64,000 nt of DNA from the NCBI GenBank assembly GCA_035084275.1, contig CM068750.1:10106001-10170000 (forward strand). Direction: 5' to 3'. The translations under genes and the position numbers were made by a program. This DNA comes from Hydrolagus colliei. Lineage: Eukaryota. This document shows, piece after piece, positions 1-64,000 of the stretch. Within the stretch, counting starts at the first letter, position 1. Every line of letters starts with the position of its first letter. The notes under the pieces were generated by a model. It did not search any database. It saw only the letters and a list, made by a program, of their open reading frames with translations, and was not told the origin of the DNA.

Positions 1-3000
1 GCAGCCTCAAAAGATTGAATGAATTAGTGAGCAAAGATACTCCCTGCTACCCCAACCCCCCATTGTCAGGACTTTTGCCGAGTTTGTGTTGTATGATGTC
101 AGTTGAATGTCTGTTTCTATTTATCTAACAATGACATTAGGCTAAATATCCATTGGTGAGCATATTCTTGTACTAATTTTGTTTCTAGTGGCTGGTTATA
201 AAAACCACAATGGCATGTTTTACTTTAGTGTGTTTTCTTTCACTTGGCATTGCCCGGGGACTATGTGAAAAGTTGGACATTACCATCTTCTGTTCCAGTT
301 TGCAAGTTGAGTTTTAATCAATTGGTCCATTGCTCGCCAATCCAGGTCTGTTGCTGAACTGATTGACGGTCATCACCTTTTGTTAAACTCGTGATATTCT
401 TGATCTAACTTGGCATTTAAAGGAATATTCCATAATGAACCCCAATAATAGCTGTATCATGAGAGTTTTTCTTAATAACAAGACAGTGCAGTATTAAACA
501 AATTAGTCAACTTATCTCATATGAAATAGTATTGTAAAGCATACTCTGTATGGATTGTATTCGGCAGTTTTGCACTATCTCTGAGCACCAGGTACCCTGG
601 AAGCAGTGAGGCATGACATGTCAGCACCTAAGTTAACCCTCCCAGCACCCTCTGCTGTTCAGTATATTCAGTGGAGCATCGCTCAGCCCCAGATAGAAGC
701 TTGCGCACTGACCTAAAGCTGTTCTAGGTATTTAATGTCAAGTGTTCACATTCACAAGTATCATTTTTTTATACAACTTGGAAAGGGCATTTCTTTTACA
801 ATAACTAGTTAATTAAAATTGATGCCTTTATTCTGTCTTTTGAAAATAATTATGAACTGACTCAATGTAATATATTTTCCTTTTTTTCAATACATTTACA
901 TCGACTGATGTATTCTCAAATTTGTTTTGTAATAACCCGATAAGCAAACACCACTCACATGGACAAATACTACTGAGATTTTACTGTGCTCAAATTACAG
1001 TCTAGTAAAATGTTTGCTGTCCTGATTGCAGCTGTCTTCAATATACATACCTGAACGTTTAGCACTCTGAGGGCCTTTTTGGCTTTGTTATTCATGATGA
1101 CTTAAAGCAAGCCTTTTTGCCAGTTTCATTTCCTATGAAATAAAATTCTTTAAAAACAAAAATGATACGAATACATTGTTGATCAGAATTTTTTTAAATT
1201 CAAACTTTTGGGTTTCTCATAACCTAATCCATACAGGGCTGCAGCCATTATCAGTCTCAGATACAGATGTAGACATACAAGGACGGACTTGGGGCATCGT
1301 AGTAGTGAATCTGCTCAGGCCTAACTAAAAATATCTTCTGTCCAAACAAGTTAATGTCCAGATTTTTCTTCTGTCAGTGGTTCAAGATCTAACTAAAGCA
1401 TAACATTTTGTATTAATGAAAGCAGAACGTGCCGATTTATTCCATTCAATCATTCAGCTTTTGGTCTACTGATTCTTTCCCAATATATCTAAAAAATCAC
1501 AGCAGCTTGGGTTAAGAAAAACTATAAAATATAAGTTAACACTTTAGAAACCATATAAATGAAATGGAAACATTCTTAATCTTATTCTTTTTCACCTGCA
1601 CAATGTTCTGAAGTAATGCAGAGACATAAATTACTGACTCCTTTTTGTATAATGTTATAATCAATGTTTTGCAATCACCAATGTTTGAATGAAGATTAAC
1701 CTACAATACAAGCCACTTTTATAAGTACAGAAATGTATATGCAGAAGAAATGATATTTGTATATGGAACTAAAACGTTCAGATGATTCTGTAGTTCTAAA
1801 TCCTGAATTTTAATAACTCAGAATCCTAATTGAGTTCAAAATTTGCATATTTATTGGAGAATATTGCATTTGTTTGCCATGTTATGCTGCCTGCTGACCT
1901 GTTCCGTGCAGTAATGCTGCCACCTTCTGAAACTGGGACGCATCATCACCTAATTGAGAGTGTGTCCTGGAGACTTTTTAGTGTCTTCTGCAGGTTGTCC
2001 AATTGCTGAAAGCAAGCAGCGCAACCTTGCAAAGTCAACTCGCTGAGGTCCAGAATTGCCTGAATCCCATCTTCTAAATGATTGGTTCAGAAGCCAGTGT
2101 GGGAGATGTCCTAGCTTCTCAGTGTGGTTGCATTCCCAATGTGACAGTCTGACAGGCCTGGGAAGTCAGCAGGAAGAGGTAGAAATGAGTACATTAACAT
2201 TTCTCATCTAAAATATATAATATTCACTTTAGCAAGAAATTAAAACACTTAATTTCTACTAACCTAAACATAAGAGGCTATTAGGTGGTTGGTAAGTTAA
2301 TTTTTTTGCAAAAGTTAAAGACACGAAAAAGATGGTGCTTTGAGGGCAGAGGTGGGCACAGCTGGGATTAGGAGGCAAAGGGGATTGTGGATGTTTTTTC
2401 ACTATCATTCAATCAGACAACATGCCCTTCAGCAGAACAGCGAGCCTCCTGATTCTCTCGAATTAGGGAGATTAGCATGAAGCGCATAATGCAGGATGAT
2501 GGAATTTGTCATAATTTGCATTGTTCTGGAAAGATGTGGTTTGATAGAGCGATGCGTCTTGGAGCATGTCATGTCCCACGGGCAGGTCACGAAGGAAACT
2601 TGGCAGAAATGATTTTCCGATATGTGCATCAGTCGTAAATGCCTCACAACCAATTTGTCAAAAGCTGAGGTCCAGACAGTTGAAAACAGTGGGCATTTGC
2701 CCTAATACAAGGAGAATTGAACTCAGCAAATATCGCCAAATAGCACATTCATTACAAGTAATCTTGCTGTACACAAACAATATAGCCAATTTTGCATGAT
2801 CCGTGCCTGTTAATATTCACCAATCTTTTTTTTGCATTCTTTGCTTTTAAAGCTTTTTAAGTAAATGAAACAGCTGACAAAAAATATGAAGTCCTATAAT
2901 TTCCGTTTGCCATTATTATAATAACAGATTGCCTCTGCTGAAAGAAGTCTTCTCAGAGAAATCGTCATTAACTATAACAGCATCAGGAGGTGTCTTCTGA

Positions 3001-6000
3001 GTGATTGCTTCTGACCTTGATAATGTTCACAAACTGCCAATAGAAAGGATAATCAGCATGTAGTTGACAAAACGGACATGACAGTGTTACTTATCTGCTG
3101 CGGCATTTCTGGAAATGGGCATGAGGAAAGCAGACAGGCAAGGGAACACGCTTATTTACAGTAGCGTAGCAAGAAGAAAAGGTCCAATGTCATGAAATGA
3201 CCACAGTCTATTTATGGACAAACTGACGATGATGCCATTCTTTTGGTATTTTAGATTTTTCCCTCCAATAAACTTGTACGCACGCATAGGTTACACGATT
3301 TACCATATATATATTGAGCAGGATTTGGTGATATTTCACGAGACATTCACCGATGTCTGCCTTTTCGCTTATTACATACATTGAAATAACAAGGTTTATA
3401 AGGGCACTTAAGTAACGCTGATCGTATGTGACAGTTGAGCATTCGCGGGTTGGGGATTTCAGAAGTGCTAAAATAAATATAAAATATTGTCGACATGCAC
3501 AGTAACATTAAACTGTTACATTTTGCCAAGCTTTGAAAATATAAAATGAATACTTTTTAATCCTTTTTGTTTTGTTTTAAATTACAGTATGTAGTGCTCT
3601 TGGCAATTTTTTTTTCCTTTCTTTCACAACCAGCATTGCTGATGGCCTCATAAAAAGACTGCAATATCTCAATATGATTAGATTGTCTGTGTACTCCATT
3701 TCATGCGGATAAGTTTAGAAAAAATAGCAGCTTGGCTCCTTGATTAAGTAGGAATTAATTTGAAACCTACTACATATAAATATTAAAAAAGAAATAACAA
3801 TCCAGAGTAGACAACACTCCCCCTATCTATTTGCTACAGTATTGCTCTACAATACATTAGTACACCACATTGATAGAAACAATTTCATTGTTTTTCCATA
3901 TCAATATGGATATTTGGACCAATAGTTGTGGTTTTTGAAATAGGATTTGGAGCAGATTTTGACGTATCTTTACACTTCTAAAAAGACAAGATGTTCCTCA
4001 TTGTAAGAATATCCACACTGTTTAAAGCAAATGTTTTTCTATTGAAGTGTAAAGTTACCAAAGGTTATGCATAAGATGAATAATAGCTTCTTTTGACAGC
4101 TCACTAGAAGATTTACGATATCCACTATGTTGAAATATTGCAACCACAAGTGATTTAAGTGTTGAAGATTTACTATTTGCCTTGTATTGTTATTTGTTAG
4201 ATATACAGTATTAATTTATTCCTAAGTTTGAGTTATGAGTAAATGTTAGGATTAGGTTGTACGGGAACAAATAATTGCTAAAACTATCATTGAAAACCTC
4301 TTAAAAAAAATTACATTCTAAAAAGATTTACATCAATTGCACAGAACGATTGAAGTGTACAGAATATTAGTCAGGTATATGAATATGCATTTGTGTTTTT
4401 CTGCTTTGCACTGAAAAATTATTACTGTACTTTGCTTTATATAGGTAGCTCAATGGCATTGATTATTGGTTCTTTAAGCACAATATTGTACTCTATGCTT
4501 AGAGTGACAGAACGATTTGTAAACACAAATGCAACATTTATTGGTGTTCGAAGTTTGATGGAGTAAAAGAAATGGATGATTAAATGTAATATAGAGAATA
4601 TAAGCCAACGTGTGTGTTGGGTAAAACTGAGATTCCAGAAATACAATCTTAATAATCATAGATTTGAACACTTGACTGCATTGCTGAATTTGGGTGTTGA
4701 AATAACAATCGTGTGCAATTTTTTTTTAAGGGTGAAGTATTGCTCAATTGTTTTTGATATGATAGATTTACCATTAGTTCATTTTTTTAAAAAAAGGATA
4801 AATGTGAGAAAATTGACCTAATTGATGTATTATCTCTTTAAGATGTTGTGCAACTTATAAATGTGATCCATTTGATGTTTATCACCTGAAATTACTATTA
4901 AAAAATCCTATAACCCACTGGTAAGAATTTAGTGCTTGAAGTGCTTTTTAAATTGGGTTTTTAACTGTTAAATGTAATTGGAAAAATAAAAAATGGTGTT
5001 GTACCACTAAAAGTATTCAGTTAACAGGAAAGGCACTTCTCTTTATTTAGCAATCTCTTTTGCACATTTTTGTAGAATTGTATGGAAACCATCTTTTGAT
5101 ATTAATATACAAATTTTTATAATGAGGCATGTCAAACACATGCATTGAATATCAATTTCAATATGATTCAATTAATGCTACAACAAAACCTGCATAAAAA
5201 TTAAAAGTGCCAGAAAGGGAATAAGGCCCCGTAGGACAATTGTAGCAAACTGAGGGTTTTATTTGGATAATTGCTACAGGATAAAGGAGAGTAGAAGTAA
5301 AGTAATGGAGTAAAATATCATTGTGTTGTCTAATTTATTTCTAATTTAATCATCTCCAAGTGTTTATTTTCTTTGTCTGGTACCTCATGGATACTTATGA
5401 ATGATGAAGTCTTAAAATTAGGGAAGAGTTCTCTTTTACAGAACTTTGCTTTAATTGATGTACAACATCTTTTTCAATTATAATGCTTTGTTGCCATTTG
5501 TTAGCATGTTAAATTGACTTTCCTTGCTTGTGGCAAGGCCAATTTGGGGCAAAAGAAGCACTAATAATATGATTCAGCAGTCAAATTCACTTCAACAAAC
5601 ATCTGATAAATTGGTGAGGTGAGGGTGGGAGGTACAATCAAGGTTCTTGCATTTGAAAAATTAAGAAAATAGTATTAACATGGATTTAAGCATTTATATT
5701 GATAGTCTGCAGTGGCATTATAGCAGTCATTGCTTCTAACAGGCCCATTGCTTGGAGGTCTAAACTATGTTTTTGATATTTTCTTAATCTCAATCTGAAC
5801 AATTCTAGGGCTTTTGGTGTGAAGGTAGAAGTACCATTTATTCTCCACTTTGTTTACAGTAATGTCCCATCCATTGCAAGGATTAGTGTGCTGGTTTCAA
5901 AAAAAAGATGGAAGTTTGCATGTAGAAATCTTGCGACCACCAAAACTAAAACTATTGTCTGATACAAAATGTAATTTTGTTTACAAGGATCTAAAGTATT

Positions 6001-7879
6001 CCTATTCTAATCTACTCTTCTAATTCGGTTTTTGCCAATCTGTTTAAACTATGCTCCTGATGCACCAGTTACTCTGCACCCCAGGTATAAAGTAATCAAA
6101 TCCTTGGAATTGCAAATTATACCATTTAAAAAATCTAAATGATGCAAAAATACTGCCCAGTCAGTTAAATTATAGTAAGATATACGTTCACTGCTTCTTA
6201 GATCAGCTATATTAAAATAATCTTGTTTTATGTGACAATATTAGAATGCAGATGTAGTAATAAATGATTTAAAATCCCTATTTGAATTAATTGAGTTTAT
6301 TATGAGAGCGTCATTGATGTATGCACTGTATTTTATAGTCATTTCAATACATTAGAGGCTATCAACTAATATACCTGTATATGGAACAAAAAAGTATTAC
6401 AAAAGAGAGGATTTAAATAATGTTTTTTAAAAACCCAGCCCACTGCATGTTTAATTTAGGTTTCAAGACCATTATAATCTTTTTCAATAAACTATTTAAT
6501 AAGTCTCCAGTGGTTTCTCTTTTCAATCGCATATAACTGTGTTGAATAAATAAGAACACCCCCTGCTCTGACCTAAATTATGAGAAACCAATGACTGATG
6601 TCTAGCAGTAATTCATATAGACATGCTGGTAAAAATTAAAATTCAGGGTTTTTTAACAGTACAGTTGAAAATATTCACAGGTTAGAAAGGAAGAAATGCG
6701 AGCTTATGTAGGAAATGTTCTGTGAATAAATTTAATATCACACTTATCCAGTCCAGAATGCTGACTGGTAAGTTCTATATTTTATTATTACTGTGAGTAG
6801 GGTACTATGTCGAAAAATTGTTATTGAGTAAAGAATGACATATACACATACATTCCACACCACAAATGTGTTGTTACATGAGAAACCATCTGCACTATGT
6901 ATGTGTTCATTTAGTGCATCAGATGAAAGCAAGGAATTTGGTTATTACTTTTCTGTACAAAGTCAGGCTTTTCCTATATGGTTTATTCAATTTGATGACT
7001 GACTCCTAACTATCCTTTATTTACTGCAATAATTGATTTCTTTAGAATGATGTTTCACTGTTAGCATATTTGTGATTTTGTTTTCATCAGAACCATTTCC
7101 CAGTTGGATTCATTATGCTACCATATGACATTTTCTCCATATGGCCAGACTCTGAACACTCATTAACATTCTAGTCAGAACAATCATAAAATCTGTAAAT
7201 AAATGACAACTATCAGATATTCTTATGCATAATCTGAATGTTACAGTACAATGCTTAAAATGTTTATACATTATGCAGATTTGGGATTTTCAGTTGGGAC
7301 CCAAGATACAGTTGTATCTACATTTTTATCTTTTATCTTCGGAATACAGTCCGGTGCAATAATTCTTGTTTTCCTTAAAAGCTTTATATGAAGCTTTATT
7401 TAATTTTTTGCTAAAAAGCCATTGTACTTTCAATTTTTTTACACACATTAGGAACATTCGATTGCACACAGTTCCCCAATGGAAGGGAGTAATCAAACTG
7501 CCCCAGTTTTGTGCATACAGAGAGCAGCTCAACCTAACTCACATTATGACCTTTTCTTCTCCCTGCCCTTATTGTGCTCCCTAATGTTGTTGCTGAGATT
7601 ATGAGCTCACCATATCAAGATCCCACATCCTAACCTCTAAGGCCCTCAAAGACATAACTGAGTTGTAAACCAATGTACAAACTAAAATCACAAGTGTGTG
7701 TTTTTGTTTTAAAAAAACTTGTAATATTAGAAATGCGCTTTTATTCCAGATTGTTAATATTTTACTACTCTTCAAGGATGAAATGCACATTAAGTACAAG
7801 TTGCAGAGCATCAGTACTTACTGGAATAATTGTATTTCATTCAAAGCACAGATAATTTAAAAGTCAATAAAAAATCTCT

Positions 7880-9081
7880 TCTGGAAGGTTGTCTCCCTCT
7901 CTCCGTTCCCAAGACATTCTATTACTTGTAAGCTTTGCTCATTTCTCTCTCACCATTCCCTCTTTGAACCCCTACAAACCGGTTTCTGTGCTTCCCACAG
8001 CACGGAGACAGCCTTGGTCAAACGATATTTTAAAACTTTTGTGATCAGGACTCTGCCTCCTGACCTCTCACTACTTTTGACACTGTCAACCTCTCCATCC
8101 TCTTACACTGTCTCTCCTCCCTGCTCAATCTTCATGGACCTGTCGTCGCCTGGTTCGACTCTTACCTTTCTCACCGTCTCCACTTTGTCACCACCAATGG
8201 CTTCTCCTCAAGCCGCCGCACTGTCACCTGTGGCATCCCCAGGGCTCTCTCCTTGGCCTCGTACTTTTCAACATCTACATATCTTGGTGACACCCCCATA
8301 CATGGGGGTCAAGCTTCCATATGTATGCGGATGACATCCAACTCTATCTTTCTCCCTCTACCCTAGATTCCAGGACCATTGCTGTCCTGACATTCAGCCT
8401 GTCAAACATCAAGTCCTTGAGAACTAACTTTCTAAAGCTGAATGCCAACAAGACCGAGGCCCTCATGATCGGTTCGTGCCAGTGCCTTCACACATCAGAC
8501 ACTGATAGCATCAACCTCCATGGTTGCACACTCCACCTCACTAAGCCAGTCAGGAACATCCAAGCCATGATCCGTTCTGCCTTCCCTCACTTTCACAATA
8601 TCGCCCGACTCCACCACTACCTCACCCCTCTGGCCGCTGAAATTCTCATTCATGCCTTCATCACATCCAGGCTCGACTACACCAATACCCTGCTTGTTGG
8701 CCTTCCCTATTTCTCCCTCCACAAGCTGCGGATAATCCAGAACTCTGCAGCCCGTGTCCTCTACCACACCCTCCGCTCAATAGGCTCCGGCCTGCTCCCT
8801 GTCCCCCAACCCACACCTCCCCACCATTGGCGGGCGAGCCTTCAGCCACTCTGCCCCTAACCTCTTGAATTCCGTCCTGCAGTCCCTCCACCTTGCCCCC
8901 TCCCTAGCCTCCTTCAATTCCCACCTCACGACTCTCCTCTTCAGCAGTCCCATCGGTCACCCGAAATCCCCTCCTTTCCCTCCACCCTTCCGAGCCCAGC
9001 TTGGGTTGAAACCCTGACTGTCCAGCGCCTTGGGATGTTTTCCCAATGTGAAAGGCACTATACAAATATAATTTTGTTGTA
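7880..9081 (+). mobile_element. 5'-truncated, degenerate L2-clade LINE (RT C-terminus plus 3' tail)
   Basis: GF.ASHSTETALVK segment near 7981, RT catalytic YADD at 8324-8335, LKLNANKTE, 'LIHAFITSRLDY.N.LL.GLP' and 'L..IQNSAAR'. Tail GCGCCTTGGGATG...GTGAAAGGCACTATACAAAT...TTGTTGT. Frameshifts and internal deletions present. Confidence 0.92.
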
Positions 9082-10309
9082 AGTTATCATATTTTAGTTT
9101 CCCTAGAAAGAATTTCCAGAAGATTAAAATTTTGCTTACAATCTGCCTTTTAAAAACATGAATAGTAACAATGAATGCAAATTAAATCAACATTTTGTAT
9201 TGTGTTTTGGGTAGGTATGGCCATTTTCAGGATTTATCTTTTCTAATAAAGTAATGGAAACGTGAACTTTATAGAAGTGAAACCATGGAATCTATGCTAA
9301 TAAATTACTTAAATACAAGAATTTCAAAAGGGATAATGCTGATGTCAATAATAGTTCAGAAGAATTCTTCATTTAATCTCCCATTGCCCAGTGGAAAAAG
9401 AATGCATATTCAAACAATTGCCTAACGCATTAAAAATGTACATTATATTCTGATTGTTGATTAGTTTATGAGACTAATGCAAATGTAACTGTCTTCCTGT
9501 CAGATTTAGAGCTGCATTATGCACTCATGTTGCATTTTTAAGGACAGATCATTGACAGTCAATTAACAAGTTTGATTGGTGTGTCATATCATTCTTTTGA
9601 ACTGTTAATAGTATGTTAATAACATTCTTTCCTTTGTGCTATCCCGTTTGTGGTTTCTGGGAAACACAGCTATTTTTTATATACGAACCTAAAATAAATC
9701 CTAAATAATAGATTATTAAACACCTGCCTGATGCAGCTTGGGGAGATTTTCCTGCACTGAGAGTTCACAGTTGATCCCTTTGATATTGAAATCAAGGCGT
9801 GATAGCCTTTTTATTCAAATCATAACTTCTTTTGATGGTAGCTTGTTAAGAAATATTCAGTGCAAGTCTGACCTTATCTGGTTTCCCATAGAACAGAACT
9901 CTGATGCCGTCTGAAGGTTCATAAATGGAATGCCAATGACAATTTGTTGTTGTCGTTTTGCTGCCTCAGCCTTCAGGTGCGGGTGGTTGATGTACATCTC
10001 TCACTTTACCAAATAACCCTTCCAAGTAAATGATCTTCTGATTGATCTGATGGTTTCAAAGCACTGGGCTCTCATTTATGGTTTGCAGTCATAGTAATTT
10101 AAGCTTGTTCTGCTTCTCTAAAAAAGCATCAAAGTTGACAGGCAAATCTGACAGACGGGAGCAGCATCATGGGATGCGGGAAGCAAGCTTCTATATCCAG
10201 TGCTCCGCTACCTTACATGGAAAGTCATAGCAGTCCTGAGGATGTACTAAAAAGCCATTAAAATTCTAAACATGTCCTGCACAATAACTTCGGGAAACCT
10301 CAGTATTTG

Positions 10310-10400
10310 GTATTCACTCCACACTATATTCTGTGAAGCACTTTGAGATGTCTTGAAGATGTGGTAAGGTGCTATCAAATACAAGAACTATTATAATTTA
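10310..10400 (+). mobile_element. SINE 3' tail fragment
   Basis: TATATTCTGTGAAGCACTTTGAGATGTC...GGTGCTATCAAATACAAG, matching the tails of the full SINE copies in this window. Confidence 0.75.
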
Positions 10401-11794
10401 AATGTGAAACAAAGCTATAAACTTGATTGCTTTTCATGATGTAATGCGATTGTGGTAAAATGGGCCCTCTTTGGTTGCAGTGAAGGTGCAATGCTTAATT
10501 GCACTAAATTGATTAAACTTCCTTATTATTTAAAGATAAGCTTTGTTGTTTGCATTTCTCATTCAGCTAAAATTTTAATACATCTCAAGGAAAGTGGATA
10601 AACCTTTGAAGATAGGTTATTTGTCTATACAGAAGATTGTGCTTCTTTATTTTGTTAAATTAAGTTTGATGCTGGCAAATCATAAGTTTCATATTGAGTG
10701 TTGCTGCAATAATAATGTGAATGTATATCCTGATAGATACTTAATCTTTTTATCGAAGATATTTCTCCATGCAAAATCAAGCTGCTACTTTTGTTACACC
10801 AAGTAAGTTTAAGTATGTATTTAACAAAATAATACGGTGGAAATGGAGCTGATTCCAGAACTCCCGCTTTGCTCAAAGTATGGGATTAACACTTGTAACA
10901 ATATAATACACCTTCCTTGACATTCTGGTATTTGATTAACCTTATTTTCACAGAGAAAGGGAGCATTCATCTATTTCAGCTTTGTAGATTTCAGCTTCCT
11001 CTTTTATGTGTTTTGCTGATTTGAAGAGGAAAGAACTTGTATTTGTCTCTTCTTTTTGAACTTCATGTGACAGTTGGCCCTGCACATACTTGTCACTGCA
11101 TAAATGATACAGAGAATTTAGTAATCCAATTTAATGTTATCCTGTTGGATATGTGAACCAGTTTCAGTTCATCCTCCCCAGGCAGATTGGCAATTACAGT
11201 GATTATATTGCCTGATGGAGGCCTGCACAACTTAAATATACCCTTTCAGGGAGTAGCATCAATCCTAAATTGTCTGGTGATTTCTTTATGGTGTATATTG
11301 AAACATCCAATACATGTAAATGTGTGGCATACATTTTCAAAGTCCACATTTTCTGGTTTGCAATTGGAAACATAATGAATGTTTACAGTATATTTTTGCA
11401 CCCATTGTTGGTATTGAGTAATTCCAAGATCAAATATCCTATCCGGTAACTTAGATGAAGAGTGGAAATTCTGTCAGAGCAATAATGCTTAACCCCAACC
11501 ACAAAAGAATATCCTCTCTTGTTGCAGTCTGACATTTTTGTTTCCCACACTATCAATCCTTTTGACCTCCAAGATTGAGCTTAACAATTCTTAGAGGAGA
11601 ATTTTATATTTTGGACTAAATATTAGTTGAGCTAAGACTAATAGATCATCTGAAGTTTATTTTTGTGGCTGGACTTTATCCAAGGGCTGAATAATGCAAT
11701 ACATATTATACAAAACAATTTTATAAGCATAATTGCAGTTTTAGGACATTGTCCAATGTTTTCTAAAATTACAATAACAAATTATGTTAAATAA

Positions 11795-11906
11795 GCGTTT
11801 TGCCCATAAAACACAGTCAATTCACTTTACAATATATTCTGTGAAGTGCTTTGATACGTCTGAATGATGTGATTAGGTGCTATAGTAAATGCAAGGATTA
11901 TTATTA
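11795..11906 (+). mobile_element. SINE 3' fragment
   Basis: CAGTCAATTCACTTTACAATATATTCTGTGAAGTGCTTTGA...AAATGCAAGGATTATTATT. Confidence 0.8.
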
Positions 11907-12828
11907 AGTAACTTTTGCTTCATTCATATATCCAAAGTCTTGCTTAAAAATGCAAAATGATTCAGAATAACTAACTAAATGTGACCAATATAATATTGCC
12001 ATTAATAGTTTATTTTTAAAATGGCTTGAGCAAAACATAAACAATCCATGATTAGAGCAAAAAATGCTATACAAATATAATTTTGTTGTTCTTGTTGAAG
12101 GGTATTTCTTCAATGGAAGACTGAACAAATGAATCTGTTGACTAATTCATTGTCATGTAAAAAGAAAGGAAGTTACTTTGTCTCGTTGCATGGCAAGTGT
12201 CCTTTTGTTGTTGACTTTTTTCTTGTACGTCTTAAGGACAAATAGTTAATACAGCAGAAAAAAGGATCATACTAAATCAAATGATGTTGCATTCACAGCT
12301 CCTCTGGTTTGTCAATGTTTTTTTCAGTTCTTGGAAACAACTGCGTGGCTTTCACGAATACATCTGAAGCAATAGATTCTTTATTTCCCAACCACACTGT
12401 ATCATATGTACGACGGTGCATTCATTTTTTATTTCATATCCTAAATAATGTTGAATCCTCTGAAGTCCTACAACACTTAATCACAGAAAAACAGCTGCCA
12501 AGAAGAATCACTTTTACGTTACATAGAATATTATTTCTGTGTAGTTCTGGAAGTAATTGAAGCTTGGGGTTCAACAGGTGAATGAATTGCTTGACCTTCA
12601 TACCCAAGTTTATGCTGTCATTTGAGTTCTTTGACTAGTTTATGGACTTATAATTAATTGTTCAAAACTAATACTATTTGAGTGTACAAAGAGATCTGAA
12701 ATTAATTGTTTTATAAAATTGGTACATAAAAGAAAGAATGAGAATAGCAGTCAGAATGCATTTGCATTGGACAGCAATTTTGAGCAAGAATGGAGTGTTC
12801 ATATTCTTAAAACTATTCTAATAATGTA

Positions 12829-13139
12829 AAGTCCTGTAGCTCAGTGGTTAGAGCACTCGGCTTACAAGCGAGAGACCTGAGTTCGATTCCAGGCATGTCA
12901 GGGCGAAACCTTGGGCAAGTTTCCTTACTCCACACAACTAACAATAATCCCTCAAAACAAATTGGTCATTTCAATCTACAGTTGTTTGTGGGAGACTGAT
13001 GTGTGCAATTTGCTGCTGTGTTTTACCCACACAATATACAGTCAATTCACTTTACAATATACAGTACTGTGAAGCACTTTGAGACATCTAGAAGATGTGA
13101 AAAGTACTAAATCAAAATGCAAGAATTATTATGATTATC
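12829..13139 (+). mobile_element. Full-length tRNA-derived SINE (~310 bp) with L2-type tail
   Basis: Pol III A box TAGCTCAGTGGTTAG and B box GAGTTCGATTCC, body CCTTGGGCAAGTTTCCTTACTCCAC, tail ending AATGCAAGAATTATTAT. Several near-identical copies elsewhere in the window. Confidence 0.92.
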
Positions 13140-13209
13140 AGGACTCGACAGGCATGATTTTCTTCCCCTAAGTTTTCCTCTCCTTCGCTGGTAAATACCA
13201 CAGTGTCTG

Positions 13210-13382
13210 AACAATAACAACTTGCGTTTACATAGTGCCCTTCATGCAGGGTTAGAGGCTAGAGCACTTGACAGTGGCGGAGTCTGACATCCAGCCAGAG
13301 GGAGAGGGATGGGGTAGATGACCATAAACACAATCAAAAAGATCTCTAGGTGGGATTTGAAAGTGGGGAGGGAGGAGGGTGC
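13210..13382 (-). mobile_element. L2 3' end fragment
   Basis: Reverse complement of an L2-type tail (AACAATAACAACTTGCGTTTACATAGTGCCCTTCA...AGAGCACTT) followed by a purine-rich 3' UTR-like segment. Confidence 0.65.
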
Positions 13383-13429
13383 TTCTCATTGAGGTCAAAG
13401 ATATCAAACTGCAATATATCAATACCTAG

Positions 13430-13842
13430 ATAAAAACATAAAAATTGGAGCAGGAGTAGGCAATTGGCCCCTTGAACCTGCCCCACAATTTAATAAGATC
13501 ATGGCTGATCTTCTAACCTAATTCCATATATGTACCTGCTCTATCCCTATTTCCCTTAATCCCTTTATCCTTTAGAAATCTATCAATCTCAGTCTTGAAT
13601 ATGTTCAAGGACTGAGCACCCATAGCCTTCTGGGGTAGAGAATTCCATAAATTCACTACCCTCTGAGTGAAGAAATGTTTCCTCAACTCTGTTCTTTCCC
13701 CAACTGTCCTTTAAGAATCTTATAGGTTTCTATAAAATTACCTTTAGTTCTTCTAAATTTTAGAGAATATTGGTCCAGTTTACTCAACCTATTCTCATAG
13801 GTCAACCCCTTCATCCCAGGAACCAATTTAGTGAATCTGTGA
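13430..13842 (-). mobile_element. CR1 LINE 3' fragment
   Basis: AACATAAAAATTGGAGCAGGAGTAGGC...GGTAGAGAATTCCATAAATTCACTACCCTCTGAGTGAAGAAAT, the antisense of the CR1 ORF2 C-terminus (FFTQRVVNLWNSLP). Confidence 0.85.
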
Positions 13843-14859
13843 AAGGATATATTACTGTAACTCCCTCACATCAATTCAATCCTGATTGGTTAAGAGAGCA
13901 AGTAGATTATGTTTTAGACACCTTCAGGATTCCTTTGTTGACTGAATTACTAATAGGTGATGAAGATCAGTCTGTCTCAATGTCTTTTCTTTGCTGAAAT
14001 GACACAGTTGGCATAAGTGAAAGTTGAATGATTGGAACTGATTGGAATATGAACTCAGGCCTTCAGTTTAAAGATGTCATATTCTTGGAATTCTCATTAT
14101 GCATTTCCAAACTAAACAATTTCTTGTGAATGAGACAATAATGTTAGATGAGAACTGAAATAATACAAATGTGAAATCCTAATTTTTGTTTTATTTTCAG
14201 TCTTAATTGCTGTAGCTTAAGAACTTGAGCCATAAAATTAGCACCCTTTCACTTCAGAAAATATTGCTTTGATGGAGTCTGAAAACAAAGCAAATTGTGG
14301 TATGTAATGTTCATAATTGCATACACAATTCACAGAATACCGAATGGATATAGGCTCTTGCAAATTGAGGCCTTTTAATGAAAAGTATAATTTGATTTTC
14401 ACAAGATTCAACTATGACACATGATTAAAAACATATTACCCAAGAGCTGCATAAACCGGTTGTATCATTACACTAATTGTGAACAATTTCTGCATTTGAA
14501 GCAACAGGATGAACATGATTTTAGTTAGCATCTCATTTATTAAATTTAGTCTTTTAGACTGGAGACTTAAATCATTCAAGAAGAGTGATCCATTTATTGC
14601 TCTAATGCAATGCACATGATGGGCCACGTTTCCTCATTCATGTCTCATAAATTGTAATCTGAGGACTGTTTATTTTCTTTCACATTACCTTGATGCAGTA
14701 GGAAACACTAAAATAAATAATAGAATTTTCAACCATTCGGACACTAATTGAACCTAAATAGCTGGCATTATTTACCAGTGATGCTACAAGTTTAACATCC
14801 TTAATCTTGTTATAAAGAGATTTTCTATCTGCACATATTAGTGTGGATTCTTTGCCTGA

Positions 14860-15320
14860 GGTATTAATTGATCCAGCCATTGATGTCTACCCTAAGGTCA
14901 TAAGGTTACGTGGCTTTGCAGAAGCCAGCAATTAGCACATTGTCACTTGTGGTTATTTACATTGGCAATATCTTATAAGCAAGCATTTGACTGACAGGTC
15001 AGCGGGTCAGTGGGCTTTATCTGAGCCTGTAACCAATTGGAACATCAGGCATAATGCAAACAGTTTGCAACACTAATAAGATATATCTTAATAAATTACA
15101 GGCGATTAAACTGGAAGAGAACAATTAAAATAGTATCCAATATAGGTTTGCTATAGAAAATATCCCTCAGGTACAATTTAGCTTATCAGGCTTTCCCTAT
15201 TCAAAGCGTTGTTATGAAAATTAAATCATTTCAGATATGCACTGTGATAATAATTTCTATGATCGGGTCAAAGTACGAGGAGCTTGGGGTCACTTCACAA
15301 CTTTGACGTTTGACCGTTTT
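14860..15320. promoter_or_regulatory. Candidate intronic enhancer with TALE and DR2 motifs
   Basis: TGACTGACAG at 14988-14997 overlapping AGGTCA-GC-GGGTCA at 14996-15009; AGGTCA-TA-AGGTTA at 14895-14908; further GGGTCA half-sites at ~15265 and ~15287. Motif evidence only. Confidence 0.45.
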
Positions 15321-16769
15321 TCAATAGGAAAATTTAGATGAAGAAGTTAATTCCTTCCTACCAGCACCATAAATGATGTTCGGCTTCATAACAGAATTAC
15401 AACATTGTAATTACAACATGCAATGCATGAACCTTGCTGCATTCTCTAAAGGTTTTAACAGTTGTTTTTGTGAATCCGAATTTGTGTTGGACTAAATCTG
15501 TTTTATAAAATACCTGTGTAGAAGACATAGCTAAATGGGCATGAATCATTGTTGTGTATATTAATTTTATTTGAAAGCTCAACTCACTTGACTTGCTAGT
15601 AACTGTATGTGCAAGCTCCACTTCAGCCTCGGATGAAAGTGATTGGAGCAAGTGGATATCCAAGCACAGCTTCCTACTCTGAATTGCTTTACTCTAGAAC
15701 TAATAGCTGTGATATAACTGAAGCATAAGTGAATTGCGAGAGAATGGAGAAGGAAATAGATGAGCACCGATTATAGAGCAAAAACCTTTGAAGTTGTTTG
15801 CTCCTCTGCTCGTGTTTCAGTTTACCCTCAGTGCTTGGAAAACTTGCATTATATGGGGAAAGTAGCTGTAAGAGGAATCCATGCAAGAGCTCTTATTTCA
15901 TGTTTTGTGCATGCTGATTCAAAACAAATCAACAGACTATCAAAAACAGAGGTTGCTGAAGGGGAACATAAAGACAATTCCCGCTACAGCATCTTAAACT
16001 AACCTTGGGCCAAGTATTTAAATGTTATTGAATTTTCCTTTTATATAGATATTACCAGCAGCAATACATTGCATAATTATAAAGCTGCTCAGGCTATTTT
16101 CTGTTACCTTGTCTTGTTCTCTGTTCTTTCTAAAGTTGAAATCTTCAGGAAGTGTGCATTTGCAAAAGTCAATTCCCTCCACAGTATTTAATTTTTGCTA
16201 ACCTGAGGCTGAGTAGCAAAGAAAAAGAGTTAAAGTTAATTTTTAAATAGTGTGGTGGGAATAGATTTTTTAATAAACTTGTGTAGTTAAGGACCTCGGT
16301 CTCCCAAATACTAGAATTAATATAAAAACTTTTTTTCAACCCAAACCACCATTTCCTTTAAAGTTTGATTTCCCCATGTCTTCAAAACAATGAATCTTGT
16401 TGCTAATTAAATGATTAAAATCCATTTGACTTGATTTTTAAATTGGGGAGGGGGTGGGGAAGGAAAAGGATTATCTTGTCCGGATCTACTGACAACCCAA
16501 TTCTGCAATTTCATTCATTGGTTGCATTTTGCATTATATGTAAAGAATCAGTGGCGCAGCATCAGGAGGAAATTACCAAAAATAATGACATAAAATGTGG
16601 ATATATCTGAAAATACTTCCAACAGTTTTGAACAACAATGTCAATTAGACTATTTGAAAATCAAATACAGCTACTGTAATAGAGACTTTTTAAATGTGTT
16701 TACAAATGCTGGACACTGCAGAGTGATTTTATCTCTAGGACCTGAGTTGAATGACGCTAAGCTGATAGG

Positions 16770-16885
16770 AGGAAAACTTCTCTGTTTGAGATTTGTGGAG
16801 TATGTAGAGAATCATGAGGAGTATAAACACCAACATGGACAAGTTGGGCTGAATGGCCTTTCTCCATGCTGTACAGTCTACATAA
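16770..16885 (+). mobile_element. Degenerate CR1 3' end
   Basis: GGACAAGTTGGGCTGAATGGCCTTTCTCCATGCTGTA, the CR1 terminal motif. Confidence 0.6.
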
Positions 16886-17232
16886 ACCTAGATTTGGTTC
16901 CAAGATTCCTATAAAATGTGAAGTTTGAGTTTCTCAACCTAATTCCAAATAGAGTACAAAGGTTTGCTTCCAGTACAAAACTAGCCTTAAATGTGGGACA
17001 GCAGTGGAAGCAGAATGATTTAATCAATATTGTTTCATCATAAATTACCAAAGATCACAAATTATCTATTTCTTTCAAACCTCTATTACATTAAACATTT
17101 TGTCCTTTGTATGAGTATGCTTTTAATATGTGCTCTAAAATGAATCTATCTGATGTGGCCACATTTGAATGATCTAATCTTTCATATAATAGAGATCGGA
17201 ATGTGCCAAATTATTCTGATTTCTCTTTTTAG

Positions 17233-17475
17233 ATTGGAAATGCAATACTTTGTGCTGGTCAGATTGGATTAGTTCCATGCACCATGCAGCTGGCCAAAGG
17301 AGTTCGATCTCAAGCTGTAGCCTCTCTCAACCATGTTCAGAAAGTTCTAGAAGCTGTGAAGAGTGGAACAAACTTGAGCAATATCATCCTAGCAAACTGT
17401 TATGTCACAGACAAGAAATATGTTTCTGTTGTGCAGAACATCTGGCAGAAGACCATAAAGGAACATATTAAAGAG
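17233..17475 (+). CDS. DPH6: DPH6 long-form internal coding exon, first half of a Rid/YjgF/YER057c/UK114-like domain
   Basis: Polypyrimidine tract plus AG (ttctctttttag) before 17233 and GTAAGC donor after 17475. 243 nt, phase 0/0, no stop: IGNAILCAGQIGLVPCTMQLAKGVRSQAVASLNHVQKVLEAVKSG...ILANCYVTD...IWQKTIKEHIKE. The 'CAGQIGL.P' segment matches the Rid 'SGQIGL.P' motif as found in the eukaryotic Dph6 C-terminal extension. Confidence 0.9.
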
Positions 17476-20297
17476 GTAAGCAGTGATGCATCCATTTAGA
17501 AAACATTTTAATCTACAGTTTGCATTTCATATGATTAACCCAATGTAAGTTCATTAATTGCAACAATTTACATTGGTTTGCAATAATAGATACAAAATAT
17601 GGCTAACTTATACATCTCAAAATGCAGTGCTGTGATGCTTTGCATCAAAAGCAAATTCCTGTCTTTGTTTTGTTTGAGCTGTATTTCCTGTTTACTTTTC
17701 AGTAAAATGGAGAGTAGTATATGCAAAACTCACTCGAAGTTGCAACTTTCCTAAAAATGTGCATGTGTATAATGTGAGCTCACATTTAACGCCTGGGTTT
17801 CAAATCCATTTTTTAATGTACAAAATGCATATTAAATACAAAGTTTCAGAAAATATTCAATCACCGAACATGACAAGGTTTCACTAACCACAAGTCCAAG
17901 ACAGCGATAGAAAGTGCTAACTAATAATCTAAATGATGTTAATAATAAGAAGAATCATCAGCCAGTTGTGCAAGGCAATGTCCCACTTGATTCTATGCAG
18001 ATTGTCTATTAATTGTTTCTGACCATGTTGTTTAAACAAAATCATAAGCAATGGCTAAGGACAATTGTAATAACAAATAGAAAAAGATTGAGCAGGAAAA
18101 TGATACTGTTAAAAAATAAATAACAAAAGAAAAAGTAGACAGTTCAAAAAGACCTTAAAGCATCGTGTTTATGTAAAAGATTGCATCTTCTCCTCGGCCC
18201 CCAATGAACCCGACTTTGAAGCAGGAAATATAAATTCTAATTCCCCATTCTGAATTGCTCTATCAATACAAGTAAATAGATGTATTAAAATGTTGCAGTT
18301 CCAAGAAAGAATGCATGTACTACATTGGTGCTTCCAAATCAAAGAAGCAAAAGTGTTCTTGATCGGAGTGAAGAACGCTAAAAAAAAAAGGATGCAGAGA
18401 AATATGCTGGGCAAAGTTCTTTGTGGAAAAGTAGGGTTTCATAATATCACCCAAGAGAGTTGTGCATTGAACACCAGAAGCCTTTATCAATTGCACGCAA
18501 ACAAAAAGCCACTTTATATTGATAAGCGACCTTTCAGCTAATTAGGATGGACTTGCCCTTTAAAAGACTCAATCATTATTACCCCATCAACAATACTTTT
18601 CAAAGCCAGTAAATCCCATATTAATGTAACTATGCAAAGCCACCTGAATTAAAGCTGTATTCGTTATTTCTTGAACACTGTCTGGAAATGCAACAATCTA
18701 CAACTCTGCGAATCAAATAAATTGATTCTACAAAGTAACAATACACCGTAACAGGGAAAAAATGTTTTACATCCAACAAGTATTGAAGCTTTTTAAAAAT
18801 ACATCTATTTTTGGTTCTGATGTAGCAAAACAACAACAAAAGTACATTTAGTTGGGTCATGTTTCCAGTCATGTTCATAGATCACTATTGTCTCGATTAT
18901 TCTACCAGATTATAGTTTGGATATACTGTATTTTAGTAAACTGAATCTTCTGAAAATTGTTATGTGCATATCCTAGGTTCAGCATGCTCTTTTACTAATA
19001 TGCAGCTCTGTTCAGTTGCCTAAATAACTTCTGTTTGTACTTCATAAATTTGCTTGTTAGCTTTTGATAATTTGGTAAAAACAAAACAAACTCTGACAGA
19101 AACTAAATGTGCTTCTGTGTGTTTATGCAAAAGTTTAGTCACATAGGAGGGTGTTTAAAGCTGTAAAAATGTTTTTTAATTATTTGATAACGATCCACTT
19201 AAAGAGGTTATTGATCATTATTGCATTTTGGGACTAAGGATGGATCTCAATTCTAAAGACCACAGTGCACCCAAGGTCCCAATCCTACATGCAGGTCAAT
19301 GATATTTTTGCAATGATGTCTGTGTTAAACGTGTGTAAAGTGTTCATACCGTAGCGTAGATTACAAAGCCAGTAAATCACAATGATTGGATTTTTTTTAA
19401 TGCAGCAAGCTCATCATAAGCACCTTTTTGAAAACGCAGAATATTGAGTAGAATTGGGTAAGGTATATACATAATAGTCATTGAAAGGACATGAATTCCA
19501 ATCCCAGGATTCAATGGTTGCAATTTCTCCTCAATTACTGAATTTCAGTATGTCTGGGCTGCCTCATTGAATAGACCTCTTATCAGTTATTGAGCAATAC
19601 TGTTTTTGGAATGAAAGGGAAAGGCAAAGGAACATCAGGATCACTAATCTTTACAAACTCTTCAGGGCAGCAAGTATTATCCGCTGATCACAAAACAGAG
19701 TTGACATTGGCTCTAAAGAGTGATGGCCCAGAGTATATCTGCCTCGCAGTTGATGGAGGAAATGTGATGGCAAACGCTAACATTGGAAATGGAACACACA
19801 CAAAATAACAAATGAAATAAAACAGACATCCTATGTATTTGAATAATGAAATCTGACTTTGACACAGAACTTAACAGTACAAATCCAACAGAATAAAAAT
19901 CATAGTTTAAAGCAACCACATTTCTGGGAATGCTTGTGGTTTCATACAAATAGGTTTTCCATTGTTAATTAAAAGCACAAATCACAGTTTGTCATTCTGT
20001 ACTTATTTCAGTATCTTCAAGTGTTTACCTTGACTTTCTGATTCTCGCCAGTGGCCTTCTCTCATTTGCTGCTCTGATAGATTTTTCAGACCCTCGGGCC
20101 TGTATATGTCTCTTTTCCTGACAGTTTCGCACTTCTCTGATTGCTAGTGTTTGGACTACAATCATTCATTTGTGCAATTAACTCTTAGATTTGAGCTGAT
20201 GATAATCTTGCTACATCTCAGATGTTTATTCTTAAATAACAAATTACAACAACAAGATACAAAAACAATTCTGGAAATTGATTGGTTTGGAGAAAGT

Positions 20298-20618
20298 TAA
20301 TAATAATAGTAATATTCCTTGAATTTGATATAGTCATATTTGATATACATCTTCTAGATGCCTCAAAGCGCTTCACAGAATATACTGTAAAGTGAATTGA
20401 CTGTATATTTTGTGGGCGAAACGCGGCAGCCAATTGTGCAAAGCGGTATCCCATAAATAGTCGTTGATTAAAATGACCAATTTATTATTGTTTTTTTGAG
20501 GGATTATTATTAGGCATGTGAAGTAAGAGAACTTGTCAAAGGTTTTGCCCTGCCTGGAATTGAACCCAGGTCTCTCACCTGTAAGGTGAGTGCTCTAACC
20601 ACGGACCTACAGGACTCC
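20298..20618 (-). mobile_element. Full-length tRNA-derived SINE
   Basis: Reverse complement of the 12829 family, ending ...GTGCTCTAACCACGGACCTACAGGACTCC. Confidence 0.92.
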
Positions 20619-20619
20619 A

Positions 20620-20780
20620 ACAGTTGTGGATTGAGCGACCATATTATTATTAGTAGTATTTTTTGAGTGATTATCCCCGGAAAAGCAATCCAACAATCAA
20701 CTAATAACCGGATTCCTATTGACGGCTATGTAAACAAAGTCGTGTAGGGGAAGGAAACTTGCCCATCGTTTCGCTCTGTT
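20620..20780 (-). mobile_element. Partial SINE of a longer subfamily with an extra central segment
   Basis: Shares GTGGATTGAGCGACC and GGAAACTTGCCCA with the short family, but contains CCGGAAAAGCAATC...AACCGGATTCCTATTG, also seen at ~54970-55050. Confidence 0.7.
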
Positions 20781-21458
20781 CCATTATATAGTTCTATTTG
20801 AAATGAGCCTGCTGAAAACAAAACTCCAAATGAATACCTTTATTACAAAATATTTTGCTAGTTTGCACTGTCTACCAATGAATGTCATAGCAACACAATT
20901 CAGTATTTGAATCTGCTGACAATCAATTATATAACTTGAACCATTTGATGCTTCTAAAGTATTTCAATGTGTGCTGAAGCTGTAAAAGTAGAGAAATGCG
21001 TCCAGATGTTTAAACATACTTTGTTTTGTGATTTTGTGATTAAAAATAAATAAATTTTGTGATTATTTTAAAAGAATACTTAGGGGCATGCTAGTGCACT
21101 TGTGGAGAGATGAAAATGATCAAAAAGTGTTATACAATTTTAAATGGACTTGCAGCCTTGAATCACTTAAATCCTTCATAATAAATAACTGCCACTCTCT
21201 TGTGAGAAACAAATTAACTCACTCAAATTAATGAACCTTAAGTTACAAATGCATGCCGTGGAATATTTCAAACCATTCCTTATGAATACAAAATCTGTCG
21301 CTATGTTAGTTGTGATTGTTTGTAGCAAAATATCACAAATAAATAGAGGTAACCTTTCTAATTAATTAGAGTGTGTTGCCTTTATTGTTGTGATGCTGTT
21401 GACTACTGAAGATTTTGGTAGCCTTCCTCCTGTTTGTGCCTTGCATAAATTGTGTCTA

Positions 21459-21945
21459 ATAATTCTTGCATTTGATATAGTGCTTTCACGTCTTCTAGAC
21501 ATCTCACAGCGCTTCACAGAATATACTATATATTTGTGGAGTCCTGTATCTCAAAGGTTAGAGCCCTCGCCTTGCAAGCGAGAGACCTGAGTTCGATTCC
21601 AGGCAGAGCGAAACCTTAGGCAACTTTCCTTACTCCACATACCTCATAATAATCCCTAAAAATTTTTTTTTTTTGTCATTTTCAATCCATGACTGTTTGT
21701 GGGACACTGCTGTGCACAACTGGCTGCTGCAATTGTCACCCACAAAATATACAGTCAATTCACTTTACAGTATATTCTGTGAAGCGCTTTGAGAGGTCTA
21801 GAAGACGTGAAAAGCACTGTATCAAATGCAAGGATTATTATTATGTGAGACGCTTCAGAATAATTTATTTTGGAAAGCAGCAACCAATAGCACACAGCAG
21901 TGTCCTACAAACAGTCGACGATTGAAATTATCAATTTTTGGGGGG
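21459..21945 (-). mobile_element. Older antisense SINE interrupted by a sense SINE
   Basis: Antisense tail at 21459-21536; the antisense body resumes at ~21846-21945 (CACAGCAGTGTCCTACAAACAGTCG). Confidence 0.7.
21538..21844 (+). mobile_element. Full-length tRNA-derived SINE (nested)
   Basis: GGAGTCCTGTATCTCAAAGGTTAGAGC...GAGTTCGATTCC...AAATGCAAGGATTATTATTAT. Confidence 0.92.
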
Positions 21946-23187
21946 AAATCTCTCGAGGTTCCCACAAGTTTAATCCTTCTTGCAATTGAAACCAGACAGC
22001 CAAGTTCTAATGAAGTACCAAAAAATAATAAATGGCTGTAACTGAGAGCTACCAAGGAGAGAAATGCACCTTGAGCATAAACTTAATGAGCATTAAATAG
22101 AGCCTTAACCTTTACAGTGTTTATGCAATAATTTGCAACAAACAGATAAATGTTAACGGCCTTGGCCGGAAACACAGCATTTTAAGAAATTATGACTTCT
22201 TTTTCTTAGCTGCCAATTAGCTACTGCTATGCTTTGCCTAGCATGAACACCACTACATCTAATTTCTGTTCATTTTACTCTTGGGTTCTTGCTACTTTAG
22301 CTTCACTGGTCATTGTCATTTCCAGAGGTCTTTTTATAGCCTGTGTGAAGTATGCACAATGAATTCAGAAGATATAGTTGGCTTTTATCTGCTGTATGGT
22401 ATGTTTGATTTCCCTGGAGTCCAGATTAGACAAAAGTTTTATATTCATTTGAAGAAATTGTAAGGAGAATACTTAGCAGAGGTCAAATGCAGATGGCAGA
22501 ATTTAGCAGATTGAATAATTTCTATCCCCCCCCACACCCCACCTAATACTGCTGTGAACTAAAAGTGGTGATGTGGTTTTCCTTAAAGAAATATTGTAAA
22601 TGTGATAAATCAACATTTTTTGTGTCTGTTGGGTATCTCGTGTGTGGAAACCCATTACCTGCTTAAGACTACCCCAACCAGACTGAGGGGTTCACATATG
22701 AAAATTTTCCTGAGCCAGGAATGGAGTGTTCACTCTCTCCCTGTACTCTGCTTATCTAATTGTGGAAAATATTAGGCACAGGTTGGCGAGAACCCAGGCT
22801 TAGCGACTCCAGAGCGTGTGTTGGCCTAGTCCTGGAACATAACCAGCTAAAACTACTCCACCTTAAGGGCTTTAGCTTGCAAGGTTATTAACAAGAGCAG
22901 AATTGGAAAAATCCTGCTGATGAGCCAGCCTGGCTGGTCTTTTATAAACAGCAAGGCCTTTCTGTAGGCCTGCCTGATTTTGATATTGAGACAGTCCATA
23001 GAGGGTGGACTTAATTCCAACATTTTGTGCCAATCATGTCATTTTGGAGCCAGCACAGCCCCGATAGACTCTGCTTACATCTCACTTCCTGAAGGAAGAT
23101 AGTCTTAAATTGGTCATTTGACATCTGTCACACATCGGTAGATGGCAGTTACTAGGCACTCCCTGTGAGCTTCTTTGTGGTGCCGTA

Positions 23188-23575
23188 GTCACCTCAAGGC
23201 TCGACTACAGCAATTCCTTCCTTGTCGGCCTCCCCAACCCTTCCTTCCATAAGCTGCAGATCATCCAAAACTCTGCAGCTGGTGTCCTCTACCGCACCAG
23301 GCTCGCGACCCCATCACCCCCACCCTGCCCAGCTCCAAAGACTCCCCATTCTTCAGAGGATCCTTGTCCCCACTTTCAAGGCCCTCCACAGCTTTGCTCC
23401 CTCCCACCTCTCTGTCCTGCTGACCCTCTATTGACCTGTCCGCTCCATTCAGCAGGCTCTGTCCTGCCCCACCCCTCCACCCCCATGCTCGGGTCCTGAC
23501 GACTGACTGTTCAGCACTTTGGGACTTCCAGACGTGAAATGTGCTCTACAAATGTAATTTTGTATTTTGTTGTTT
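23188..23575 (+). mobile_element. L2 LINE 3' fragment
   Basis: SRLDYSNS.L.GLP and KLQIIQNSAA remnants, nearly colinear with 8660-9080, with the same tail. Confidence 0.88.
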
Positions 23576-25839
23576 GTGGACAGGTTCACTCAGCATAAAT
23601 GACATAAGTTGAGTATTCCGGAAACATGAGATCCAATCAACCTTCTGAATTGATCTAAACTTGTGACATGAGACATTGTCACAATCCTCTTGCCCACAAA
23701 TGCCCTATTCATTGAGGCATGGTTCCACCATTTGGAAAAGCAATGCTTCAGCAGCAGTTTCATAGCTCTCTACATAACAATAAAGGTGCCCTGGATACCC
23801 GAGCGTTAAATAATATTAGGAAAACTGAACCAATGTTATCACTGTTTACACTGTTCACTTACAGGAAAGAAAGGACTGCAACCGGAATATGGCTCCGCTT
23901 ATTACACTTATAGTCATTTAATTTAGGACTGGACAAATAGGTTCATTGCTACATAAAGCATTTTCTTGTGTTTTTAAGGGATATAAAAACATTCGATTGA
24001 GGTGTTGGTTCCTTTTCAGCACAAAGAGATGGGCTTAATTTGACTTCTAAATGACCAGCAATTCAAAAGTTTTAAGAAAACATTTATGAATTATCTGTGA
24101 TCATAGCAGTGTAGAATTGTGTCTGAAGATTCGGTTGCTGGTAGGCCTTTTTTTGCTGCTTGATATTGCTAGTCGTCCTCAAACTGTTAAATGGAATCAG
24201 AGTTGAAATAGAATTGAGGAACAGATCTACAAGTAAGACGTTAAATCTTTCAAGAATGTTCTAAAAAGGTTAAATCTAAAGAACAAATCAGATCACAGGA
24301 TATAAGGGTTAATATGATGGGGCTGGTAACATAAAGGGTTAATATTCATATATTCACAGATGCTTATAAAACTAATCGGCCTTATTCACAGACCTAGGTA
24401 TTGTAATTAAGGAGCTACTTAACACCAGCTCCGCATGATAGTGTAACCAAATCCCTTTTGTTTATGTTCTAAATAGTGCACACAAGGTGCGAAAAATTTA
24501 AAACACTTTTGCATGTTGAATGCAGATAATTGGGGAGGCATTGAAACTTTGGGGGAGAAAACATAATATAAAATGATTATGATTTATTATTGAAAGCATT
24601 TATACATGAATATAGAAATGGGCAATTATTTTAGAATAACAATATAAGAATGATCTGCATTTCATACATACATATGTAGATAATTGATTATTGTTGAAGC
24701 TGCTAAATAGAATTCGGAATCATGCTACACTGCAGTGTAGCTGATGCAGTACTGTATTTCCCTTTACTGAATGAGTTGGAAATATTCTTGTGACAACCTG
24801 AAGTTTATATGTAAACCATTTATTTAGTTCTGCAGTGAAGCATCAAAGAGGGGGAAGCAGGCTTGCTGTTGCTTAAACAGCCGTCTTTTGCTGTGCTGAG
24901 AAGCTGCTTCACTGTGTGATTAGAAATTCCTGCTGCGTAGGAAATGTGGGGGAAACTCACATAGTTTGTCTACATATGTTCCCTGCTGCTAATAGGCTTT
25001 AACCTGTTTCCTGATTATTGCATTTACCATGCAAATATCACCGTTCTGAGATTAGACCTATATCCATGAGAGAACATGAAAGAAAGAGTTTCATGTATCA
25101 TGATTTAAAAATTAAAAACTATCATCAAGGGAGATTAAAAGAGATAATGAGCAAGGAGCCGGCTTTTCAATATGGTGGCAGGGACTCTAGGGGTTCTCAG
25201 TCCAGATGCTTAGCTAAAAATGTTTTGGCAGAGTAAAAATAATAAGAGCTATATGGAACACATCCAAAATTCTGTAATATAAATGGGGTAACGCAAGTTT
25301 CAGAACAATTGGTGCAAAATTAGATGATGAATTCTCAAAAAAGCCAACCATTCCAATACATTACATGTTTATTATTTTACTGTGCGAGATTTATGAGTTG
25401 GGCAAAATAATTTTCCATCTTCTTGCCACATATCTAAAGGTACTTGATCTTTGTCACTGGCAGAGCCTCTTTGGGCAAAACCAAAATATTTTATTAAACA
25501 CCTCCAGAGGCTTATTTCTTTCATGTGATTTCATAATTGTACAACCTAATATCAGTAAACATTTTATTAATGACTTTATGAACTCCTTTTTCTGCTATTC
25601 TTTTCAGGCATTTGTTTTATAAAAAATGCTTCATACTGTTCAGAACATTTGGCCTCTGTTTTTTTAATTTAATTTTAATCATATTGTCGGGCTAACTGTA
25701 TTTGGAGAGCAGGCTTCTTTAGTGTGATGTGGGCTGTTATTGGATTTATTGGTCATCTATGATGCTCTACTGAAGCAAATGTGCTTTGTAGATTCATTTG
25801 TAATCTTTATCCTTCCTTTTTGCCCTGGGAGCCAATGCT

Positions 25840-26200
25840 ACTCTTACAGGGTGGAATAAGGAATGTAAAACTAATCGAAATGTTCAAGGCACATAGCAGA
25901 CTCAAACTAGATCTTTTCTTGTCTGTCTTGACGCAATACATATATGCCACTCAGCAAAGCTTTCTGCTTAATACCTTGTCGGATAAAGAACACTGTGATG
26001 AAGGCCTTCAGCAGATTGAGGTGTGGCCTCATACTGACCCTGCAACATGAATCAGTCCAGATCATCTTTGATAAATGGTGCTGTGTCAAGATAGATCTGA
26101 TGGTGACCTCCCAGAACAAATGCTTGCCAAGATTCTGTTGCAGGACCTTGATGGTCTGTCAGTTTCCTAGAAAGAAGTTTTTTATGGCATGCCTTCTGTT
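25840..26200 (+). mobile_element. DIRS1-like (tyrosine-recombinase) retrotransposon fossil, RNase H end / methyltransferase-like domain start
   Basis: QGGIR at 25847, then in another frame IPCRIKNTVMKAFSR...LQHESVQIIFDKW...KIDLMVTSQNKCLPRFC. This parallels the DIRS pol motifs QGGTRS / IPG..N..ADALSR / LHPEV.Q.IF..WG / IDLFA...N.KLPRFCS recalled from knowledge of the family. Confidence 0.7.
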
Positions 26201-28159
26201 TTCTCTCTCAACCAGAAGATATGTCAGTAAACCATTTCAGTCGTCCAGAAGTTGAGTTGTGCTCTGGGAGGATCTTCACCAGACCAGTCTAAAGATGTAG
26301 GATGAACATATTCACACTACAACTTGAAAGCAAGTTGATAGCAACAGCGGAAAGAATTGAGCCAGAAATGCCTATTCAGAAAAATAAACTTAATTGGGGA
26401 CATGCTTAAAATTTATGGTGAAAAAATAATATTATTTTAAAAGAGTTGTTCATTGGTTTTACTTTTCTTTCTCTATTTAGTGCTTTTTTTTAAAAGAAAA
26501 AGTCAGGTTGGCTCATAAGTTGACCTGAAGACAGCTGACATTCTAACGGTAGGAAAGGTAGATTAATGGCTTTCTTTTCATCAGAATGAGAATAAGAGCA
26601 GAAGAGCAAGTAAAGAAGTGGTGAGTTGTTTGTTCATTAGATAGATTTACTGGTTAGATTTAGTTGGTTTGCTATTAGAGAGATTGTTTAGGTTCAAGGG
26701 ACCTCAAAAAAGAGACCGAGTTTAACCTGCCAGGCGAGTCGATAAAAGGAGTAGAACGAGACGATTACTGGCTGAAGACTAATACTAAGATACGTTTGAA
26801 ATTTTGGTATTCTTTGAGTTGGATGCATTTGCTATTTGTGTTCTTTTGAAATTGGTATATAGTACAGTGTCAAATCACTTAGGTTCTTTTCAAATAAATT
26901 CTGCAACTGTACCTGTGGACTTCAGCCAAATACAGTATCAATCTGAGTTGATGTTGATTTCTTTTCACTTGCATGACTTTGACTTTGGAAAAACAGTGCA
27001 AAAGGTTCAGTACATTTCTAGCCCAGAGTAGTTGTGTGTCTTCATCAGACGGAGACTGCGGAGTTCTCTAATCAATATACCAACTGACATCTTTATACTG
27101 CTTTGGGTGAAGTCTGTCTTTGTGGGATGAATAATCTATTATGGCTGCACTTGAAAGATAGACAGATCAATAATCCAGTGTTTGGAGTTAAACTCAAAAA
27201 GCTTGAGAGGGCAATGTGGAAGAGAGGCGGGAAGAGACGTGTGCATGAAACTTGCTTGGATAAGAATGTCTACAAATACTTGTATGGCTGTCGTCCTTAC
27301 TCTAAAGCAGGTACTGTACTTGGGATGGTCCTATCACCATTAAGGACAAATTTAATAAGTGTTACAACAGACAATAAGTATCTAACTGCAATCCAAACAA
27401 GTTGAAATAACTGCCTTAACTGAGGTATTTTATTTTTTTCTGACAAAGAGTCAACAGAGGATGGATACAATGGGGCATTTCCCCTTCCATTTCTTCCCTC
27501 CCCCTACACTGCAAAAATATACAGTTGAGGACTATATATGAGTAATTCAGGAGAATTACTTGGACTAGGAATTGTGCTCCAGAAGAAATACCAGCAGGTT
27601 ATTGTCAAAAATTGGTCCTTGTCTAGAGCTCCATTCACCCAAAGAAGGACAAAGGCCCATTTTGCCTACTCGAAATGAGTTTTTTTTAAAAAAAAACGAT
27701 CCAAGATTCAGAAGGTGCTCTATGTGTGCCAATATTGATAGGTTTGGGAAGGATCAGTGCAGATGTTTTAGTTTGCTCCTGTGCTTTGATGATAGATGCA
27801 GACATTGTGCACCAGGTTTACACACATTGTGTGTGCCAGTATTGCAGAGGAACAATGGAAGGCTTTCCTTTAACGTTTCTTCTCTTCCTGGTTGATCCTG
27901 AAACCTCCGGCAACGACAGTTGAGCCTTTCTTGTTGATGATTTCCTGCTCCTGTTTTTAAAGACCAAATATATCAACTTGGAATAGTGGAAGCTATCCAG
28001 CACTCTTTCTCTCACTTTCTCTTTTCTTTCTATCTCTTATTCCTCTGTATATTTCTGATGTTGTAGTTTGTACCAACTGCATTTTACTTTTTCTAGTAAA
28101 GGATTTTCAGTTCATGGAAGCTCCCCCCCGCCACCACACACATACACAAGTGTAGTGAT

Positions 28160-28242
28160 GTTATATTTGTGGGCGAAACACGGCAGCCAATTGCACACAG
28201 CAGTGTCCCACAAACAGTCGAGGATTGAGTGACCAAATTATA
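28160..28242 (-). mobile_element. SINE internal fragment
   Basis: GTGGGCGAAACACGGCAGCCAATTGCACACAGCAGTGTCCCACAAACAGTCG, matching the other copies. Confidence 0.8.
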
Positions 28243-28261
28243 GTAAATAAATCATAATACA

Positions 28262-28525
28262 CCGAATATCAGGAAAATCCCAAGTTGATTGTGATATCTA
28301 CACTGAATTAGCCAACGTCAGCCATGACTGCAGTGGAGGTAGAAAATTGACTTCAATATCTCTGGGCGTAAGTGTGAATAATTCAGCTGAGTTTTCTACT
28401 TTCGTTGCAGTCCACTGAACTGATTTAAACTTGGAAGTACAGTACATGGATTTAATGTGTAAATAGGCTTAGGTATGAGACTCTGTAGCTGAATAGTCTG
28501 GTGGCACTCATTGTCTTGTCTCAAT
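28262..28525 (+). mobile_element. Highly decayed ancient SINE-like repeat of a second family
   Basis: CAGGAAAATCCCAAGTTGAT...CTGAATTAGCCAACGTCAGCC...TGAATAGTCTGGTGGCACTCATTGTC resembles, from memory, a common chondrichthyan SINE-like element. A possible antisense relative lies at 49260-49510. Confidence 0.45.
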
Positions 28526-29719
28526 TGTCCCAATTATTGTGATCCACCAACAGTTTTTAAATACATTAGTATTTGTTTTCAAGTAGCTGTGGAGTCAGAA
28601 GCAAACAAAAATAGACTACACAAACCAATAGGGATAGAATTTAGGAAGCAAACATTATAGAACAAAGCTTTTTGTAGTCGAACAGCTACTGAGCTGTTTT
28701 CTATTGTCATGGACCTTAGGCTGGGAACAAATTGATCAGAGCCTAATGCTTCCATATGGCCTCTGGTATGATCATATCATTTTGCCCTCAGCACTGACAG
28801 TTATGAAATTCACAACCTCAACTTTTGAAAGATACATAATATCCTGTGGATTTTCATCACCAAAGGCTTTTTATAGAATTCAGCCATCTTAAAACTTTAG
28901 ATTCACAAAGCAGAATATTGTTGGACTCCTGCTCTATTTACAACTGATGATCAACATCGTGTTTTTCCCTTAAGCAACCAGCAGTCATGCAGCTTCAATT
29001 TTCTTATTTTCATGTCCAATAACGCAGGGGTTTCATCTATCCATCCTTTAAAATCATGTTTTTGTTGTAGATTATTAAAATGAGCCATCTGCGGGCAATT
29101 ATTAGTGATGTGAAGCTGCACTCTCTGGCAACAATGTGAAATCACCAGGTTGTTGAACAATAGCACTTGAGATTTGCAGACAACCAACTATAAAGAGGTA
29201 CTGGATAGCAAAATGTATTATTTCATGAACCAAGTGAGACATGTACTCATCAGGCTCAGCAGGATAAGTAGTGAAAGTAAATTCTGCAGTATTCCTGCAA
29301 GATTCATACTGTGGTATTTTTACATTTAATGATATTCATAAGATCAATATTTGAAATTGAGCAGTTTTAACATGTTCCATAGTATCTTTGTAATTTCAAC
29401 ATTGTTAAAATTATTTTCAATGGGGTGGGGGAGCATTTTGCCAAAATCCTCTAAACGCTATGCTTTACAACTTTAGGAAAACTATATTCATTGGCTGAGA
29501 TCTCATCCCATTTGAATCTTTTCCCTCTGAATCAGCACCTTGTATTATTCAGTGATTATCGGCAAACTCGCGGTCAAACACATTTTTTTTTCTGCATTCC
29601 ACTATTGTTCCTTAATGGTCCAGGCTGACCTGAAACTTACCATTGAGCTGCCCTGGAAAGATCAAGTGAGCTTTGGAGACCAATCTGTACTACATGCCAG
29701 TTCAAGCTTTTAAGAAAGT

Positions 29720-29900
29720 GCATGGGAACATAGGAACATACAGGACCTGAAAAGATCTTGAGGTGCTTATGTCAAAGTCAAAAAGAATTTAACTATACAC
29801 ACTCTCCTCTCCCAACTATCAGTTGAATTATTTGCTAAATCTAATTCCCTCTGGATTTTGGACACAATTGACATCCATTTGTGTGAGAAGGAAAGAAGAG
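29720..29900 (-). mobile_element. Very degenerate CR1 3' end
   Basis: CATGGGAACATAGGAACATA tail repeat; the antisense frame reads 'IQRELDL', like the CR1 C-terminal 'FKRELD'. Confidence 0.45.
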
Positions 29901-31211
29901 ATACCTTCCAGCATGCTGTCATTTTGTTCCTTGCCTCCTGTTGGCTGGTCATAGAATGACATTGAGCACAGAAGCTTGCAGCTTGAGAGTATCCCACTCT
30001 TCTTCCAGCAGGTGAATGTGCATTGTAGTGTAACCTGGATAGGAGACGAAAATGGAAAGAAACGATCATAAGATTGGAAAGGGCTAGAATGTATAAAAAA
30101 TCAGAATGAAACAATTATTATGCTTTATTCCCAAATGTCTAAAAATTGTACATTTTAAAGAATCAGTGGGAAAACATCATTAATTAAACTGTGGTTAAAC
30201 ATTTTTTGTTACACATGCTTTTTGTCACAGAAATTTACGTGAGAAAACTGCAAATTTAATTTATTTCCATCAAACTACTATGGAGTATTTAAGGCAATGT
30301 ATTTTTAGAAGATACTTATTTATGGCCCAACACCCAACAGTCTGTTTAAGTGCAAGGGTATTGACGTTAAAACCTGTGACAAGTTGAGTGAAAAACAGAA
30401 AAGTTTACTGCCGATGAATGAATGGGTTGACCTGGAAGTTGTGCAAGATCTTTCAAGCTGCACCTCAGCACCTTGGGCCAACAAAATGGCCTTTAAGCCT
30501 GAGTGAGCATAGCTTTTTCCAGCACAGAGCTCTAATTTTCATCTTTTCAAACTGTTTTCCAGCACTTGGAGTGGAATTAGTATTGACAAGGATAGAATTT
30601 GTCTCCTGAAGGAGAATAGCCTGTCTCTGTAAGTGCTAATGCAACATTTATCTGTTGGTAACTTTACACTGCTGCCCTGCCATACCTAATATACTAGAAG
30701 CAAACTGCATTCTGTGAAATGTTATTGTGTCTGAAGTGGTAGCAATTTGAGGAAAATCATTCCTATTTTTGCCATATCTCATACAACAAAGATACTAGTG
30801 TGATTATTGCTATTGATATACAATTAGTCTGTGCTAAAGCTTAATCCGCAAGTGAGAGTGATTTTCATTTAAACAGCACACCACAATCAAGCAGCAATAT
30901 GTTTCACAGTGGTAAGACGCTATAGGCATTCTTTACAGTAATTTAGCAACCGAGTTGTGAAACCGTGTACGTATAACCTATTATTATACACCACTCAAAA
31001 AGTGCAAGTGGGTGAAAATTGATCGTGTGTATTGAAAGAGGAGTAAGTGTTGTGCCCTTCCATATGTGTGTGCAGTTATTTTTCTTCTCTGACTAATTTA
31101 CTAATTTCTTTCCCATCGAGTTCCAAAACCAAGCACAGCAAGTGGGGAAAATGATTCCTACCTAATGCGAGTACAGTCTTTTTTAAAGTTACATGTAGAT
31201 CCTTTACTGTT

Positions 31212-31652
31212 ATCATAGAATCATAGAATTTTACGGCACAAAAGGAGGCCATTCGGCCCATCTAGTCTGTGCCGGCTCTTTGAAAAGAGCGATTCAATCC
31301 CACTGCCCTGCCCGCTCCCCATAGCCTAATAGACCCGTTCTCCCTAAATAAAGATCTAATTCCCTTTTAAAAGTTGTTATCGAATCAGCCTCCACCACCT
31401 TTTCAGGCAATGCATTCCAGATTCGAACAACTCGCTGAGTGAAAAAATTTCTCCTCAGCTCCCCTCTACTGCGCCTTGAAACTATTTTAAATAGTTTCAA
31501 GGCGCAGTAGAAATAGTTTTTCTCTATTTGCCCTGTCGAAACCCCTCATGATCTTATAAACCTCTATTAGGTCTCCCCTCAATCTTCTCTGCTCCAGAGA
31601 GAATAACCCTAGCCTATCTAGCCTCTCCTCATAGCTGAAGTCCCTCAATCCC
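31212..31652 (-). mobile_element. CR1 LINE 3' fragment (relatively young)
   Basis: ATCATAGAATCATAGAAT tail; antisense ORF RRNFFTQRVVRIWNALPEKVVEADSITTFKRELDLYL, the CR1 ORF2 C-terminus. Confidence 0.95.
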
Positions 31653-33265
31653 TCAAGTTATGTCACTGTGATTAACATTTGCTTTCTAAATGGTAACTGT
31701 TGTTAAAGGTTTTATGAAACTAGATTGTAACTGTATTTTTTTGTGATGAGGATTTGCTTGAAATTTCATGCTGTGCAATGTAAAATACTGTACTTGTTGG
31801 GTCCATGACATCCGAGAGGTGTAATGATCTTTCATCCTATAGTATATAATATTATGTGATGTTGATTGTTTTCCCGATTTTCAAAAATAATTTCGATAAC
31901 GATCAAGGAATGATGTGTTCTGTTCATGAAAAGTAAACCATGGAAAGAGATGTGCTTTTTTTTCTTGGACTTATCATTTGCTGATTAAAGAATCAAATCC
32001 AGGTCAGATGTACAAATCCTGAAGAAGTATTGGCTACAGGACGACAACAACAAGCGAATGTTAGGATTTGATTCAAAATTGGCTGTATTTTCTACTTTGT
32101 GATTTTATATAGATATTAAGGCGGTATCAGAATAAGGTCATGATCAATTCCTCAATTGCTTTGAATATATAAGTGCAATATGTTGTATTGTAACATTTTC
32201 AATAAGAAATTAAGCTTTTCTCTTCCGTGTTTAAATGTAGGTTTTCTTAAAAATGACCTGAGCAAAAGCTTTGAACTATAGTGGAAATTCAGGGACACGG
32301 TGGTAAATTAAAGATCTATTTGATAATGCTAACCTGGATTCTTTTGTTTGGATTAAGATGGAAAATGTCCTCAGCAGTTGACTGTTCTGCAATTAATTTG
32401 AAAAGATCTCTTCATTATTGTATAGTTTTGTAATGCATATCCTCCTGGTGCTTTTCTTTGTGTGGCCTTGTACTAACACACAGCATCAATGTGCAAAGAT
32501 TTCAAGCCTCAGAAAGGGTTCTGCTGGTACAATGAGTGTAGCAGGCCTACTACAGTAAATGCCTATTTACAGAATTAAGTAAAGCACAGATTTTTTTTAA
32601 CTCCGGGCTCAGAAAACATGAGTCACTAAAAAAATGTACCACAATTGGTACCTGTTCCCGAATCTAAGAACAGGCAGATGTGCAGTTATATTGGGAATAG
32701 TATACTGGTAATGTATAGTACAGTACATTTAAAATGAGACAGGGATTGGGGCTTCATAGGAATGTACTTGTGTGCTAAATGTTGAATTTTTATATTGCCC
32801 TGGGAATATTTGTTGCCTTCAAAATGGAACATAATCCGGGCTACATTTGCTGTCACCCCTTAGTGGCTGGGCAATTTTCTTGAACTCCAAGCAGCTGGAG
32901 CAATCCGTGGAGGTGAATGGCTGCAATAGCTGCAGGAATCTGGAAAATAAAAAGCACATGGAAGGTTATTTGCTTATACTAAGACCGGTCTGGTAAATAT
33001 TAATGTTTGGACGTTAAACTCAGAAAATGAAAGCAAAATGCATAACTTATTGCTTTTGTTTATCAAGTAAAAAAAAGCTGAATTCTAGTGTTTAGTTTCA
33101 AAAGTGAGTTATGATTACTCTGTTTATCCTGAAACATATTGCAAGTGCAGAGGATATTGTCACATGAGCTTCCTTTCAGCTCTTTCCACAGATGACCCTT
33201 GTCCTGTCCTGAAATTATTCCCAGACTTAATTCACATTTTTAGTTCAATACAAATACCCATACAC

Positions 33266-33393
33266 ATCATAGAATCATAGAATTATATATCACAGAAGGA
33301 GGCCATTCGCCCCATCGTGTTTGTGTTGGCTCTTTGAAAAGAGCTGTCCAAATCAATCCAACTTACCCACTCTCTCCCCATAGCCCTGCAAAC
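33266..33393 (-). mobile_element. CR1 3' tail fragment
   Basis: ATCATAGAATCATAGAAT...GAAGGAGGCCATTCGCCCATCG, same family as 31212. Confidence 0.9.
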
Positions 33394-33699
33394 TAGACAC
33401 ATGTAGACACATATTTATGGAAAGAAGAACTCCCCTCTACTTTTGTTCTGTAATGCAATCTAAGTGTACTGAAAAATACTGTTAAAAAAAGAGAAAATAT
33501 TTTGTATTGTGTTTTCAGTCACCAGACATTTGAAATTTACCTCTGTACTGATAAGATGACTACTGCAGAAATACAATTATTATTTCCAGTTTTGCCAGAT
33601 TCCATGGGTTTTGCGACCAATAATTAATAGATCACGTCTGAGTGCACCAAACTTGTGATTTGTGTACAATGAATGATAGATCTTCATTATGTTTTACAG

Positions 33700-34096
33700 G
33701 AGGATATTGATGGTCAGTCTGAGGCTGTCTTTGGACCTTTGATCGTGGCAGTGGTGCCTCACCTTCCAAAAGACGCAGCAGTGGAGTGGCATGTAGTAGC
33801 CCTAACTGATGACCCCTGCAAGCGGAAATCATTCAGCATGAATCAGATATTGGATGATTGTAAAATTGACTGTGAAGTAGTTGAGTCAAGCTTCTTGTCA
33901 AGTGCTGCTATCTCATTGACCCTGAGCCTTCTCTTGCCAACAGTAACTTCTTTATACCTAAATACTGTGATGAAAGAACTCGCTACTATGTTGCAGCAAG
34001 CTCTGGATAAGCTTCCCAAAGATTTCATCCAAACCCCACTGTGTTTCAGGACATTCTACCGGAAGGATGCCATAGATGCTAACTCTATGGAAATAG
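33700..34096 (+). CDS. DPH6: DPH6 penultimate coding exon
   Basis: Acceptor gttttacag|GAG, donor G|gtaag, 397 nt, phase 0 to 1, in frame with the previous exon. Encodes EDIDGQSEAVFGPLIVAVVPHLPKDAAVEWHVVA..., the Rid C-terminal 'V..LPK.A.VE' motif. Confidence 0.92.
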
Positions 34097-35524
34097 GTAA
34101 GACTATGACATACCATATTGTTTAGCTGTGTGCAGAAATCAACAAAAAGAGTTTGAATCTTGAATTGACTGCCTATCGGTGTCATGGAGAACAAGTATCC
34201 CCAGTCATCATAAAATAATCTGGATATGGGAGAGAAAGCTGTCTTTGCATTACTTTTTACACCAATCAAGTGTACCTCCTAGATAAACCAAAGGCAGATC
34301 TCTTGGTGTTATGAGAGTTAACATGTTCTGAATGAGGGTAGAGTTGGTACATTGGGAAGAGGGGACTCGTGAGAAGTACCAAAGATTGCATGAAATGAGG
34401 AGAAAGTTGGGTATCCGTTAAAATAAACAACTGACAATTTTGTTACACCTGTGTATCAAAATATACATAAACTGCATATAAAATGCTGGGTACTGTATTA
34501 AGATTCCAAATGCTTATATATAATCTTTATGTAGGATTGTTCTTTATACTGCCAGCTATGAAAAATAACAGATCTTCTGATAACAACCCAGTAACAAACA
34601 TTAAATGTTCTGTAAATTTATTTTTCTTGATGAATCACTGGATGGAGGACATCTGTAAATAACACATCAATGACATGTGCCTTCAGGTCCTTTTCTGTTT
34701 ATTAGCATTGTTGCCCATCAATGTGTCACATATTGTTATTAGGAAACACTGCAAAACCAAAACATGCAATATAAATCAGATTTTTTTTAAAAAAAAGAGA
34801 AACTATCGGTCAGTCATGAACTGGCTCTAAAGTGACATTCCTGCCAATGGAACATCAGAATCAAGCCAGCCCTCTGTAGTGGTCTAGAGTCCGGTTCCTG
34901 AGCCAGGGTGGCAGCACAGCAAGCCTGGCTCATCGGCAGGCTCTTGAAGCAGACCAGTCACTGGGGACAGGGAGTCACCCCACTCAGCACCTGCTAACCC
35001 TCCAAGCCAAAACCTTAACATGTTACGGGTGGTCCTAGCTGAGCAAGCAGCGGAAACGCTTGCCGGACAGCAATATCAATGGCAACTGATGTGGTTTTAG
35101 CTGCTTCAACTCCAGCAGTTCACTCGGGTTCCAACACACACTCTAAGGTTCCTAAGCCTTGGCTCATGCCAAACTGCACTTAATACTTTCTGGAATTGGG
35201 AGGACAAAATGTATCCCCCCCAGGGAGAGAGTGCACATTCCATTCCAACAGCCTACCTCTGGGATTTCCAAGTCTAGGTGGGATGCATGGAAGTCTCAGC
35301 TTGGTTTGGATACTTGTAAGAATGGTGATGGATTTCCGCAGGTAACGGAAAACACGGCTGATCGAAATGTTGTTTTTAAATGGTGAATTGATGGCAGTAG
35401 TTCAATTTGGGAGCCATGCCACCATTCCGAATGCTTGTGATTAATTTTTCAAACACTTTGAAGCGACCTCCAGAAGCGCAAGTTGCTGTGTAAATGTACA
35501 TTGTATACATTGTATTGATAATAA

Positions 35525-35772
35525 ATACAACCTTACATTTTGTATGGTGCCTTTCACATCACAAGGATGTCCAAAGCGCTTCATGGGAAATAGTATAAAG
35601 TAGAGTGGCAGTATGTTTTGTGAATGAATGCAGCAGCCTATATGGGCACAGCAATGATCCATGAACATGGAGTGCAAAACTAATTTTATTTAGGGATTAT
35701 TGGTCAGAGCAACAGGAGAAACTTCCTTCTGCTTTGTAATAGTGCCATGGGATATTTAACGTCTACCTGATA
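35525..35772 (-). mobile_element. Old DeuSINE-type element (SacSINE1/AmnSINE1-like)
   Basis: Antisense reads TCAGGTAGACGTTAAATATCCCATGGCACTATT...GTTTCTCCTGTTGCTCTGACCAATAATCCCT (Deu core), followed by an L2-type tail. Confidence 0.75.
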
Positions 35773-35864
35773 GCTCATGATGCCACTAGACCTAAGTCAT
35801 AAATGTCTATTTCATAACTCAGTGTCAGCATTGATTATCAGTTATTGATCTAAATGCAGATTCC

Positions 35865-36210
35865 CTGCTTTTGTTAGTCTAAATTGATGTGAATAAGCAG
35901 AACAGTAACAGAATAAAACTGCGTAACCACAACGACTATTATTTTCGCTCTCAGTTTGATAGTCAGTCAAGTAACAAAGATAAAATCTGACTTGAATACC
36001 ACAAAGTCTTCCTCACAGAATTATTGGTTTTGCAATAAGATCACTCAAAAATATTGTCAGTTACTTTTGCATCGATTGTGTGAGTTCGTACACTGTTCTT
36101 TAAAATGTGACAGTAGGGAATAACAATTTTTCTTAAACAAATAAATGTCAAATCTTCAATAGAAGAAAGTGTTAGTAGCTGAGAAGTAGAATGAAACACC
36201 CTCATCTTAT
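35865..36210 (+). repeat. ~340-bp direct duplication, copy 1
   Basis: Colinear with 38692-39025, including an exact 34-mer AATCTGACTTGAATACCACAAAGTCTTCCTCACA. Confidence 0.95.
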
Positions 36211-37529
36211 ACAATTTTTTTTTAGAAAGCCATGAGTAGGCTGAATTTAGAATCTGTTTTTAAAATCTGACTTAGGACTGAACAGCAATGTTTAAAGGAA
36301 ACAAAACAACACAAATTCCTGTGACCACAAATCAATGTTAGGCAGAGACTACCTGGCAAAAGAAGCCTCTAAACTGGAATTAGTTTCCGGTCGATATTGA
36401 GACTCACTACTATAGTTGTTTTGTTTTATTGTACATTCATGGAAATTAATCCCATGGGGTCTGTCTTAGTTTGTGTATTTTTTTTAAACAATGTAACAAA
36501 AAAACTGATATAAAAACCGGGTTGCTATTCTTGACATCTAATGATATGATTTACCCAACACACAATACACACTATGGCATTATTGTGGAATTATTCCAGC
36601 ATCTGCTACCTCCCTGGAAGAAAATAGTCTACAGATGTTTCTTTTTGTACATTCGGTCACATTACTATAGTGCTTTTGAAGCACAATGACTAATTATAGG
36701 ATTTACCAGCCTGGCATGTGATCTCTCCCCTAAACACAGTCAGATAACCACTTAATAATACATTGGAGCTCACTTGGAACAATTGTGATACAACCAAATT
36801 ATGCTTCAGGTCAAAAGACTGCCATGTACAAAATCAATTCCATTCCCTGTGTTACAAAATGTCATTGTTGACTCGTGTTCTATAAGATCAAATCTCACTT
36901 AAGACTTCAACCATAATTTTAGCCCACTGTCATTTAGGGTCAAATTCTAAGATATCTTCATTAACGTATTACAACGCTACTTGATAGAATCATTGTGTGC
37001 TCAAAAAGGGTTCTGCAGTTATAAACCTATTTTCTTTAACAATTATATCAAATGAGAGGAAAATACCCGCCACATTGTTAAACTTAAACACAAAAGAATA
37101 GGACTCCAATGCAGAGCAACACAGAATGGTAGTATGTAGCATTGTGTCCACAATTTCCATGTGCTGAGCATAAACCAAATGTGAGCAAGAGAAAATGTCA
37201 CAAAAAGATCAACATCTCTTTGACAGCCTTTGTTTCTTTGTAACGCTTTTCTATTACCATTACCACATACTAACATTTACAGCCCAAGGCACTATATGAA
37301 AAGCGAGTAATACATGTATAAACAAACACATTCACTGGTGCCTCATTACTGTAATTTTTCTGTATTAAGGGTGCACTGATATGTGCCATGAATTAATATG
37401 TTTTATATTGCAAAGATTTACTTTCCCTGCTGTGGATTAGTCATGCATCATGCTACATTCTTTGGCCTTCTAAATGGTCCTAAAGTGCAGAAAAGGCAAG
37501 CCGGTTGCGTACTAAATGAGGCAAAAATA

Positions 37530-37685
37530 ATAATTTGGTCACTCAATCCATGACTGTTTGTGGGACACTGCTGTGCACAATTGACTGCCATGTTTCAACC
37601 ACAAAATTCACTTTACAGCATACTCTGCGAAACTTCCTAAAGACATGATAAGGCGCTATATCATTTGTAATGATTATTATTATTG
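37530..37685 (+). mobile_element. SINE 3' half
   Basis: TTGGTCACTCAATCCATGACTGTTTGTGGGACACTGCTGTGCAC...AGGCGCTATATC...GATTATTATTATT. Confidence 0.85.
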
Positions 37686-38691
37686 AAAACAATGTGAATA
37701 TAGACAGTTGTTAGAATTACAAAATCAAATATTTAGCATTTCAGTGACTCAATGTTGTAACATGAGTGCATCAATGCATGAAAACTTATAAAAGAAAATC
37801 ATAAGGAATAAGGAGCTTCTTTTAGCATAAAATATCAATATAAAAAGGCAAATTTTTGCTTTTGGATATGTTTATTTTCTGAAATAACTCAATTTTATAG
37901 CTTCCATTTTGGCTGTGAGGAAAATTGTACATTTTCTGTGGCAGTGTTAATTGCTGCAGTACAGTTTTGTCAGAATAATTTATTTCCTCATGCATATAGA
38001 ATCAAATTTGTGATATCTTCCCTCAAAATGGGTCATTTTTGCACTACACTACTTACAAACCGACAAACTGTCCAGTTGTTCATTTTAGTAAGTTAACAAC
38101 AAGCAGGTATTGTGTGAGAATTGGGAAACTCAGTAGTAAGTAAATTGTAGTAGTGTAAGTCAAAAATTAAAACCTAAGAGAAATAATGCAATAGTAATTG
38201 GTACTTACAACCAGGCAGCATAGAGACAATAAGATAATGAGAAAGTAAAAGAATGAGCTAATGATAAATTAATTTCCATGCCAGAATTATGCTAGCTTTA
38301 CTGTTTGCAATTTAGAGATTTGTTTAAGTGAGAAGGAGTTCCGGTTTGCAGAGTGAGATGTGTACACCCAGTCATTTATTTTACTACACTTCACTATGGA
38401 CATTGACATTACTAATAGTTGATTTATTTTTCATTTCCAGAAAGAAGGTACCACTTAGTACCAAACAGTTGAAACCACAAGACTAGCATAGAATATTACT
38501 TACTATGCCACAAACTCCATATGTGCATTTCTTTTCAGTTCCAATCCATCTTTTGTTTAAGTAATTTCATATTTAAGTTCCTTTACTCTGCTAAAATCAG
38601 GGATTCTGTTCAAAACTGAAGAACATTTTCTGAGCAGGTTTACATTGTTGCTTTCCAAGCTATATTTACCAAACTTTATTAAAAAAGGTTT

Positions 38692-39025
38692 CTGCTTTTG
38701 TTAGTCTAAATTCATGTGGATAAGTAGAATAAAACTGAGCAACCACAACTTCCTATTATTGTTGCTCTCAGTTTGATAGTCAGTAAAGTAATAAAGATAG
38801 AATCTGACTTGAATACCACAAAGTCTTCCTCACAATATTATTGGTTGACAATAAGATCTCTCAAAAATATTGTCAGTTACTTTTGCATCAATTGTGTGAG
38901 TCGTACAGTATTCGTTAGAATGTGACAGTGGGGAATAACAATTTTTCTAAAACAAATGAATGTCAAATCTTCAATAGACGAAAGTGTTCGTAACCGAGAA
39001 GTGGAATGAAACACCCTCATTTTAT
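38692..39025 (+). repeat. ~340-bp direct duplication, copy 2
   Basis: Colinear with 35865-36210; roughly 85-90% identical by eye. Confidence 0.95.
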
Positions 39026-42000
39026 GTGTTTTTTTTCTTGCCATTGAACTGGAATTTGTTACCTTTTCCAGTAATGTGCTGTTATGCCCTTGATTGATGC
39101 TGTGGCGTTTATTTATGGGTCAGAGCATTGATTAGGGGCAAGATTCAATGTGTTTTGCAGAAAATAAAGAGCAATAATGATGGCTTCAATAAAACAAAAT
39201 TGCAGTGTTAAATGTTTTAAAATAGGCTCTTCAGAAAACATACTCATTTGGAAAAGGCCATATGTTTTCCATATATGAATTAAACAGTTTAATTATCATA
39301 CTTATGCTAGATTATTATCTTACACTGACAGCTCAATCTTTTCCTTCTTGATTACTTTATTTAAAGTGTCTAAAGTTGATGTTCACTCAGCTTTTCAATG
39401 CATTGTGCAACGTCATAGATGATATTCATTATCTGTTTGGTTAATATTACTGACAACAAATATACTGGGTTTATTCCTCGTGGCTTGTATTGTACAGATG
39501 GGAATAGTAGAATTTATAACTACATTACTCTTATATGATTCTGGGAATAGGCTACTTCAGTGGCAATTTTGCAAAATTCTAATTTATTTTTTAAAGAAAA
39601 GAGTAAATTATTCATTTTACTCTTGGTTAGTGAATAAAAGAACTAAGAAAACTATTCGATCAAAGAATTGAGTTTAAGTTTTGTCCCATTATATCATGTT
39701 AGCTGGATGATAGAAGTTTTATGTTTTAAAAGATCAACTAGTAAAGCAATGTGGTAGAGTGGGTTCATCTGCATAAAAAGAGCCAATTGATGAATTGTCT
39801 TAAGAAACAACTATAGACAATGTGCATTTGCCATATCTGAAACTTTAAACAGAGTATGACCTGTGGCTCACTGAGTGTGTTGAACAATCCCCTTTATGAA
39901 AGATTACATAGTAATTCCTTAAAATAATTCATTTTTTATTCTGTTTGTTTTGCTTGCTCTTTAAATAAGGAGATTCCATTAAAAATAGTTTCTTGAGATG
40001 AAGGTGCAATGAATCATACCTAAATAGCAGATGCAACCTCAATTATTTTGTCATGGTAATTCTCAGTTGAATAGCTGTGCATGGATGACTAACACATCGA
40101 TAGAAGGGTTGATGCTTCTGAAATGTTTTCTCAAATATAGTGTGAAGAGCCAGTGGTTGTTCATGTGTACTTTCACAGTCTTTAATAGCATGTTAAAATA
40201 GCAGGGCCTTGCAATATTTTTCACTCCTCATGCTGTGACACAATTCCACCAATTTACATAGTTAATAGGCAAAATATAAATGACTCATTTCTGTAAGGCC
40301 TCTCAAGCATGCTTTGAAAGTCTTGAATTGTGACTTCATGACTTTTAGTTACGCAGCCTTCCTTGATCAATGAGGTGAAAACTAGCAAAGACAGTGAGGG
40401 GGACAGATTTATTTTACTACTTCCAGAGGCGTGAAGAAAATTGCCAAATAGTCTCAGTACTGCAACCTAACCTGGACTTCAGGAAGCGACAATGCTTTTA
40501 GGTAAATGTGTTCCTTCCTTTTCACAGTGTTCAGATTTGGTTTGGCTGTAACTGTAAAACTGAGAAAGAGTTGAGACTTTTGAAAACAACATTTAAAAGA
40601 AAAACAAGCAGCTGGAAGTGGAAACTTCCTTACCTTTTCGAATACATCCATTTTATTCTCATTGAGGTTTATTTATGTGGACTAGGTTGACGACCCAACC
40701 TCAATTTCCATGGTACTTTGCTGAGTCTCCAGTTCCTTGGTATGTTGCCTGAGGCACTGAGCTGATCCTGACTGTTGAATACTTGTGAGCATACATTCTA
40801 TATTGTACTAAGCTCTTCTTTCTCCACTACTTTCCGAGCCTTTGACTGACTTTTGAATCACGGATGAGAAACTGATATAGCTAAATAGAAGCAGGAGTTT
40901 ATCAAAACAAAATTGAGCCATGTCTGCAGTTGACCACTGTGGTTTACTTATTCGGTACCTTTAGAATCTGGCCATTACTTTGCTGCATATTATTGCATGC
41001 TCAAGAATAAATGTTAATCCTAAATGATCAGCCCGATTTCTCTTGATGCACCCGAGAGAACTTAATTAGTGTAAAGTTTCAAAGAAAGTACACCTCTTTT
41101 GGTAAAGGCATGAAGCCATATGTTCTGGCACGCATAGTCATATTGTAATTGTTTCAGGCCTCTCAGCATACGCTTAGGTATTATCTGTTTTTTCAGTCAT
41201 ATATGCTCCACATAAGAAATCAATTATTCAGGGTGTTGAAGCTCAATTGAATGAAATCCATCTGCAGCATAAGAACTTTGTTGTTGCCTGCAGTAGCACA
41301 AAGCTCTGTCAGGTACAGATTTTACAACAACACGCATTTACCATACAATACATTCAATTAGTATAGATTAAAGCTAAAATGACCTTTGTTTAAAACAATC
41401 ATCTGTCAAGAAACCACATTTGAAATAACAAACTAGGTTTGTTTGAAAAGAATACCAATTATATGTATTTTTTAATTCTATAGATACATATGTGCAATTG
41501 AAAATTAAATTATCTATCTTCTCATTTCCCATATTGTTCTGGTTCCTTATGCAATTAACAAATAGATCAGAAATATTACTCAGGGTCAAAGTTAAGTTCC
41601 AGATGCTCCTTCTGGCCAGAAAAAATATTGCAACAATATTGATGCCTTCACCAGTGTCTTCTGGATAGTTACACACCAATACCTGCCATGCAGTGACAAA
41701 TGAAGGGGAGGAGAAATAACTCACCCATTATAAAAGATGACAGGCTTTCCTGAAGAGCAACAAACTGATTCACCCAGTTATTTTGGACATTGCCCCACTG
41801 ATGTTGTTCTCCATTTAAAACCATGTCCTAATTTTAGCCTGCATAGCTGTCAGCACTGAGGCTTGTCTCACACAAGTATAAGTGATGAAGGGTGTTTATA
41901 TGAAGCTGCATTGCCAGGTTGCAATAGTCACTCATAACTTCAGTCCGTAATTGTGGAAATACCTAAATTTAAGTTTCAACTACAAGTTTTTGTTGCTGAG

Positions 42001-43059
42001 CAGCTCTAGACTCTGCTCCTAGGATTCAAGGCATTCTTTGTATAGTATTCCATATCTGAATTACAGGATTCCTCCTGTAATCATTTTGTTGGTTTTCCTG
42101 AACTTCCAGTAAATGCTCTGCAAGATGTTCCTGCAGGAATATATGAGGTGCCATGTAATGTGGCCCTGGATAGAAGACAATGCAGTTTTACGCAGGTCTA
42201 GTATCCATTGCCTGAATCAGAAACATCTCAGTAACTCCTTAATGCTTATTTTATTTTTGGAGAGTAATATTATTATCAAGTGCATTGAATTATGTGCTAC
42301 AACATTGAACCTGAAGAGTGGGAAATTCATTCTCTCACTGTTACTAACTTTAAATCAAAACACCATATTTATATTGTTGAAGCATTGGATTTGATAATAT
42401 TGTTAGTTTTGTGAATCATCTAAGATCACTGAGAAGATAAGTTATTTAAGATAAGTCTGAGTTATAAGTTAATCAGAAATTGGAATGTTTGCTGGAAAGT
42501 ACAAACATTCTCTGAAGTATATTATCAAATGCAACTTAATAAATTTCTGCATAAAGTAGGCAGTATATTTGTATTCAGCAGCCATCTCTCGACAAATAAA
42601 TGTAAACCTTTTGTTATTCAGGTCCCAGCCTTTACTTTTGATTGTTTCAGATCATTGAGTACTTCATGAAGTCATGGCATGGTTTAGCCACTGATGCTCA
42701 CTGATCCAATGCAAAGTGTCGCTTAAATGTATTCCTCCACATGAGCTTTCTCACTTCCAGCCTTTAACCACTAAAGGTTTACGGGTATAATCTGTTACAA
42801 CTTTAGAATTTGAAAAACGTTGAGTTTAGGTATTTGGCAATAAATTAGAATGTGACTTCAGCTGCTGTTTCTGTTGCAAACTCATAATAGACATCAAGCA
42901 TCAAGACACAAGCAAATAGAAATGAAATGGCTGACCCATCAGTGGGCACATCCAGTTGCACACAAAAAAAAGTCCAGCTTTTGATCATTTAGATTAAGTG
43001 CCTTGGGATTTCCTCCTGACGTGAAAGGTGTTATACCATTGCAATTTGTTGTTGGATCT

Positions 43060-43402
43060 AGCAACTTGGTATCCTAGGACAATCGTATCCAAAAATCCAA
43101 CAAATTTTTTTTACTTATTTTAAAACATACCATATTAATAATATACTAACTAATAACAGAATATTGTATGGATACTTACCAATAAAGCATTCCAGCACAC
43201 TCAGTAAAATGATCGGTAAAAAAGCATTCCAGCATTCGTTAAGTTTAATAAGTGCGCATGTGCAAAGCGAGCATACTGTGAGTGTCCCAGATGGCTACGT
43301 ATGAGAATCCGGTTGCTGGAATTGTGAATTGTATTGGGAAACACCGGTTGGTTGAGTATGCTGTTTGGTTAGGTACCAGATAAACAAGGTTTTACCGTAG
43401 TA
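43060..43402. mobile_element. Possible non-autonomous Tc1/mariner (Tigger-like) DNA transposon remnant
   Basis: CpG-containing block ending GATAAACAAGGTTTTACCGTA, resembling Tigger-type termini (...GAGGTTTTACTG+TA), and flanked by short L2-type tails. No matching left TIR found. Confidence 0.3.
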
Positions 43403-43594
43403 CAATTTGTCTGGTTTTAAAGAGACATTCCGTTCATTTCATGAAAGGCAGTATACAAATGTAATTTTGTTGTTGTTATTTTTCCAATATCTTACGATTG
43501 CAACACAAGGATCTGTGTGCTTACCAGTCATGTGGTTTCTTTGCTTTATTGCTGAGATGAGCTTTCACACTTTCCCACAGAACAATTCTTTTAC

Positions 43595-43965
43595 TTGATT
43601 GATCCTAACCTGTCTTCCAACAGATCGACTTCAAGGTCCTCACATTCGCCTATAAATTGTGTCTCACCCAATGACCTCTATCTCTGTGATCTTCTTTCCC
43701 CTCTTCTACTTCCCTCTACTGTTCTGCTAACTCAGGCCAAAAGTATCGTTGATCAATCCTTCAATAACTATGCCCCTAACTTTGAGAACTCTCTCCTTCT
43801 ACCATTCCATCCGCCCTCTCTCTACCTATAAATTCCTCCTATTTCTTTAACCGTGCCTATAGTCTCCCACCCTCCTGCCTTGCTTTGTATCTGACCGCAT
43901 CTTTGTGAAATGGCACTCATATATAATCCTAAATGAAGTGTACTATATAAATATATGTTGTTGTT
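43595..43965 (+). mobile_element. Decayed L2 3' fragment
   Basis: IDFKVL and SFNNYAPNFENSL remnants (L2 'I.FKIL', 'AFS..AP.LWNSLP') and tail GTGTACTATATAAAT...GTTGTTGTT. Confidence 0.65.
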
Positions 43966-45262
43966 TGTGTAATCGGTGGTATTTATGTTTCTGTGGTACT
44001 AGAGACGTCATATAGTTTTATTGCCATCCAGTGATGCTAACAAACTTTTAAGATTACTTATAATTCTATATTATCTGATTGTTGGAATATATTACTTACC
44101 AAGTGGAAAATAACTATGTGAGGTGGTCTTATCAAAAAGAAGCCAGGAGTTCCATTAGAGATAAACTTTTTCTTTTTCTTTGTTTAAAAAAAGATTTAAT
44201 TGATTTGAATATACTGTAATATATTAGACCATTTAACTCTTCATACTGTATAATATTTTGATCACAATAGGTTACTTTATTTCATATGTTATAAAAGGTG
44301 ATCACCATGAAAAAATAATATTAACATTGTGTTCTAATAACTATGGGGCAGTCACCACATTGTAAATCACAGCCAACTCTTAAGGCATTTTGATCTCATT
44401 TGAAGAATTTGCACTGCTTCTAAACTTGCAATGTGTTTTTGTCAGGTTTTTTTTATCACAGAGACTCATTTTCTAAAAACTCACTACCTGTATTTAACAA
44501 TAGCTTTGATTATATTTTGCAGGAAAGGTACACAATAATCACCCAGCAAAAATGAAGCCATATATTGAGAACAATCAAACTTGAATCATTTACCCCAAGT
44601 CCTCAATTTGCTATAATTGAAGCCAAAGCCACTGTCTTTCTAATGCATCCAATTAGTGTCCATATGGTTTGACAGTAAGAAGATGTGAATATTCCACAAT
44701 CTGTTAGGGACTAAGGGACATCAATAACTCTGAATAATCATATAGGCCCTGGTCAATGGGTTAAGTGCCCCACTGACCATAGGGCACATCTTTAGGGACT
44801 GCGTTCTTATTCTAGTACCAGATATCCAATCCTCAATGGGACTCGTTTTCACAGCATAAGCCGTGTATGGGATTTATACTCTGAGGGGTTGTCCTTGGTT
44901 AGTTCAGGCGTTTGATGTGATGTGCTTGAAACTCAGCTACCATATGCTGCAAACAAAGTGAGACTATTTCAGATATTACAGATTGATTGATTTTCAAAGA
45001 CAAAGAGCTTGTTGGTCTTATTTGGTGCCTATATCACCATATAAAAATTATCAGAATCATAGAGAACATTTCAAGCAAGCTTACCTTACAGCCTTCCTTT
45101 TAACTGTGCAAAACTGTAGCCTGACGCCCATTTTCTTCAGTCAGGTCTCTTTAGATTTTTATTCAGTCAATGTTTATGTGCATTCCAATGTAATAATTTG
45201 CAGTTCTGCAGTAAGTAAGTTATAAAACCATATATTTTACATTGTTATCATTACCTTTCCAG

Positions 45263-45381
45263 AGTTCAGGAGATGTCTGGAAGAACTGATGGGTTCAAAA
45301 TTCCCACCTCTGATTTTGGTACCTGTAGCAGACCTACCTGACCTGGAAATACTGCACATCGCTTGTTGGTTAAGCATCTAA
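45263..45381 (+). CDS. DPH6: DPH6 terminal coding exon (missed by the ORF track)
   Basis: Acceptor ttacctttccag|AG completes the split codon G+AG (Glu) from the phase-1 donor at 34096. Reads EFRRCLEELMGSKFPPLILVPVADLPDLEILHIACWLSI then TAA at 45379-45381. Confidence 0.85.
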
Positions 45382-48011
45382 GAATTAAAGATGAAGAATA
45401 AGCAGCAGCCAGCTACTGTGAATCAATTTCCTCCCTTTTATTTTTTTAAAAAAGCAGTTCCCCACCTGTGTTTATCCTAGCAAATCTAACAGAATGCATC
45501 TGCAATCACTTCAAATAACATTTCTGTCAACACTTCTGTCTACCTAATAATAATGGCCTTCTTATTTGCAGCCAAAGTTCACTGTTGCATTTATTGGCAA
45601 CTGATAAAAGGAGAGAAAAAAGTGTTAGTTATTATTGGCTTTAGTGTTGGTTTTAAAGACTGCTCTGTAAAAGTTGGCAAGGAAAAAACAATCATTCTCT
45701 ATATCTTGTGGATAGAGCATAAATATAAATTCCTTTTGTATGATTTTGAACCATTTTCTATAACGTCATAGGCAGACTATGTTATTGCCATCAGCCAGAT
45801 AGCGTGCTTAGCATTTGAAGTTCTGCATAATATATGGTGAAAAATATACTTTAGTAACTCAAAGGATAAATATGGTTAAAGGACTCATAAAATGCCCTTT
45901 GTCTCCCTCTGAAATGAAAAACAAAAGCAGTTTGTAAAACACAGTTCGCTGGATGAGTAATTTTGTACTGGACTTGAAAGTGTTAAAAAAAACTGTACAA
46001 CCCTCAGAATTTTTTTTAAAATTGGTTTTGAGCAACGTGATTTTCAAATAAATCAACAATATCCCACCGGTAAGGTTGAATTATGTGTGTTCTTTTATGA
46101 GTAAAAATTACCCGTGTGATAGTCCTTTGAAGAAATGAAAGAATGGCTTCAAGCCACTGTTACCAATAACATAGTCTCCTTTTTCTCTTGTATGCATTCT
46201 TTGCTCAATGGTTTCTTTCCACATGTGTACTTTTTAATCCTATTTTCTTCTGCATACACTCCAACTAGGAGAAGAAGGCAGTTGTGACCACAGACTTCTC
46301 AATGGGTATTTCTTGATCAGCCAACAAGTGCAATTTAATTTACAGCAAATTGGATTGTGTCAATTACTTCATTCTGCCCCTGCCCAATATCATTGGCGAA
46401 TAATGCATTTCACCCTTCCCAAAAACCAATGATCTTCTCAGACTAATAAGACTCGGAGGATATCCCAATTTGCAAATGCAATTAGTAGTGCTTATGAATT
46501 GGCCACTAGGTTTCCTTCATCTCTCTCATTGGCTTTCATTTCCTGAAGCCGAGCCTGACAACTTGAACGATTGTCAATTTGTCAACCGATAAAGGCCTGT
46601 GTCATTGATTGCCAGTTAAGGCTGAAATTCAAATCTACCAACCATTCTCCCCACCACCACCACCACCCGATTTAATGCAGTGTCTTTTTGGAATGGTTTT
46701 GACATATTTGATTGTCCAGTGACATGTTTGCATCTGCTCTCAGAATATTACCGCAGAACTGTGGTCACACTTACAGATGTGTTTCCCACTATGGCGAGAC
46801 AGTGTTCTCCTCTCTGTTTTGATCATACCCGTGGGATAAATCTTTTTGCTTGTAAATAAAGTACATATCTAATGATGTAAACCCATTAGTGGTTAATAGA
46901 TGCATTATGTCAGGAAACCGGATTCATTTTTGGCAGCGTATTGTGGACCATGAGCAAGTGTGTCGGGAGTAGCTCATGTAACTGAATGTCTGCTTATACA
47001 GTTCTTACCATTCTAATATAATGTATAGAATATATGTATGGAACATATATAAAATATCATTCTGTATGTATATTTTAAACAATTGTCAATAAGGAATATA
47101 AAATATAGCAAGCAAATGCAACTTTTTGTTTGCTGTATTTTATGTAAATGTACTACTGTAAACTAGTCTTGTGAAGAGAATGGAAATGATTAAAGAAACA
47201 CCAATGATCAACTTTAAACAAATGTACCCAATTGAGTGGAAGTGCTACAGTTATATTTCATGGTTTGCTGGACAGCAAGAGCTATCAGCCAACAGGTTTG
47301 TGGAAAAAAAAGAATGAAGAAAAAGTACTGCATAGCTCTTTGCTTGAAATTTCCGCCATTCTATTATTCATTTAACATTGCTGTTGTGACTACTGTTTCA
47401 GTACACATTAACTGGCTGTATATATTAGCATATTAAAAATGTAGCCATCTGGTAACATTGAAAATTAGCAGTGTAGTCAAATGAAATTATATCTTCTACC
47501 TCCATTATAGTGCAGGTTCAGAATCAATGCCTTGCTGAGATCATTGTTAAACTGGCTTGAGAAGTCAAAGGCATTGTATCCAGCACTACAGTATTTCAAC
47601 ATGTTACAAAGGTTTGAGGAAGGCCACCTCCAATATTTTGCCTTATGCCCTTTTTTCTTGTTAGCATCTAATTACAGTATCTTTATTTTTTCCAAAATAT
47701 CTAATGGTTCTTTTTAGTTGGAGGAAATTGGAGCAACAATACAGTGATAGCACAATCATTCCTGTGCATGTTGGAAGTTCATGTATTCCCACGCTCATAC
47801 ACTGGATGCAACTGCATGTGTACAATGTATTATATAGCATGTTACTTCCAGGACTCAGATCACAATGCAGAACTATTTTGCCTCTAAATCCCAGGGTGTT
47901 GAATATAATCTTAAACACTTTCTAAACACTTTCTAAAGATATCACCATCATCTGTATTCATGTAAAGTCAAGAAATGTACTCAAATGTTCCAAAATAAAA
48001 CCACAAATAAA
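45382..48011 (+). other. DPH6: Probable DPH6 3' UTR with candidate poly(A) signals
   Basis: Follows the stop codon and has no recognisable TE. AATAAA hexamers at 46855, 47994 and 48006. The true 3' end cannot be determined from sequence alone. Confidence 0.45.
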
Positions 48012-48404
48012 TGTTATTATTTCCAGGAAAGTTCTGAATACAAGCATATTTATTGGGAACAAAAGATGCAATAATGGTTGACATGACATTGCAAAGCCAT
48101 TACAAATAATAATAAAACAACATTCAGGTTATTTAACTGGGCATTATCTATTTATTCTGCACATTTTACAGAAAGCTAAACTTGGGTCAGACCTGACACA
48201 GCACAAGGAAAGTTGGGTACTGTAAATGGAGGACAACATCTCCTGGGTTAGTCAGCTGAAATAGCCAGTCTGCTTCAAGGGCAATTATTTCAATACTGTG
48301 TCTTCTCCTGAAATACATGTGCAACCTTTGGTATGTTAAAATTTGATTTCCACTTTATTCCATTGAATTGCTTGGTCATATCGTCAGATACAAAGATAAT
48401 AAAA

Positions 48405-48555
48405 CTACAACAAAAAATAAAAGCCTGGTCAACATACCCTAATGTTGCAGGTTAGTTTGATTTATAAAAATACACATATATATATATATACATACACTGG
48501 TGATTAACAGCACTTTGATTTAAAGCATTATCAGATTGAAAGGGAACCTTCCAAT
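48405..48555 (+). repeat. Old local duplication with (TA)n core, copy 1
   Basis: AAAAGCC..TCAACA.ACCCT.ATGTTG.AGGTTA...(TA)n...TTTGATT.AAAGCATTA.CAGATTGAA.GGG shared with 49745-49902. Confidence 0.8.
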
Positions 48556-49142
48556 ACATTTATCTCTGTGAGATACATATCCGCTGATGCTTGTTTGTTT
48601 GCTTAGCGATTCCAAGCTCCAATCACAAATATGGTATATTGTGTATCAGTCTTTATTTTTCTCATTATAAACACATTACATGAAAAATATACGTTGCTTA
48701 CATAATTAAAAGTAATTCTCTTCCTCACCAATGACAAAACATACAGTATTTAAATTGAAATTCTTCAAAACAGTTTAGCTCCATACAGTAGCTAACAGTA
48801 AATTGACCTTTACTGAATTGGAATTTAGAATCTGTAAGCAAAAAAACATACCACCCTGATTCAATAGTGATGTAAATGGTATTTGAGACTAAATGGCATT
48901 TGAGTTCCCAACAGAGTCCCATGAACTTGATTCTCATTGGGGAATTGCTGGGATGGTTGCCATTCATATCTAGAGAGTTAAGAGGCAGCTCACCACATGC
49001 TTGGCGTTATTAACTCATCTAGAAATCTAAATTAAAAACAGTGAAAATATTAATCACGCATGCGCTGAATAATTGTACACAATAGGGAGCACTGAAAAAC
49101 TTGTAAGAAATATTTTTTAAATGCTTGGATTTGTGACATTTT

Positions 49143-49235
49143 TAACAACAACGTGGATTTATATTGCACCCTCCACAACGTGGATTTATATTGCACCCTC
49201 CACACCAGACGGCGTCTCAGAGCACTTCACAATAT
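49143..49235 (-). mobile_element. Short L2-type tail with an internal 27-bp tandem duplication
   Basis: CAACGTGGATTTATATTGCACCCTCCA x2, then CACCAGACGGCGTCTCAGAGCACTTCAC; antisense of the tail at 61717-61780. Confidence 0.75.
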
Positions 49236-49259
49236 CGCATCCTCACATCTCCATGATCA

Positions 49260-49510
49260 TTCTTCAAGTCTAGTGTTGCCAGGGTATCTCACCTTGTAGT
49301 GGAGGAGGAAAGGCATTGCAACAAACCTACCCAATACAGTAGCACGTTCTGTCAAAGGCGCTGTGTAACCAGTGCGCGAGGAATCCTTGGCTGACTTGTT
49401 TCCTGCTGAGAAAAATTATAGTGGCTGTGGATCAAGGATCAGTCCTTATGGACATGTATGACTCATTTCTACCTACAATGATTTTACCAGCAGAGTCAAT
49501 GGGGGAAGAC
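49260..49510 (-). mobile_element. Highly decayed ancient SINE-like repeat (possibly the same family as 28262)
   Basis: Antisense head CTTCCCCCATTGACTCTGCTGGTAAAA...TGAGTCATACA and internal AAGTCAGCCAAGGATTCCT. Confidence 0.4.
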
Positions 49511-49744
49511 CTTTACTATTAACCATTATTACTCTGTTTTTCCTTATGTGGCAACCCACTGTGGCTAGAAGCAAAGTAGTAAATAAAGCAGAACATTGTC
49601 CCATTAGCCAGTAGTCAAGTGCTCATTTTGAGCACACCAGGGGAATGTGAAAAACAACAGCTATAATTGAGGTTATTTCCTAAATGCTATGTCCAGTTTA
49701 TACATACTTTGTATATTGGAATTTTAGTTTTATTTGCAGATACT

Positions 49745-49902
49745 GCACAAAAGTAAAAGCCTCATCAACAAACCCTTATGTTGTAGGTTATTTTTATATA
49801 TACAGTATGCTGTATATACAGTATATATATATATATATGTATATTACCGGTTATTAACATTTTGATTGAAAGCATTAGCAGATTGAACGGGGCACATTCT
49901 AA
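49745..49902 (+). repeat. Old local duplication with (TA)n core, copy 2
   Basis: Colinear with 48405-48555. Confidence 0.8.
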
Positions 49903-50344
49903 AAGAAAACACAAAATTCACTGATCTTTAGGAGGATGTGGTATGCAAAATAAACTGATTATTCATGTGGTCCTGATGTTCCTCTTTAGTTTTGTATGTT
50001 TTCAGAATCATTGGATCTTGAACACGAATGTAACTTTCAGTTGACCGTGGCAATTAATATGTTGATCTTAGTACAATCGCCAAACCCCAGCATTTACCAG
50101 TATTTAATAAGCTAAGTTGCCATTTTATATGCTTAACTACAATATCTAAAATAAATCTGAGGGTGGTTGACCCAGGATGCTGGACTCATTTCCACAAGCA
50201 CAGTGGTACTCTGATTAAGTGGGTACTGCTGCCCCCAAGTGTTAGGAGTTGATAGCAACAGCCATTTTCCCAGTCAGTTTAGGGCATTTTATTGTGGTTT
50301 ATCGCCTAAAATATAATCCCTCCCCACCCACCCCCCAAAAAAAA

Positions 50345-50508
50345 TCGGTCGTTTCAATCCACAACTGTTTGTGGGATGCTCTGTGCACAATTTGGGTTTC
50401 GCCCATGTATATAGTCAATTCACTTTACAGTATATTCTGTGAAGCGATTTTGAGATGTCTAGAAGATGTGAAAAGCGCTATATTAAAATGCAAGGATTAT
50501 TATTATTT
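50345..50508 (+). mobile_element. SINE 3' half
   Basis: GTTTCAATCCACAACTGTTTGTGGG...AAATGCAAGGATTATTATTATT. Confidence 0.88.
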
Positions 50509-51852
50509 TACGATTGCATCCTAACAGCACCAGTATGTGAATGTCTAATTTTAAAAACATGAAATCAATCATATCTGGTCATGTTTGAATTACATGTTTT
50601 ACTATCTCTAGTAATAAATTTGATGGTAAATAACATCGCTGAAACAATAATATTCTGCAGATTTATAATTTGATGGAAAATATCCTCATCTGATCAATTA
50701 TTCCTGCACTTCTAGATATTATACATTTATTTCAGTAAATGCATTGATAATGTCAAGAGAAAAAATGACTGGAAAAACAGTACCATGAACATAAAATATA
50801 GAATTTTAGTTTAAAAGAAATTTATGGTTTTATTCTTAGTTTAATACAATATAGTTATGCTTTATTCTATCTGTAATTATGGTAATTTTGCATTTGTAAA
50901 TATGTTTCAAGCGAGACTAGAGTTCACGACACAGGTCTTACAGATAGATATAACAGTGCACTTGAGATTCAGATATGTATTTAGTAATTCAAATAATCTG
51001 TGATTCCCAGAAGTTTAATCTCAGTTCAAAGAAAATCTAATTGCAGCTTTCCTGTTGCTAATTCATTTGACCTACGATCCTACAGTGTGCAATAACTGAC
51101 AAGTTCATATTTGCTTAAAGATCATCTGTCACCTAATGCATTTATATAACTGCTATTGACCAAGGAATAGCACCTACCCTTTGAACTTTGCCAGGTCAGA
51201 ATTGCTGTTCTCTATGGACCTCATGGAGCATCTGGGGCCTAACATTGCCATTGCAGAGTTTGAAGACGTTTCTGAAGTTCCTATGCCCTGCTGACTCCCC
51301 CACCCATCTTCCCCCTATTATTATTCTTTGGTTCTTGCTTATCTAAAGATTCAGCTATTATAAGTTTAAACAATGATTTTTGCCTAGTGTATTTCTGTAC
51401 CTCCCATGTCTTGGTACAGTACTTGCATAAAAGAGTGATGTTTAACATGTAATAGTTTAGTGATATTAATGAAATTAACAGTCAATTATAATCAAATTAG
51501 GATCAAATATTGATAAACACTATTGCAATTTAACTATTGAAAATAGTGGTCACGTTAAGTACAGATAGAATTATATCCATACTCGCAAAGTGTTGAGCTT
51601 TTTCAGAGAAAATATCAATCAGGGCTAAAGGGTTCAGCACATTAACAAATGGAGCGATTGATTGTACAGTCATATAATACAGAATATTTAACTTCCTACT
51701 GTAAAATTAATACCTCCATAAAATTTATTCATCAAAACTTTATTTTATGATTTTATGTTGTCGAGGTTCTCAATGTTTTGGTGTAGAAATGTATCATTTA
51801 AATTGAGAGTAATTCCTTCAGTGAGAAGTTTGCTGTTGAATCTATCCATGTG

Positions 51853-52175
51853 ATAATAATAATAATCCTTGCATTTGATATAGCGCTTTTCAAGTCTTCT
51901 AGACGTCTCAAAGTGCTTGACAGAATATACTGTAAAGTTAATTGACTGTTTATTTGTAGGTGAAACGTGGCAGCCAATTATGCACAGCAGTGTCCCACAA
52001 ACAGTCGTGGATTGAAATGACCAATTTATTATAGTTTTTATTTTTTAGGGATTATTATTAGGCGTGTGTATGGAGTAAGGAAACTTGCCCAAGGTTTTGC
52101 CCTGACCTGCCTCGATTCGAACACAGGTCTCACGTTTGTAAGGCGAGTGCTCTAACCACTGAGCTACAGGACTCC
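51853..52175 (-). mobile_element. Full-length tRNA-derived SINE
   Basis: Antisense A and B boxes (GTGCTCTAACCACTGAGCTACAGGACTCC; GATTCGAACAC), with complete body and tail. Confidence 0.93.
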
Positions 52176-52179
52176 ACAC

Positions 52180-52325
52180 TGTAGAGTGGAGTGACTGTGT
52201 GTTTTGTCGCCAAAATGGGGCATGGCAAGCCGGGGCAGCCAATTGCGCACGGCAGTGTCCCCACAAACAGTCGTGGATTGAGTGAGTGACCAAATTATTA
52301 TCATTTATTCACTATTTTTTGAAAG
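52180..52325 (-). mobile_element. Adjacent partial SINE
   Basis: GGCAGCCAATTGCGCACGGCAGTGTCCCCACAAACAGTCGTGGATTGAG. Confidence 0.8.
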
Positions 52326-54954
52326 GGGGCAATCCATTCAGAGCTGGTCGCCTGCCTTCCTCCCCACTCCCCCCAGCATCCCTCCCCTCCACCGTGATGA
52401 ACAAATGTTACATATAGAGGAATTTGGAGCTGAATCCCATCAAAATCTGGTGGTTCTAAAGATGAGCTGTGGCTTCAGACCACCTTTGCACCACACAGTG
52501 TTTGCGAAACACAGAATCTATATCCTCTGTCAACTGCTGGAAGCAGGAATTCAGCACCACAGCTAAATAATGTCCCAGTAATGTTGTCAAGCTTGTGTTG
52601 ATGTAATACGTTGTTTCCATTGAACTGATGCTGGAAGTACACTTTATATTCAGTTTCAAAGGCATTGATTGGCAAGCACCTGTTCAACAATGGAATATAA
52701 TCAATGTGATTGTTTGCAGAATAAAACTTAAGATGTGCTACAGATGATTTCATGTGAACTTTTAAACTTAAAATAGTTCATAGAAGTTCTTGTGGCTAAT
52801 ATGAGAGCATGTCTCAGTTCCAGTTCTTTAATGACATGCATATACAGTTCAGTTAGAGTTTTCTGTGCACATCTAGTTGTGAATTTGCAGGACTCTCTGT
52901 TGTCAAGGACAAGAAACCAATGGAGGTGATATATTATTCCTGTTTCCCTGTGTCAAATTACTATAGCACTGGTAACAAAATCAACCATCAGCTAAGGTGT
53001 CAGTCTAAATCAACTGCTGCAATTTGTACTGTTGTACATCAGAAGACTTTAAAAATGCAAGTGTTTCAATAGATCTATCACTGTAGTTAGCACCGAAGAA
53101 GATGAGGGATAGACCACATGACAGCATAGCTGCACTCTGCATATCGGTTGCCAGAGAATTTATTTTAACCTTAGTGCTAACAGGTCATGCAATTAACGAC
53201 CCGGCCAAACGTCAAGTGTGATGTCAGTTTCACAAAGTGCTTTTCTAAAGTTCATCTCCTCTTCATCTTGTCTTTCTTCTTTCTTGAGCATTAATGTGCA
53301 CAAGACCCGAATGCTTTTAAATAAGGACAAACCTTTTTTTGCTTACACATTACTATACATGATTCCTCTGTTTCTTTTCTGACTACTACTGCACACATGT
53401 GTCAGATAGCCCCAAAAGAAGAGAAAAATGTTTTAAGATATTTTAATTGGAGATGATATTTATAATTGAAGGTTAAGTATTTTGCACCACTACGTCGATA
53501 TTACCACATTTTATCTTTTAGTTGCATTATGATTCACAAACTTCTCAAAAGACCACAATCAATCCTGCTTGAAACTGCTGAGATGACAACACACTGGCAT
53601 TGTTTTTATTTCCTTCTTTATTTCCTTTGTTGAGGTAAATCATAAAATCTAATCTGAGTGCTGTCTCATCTGGGTCTAATCTGGGTCTCATCGGTGCAGC
53701 TTTGCCTAGGTTTTCCCTGAGCATCAAGAGGGTAACTTAAAAACCTCGACAAGAGACATTGTAAATGCCCCTCCTAGCACTATGTAATCACTCCAATACC
53801 CAATTGGCTGAATTTGCACGTGAAAGTCTGAAAATGAAGAACAAATAATTAATTAAAGTCAGCTCTTAAATTTTTCCCTTTTGTTGCTCTCTGCAACGGA
53901 TTATTCTGTACCTTAGTACTGTATATATCTCTTCTGGATTCTCAAGCATTTCAATTTGCGTTGATGGCTTTTCTTTCCATGAAAAGCATATTTTGTTTCT
54001 TTGTAGTCTGATTTTTAATTTCCTTTTGAGATCCATCAAATGTGTTTAGGGATAAGAGCTATGAAGCTGATGAGAGACCTATTTCCCATTCAACCACATA
54101 ACCTGTCCTGCAGCTAAAACTAGGCATGTCAAATGGCAGTCAAACCTGCACACTGTTTGCAATTTTTCGAGTTCTGGGAGTACTGAGGAAAACCTGATTG
54201 TTCCTTTTGAATTCCAAAGGATTTTCTTTCTTGAGTAAAAATATTCTTTGTTCAGTATACGTTAGCACTGGAAGCCTTTCTGGTCCTGTTTATTGACACC
54301 GGTACAAGAGCCCTCTTTCCAGCCGGTATATCACTGCAGTACAATAGATGATATTGTAATCAAGCATTTTGCAAGACTGTCCAACGAAACCTAAATCCTG
54401 GTGGTGACTATCCCAGTGAAAGTCCTTTACCAGTCAAAATAAAAAATAAAGCAAGCTTAATGTTCAAAGAGCAAACTAAAAAATCACAACTGTCAACACA
54501 ATGAAACAAAACATGTCTATCTTTCACCTGCCATTGTTATAGTGAAATTCCAGCTTTAAGACCCATGAGTAATCATTTAGTTATGGACAGTGATAGTTAC
54601 TGTAACCAACCGATTATTGTTGCGTTCAACTGGGGGTCACCCACCAGATGAAGCTTGAAATTAATTTGCCTATTGGTCAGTAGTGGAACTGATGAAAGAG
54701 AACATTTATGATTGGAGAAGAAATAAGGAGCATATTTAAAATTTACATGAGGAATGCACGAACCATCAAATGAGTATGATCAGTCTTATATTCTTATTGA
54801 AGCAAGCTGTTGCTAACTCCTTATCCCCAGTCAGAACGTTACATATTTTCCACAAAGGAAAACATAGCAATAGTTTGCCAGACTTTGGTGCATTTAAATT
54901 CCACGTTCACTGCTTTTTTTTTGGCTAGTCAGCATGATTTTGAAAAATTGGAAA

Positions 54955-55152
54955 GGATTATTGTACTCCCGCAAAAGCGATCTGCCAATAGACTAACAAC
55001 TGGGCCAATCAACTAACAACCGGGTTCCTATTTATTTCTAGACAAACAGAGGTGTGTGGAGTAATGAAACTTGCCTAACATTTCACCCTGCCCGGGAATC
55101 AAACCGAGGTCCTCTCGTTTGCAAGGTGAGTGCTCTAACCACTAAGCTACAC
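54955..55152 (-). mobile_element. 5' part of the longer SINE subfamily
   Basis: Antisense tRNA head (GTGCTCTAACCACTAAGCTAC) plus the extra central segment AACAACCGGGTTCCTATT...AAACAGAGG. Confidence 0.8.
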
Positions 55153-55620
55153 AATGTCACTTTGCGTGGAATTCATTTTCATTCTTATCTTCTATATCTT
55201 TACTAATAAAGCAAAATGCCTGTGAGTGTGTCCGCTAAGAAAGCAATAACCGATTGATGCAGAGACATGATTTATACCTCATCGGAAAGGTATGCCCTTG
55301 TTTGGGGGAGCATCATGTACATACTCCCTATAGCAGTCCTCCCAACCAGCAGTGTTCCCACAAGAGGCCTCGCACAGTCTTTGCACTAAGTCCTCCCACA
55401 GGAGTCCTCCCAAAAAGGATATAAGATTCCTTGCATTTCCTTGCATATGTCTGCAAATATGTGAACGGGGATGCTAACATTCAATAACACATTTTCTTAA
55501 TCTTAAGGGATAAAGGTTTCTAAGAAGCGAAGATCAATCCTTTCAAAGACACATAAAAATGCTAGACAAAAGATGACTAAATGAAATTAATTGCAAGTAT
55601 AGATGTAAAGGGTACAGCAA

Positions 55621-55782
55621 ATCATAGAATCATAGAATCTTTCAGCACAAAAGGAGGCCATTTGGCCCATCGAGTCTGTGCCAGCTCTTTAAAAAGAGCA
55701 ATTTAATCCCACTCCCCAGCTCTCTCCCCATAACCACGCAAACCCATCCTCCCCAACTAAATGTCTACCTCTCTTTTAAATG
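55621..55782 (-). mobile_element. CR1 3' tail fragment
   Basis: ATCATAGAATCATAGAAT...AAAAGGAGGCCATTTGGCCCATCGAGTCTGTGCCAGCTC. Confidence 0.9.
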
Positions 55783-57014
55783 ATAAATAATATTAATAAT
55801 GAATTATTGTGCTGTTTCTACGATGAATGAGGGACATTCCAGTGATTGAAGCACACAGTGATTTTAATCAGCTATGTTTCCTTTAATTTAGTATCGAACC
55901 TTTCTATTCACAATACAGTATTATGAATGTGACAAAGTAGGTGTCTTTTGGGATCAGGCTGTTTTAACCTTGTTTAAAGTTGTGTGGGTTTTAGAAACCT
56001 GTTGATTATATAAAGAAGAATCATCTAAGGGACATAAGAAGTTCTACACATTTGAGGTGCTGGGAAATAATAAGATTTGAGTATATCTAGGAGACAGTTT
56101 TGATTGAGTTTTGATAGCAGTGCAGGGAAGAGGAAAAGCATTGGGATGATGCATTTGAATACCGTGAAGAACAAGAGAGGCTTGCTTAGAGAAGCAGTGA
56201 CAGTAAGAGTATCAATGAAAGAGATGTTCAGAGGTGGGGAGGAGGAATCTGAAATCAATTGACGATCATTTTCTTGTATTCTGCCTGTTGCAAAGAGAGA
56301 GGGCCCTATAAAGCCAGGGTTATTTTCCTTTGCATCATTCTCACAACCTCAAAGACACAGTACATTACACAGTAGCTGGAGATGCATGCATTTGGAGTGT
56401 GGGAATAGCAACAGGAATTGTTGTGACAGGTAGAGAGGCAGCAGAGATAATGAGGGAGGAAAACTGAAGGGCAGCTGGGCAGGGTGGATTTTCTATTTGG
56501 TGACTTGGCAAATATGTCACATACCTATCCAATCACAATTGTTTATACTCTTGAAAACTACCCAGTTTGTTCTCTGCTATTACAATAAGACTGATTATTT
56601 TTGTTGGAATATTCATACCTTGAAAAAATAGATTTCACAATTTTTGGCATCTCCATGTTGAATCTGTCTCGAAGCATCATTTTCTAGAACCAATGGGGCC
56701 TTTGTATTTTGAAAAAGAAAGCTAACCACCTGTCCACACAAGGTGCTTCCACTTACTAAGGTCTAATCAGTCTAAATATGTTCGCAATAACAATTGGTCC
56801 AACCGGGAATTCTCTGTAGATATTAGATTTTCAAAGCAACAACCCCACACTCCACACACACACACACATGAGAAGAAGAAATATTCAAGAAGGACAATGG
56901 ATTGCTCTTCCATGTGTGGCTGTTGAAACTGATACCATAACAATATTTAAAATAGACTTGGTTAAAACAATAATGTGAAAGGATACAGGGTAAGAGCAGT
57001 GCGGTAGTTGAACA

Positions 57015-57072
57015 AGTATACACTCGATTAGCTGAATGGCCTCCTTCTGTGCTGTAATTTCTAGGTTCCTAA
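57015..57072 (+). mobile_element. CR1 terminal remnant
   Basis: GCTGAATGGCCTCCTTCTGTGCTGTAATTTCTA. Confidence 0.65.
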
Positions 57073-58149
57073 ACCTTGAAATATCCTCCACAACTAGAGA
57101 AATCAGTGACAGGTGTAATATCTCATAAAAATGTTTAAAGATGTGTTGACTTTACTGGGACTATATTCCCCCCTGGTCCTACTAATAAAATAGCTTTTAA
57201 TTCATCTTCCTGGATTCACTGTGCCAAAAGCCTACCTGTCTCTTCATCTCATCCCCTTGCACTGCAGGATAGAGCCTGTTAATATGCAGTAGTTAATCTA
57301 TTTTTATGGCAACAGAGCATTAAGCTTATATTTTTTAAACCCTTCAGGCTCCGCTGAGTATTTGGGTCTTGGGTTCCTTGCATGTTTTATCCCTTATGAT
57401 TTTAATTTTCTTTTCTAATAAGGACACTTGGCTCTTCGCAAGTTTTTTTTCCCCCCATATAATTAATCCTTCCTCTCAGAAAAGCTTTCCCTGTGTCCCA
57501 AAGCGAGGCTGCAATGTCTCAGGTGTGTCATTAATATCTTAAGTATTCCTGGAACTCTTTAGATATCTTTTCACCAGTGAGGCATTCTTAAGAAATAACT
57601 CATTAAACTTCCATCTTTATGACCTTGTAACCTCTGGATTAAGGCTAAGGGAGTTCCACAGACCATGATCATAGACGGAAATAACATCAATAGCCACATT
57701 GAAAAGTTCCGACACCAGGAAACTAGAGACCAGAGTAGAGTCAATATGAGCATAAATTAGCTAAAGCAGGAAAAATAAACAGTAATGAAATATACAGAGA
57801 GAAAAGAGAAACAAGAAAATTAAAGCGTAAAACAAAGGGACCTTCTCTGAAGGGGACACCCTATACCCCCAATCCCCATCTGCAAAAATACCAAATCAAA
57901 CTTTCACAACAGAGGCCCATTCCCTTTAAATAATGACATGGATGAGATTTTTTTTAAATCATTTTCAGAAAGCATTTTGATATATTGGCAGAAGAAAGAG
58001 GAGAATACAATACTGCTTCACTTCTCCCTACCTGCATTCTGCCTGGATTAAATTTATCTCTGATATTATGTACCTGTAGACAGCATCTAGTGTCTGCTCT
58101 ACTCGATATGCACTTACTTGCAACTAACCAAAACATGACTTTGAGGCTT

Positions 58150-58460
58150 GCTGCCTCCTTACATCAGCTGCAGAGCATTCAGAACTCTGTAGTCTCTGTT
58201 CTCTCCCACAATAGGTTTCACGAACACAACACCCTGTCCACATTTGACCATCAGCTCCCCGTCCCCCAGCGGATCGAATTCAAGGTTCTCTTCCTCATTT
58301 TCAAATGCCTTCACAATCCCTTTCCATCCTACTTCTGGGACCTCCTGCAACCCTTCTGTCCTAGCCACTCCTTCCACTTAACAAACAACACCCTGCTCAG
58401 TATCCTCCACCCACCACACTACTGAAAGTGAGCCTTCAGCCATACTGCCCCATCTATCCC
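58150..58460 (+). mobile_element. Decayed L2 fragment
   Basis: LHQLQSIQNS...HQLPVPQRIEFKVLFLIFKCLH, matching the L2 ORF2 C-terminal 'LHWLPV..RI.FK' motif. Confidence 0.85.
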
Positions 58461-58619
58461 ATCTTTTGTAAAACATATGGGTTCATTCTCATGCTGGATC
58501 CCCCTACTTAAAAGGTGACTCGTGTTTTCTCCTGTCCAAGATTGGTAACCAACACACACCGTACTTCTAAGTTTTTACATAGGTTGGTTGTCCCCAATAA
58601 TACCATTGACTTGTTACCT

Positions 58620-59012
58620 GACACTTTAGCTTCTGAATCAGAAGGTTGTCTGTATCTCATGTCAGGATATTGAACTTATTTAGTCTAGGAGACACTCCAG
58701 TGCAATGCTGGGTATGCTGTTTGTTGGAGGTACTGAACTTTAATTGAGACTTTGAAAAGAGATTCCATTTGCTTGTTCAGGTAGATGTTAAAAGATACCA
58801 TGGCATGATTCAAAAAGAGAAGGGAGTGTCTTCTGGCGTCCTGCCAACAATCCTTTATAAATAATTGATAATTCAATTCATAGCTGTTGTGGAACACTGC
58901 TATATTCACCTACAAAATACCTAATCAATGCACTTTACAATATATTCTGTGAAGCACTTTGTGGCATTCCTCCTCACACAAATTGTGCTACATCAAATCT
59001 AAGAATTATTTG
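58620..59012 (+). mobile_element. Near full-length old DeuSINE (SacSINE1/AmnSINE1-like)
   Basis: CTTCTGAATCAGAAGGTTG head, GACACTCCAGTGCA, Deu core TCAGGTAGATGTTAAAAGATACCATGGCA...GGGAGTGTCTTCTGGCGTCCTGCCAAC, and the same tail as the young SINEs. Confidence 0.8.
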
Positions 59013-59811
59013 TTTACAAAGCTTCTATAAGCTTGCCACATTTCTATTTGCTTGTTTCTTAATCTATTGCCATCACCTTTACTGTACCAACTTTCAACAC
59101 AAAGGCTGAGTGTTCTGTAATGTAAATAAAAGGAAAATTAGCTGAATTTTTTTTACATGCATTTACGTCCATCATATAAAGTCAAAGGAAACAAAATCCT
59201 ATTAACACACAAATCAAGGGTTGGACTTATATAGCAGAGTTAAAGTAAAATGATCAGCCCCAAATTCATCACGTTTTCCCTGACCAACTCAGAATTCAGC
59301 TTCACTATATTTACACTAATGCCCTTTAAACTGATGCATATAAATAAGTAATGAAATATATATATAGTCATCCATCATGTTCCTTTATACATTATGGGAT
59401 TGTCACACCAGTTTCTATCCCTCTGAGACTGCTATGTACTTTTATACTACATTTTATGAAGTAAAGACCAAAACACGTTTAATCAGTCCAGGGAACTCAA
59501 ACCACCCTGCGTACTTAATTTATCCTGAAGTTGCACATTGATTCCGACATTGCAGAGATATAAAAATGCTTCCTCTTATCTCGACTACTCTAGGTACTAT
59601 ATCTGACCTGGGAATACTTTATACTAACATTCAAAATACAGATTTAGAGATGTACCTTTTTAACATTTCAGAGAGACATTCTCTCGGAGACAAGCCCTTC
59701 AGTTATTTTTCTTTGGACTCACAGTCTCTCCTGCCAAAGGACAGTAATTTCTTCAGTTACCTAAGAGACACCTACTTACACTTTTCTCCATAGTCCACTA
59801 TTTCAATCTAC

Positions 59812-59980
59812 AATTGGTCACTCACTCTTTGTGGTTCGTTGCTGTAGCTGCCGTGTTTCACCCACAAAATATACAGTCAATCCACTTTACAGTATATCCT
59901 TCCGTATATCCTGTGAAGGGCTTTGAGACTTCTCAACATTGTGATAAGACACCAACTCAAATGCAAGGATTATTATCATT
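59812..59980 (+). mobile_element. SINE 3' half
   Basis: GCTGCCGTGTTTCACCCACAAAATATACAGTCAATCCACTTTACAG...AAATGCAAGGATTATTAT. Confidence 0.85.
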
Positions 59981-61669
59981 TTATAGTAGGTTGTTTGAGA
60001 TTATTGAATTTTATCTTGTAAAACACTTGTATTTGTATAATGGTCACATTTGTGCTTGTGGGTTGATGAAACTTACATCAATAACGCAAGTGTGGTTAAT
60101 ATACACAACATAGTTCAATCTGCCATGTAAATCTATGGATGTAGCAGTTGCACGGTGCTTATCTGTGCCAACTCAGTGGACATTGTTGTGCATTTACCTG
60201 GCACCACCTTTGGAAAAATAATGGATGTTTCTGTGCTAAGTAACAAAACTTCAGAATTGTAATGCCCTGGATTGCTGTGGAAAATGTGTGTTTTTGAATG
60301 ATGTTTATTGTAAAATGCAATGAGAGACAATAAGTTCGGGATTAATGTATCATATACTGTTGACAAACCTCTTGTAACATATTACCGTGGATGTCGCAGC
60401 GTCAGTGTGTAATTGGCATCATGCAACATACATCAATGCCGGTTGTCGTGCAGAATTCAAACGTGACATTCAAACGTATCCTCTCGTCTTCCATGCACTA
60501 TAATTAAACACAGCAAATCTTCAATACAATGCTCATCAACGACATGAAGAGGAATGTAGAGGCAGATTCGCCAAGTGCCGGGAAATAGCATTGGTATTTC
60601 CTTAGCTGTGACAGCAGCAGATCACAAAACATTTGAGCAGATTATTTCAAGATGACTAACAACAATCAAATGTTGCCAAGGCACCCGCTGAATTTTTTTT
60701 TCCAATGATGGATTTCTTGTCCCTTTTCTTCAAAAGGAGAATAAGCAGCTGCAATCATACACTCCTTCACAATTTCAATATCTATGAATAGTTTCCTACG
60801 CTTGAATAAGGTGCATTGCACTTTCAAGGCTGTTTGGTCAAGATTTTGAAGATGTCACATTTTGATACTGAACCCAGCAAATTAATCCTCTCAACTCTTC
60901 AGTTGAGTAATCTTTGTATAATGTGCATCTGACGTATTCTGTTTAGTTTCAAAACATCACTTTATATCTTCACTTTCCATATTTCCAGTTGATCCCAAAT
61001 GAGGCAACTGGGTTTTGATTTTGGACCCATTGAAATGACAAATAAATGAAAGTCATTCTGTTCCCTCAGCAATAAGCAGGATTCAGAATCAATTTCGTTT
61101 TTTGTGCAAGGGTAGACCATAGTTTGCTTTGGTTCTGGGATGAAGGAAATGTTTTCGTTTTTATTATGGATACTATGGATTCAAACATAAAATGCTAATA
61201 AGTTTATTTGAATGAAACAACATTAGCAAAATAATTGCTGGCTTTCTACACAAAAATGAAAATGGTTATCATTCAAGTTCTTGTGTCACATCAAAATCAG
61301 TGATGGTTCTGAATTTTATTACTACTCTAAGCAATGTGATGGAAAACAGCAAATTATCTTTCTGACCATGAACATTTTTTTGAAGTTATAAAGCAGCTTA
61401 ATTGGCATGCAAATAAGTTCTGGATATGACCGTGGTCCTCTGGGAACAATTACATTTTTACACAGTATTCAATATGTTGCAGACGTCAGAGTAAAATAAA
61501 GTCTAATGGAATAAAACTTGTAAGGATTTTGTCTAACATTGTGAAACATATTAAGCAGCAATATTTCTAAATATTAAAATTCATTATGTACTATTGCCTA
61601 ATGAACTCCACAAAGAGGAGCAAGTGTTGACAAGATTTGGCCAGACAGAAGCCTGTTTTCTGACAATAG

Positions 61670-61995
61670 TAATAGTAACAATCCCTGCATTTGATATAGC
61701 TCTTTATCAAGTTTTCGTGAAGCGCTTTGAGACGCCGTCCGGTGTGGAGGGTGCTATGTAAATCAAAGTTGTTGTTGTTGTCTCATAGCACTTCACAGAA
61801 TATACTTTACAGTGTATTGACTGTACAGTATATATTGTGGGTGAAACGCAGCAGCCAATTGTATAGGCCAGTTTCCCACAAACAGTCGTGACTTGAGTGA
61901 CTAAATTATTTATTTATTTATTTATTATTGCCCCAGGAAAAGCAATCTGCCATAGTGAAAGATGCTCTACAAATGTAATTTTGTTGTGGTTGTTG
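61670..61995 (-). mobile_element. Antisense SINE containing an inserted sense L2-type tail (61717-61780)
   Basis: SINE tail and body in antisense, interrupted by GTGAAGCGCTTTGAGACGCCGTCCGGTGTGGAGGGTGCTATGTAAATCAAA(GTT)n; another short sense tail at ~61955-61995. Confidence 0.8.
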
Positions 61996-62343
61996 TTATA
62001 GTAAAAACATGCTGAAGAGGAAACCACCGTTACCTGAGGTTGGGGGAGTGCCACTGTCTAGATCAGAAAGAAACAAGAGTGGCTGTTATAAGTACTGTAC
62101 TGAACTGTATCTAGAGATGAAGTAGCTGCCTGACAAAATAGGAACAACTTGGAGAGTTATTCATGATCATCAGAGACCAAACCCAAAGCAATGCCTGAAG
62201 TGTTCTGGAAAGAAAGCTGATTTTTGCCTAGTTTAGAAGAATTCAAATTTAGATCAAATTTACCTGTGTCTTTGAGTAACATAAGGCAAGCATCACTCTA
62301 TTTCTATTATCGTAAAGTTGCAACAAATATAGACAAAGAGAAC

Positions 62344-62398
62344 ACCACCACCACCCATCCATCCCCCACCCAACCCCCACAACCCACCACACACACAC
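62344..62398. repeat. C/A-rich low-complexity tract
   Basis: ACCACCACCACCCATCC...CACACACAC. Confidence 0.7.
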
Positions 62399-64000
62399 TG
62401 TAAACCACTATTTAATAATTCTTAAAAATAACAATTTCAAACACCGAGTGAATCCTTCAATGTAGTGAATGAATAGTACTTAGCATTATCCAACTGATCA
62501 ATGGAGTCTAATTCAGAGAGGTGGGAGAGGTTCAGGTGTGCATTTTATTTTTCAAGTTCTGAACATTTTCACCCAGATTCGAAGCCCCAAATAAATTATT
62601 TCTCTAATACAAAATAATTCATATTTATATTGTGCCTTTCATGTCGGTTGGACATCCCAAAGCACTTTATGCTCTGAAGCATCTAGTAAACTATGTACCT
62701 TTTGCAAACTTCAGAAAGTGAAGGATTTAATAATTCAGTCTGTAGTTAGACTGCTTACAAAATTTGTCATTTTCATTGTTCTTTGAGACAGTTTGGAGCT
62801 GAGCCAATCTTGCACTTGGATTGTAGACTTTCTGTGGTTCAGACTTGCTTTCATTTTAAATGGGATGGGTCAACTCAGGTCAAACTGAACTGAGGCCATA
62901 ACAACCAAGAGAAGTGCAATATAATGTCAAGACTAAAACCAAATCTTACAATTACGTACCATATGGTTTTTAATTTTAATTTTTTAAAAACTCAACATGA
63001 GTGTGAATGAAGTTAGTGTACATGTAGCTTATCCTGGCCAGGAAATGGGATGCTGTCATTACCATCAGGCAGGCAATAATATCAGGCCGAGCATAAACGT
63101 ATTATGTAGATATCAGAGCCACTGTTGAAAGTTTGCTGTATAATTTTAACTAAACCTAGCTTTTTAACATTCATTTACTGAATACATGGAAATCAGTTGT
63201 GGTATTAAATCCTTGGAAAATAAGTACAGGGTAGCTGAACATTGCTGAATTAATTTTAGCAAATTAAAATGAAACTTTTTTTAAAAACTTCGGTAAAGAC
63301 TGTGATAATTATAATATGTTTTGGTGTTTTGTAGTTTGTTCTTCAATAAAATATGCAATGGGATAATGGTGGGTATTCTACAGTGATGAGATCAGAAACT
63401 AATGCAAACTAATTTTCTGACCTGGTGACAACTCCCACTGACTCCATTTCTGCCTTTGTTTGTGGGACGTTAGAGTGCAAAATGTCTTAGCATGTGCATT
63501 TGCCCAACAAATAAAAACAAAATTTCAACCAGTTTTTCAAGATTTATTTCTGCATGAATGATTATTTAATTATTCTCCATATGAATCAGATACATACTGG
63601 ACTAATTTTACAAAATAACAGTGAGAACAGAAAATGGCATACCAAGGAGCATTTCCATTCAGCTCAGAATTCAGATCACATTTCGCAATTCCCAGGCTCA
63701 TGATCTGCAGAAGCCTCCATACTGCTGTATGAGAAATGGCCGCTGCAGTGCATGGCAATGTGGTTTATTTCCGGAAGGAATCACACAATCCCAGGAAAGT
63801 TCCATATGTCCCTAAACTCTGTGGTTTTCTTCCTGTTTTATACAAAGATCAAAGTCATGTTGGTTCAAAAACAGCGAAGAGGCAAAGCAGAACTGATTTC
63901 ACTTTGGCCATAAATTATATACTTATTTAAGTTGGGTACATTTATATTTCAATACCTTTACGTTTAATTTGTCACATATTCCTATTCTGAGTTCCTTGTT

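Follow-up and report, generated by a model that had tools for sequence, protein, structure and literature searches.

The window analysed here, a stretch of 64,000 nucleotides of Hydrolagus colliei contig CM068750.1 (positions 10,106,001 to 10,170,000), carries on its + strand the final three exons of a long-form DPH6 gene. The first of these (17233..17475), recognised by a PF01042 match, by tblastn to the DPH6 protein of Callorhinchus milii (P0004, 696 aa) and by its splice ends and phase, encodes P0004 residues 445-525, the central part of Rid repeat 2, and holds G453, the equivalent of RidA Gly31. The second (33700..34096), placed by tblastn to P0004 and by splice ends and phase, and covered by contigs of all four runs compared, encodes the two strands that end repeat 2, followed by the first 95 residues of a putative, cryptic third Rid-fold repeat, whose first part (three strands, a helix and a strand; 33811..34096) is backed by structure models and fold searches. 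After the last intron (34097..45262; 11,166 bases, GT-AG, phase 1, repeat-rich) comes the last coding exon (45263..45381; 38 of 39 identical to P0004), which is supported by its splice ends and by the contigs of two runs, X6 and X7, and completes repeat 3 with its second helix and last two strands, ending in the stop codon. The start of the 3' untranslated region (45382..45600) is covered by the same contigs, which continue to 45579 and to 45600, the end of the stretch compared, and a hexamer scan places a candidate polyadenylation-type signal for the 3' end of DPH6, AATAAA, at 46047.

The three exons (17233-17475, 33700-34096 and 45263-45381) have AG/GT ends and matching phases (0, then 1), and join into a single open frame of 252 codons with a TAA stop at 45379-45381, the remaining two frames holding 25 and 13 stops. 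The product is identical to the C-terminus of the Callorhinchus protein at 229 of 252 positions, gapless, and the 22.4 kb upstream of the window contain, in order, the exons that encode P0004 residues 166-445. In P0004 the ligase domain (PF01902, Diphthami_syn_2; E 1.7e-46) is followed by two PF01042 domains, as in long eukaryotic Dph6 (yeast YLR143W; CDD eu_AANH_C1, C2), the same gene with the same order of a PP-loop ligase and then Rid domains; orthology suggests ATP-dependent diphthine amidation by this DPH6. The gene itself is ordinary, with nothing peculiar to this fish.

The initial annotation had staked its reading beforehand on a splice from 34096 to 45263, and this junction is borne out by the splice ends, by the frame and by contigs of probable RNA: in X6 and X7 (two of the four runs compared) a single contig goes from 33698-34094 directly into 45261 onwards. 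Both runs belong to one study, of a relative that shows 29 differences from the 397-base exon, and their RNA nature is a tool's guess on runs without an RNA record. X4, from a separate study, is consistent with the same join as far as its first piece, the one among the contigs listed, shows, and the X1 contig, among the contigs listed, ends at 34082. The join in X6 and X7 could in principle stem from a processed gene copy in the DNA of the relative instead of RNA, against which stands the single copy of the tail exon, and of the third-repeat tail, in the H. colliei genome. An exon mis-join was rejected on the splice ends, the frame and the contigs spanning the join. A separate downstream gene was also rejected; the shorter matches are for the most part labelled partial or lie on short contigs, with no mammal among the named ones. 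The tail is present in animals, fungi, plants and amoebae, and a lineage-specific extension was rejected on its homology across groups.

Predicted fold and packing of the tail

We counted 137 residues after the second Rid domain, close to the 135 or so claimed by the initial annotation, whose quoted tail peptides all lie where it had placed them, in one + strand frame. Pfam gave no match to this tail in four full-length proteins or in the two window exons, and sequence and profile searches of the PDB gave no long Dph6 structure and, among the best matches, no solved RidA or other chain matching it. The predicted model of the tail alone (134 residues; pLDDT 92.5, pTM 0.86) runs strand-strand-strand-helix-strand-helix-strand-strand and has the Rid topology, a mixed sheet with two helices, over the whole domain; in the full-length model the tail's helices (612-628 and 652-670) and strands (637-646, 674-679 and 686-695; P0004 numbering) agree with those guessed from the letters. 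Against 48,161 solved chains, ranks 1-16 were all Rid-family or chorismatase (Z 9.7-7.8, rmsd 2.7-3.8, 98-115 of 134 residues aligned), and the first unrelated chain stood at rank 17 (Z 7.5). A second structural comparison gave the chorismatase 5a3k, which we take to be Hyg5, at Z 11.2 (rmsd 2.7, 111 aligned), followed by Mmf1 at 10.0 and TdcF at 9.6, and with Foldseek (best E 4.2e-4) the 30 matches listed comprised 27 that are Rid-family by title, one chorismatase and two DUF1185. The YjgF/Rid fold thus comes ahead of all else for the predicted tail, as had been proposed. The ESM Atlas feature search (best score 0.79) gave a lead only. Z values of 8-11 are only slightly over the level of unrelated folds in the chain library.

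These models leave us with little doubt that the tail would adopt the fold of a Rid/YjgF repeat, the third in the chain and a degenerate one. It is highly improbable that it is a look-alike alpha/beta domain, brought to this shape by convergence or modelling bias and not descended from Rid, even with an identity of 4-18% in the structural alignments, with DegV, HypA and PurM-like chains close behind the Rid-fold chains (Z 7.5-7.1) and with weak profile scores, the hhalign probability of the tail being only 6% with repeat 1 and 16% with repeat 2, and the profile probability for sub-groups 0.3-39%. Against a look-alike, the sixteen Rid-fold chains rank first and span the domain from end to end, the profile alignments, weak as they are, keep to the fold's register and for most pairs score above reversed controls, and the tail stands in tandem beside two Rid repeats.

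The full-length model, made with the Callorhinchus protein and not the window's own product, reached pLDDT 92.7 and pTM 0.92 (91.2-92.7 pLDDT over five models). Its residues 313-696 superimpose as one body on the FIST domain of FBXO22 (8ua3: Z 16.5, rmsd 3.3, 257 aligned; 8ua6: 256 residues; Z 16.5-16.8 over both), residues 310-696 superimpose on barbiturase (Z 8.7, rmsd 5.5, 268 aligned), and repeats 1 and 2 together fit chorismatases as one rigid pair (217 residues, rmsd 2.2-2.3, Z 20.7-21.4). In this predicted model the three repeats show the pseudo-threefold packing of FIST, chorismatase and barbiturase, in keeping with the intramolecular trimer-like module that the initial annotation had envisaged, and it is very likely, on the strength of the model, that the repeats close into a one-chain pseudo-trimer. 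AlphaFold may impose trimer packing on Rid-like domains from its training. When the tail was modelled in complex with repeats 1 and 2, the prediction scored 0.02, with the alignment unused and the tail's own fold uncertain, and is evidence neither way.

Distribution of the pocket residues over the repeats

Repeat 1 retains only the Asn88/Arg105 side of the RidA pocket (N372, R386), repeat 2 retains only the Tyr17/Gly31/Pro114/Glu120 side (Y439, G453, P548, E554), and repeat 3 retains neither. These six of the seven conserved RidA residues (Asn56, the seventh, is outside the count) show no variation across the homologues (122 of 122) or across the ungapped rows (238-241 of 238-241) of the 241-row alignment before filtering; all are also present in this genome's DPH6, where P548 and E554, which would form one flank of the composite pocket, are encoded at 33766..33786 on the + strand. 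The Glu120 place of repeat 1 holds Glu in 1/122 homologues, and the Arg105 place of repeat 2 holds Arg in 1/122 (5/122 within two columns); near the latter, the homologue alignment puts an Ile codon of the window (33742..33744, + strand), the arginine being lost. In the equivalent columns of repeat 3, Arg is found in 2/119 and Glu in 3/119, and repeat 3 alone falls outside the RidA subfamily. In the family profile the first half of RidA matches repeat 2 and the second half matches repeat 1, and a Dph6-specific conserved stretch (424-431), unmatched by most solved RidA chains, precedes the Tyr loop. All six residues are kept in 16 representatives outside the alignment that have fewer than 85 residues (7-83) after repeat 2; some of these resemble compact tails and others cut gene models. 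Neither the retention of RidA residues in only one of the three clefts nor the pan-eukaryotic spread of the tail had been picked up by the initial annotation.

Since the pocket residues are split by cleft side, those of repeats 1 and 2 likely form one composite site, not three. The Arg of repeat 1 probably faces the Glu of repeat 2 across one predicted cleft; on the lining of this cleft only the rigid-pair chorismatase match of repeats 1 and 2 bears, and indirectly. That alignment ends at model residue 560 and chain residue 340, with E554 and Glu334 of Hyg5, its catalytic Glu according to the accessible text of PMC7170507, each six residues before. In yeast, an allele with seven substitutions in residues that are apparently equivalent by motif lost function (PMC3709272, accessible text); such a mutant could simply misfold.

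The site between repeats 1 and 2 could also form across separate Dph6 chains, by homo-oligomerisation or domain swap, leaving the tail as an appendage. Rid proteins are usually homotrimers, and Uthman et al. suggested, in the accessible part of PMC3585130, that the Rid domains may promote homotrimerisation. We nonetheless consider an inter-chain site very unlikely: a trimer of like repeats cannot complete the pocket because each repeat carries only one side, and in the one-chain model all three positions are occupied already. The reading that we prefer, with a probability of about 0.75 that does not extend to the ammonia step discussed below, is that long DPH6 closes its three repeats into a one-chain pseudo-trimer that has just one pocket of the RidA type, lying between repeats 1 and 2. 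Repeat 3 would act as structural closure, and the module would work without oligomerising. Three repeats with one composite site predict a monomeric enzyme in which two single residues on different repeats are equally needed, and a module that is disabled by deletion of the tail that Pfam leaves unannotated.

Known one-chain trimers and the possible role of the module

One-chain Rid trimers are already known elsewhere (3x-RidA, chorismatase). Published accounts of long Dph6 count, in their accessible text, two Rid domains and invoke homotrimers (PMC3585130, PMC3709272, PMC3541065). The literature searched, mostly non-subscription, describes no third Dph6 repeat, one-chain closure or single composite site, and AlphaFold DB, TED or ECOD may already label the third domain. 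The predicted module shows likenesses to, and differences from, four systems: (i) The chorismatases FkbO and Hyg5 (PDB 4BPS, 5A3K, 5AG3) are likewise one chain of YjgF-like domains, on which Dph6 repeats 1 and 2 superimpose as a pair and whose catalytic Glu is likely at the E554 place, but they share 12-13% identity with Dph6 and are stand-alone bacterial enzymes acting on chorismate; because the sequential alignment stops short of repeat 3, their third domain is probably at the opposite end of the chain. (ii) FBXO22 FIST (PDB 8UA3, 8UA6) aligns over the three Dph6 repeats in order, at 9% identity, and has itself three repeats with pseudo-threefold symmetry, compared with chorismatases and YjgF in the accessible text of PMC11185555; the same text gives it no obvious ligand pocket, whereas Dph6 keeps the RidA pocket residues. 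(iii) 3x-RidA (Niehaus et al. 2015; PMC4433059, accessible text) also has three Rid domains per chain, a presumed covalent trimer, but it is prokaryotic, with three recognisable RidA domains and no ligase fusion, whereas Dph6 has only two Pfam stretches, a repeat 3 invisible to Pfam, pocket residues shared out over two repeats and no repeat with the full set. (iv) The RidA/TdcF/UK114 homotrimers share the fold of each repeat and, summed over two Dph6 repeats, six of the seven conserved pocket residues; they have three equal sites from three chains, whereas Dph6 has one predicted site in one chain. Dph6 would thus add, alongside chorismatases, FIST and barbiturase, a eukaryote-wide example of a homotrimeric enzyme that has become one lopsided chain.

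What the Rid domains of Dph6 do has been a standing question in print since 2012-2013. They are needed in yeast Dph6, and ammonia supply has been proposed for them (PMC3585130, PMC3709272, PMC3541065), with the two recognised Rid domains as its source (PMC3541065, PMC3585130; accessible text in each case). In the mechanism that we consider, the pocket would bind a carboxylate-bearing imine or enamine and hydrolyse it as RidA does, and the released ammonia would be handed to the adjoining ATP-dependent ligase domain, which amidates diphthine on eEF2. By analogy with RidA, we tentatively put this forward as the most likely role of the pocket. According to the accessible text of the papers concerned, a yeast mutant regains diphthamide when given human DPH6, which is without the module (PMC3585130), and changes of Tyr17 and Glu120 hardly affect Salmonella RidA (PMC4433059), both of which speak against ammonia supply. 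That long Dph6, as found in fungi, plants, amoebae and animals other than mammals, is in general a two-engine amidoligase, its Rid pseudo-trimer feeding ammonia from a single composite deaminase site to the ligase, is a doubtful generalisation; if true, it would be an amidotransferase with a Rid module in place of the usual glutaminase, with reactive imine or enamine metabolites as its ammonia source, and it would tie diphthamide synthesis, and hence ribosome fidelity, to amino acid breakdown.

Within the same one-chain pseudo-trimer the pocket could instead be a metabolite sensor or gate that turns the ligase on upon binding an amino or keto acid and makes no ammonia. In yeast the short human DPH6 is functional and the isolated ligase domain of the yeast protein is not (PMC3585130, accessible text), which fits a ligase dependent on its own module and not an ammonia shortage; the TdcF pocket binds serine, 2-ketobutyrate and propionate (PMC1884159), and the Dph6-specific stretch before the Tyr loop is also in favour of a sensor. 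This role seems unlikely, given the invariant Arg105, which separates imine-hydrolysing Rid subfamilies from others (PMC4433059, accessible text), and the precedent for a built-in ammonia source in the glutamine amidotransferase fused to some archaeal Dph6 (PMC3541065, accessible text). Still less probable is a module that serves chiefly to bind protein (eEF2 or Dph7), in the way that FBXO22 FIST binds BACH1, with the pocket secondary. FIST is the best whole-module match, binds protein via its third repeat without an obvious ligand pocket (PMC11185555, accessible text), and repeat 3 of Dph6 keeps an unexplained Arg/Lys at position 642 in 96/119 homologues. Short Dph6, however, recognises eEF2 without the module, and conservation is concentrated in the small-molecule pocket, with 4 columns at least 90% conserved in repeat 1, 19 in repeat 2 and 0 in repeat 3.

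DPH6 exons in the window and the fold of the C-terminal tail

DPH6 contributes its final three coding exons to the window, on the forward strand, and by similarity the gene comes from a cartilaginous fish near Callorhinchus. As placed by tblastn of the 696-aa Callorhinchus milii protein (P0004, whose numbering is followed), residues 445-525 are encoded at 17233-17475, residues 526-657 at 33700-34096 and residues 658-696 at 45263-45381. The exon ends have canonical splice sites with agreeing phases, the joined frame is identical to P0004 at 229 of 252 positions without gaps, and the peptides quoted in the initial annotation are found where it had placed them. Exons for residues 166-445 follow in order in 30 kb fetched upstream of the window, and the middle exon as query retrieved 12 longer proteins, from cartilaginous fish only (top identity 89-90%). 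Contigs of X6 and X7, two probable RNA runs of a relative among the four sequencing runs compared, join 34096 directly to 45263; although their status as RNA is a tool's guess, a GT-AG skip of 11 kb is what splicing gives, and we read the join as the splice on which the initial annotation depended. Two shark or chimaera annotations (P0003, P0008) list the last exons as an uncharacterised gene of their own, 236-272 aa long; the long introns have probably split the gene model.

The last ~134 residues, after the recognised Rid repeats 1 and 2, had been proposed to form a further, diverged Rid fold. Pfam has no match in this tail. Its profile gives weak probabilities against repeats 1 and 2 (6% and 16%), although the alignments agree in register with the fold. 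Modelled alone (67 sequences), the Callorhinchus tail reached a pLDDT of 92.5, and against 48,161 solved chains ranks 1-16 were all Rid proteins or chorismatase (Z 9.7-7.8, 98-115 residues), with the same outcome from Foldseek and from the second look that followed it. Since these model-based Z values are modest, the case leans on unanimous, whole-domain top ranks and on the tandem position beside two true repeats; so judged, the model favours the proposed fold.

The tail is not confined to fish. With residues 300-696 of P0004 as query, 884 proteins reached an E value of 1e-5 or better; the best 120 of them come from sharks, rays, turtles, crocodiles, birds, tuatara, lungfish, bowfin and a caecilian, with coverage of 97-100%. 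From a full HMMER search of 1.84 billion representatives we took the best 150 hits. Of ten looked up, eight could be assigned to organisms (amphioxus, a moth, a chytrid, dodder, two basidiomycetes and two dictyostelids), with 107-172 residues past repeat 2, and by a motif rule 116 of the 129 with both repeat-2 motifs carry at least 85. Tails of independently aligned groups match each other with 90-97% probability, versus 0.4% for reversed controls, and an animal-like tail profile gave P < 0.001 for 38 of 57 distant tails versus 0 of 57 reversed, the groups being roughly assigned by nearest named anchor. On these sequence comparisons the tails are homologous to one another.

The tail is real and conserved and, as a predicted third repeat of DPH6, probably undescribed before. 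The parts of the literature covered already hold the ligase-Rid fusion, the two Rid domains and the ammonia idea for Dph6 (PMC3585130, PMC3709272, PMC3541065), and one-chain Rid trimers for other proteins (3x-RidA; PMC4433059). In the passages of open papers covered, Dph6 is nowhere given a third repeat or one composite site; Figure S8 of PMC3585130, an alignment image, may bear on this. The repeat is a variation on a known design in a known enzyme, and it makes a decade-old question on the Dph6 Rid domains directly testable.

A predicted ring and a proposed composite pocket

The full-length model (122 sequences; pLDDT 92.7, pTM 0.92) fits the proposal of a single-chain pseudo-trimer. Its residues 313-696, all three repeats together, superimpose in one piece on FBXO22's FIST domain (257 aligned residues, rmsd 3.3, Z 16.5) and less tightly on barbiturase (268 residues, rmsd 5.5, Z 8.7). 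Chorismatases match repeats 1 and 2 as a pair (217 residues, rmsd 2.2-2.3, Z 20.7-21.4). FIST has three repeats with pseudo-threefold symmetry, like chorismatases and cyanuric acid hydrolases, possibly derived from YjgF monomers (PMC11185555), so the model puts the tail third in a predicted Rid ring.

We aligned 122 homologues: 16 vertebrate proteins and 106 of the 150 representatives, chosen for length and coverage without regard to residues. Ten columns do not vary among them: N372 and R386 of repeat 1, and S429, W431, P438, Y439, Q441, G453, P548 and E554 in repeat 2. By motif and alignment to solved RidA, they include the equivalents of Asn88, Arg105, Tyr17, Gly31, Pro114 and Glu120 of the RidA-family homotrimer TdcF, in which seven residues line an inter-subunit pocket and Glu120 bonds the neighbour's residue 107 (PMC1884159). 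Six of the seven are thus kept across repeats 1 and 2. Tyr17, Gly31 and Pro114 we take to lie on the same subunit as Glu120. The place of Glu120 in repeat 1 holds Glu in 1/122, that of Arg105 in repeat 2 Arg in 1/122, and the repeat 3 equivalents are Arg in 2/119 and Glu in 3/119, with no repeat 3 column at 90% conservation; an unfiltered 241-row alignment gives the same pattern. Repeats 1 and 2 have each lost the opposite side of the pocket. With such one-sided residue sets, like repeats arranged in a ring would leave every site incomplete; the repeat 1/repeat 2 interface can supply both sides, and the module would hold one site, not three.

The aligned chorismatase entry is presumably Hyg5. 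The alignment stops six residues past E554 and six past Hyg5 Glu334, an equal spacing that suggests the two lie in the same cleft. In that cleft one domain would provide the Arg and its neighbour the Glu; Glu334 is catalytic in Hyg5 (PMC7170507).

A conserved Dph6-specific stretch, 424-431, encoded upstream of the window, directly precedes the Tyr17 loop and is a candidate lid or ligase-domain contact (S429 and W431 invariant, H424 in 121/122). R642 (34048-34050), Arg or Lys in 96/119 tails, is the most conserved charged position of repeat 3.

Role of the module

Yeast depends on the module: function of its Dph6 is abolished by deletion of 335-415 or truncation (PMC3585130), and by the change F373A N377A R396A Y449F S450A G467A Q468A (PMC3709272), which, judged by motif, would touch both sides of the proposed site. 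The idea that the Rid domains supply ammonia dates from 2012-2013; in some archaeal Dph6 a glutamine amidotransferase takes their place (PMC3541065). That the module would deaminate a substrate and hand the ammonia over is the most likely role, at a probability of roughly 0.4; the chief point against it is that short human DPH6 is functional in yeast (PMC3585130). A ligand-operated gate ranks second and seems rather unlikely, and a protein-binding platform, third, more doubtful still.

Repeats and a second Rid locus

ARAGORN called two tRNA-like genes on the reverse strand, at 20546-20615 and 52102-52173 (labelled Cys, ACA anticodon); both lie close to copies of a repeated element, visible as open frames that resemble one another near 21653, 50246, 51745 and 59748, and are therefore likely tRNA-derived SINE heads. 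Open frames at 7861-8860, 23122-23499 and 57958-58425, in introns and downstream DNA, are decayed fragments that we take, from their motif, to be LINE reverse transcriptase. Very high-copy repeats, drawing thousands of contigs, occupy 34800-35800, 37500-37700 and 43000-43600 of the last intron. A second PF01042 locus in the genome (G000:C2:67901035-67903530, reverse strand) is probably a stand-alone RIDA gene.
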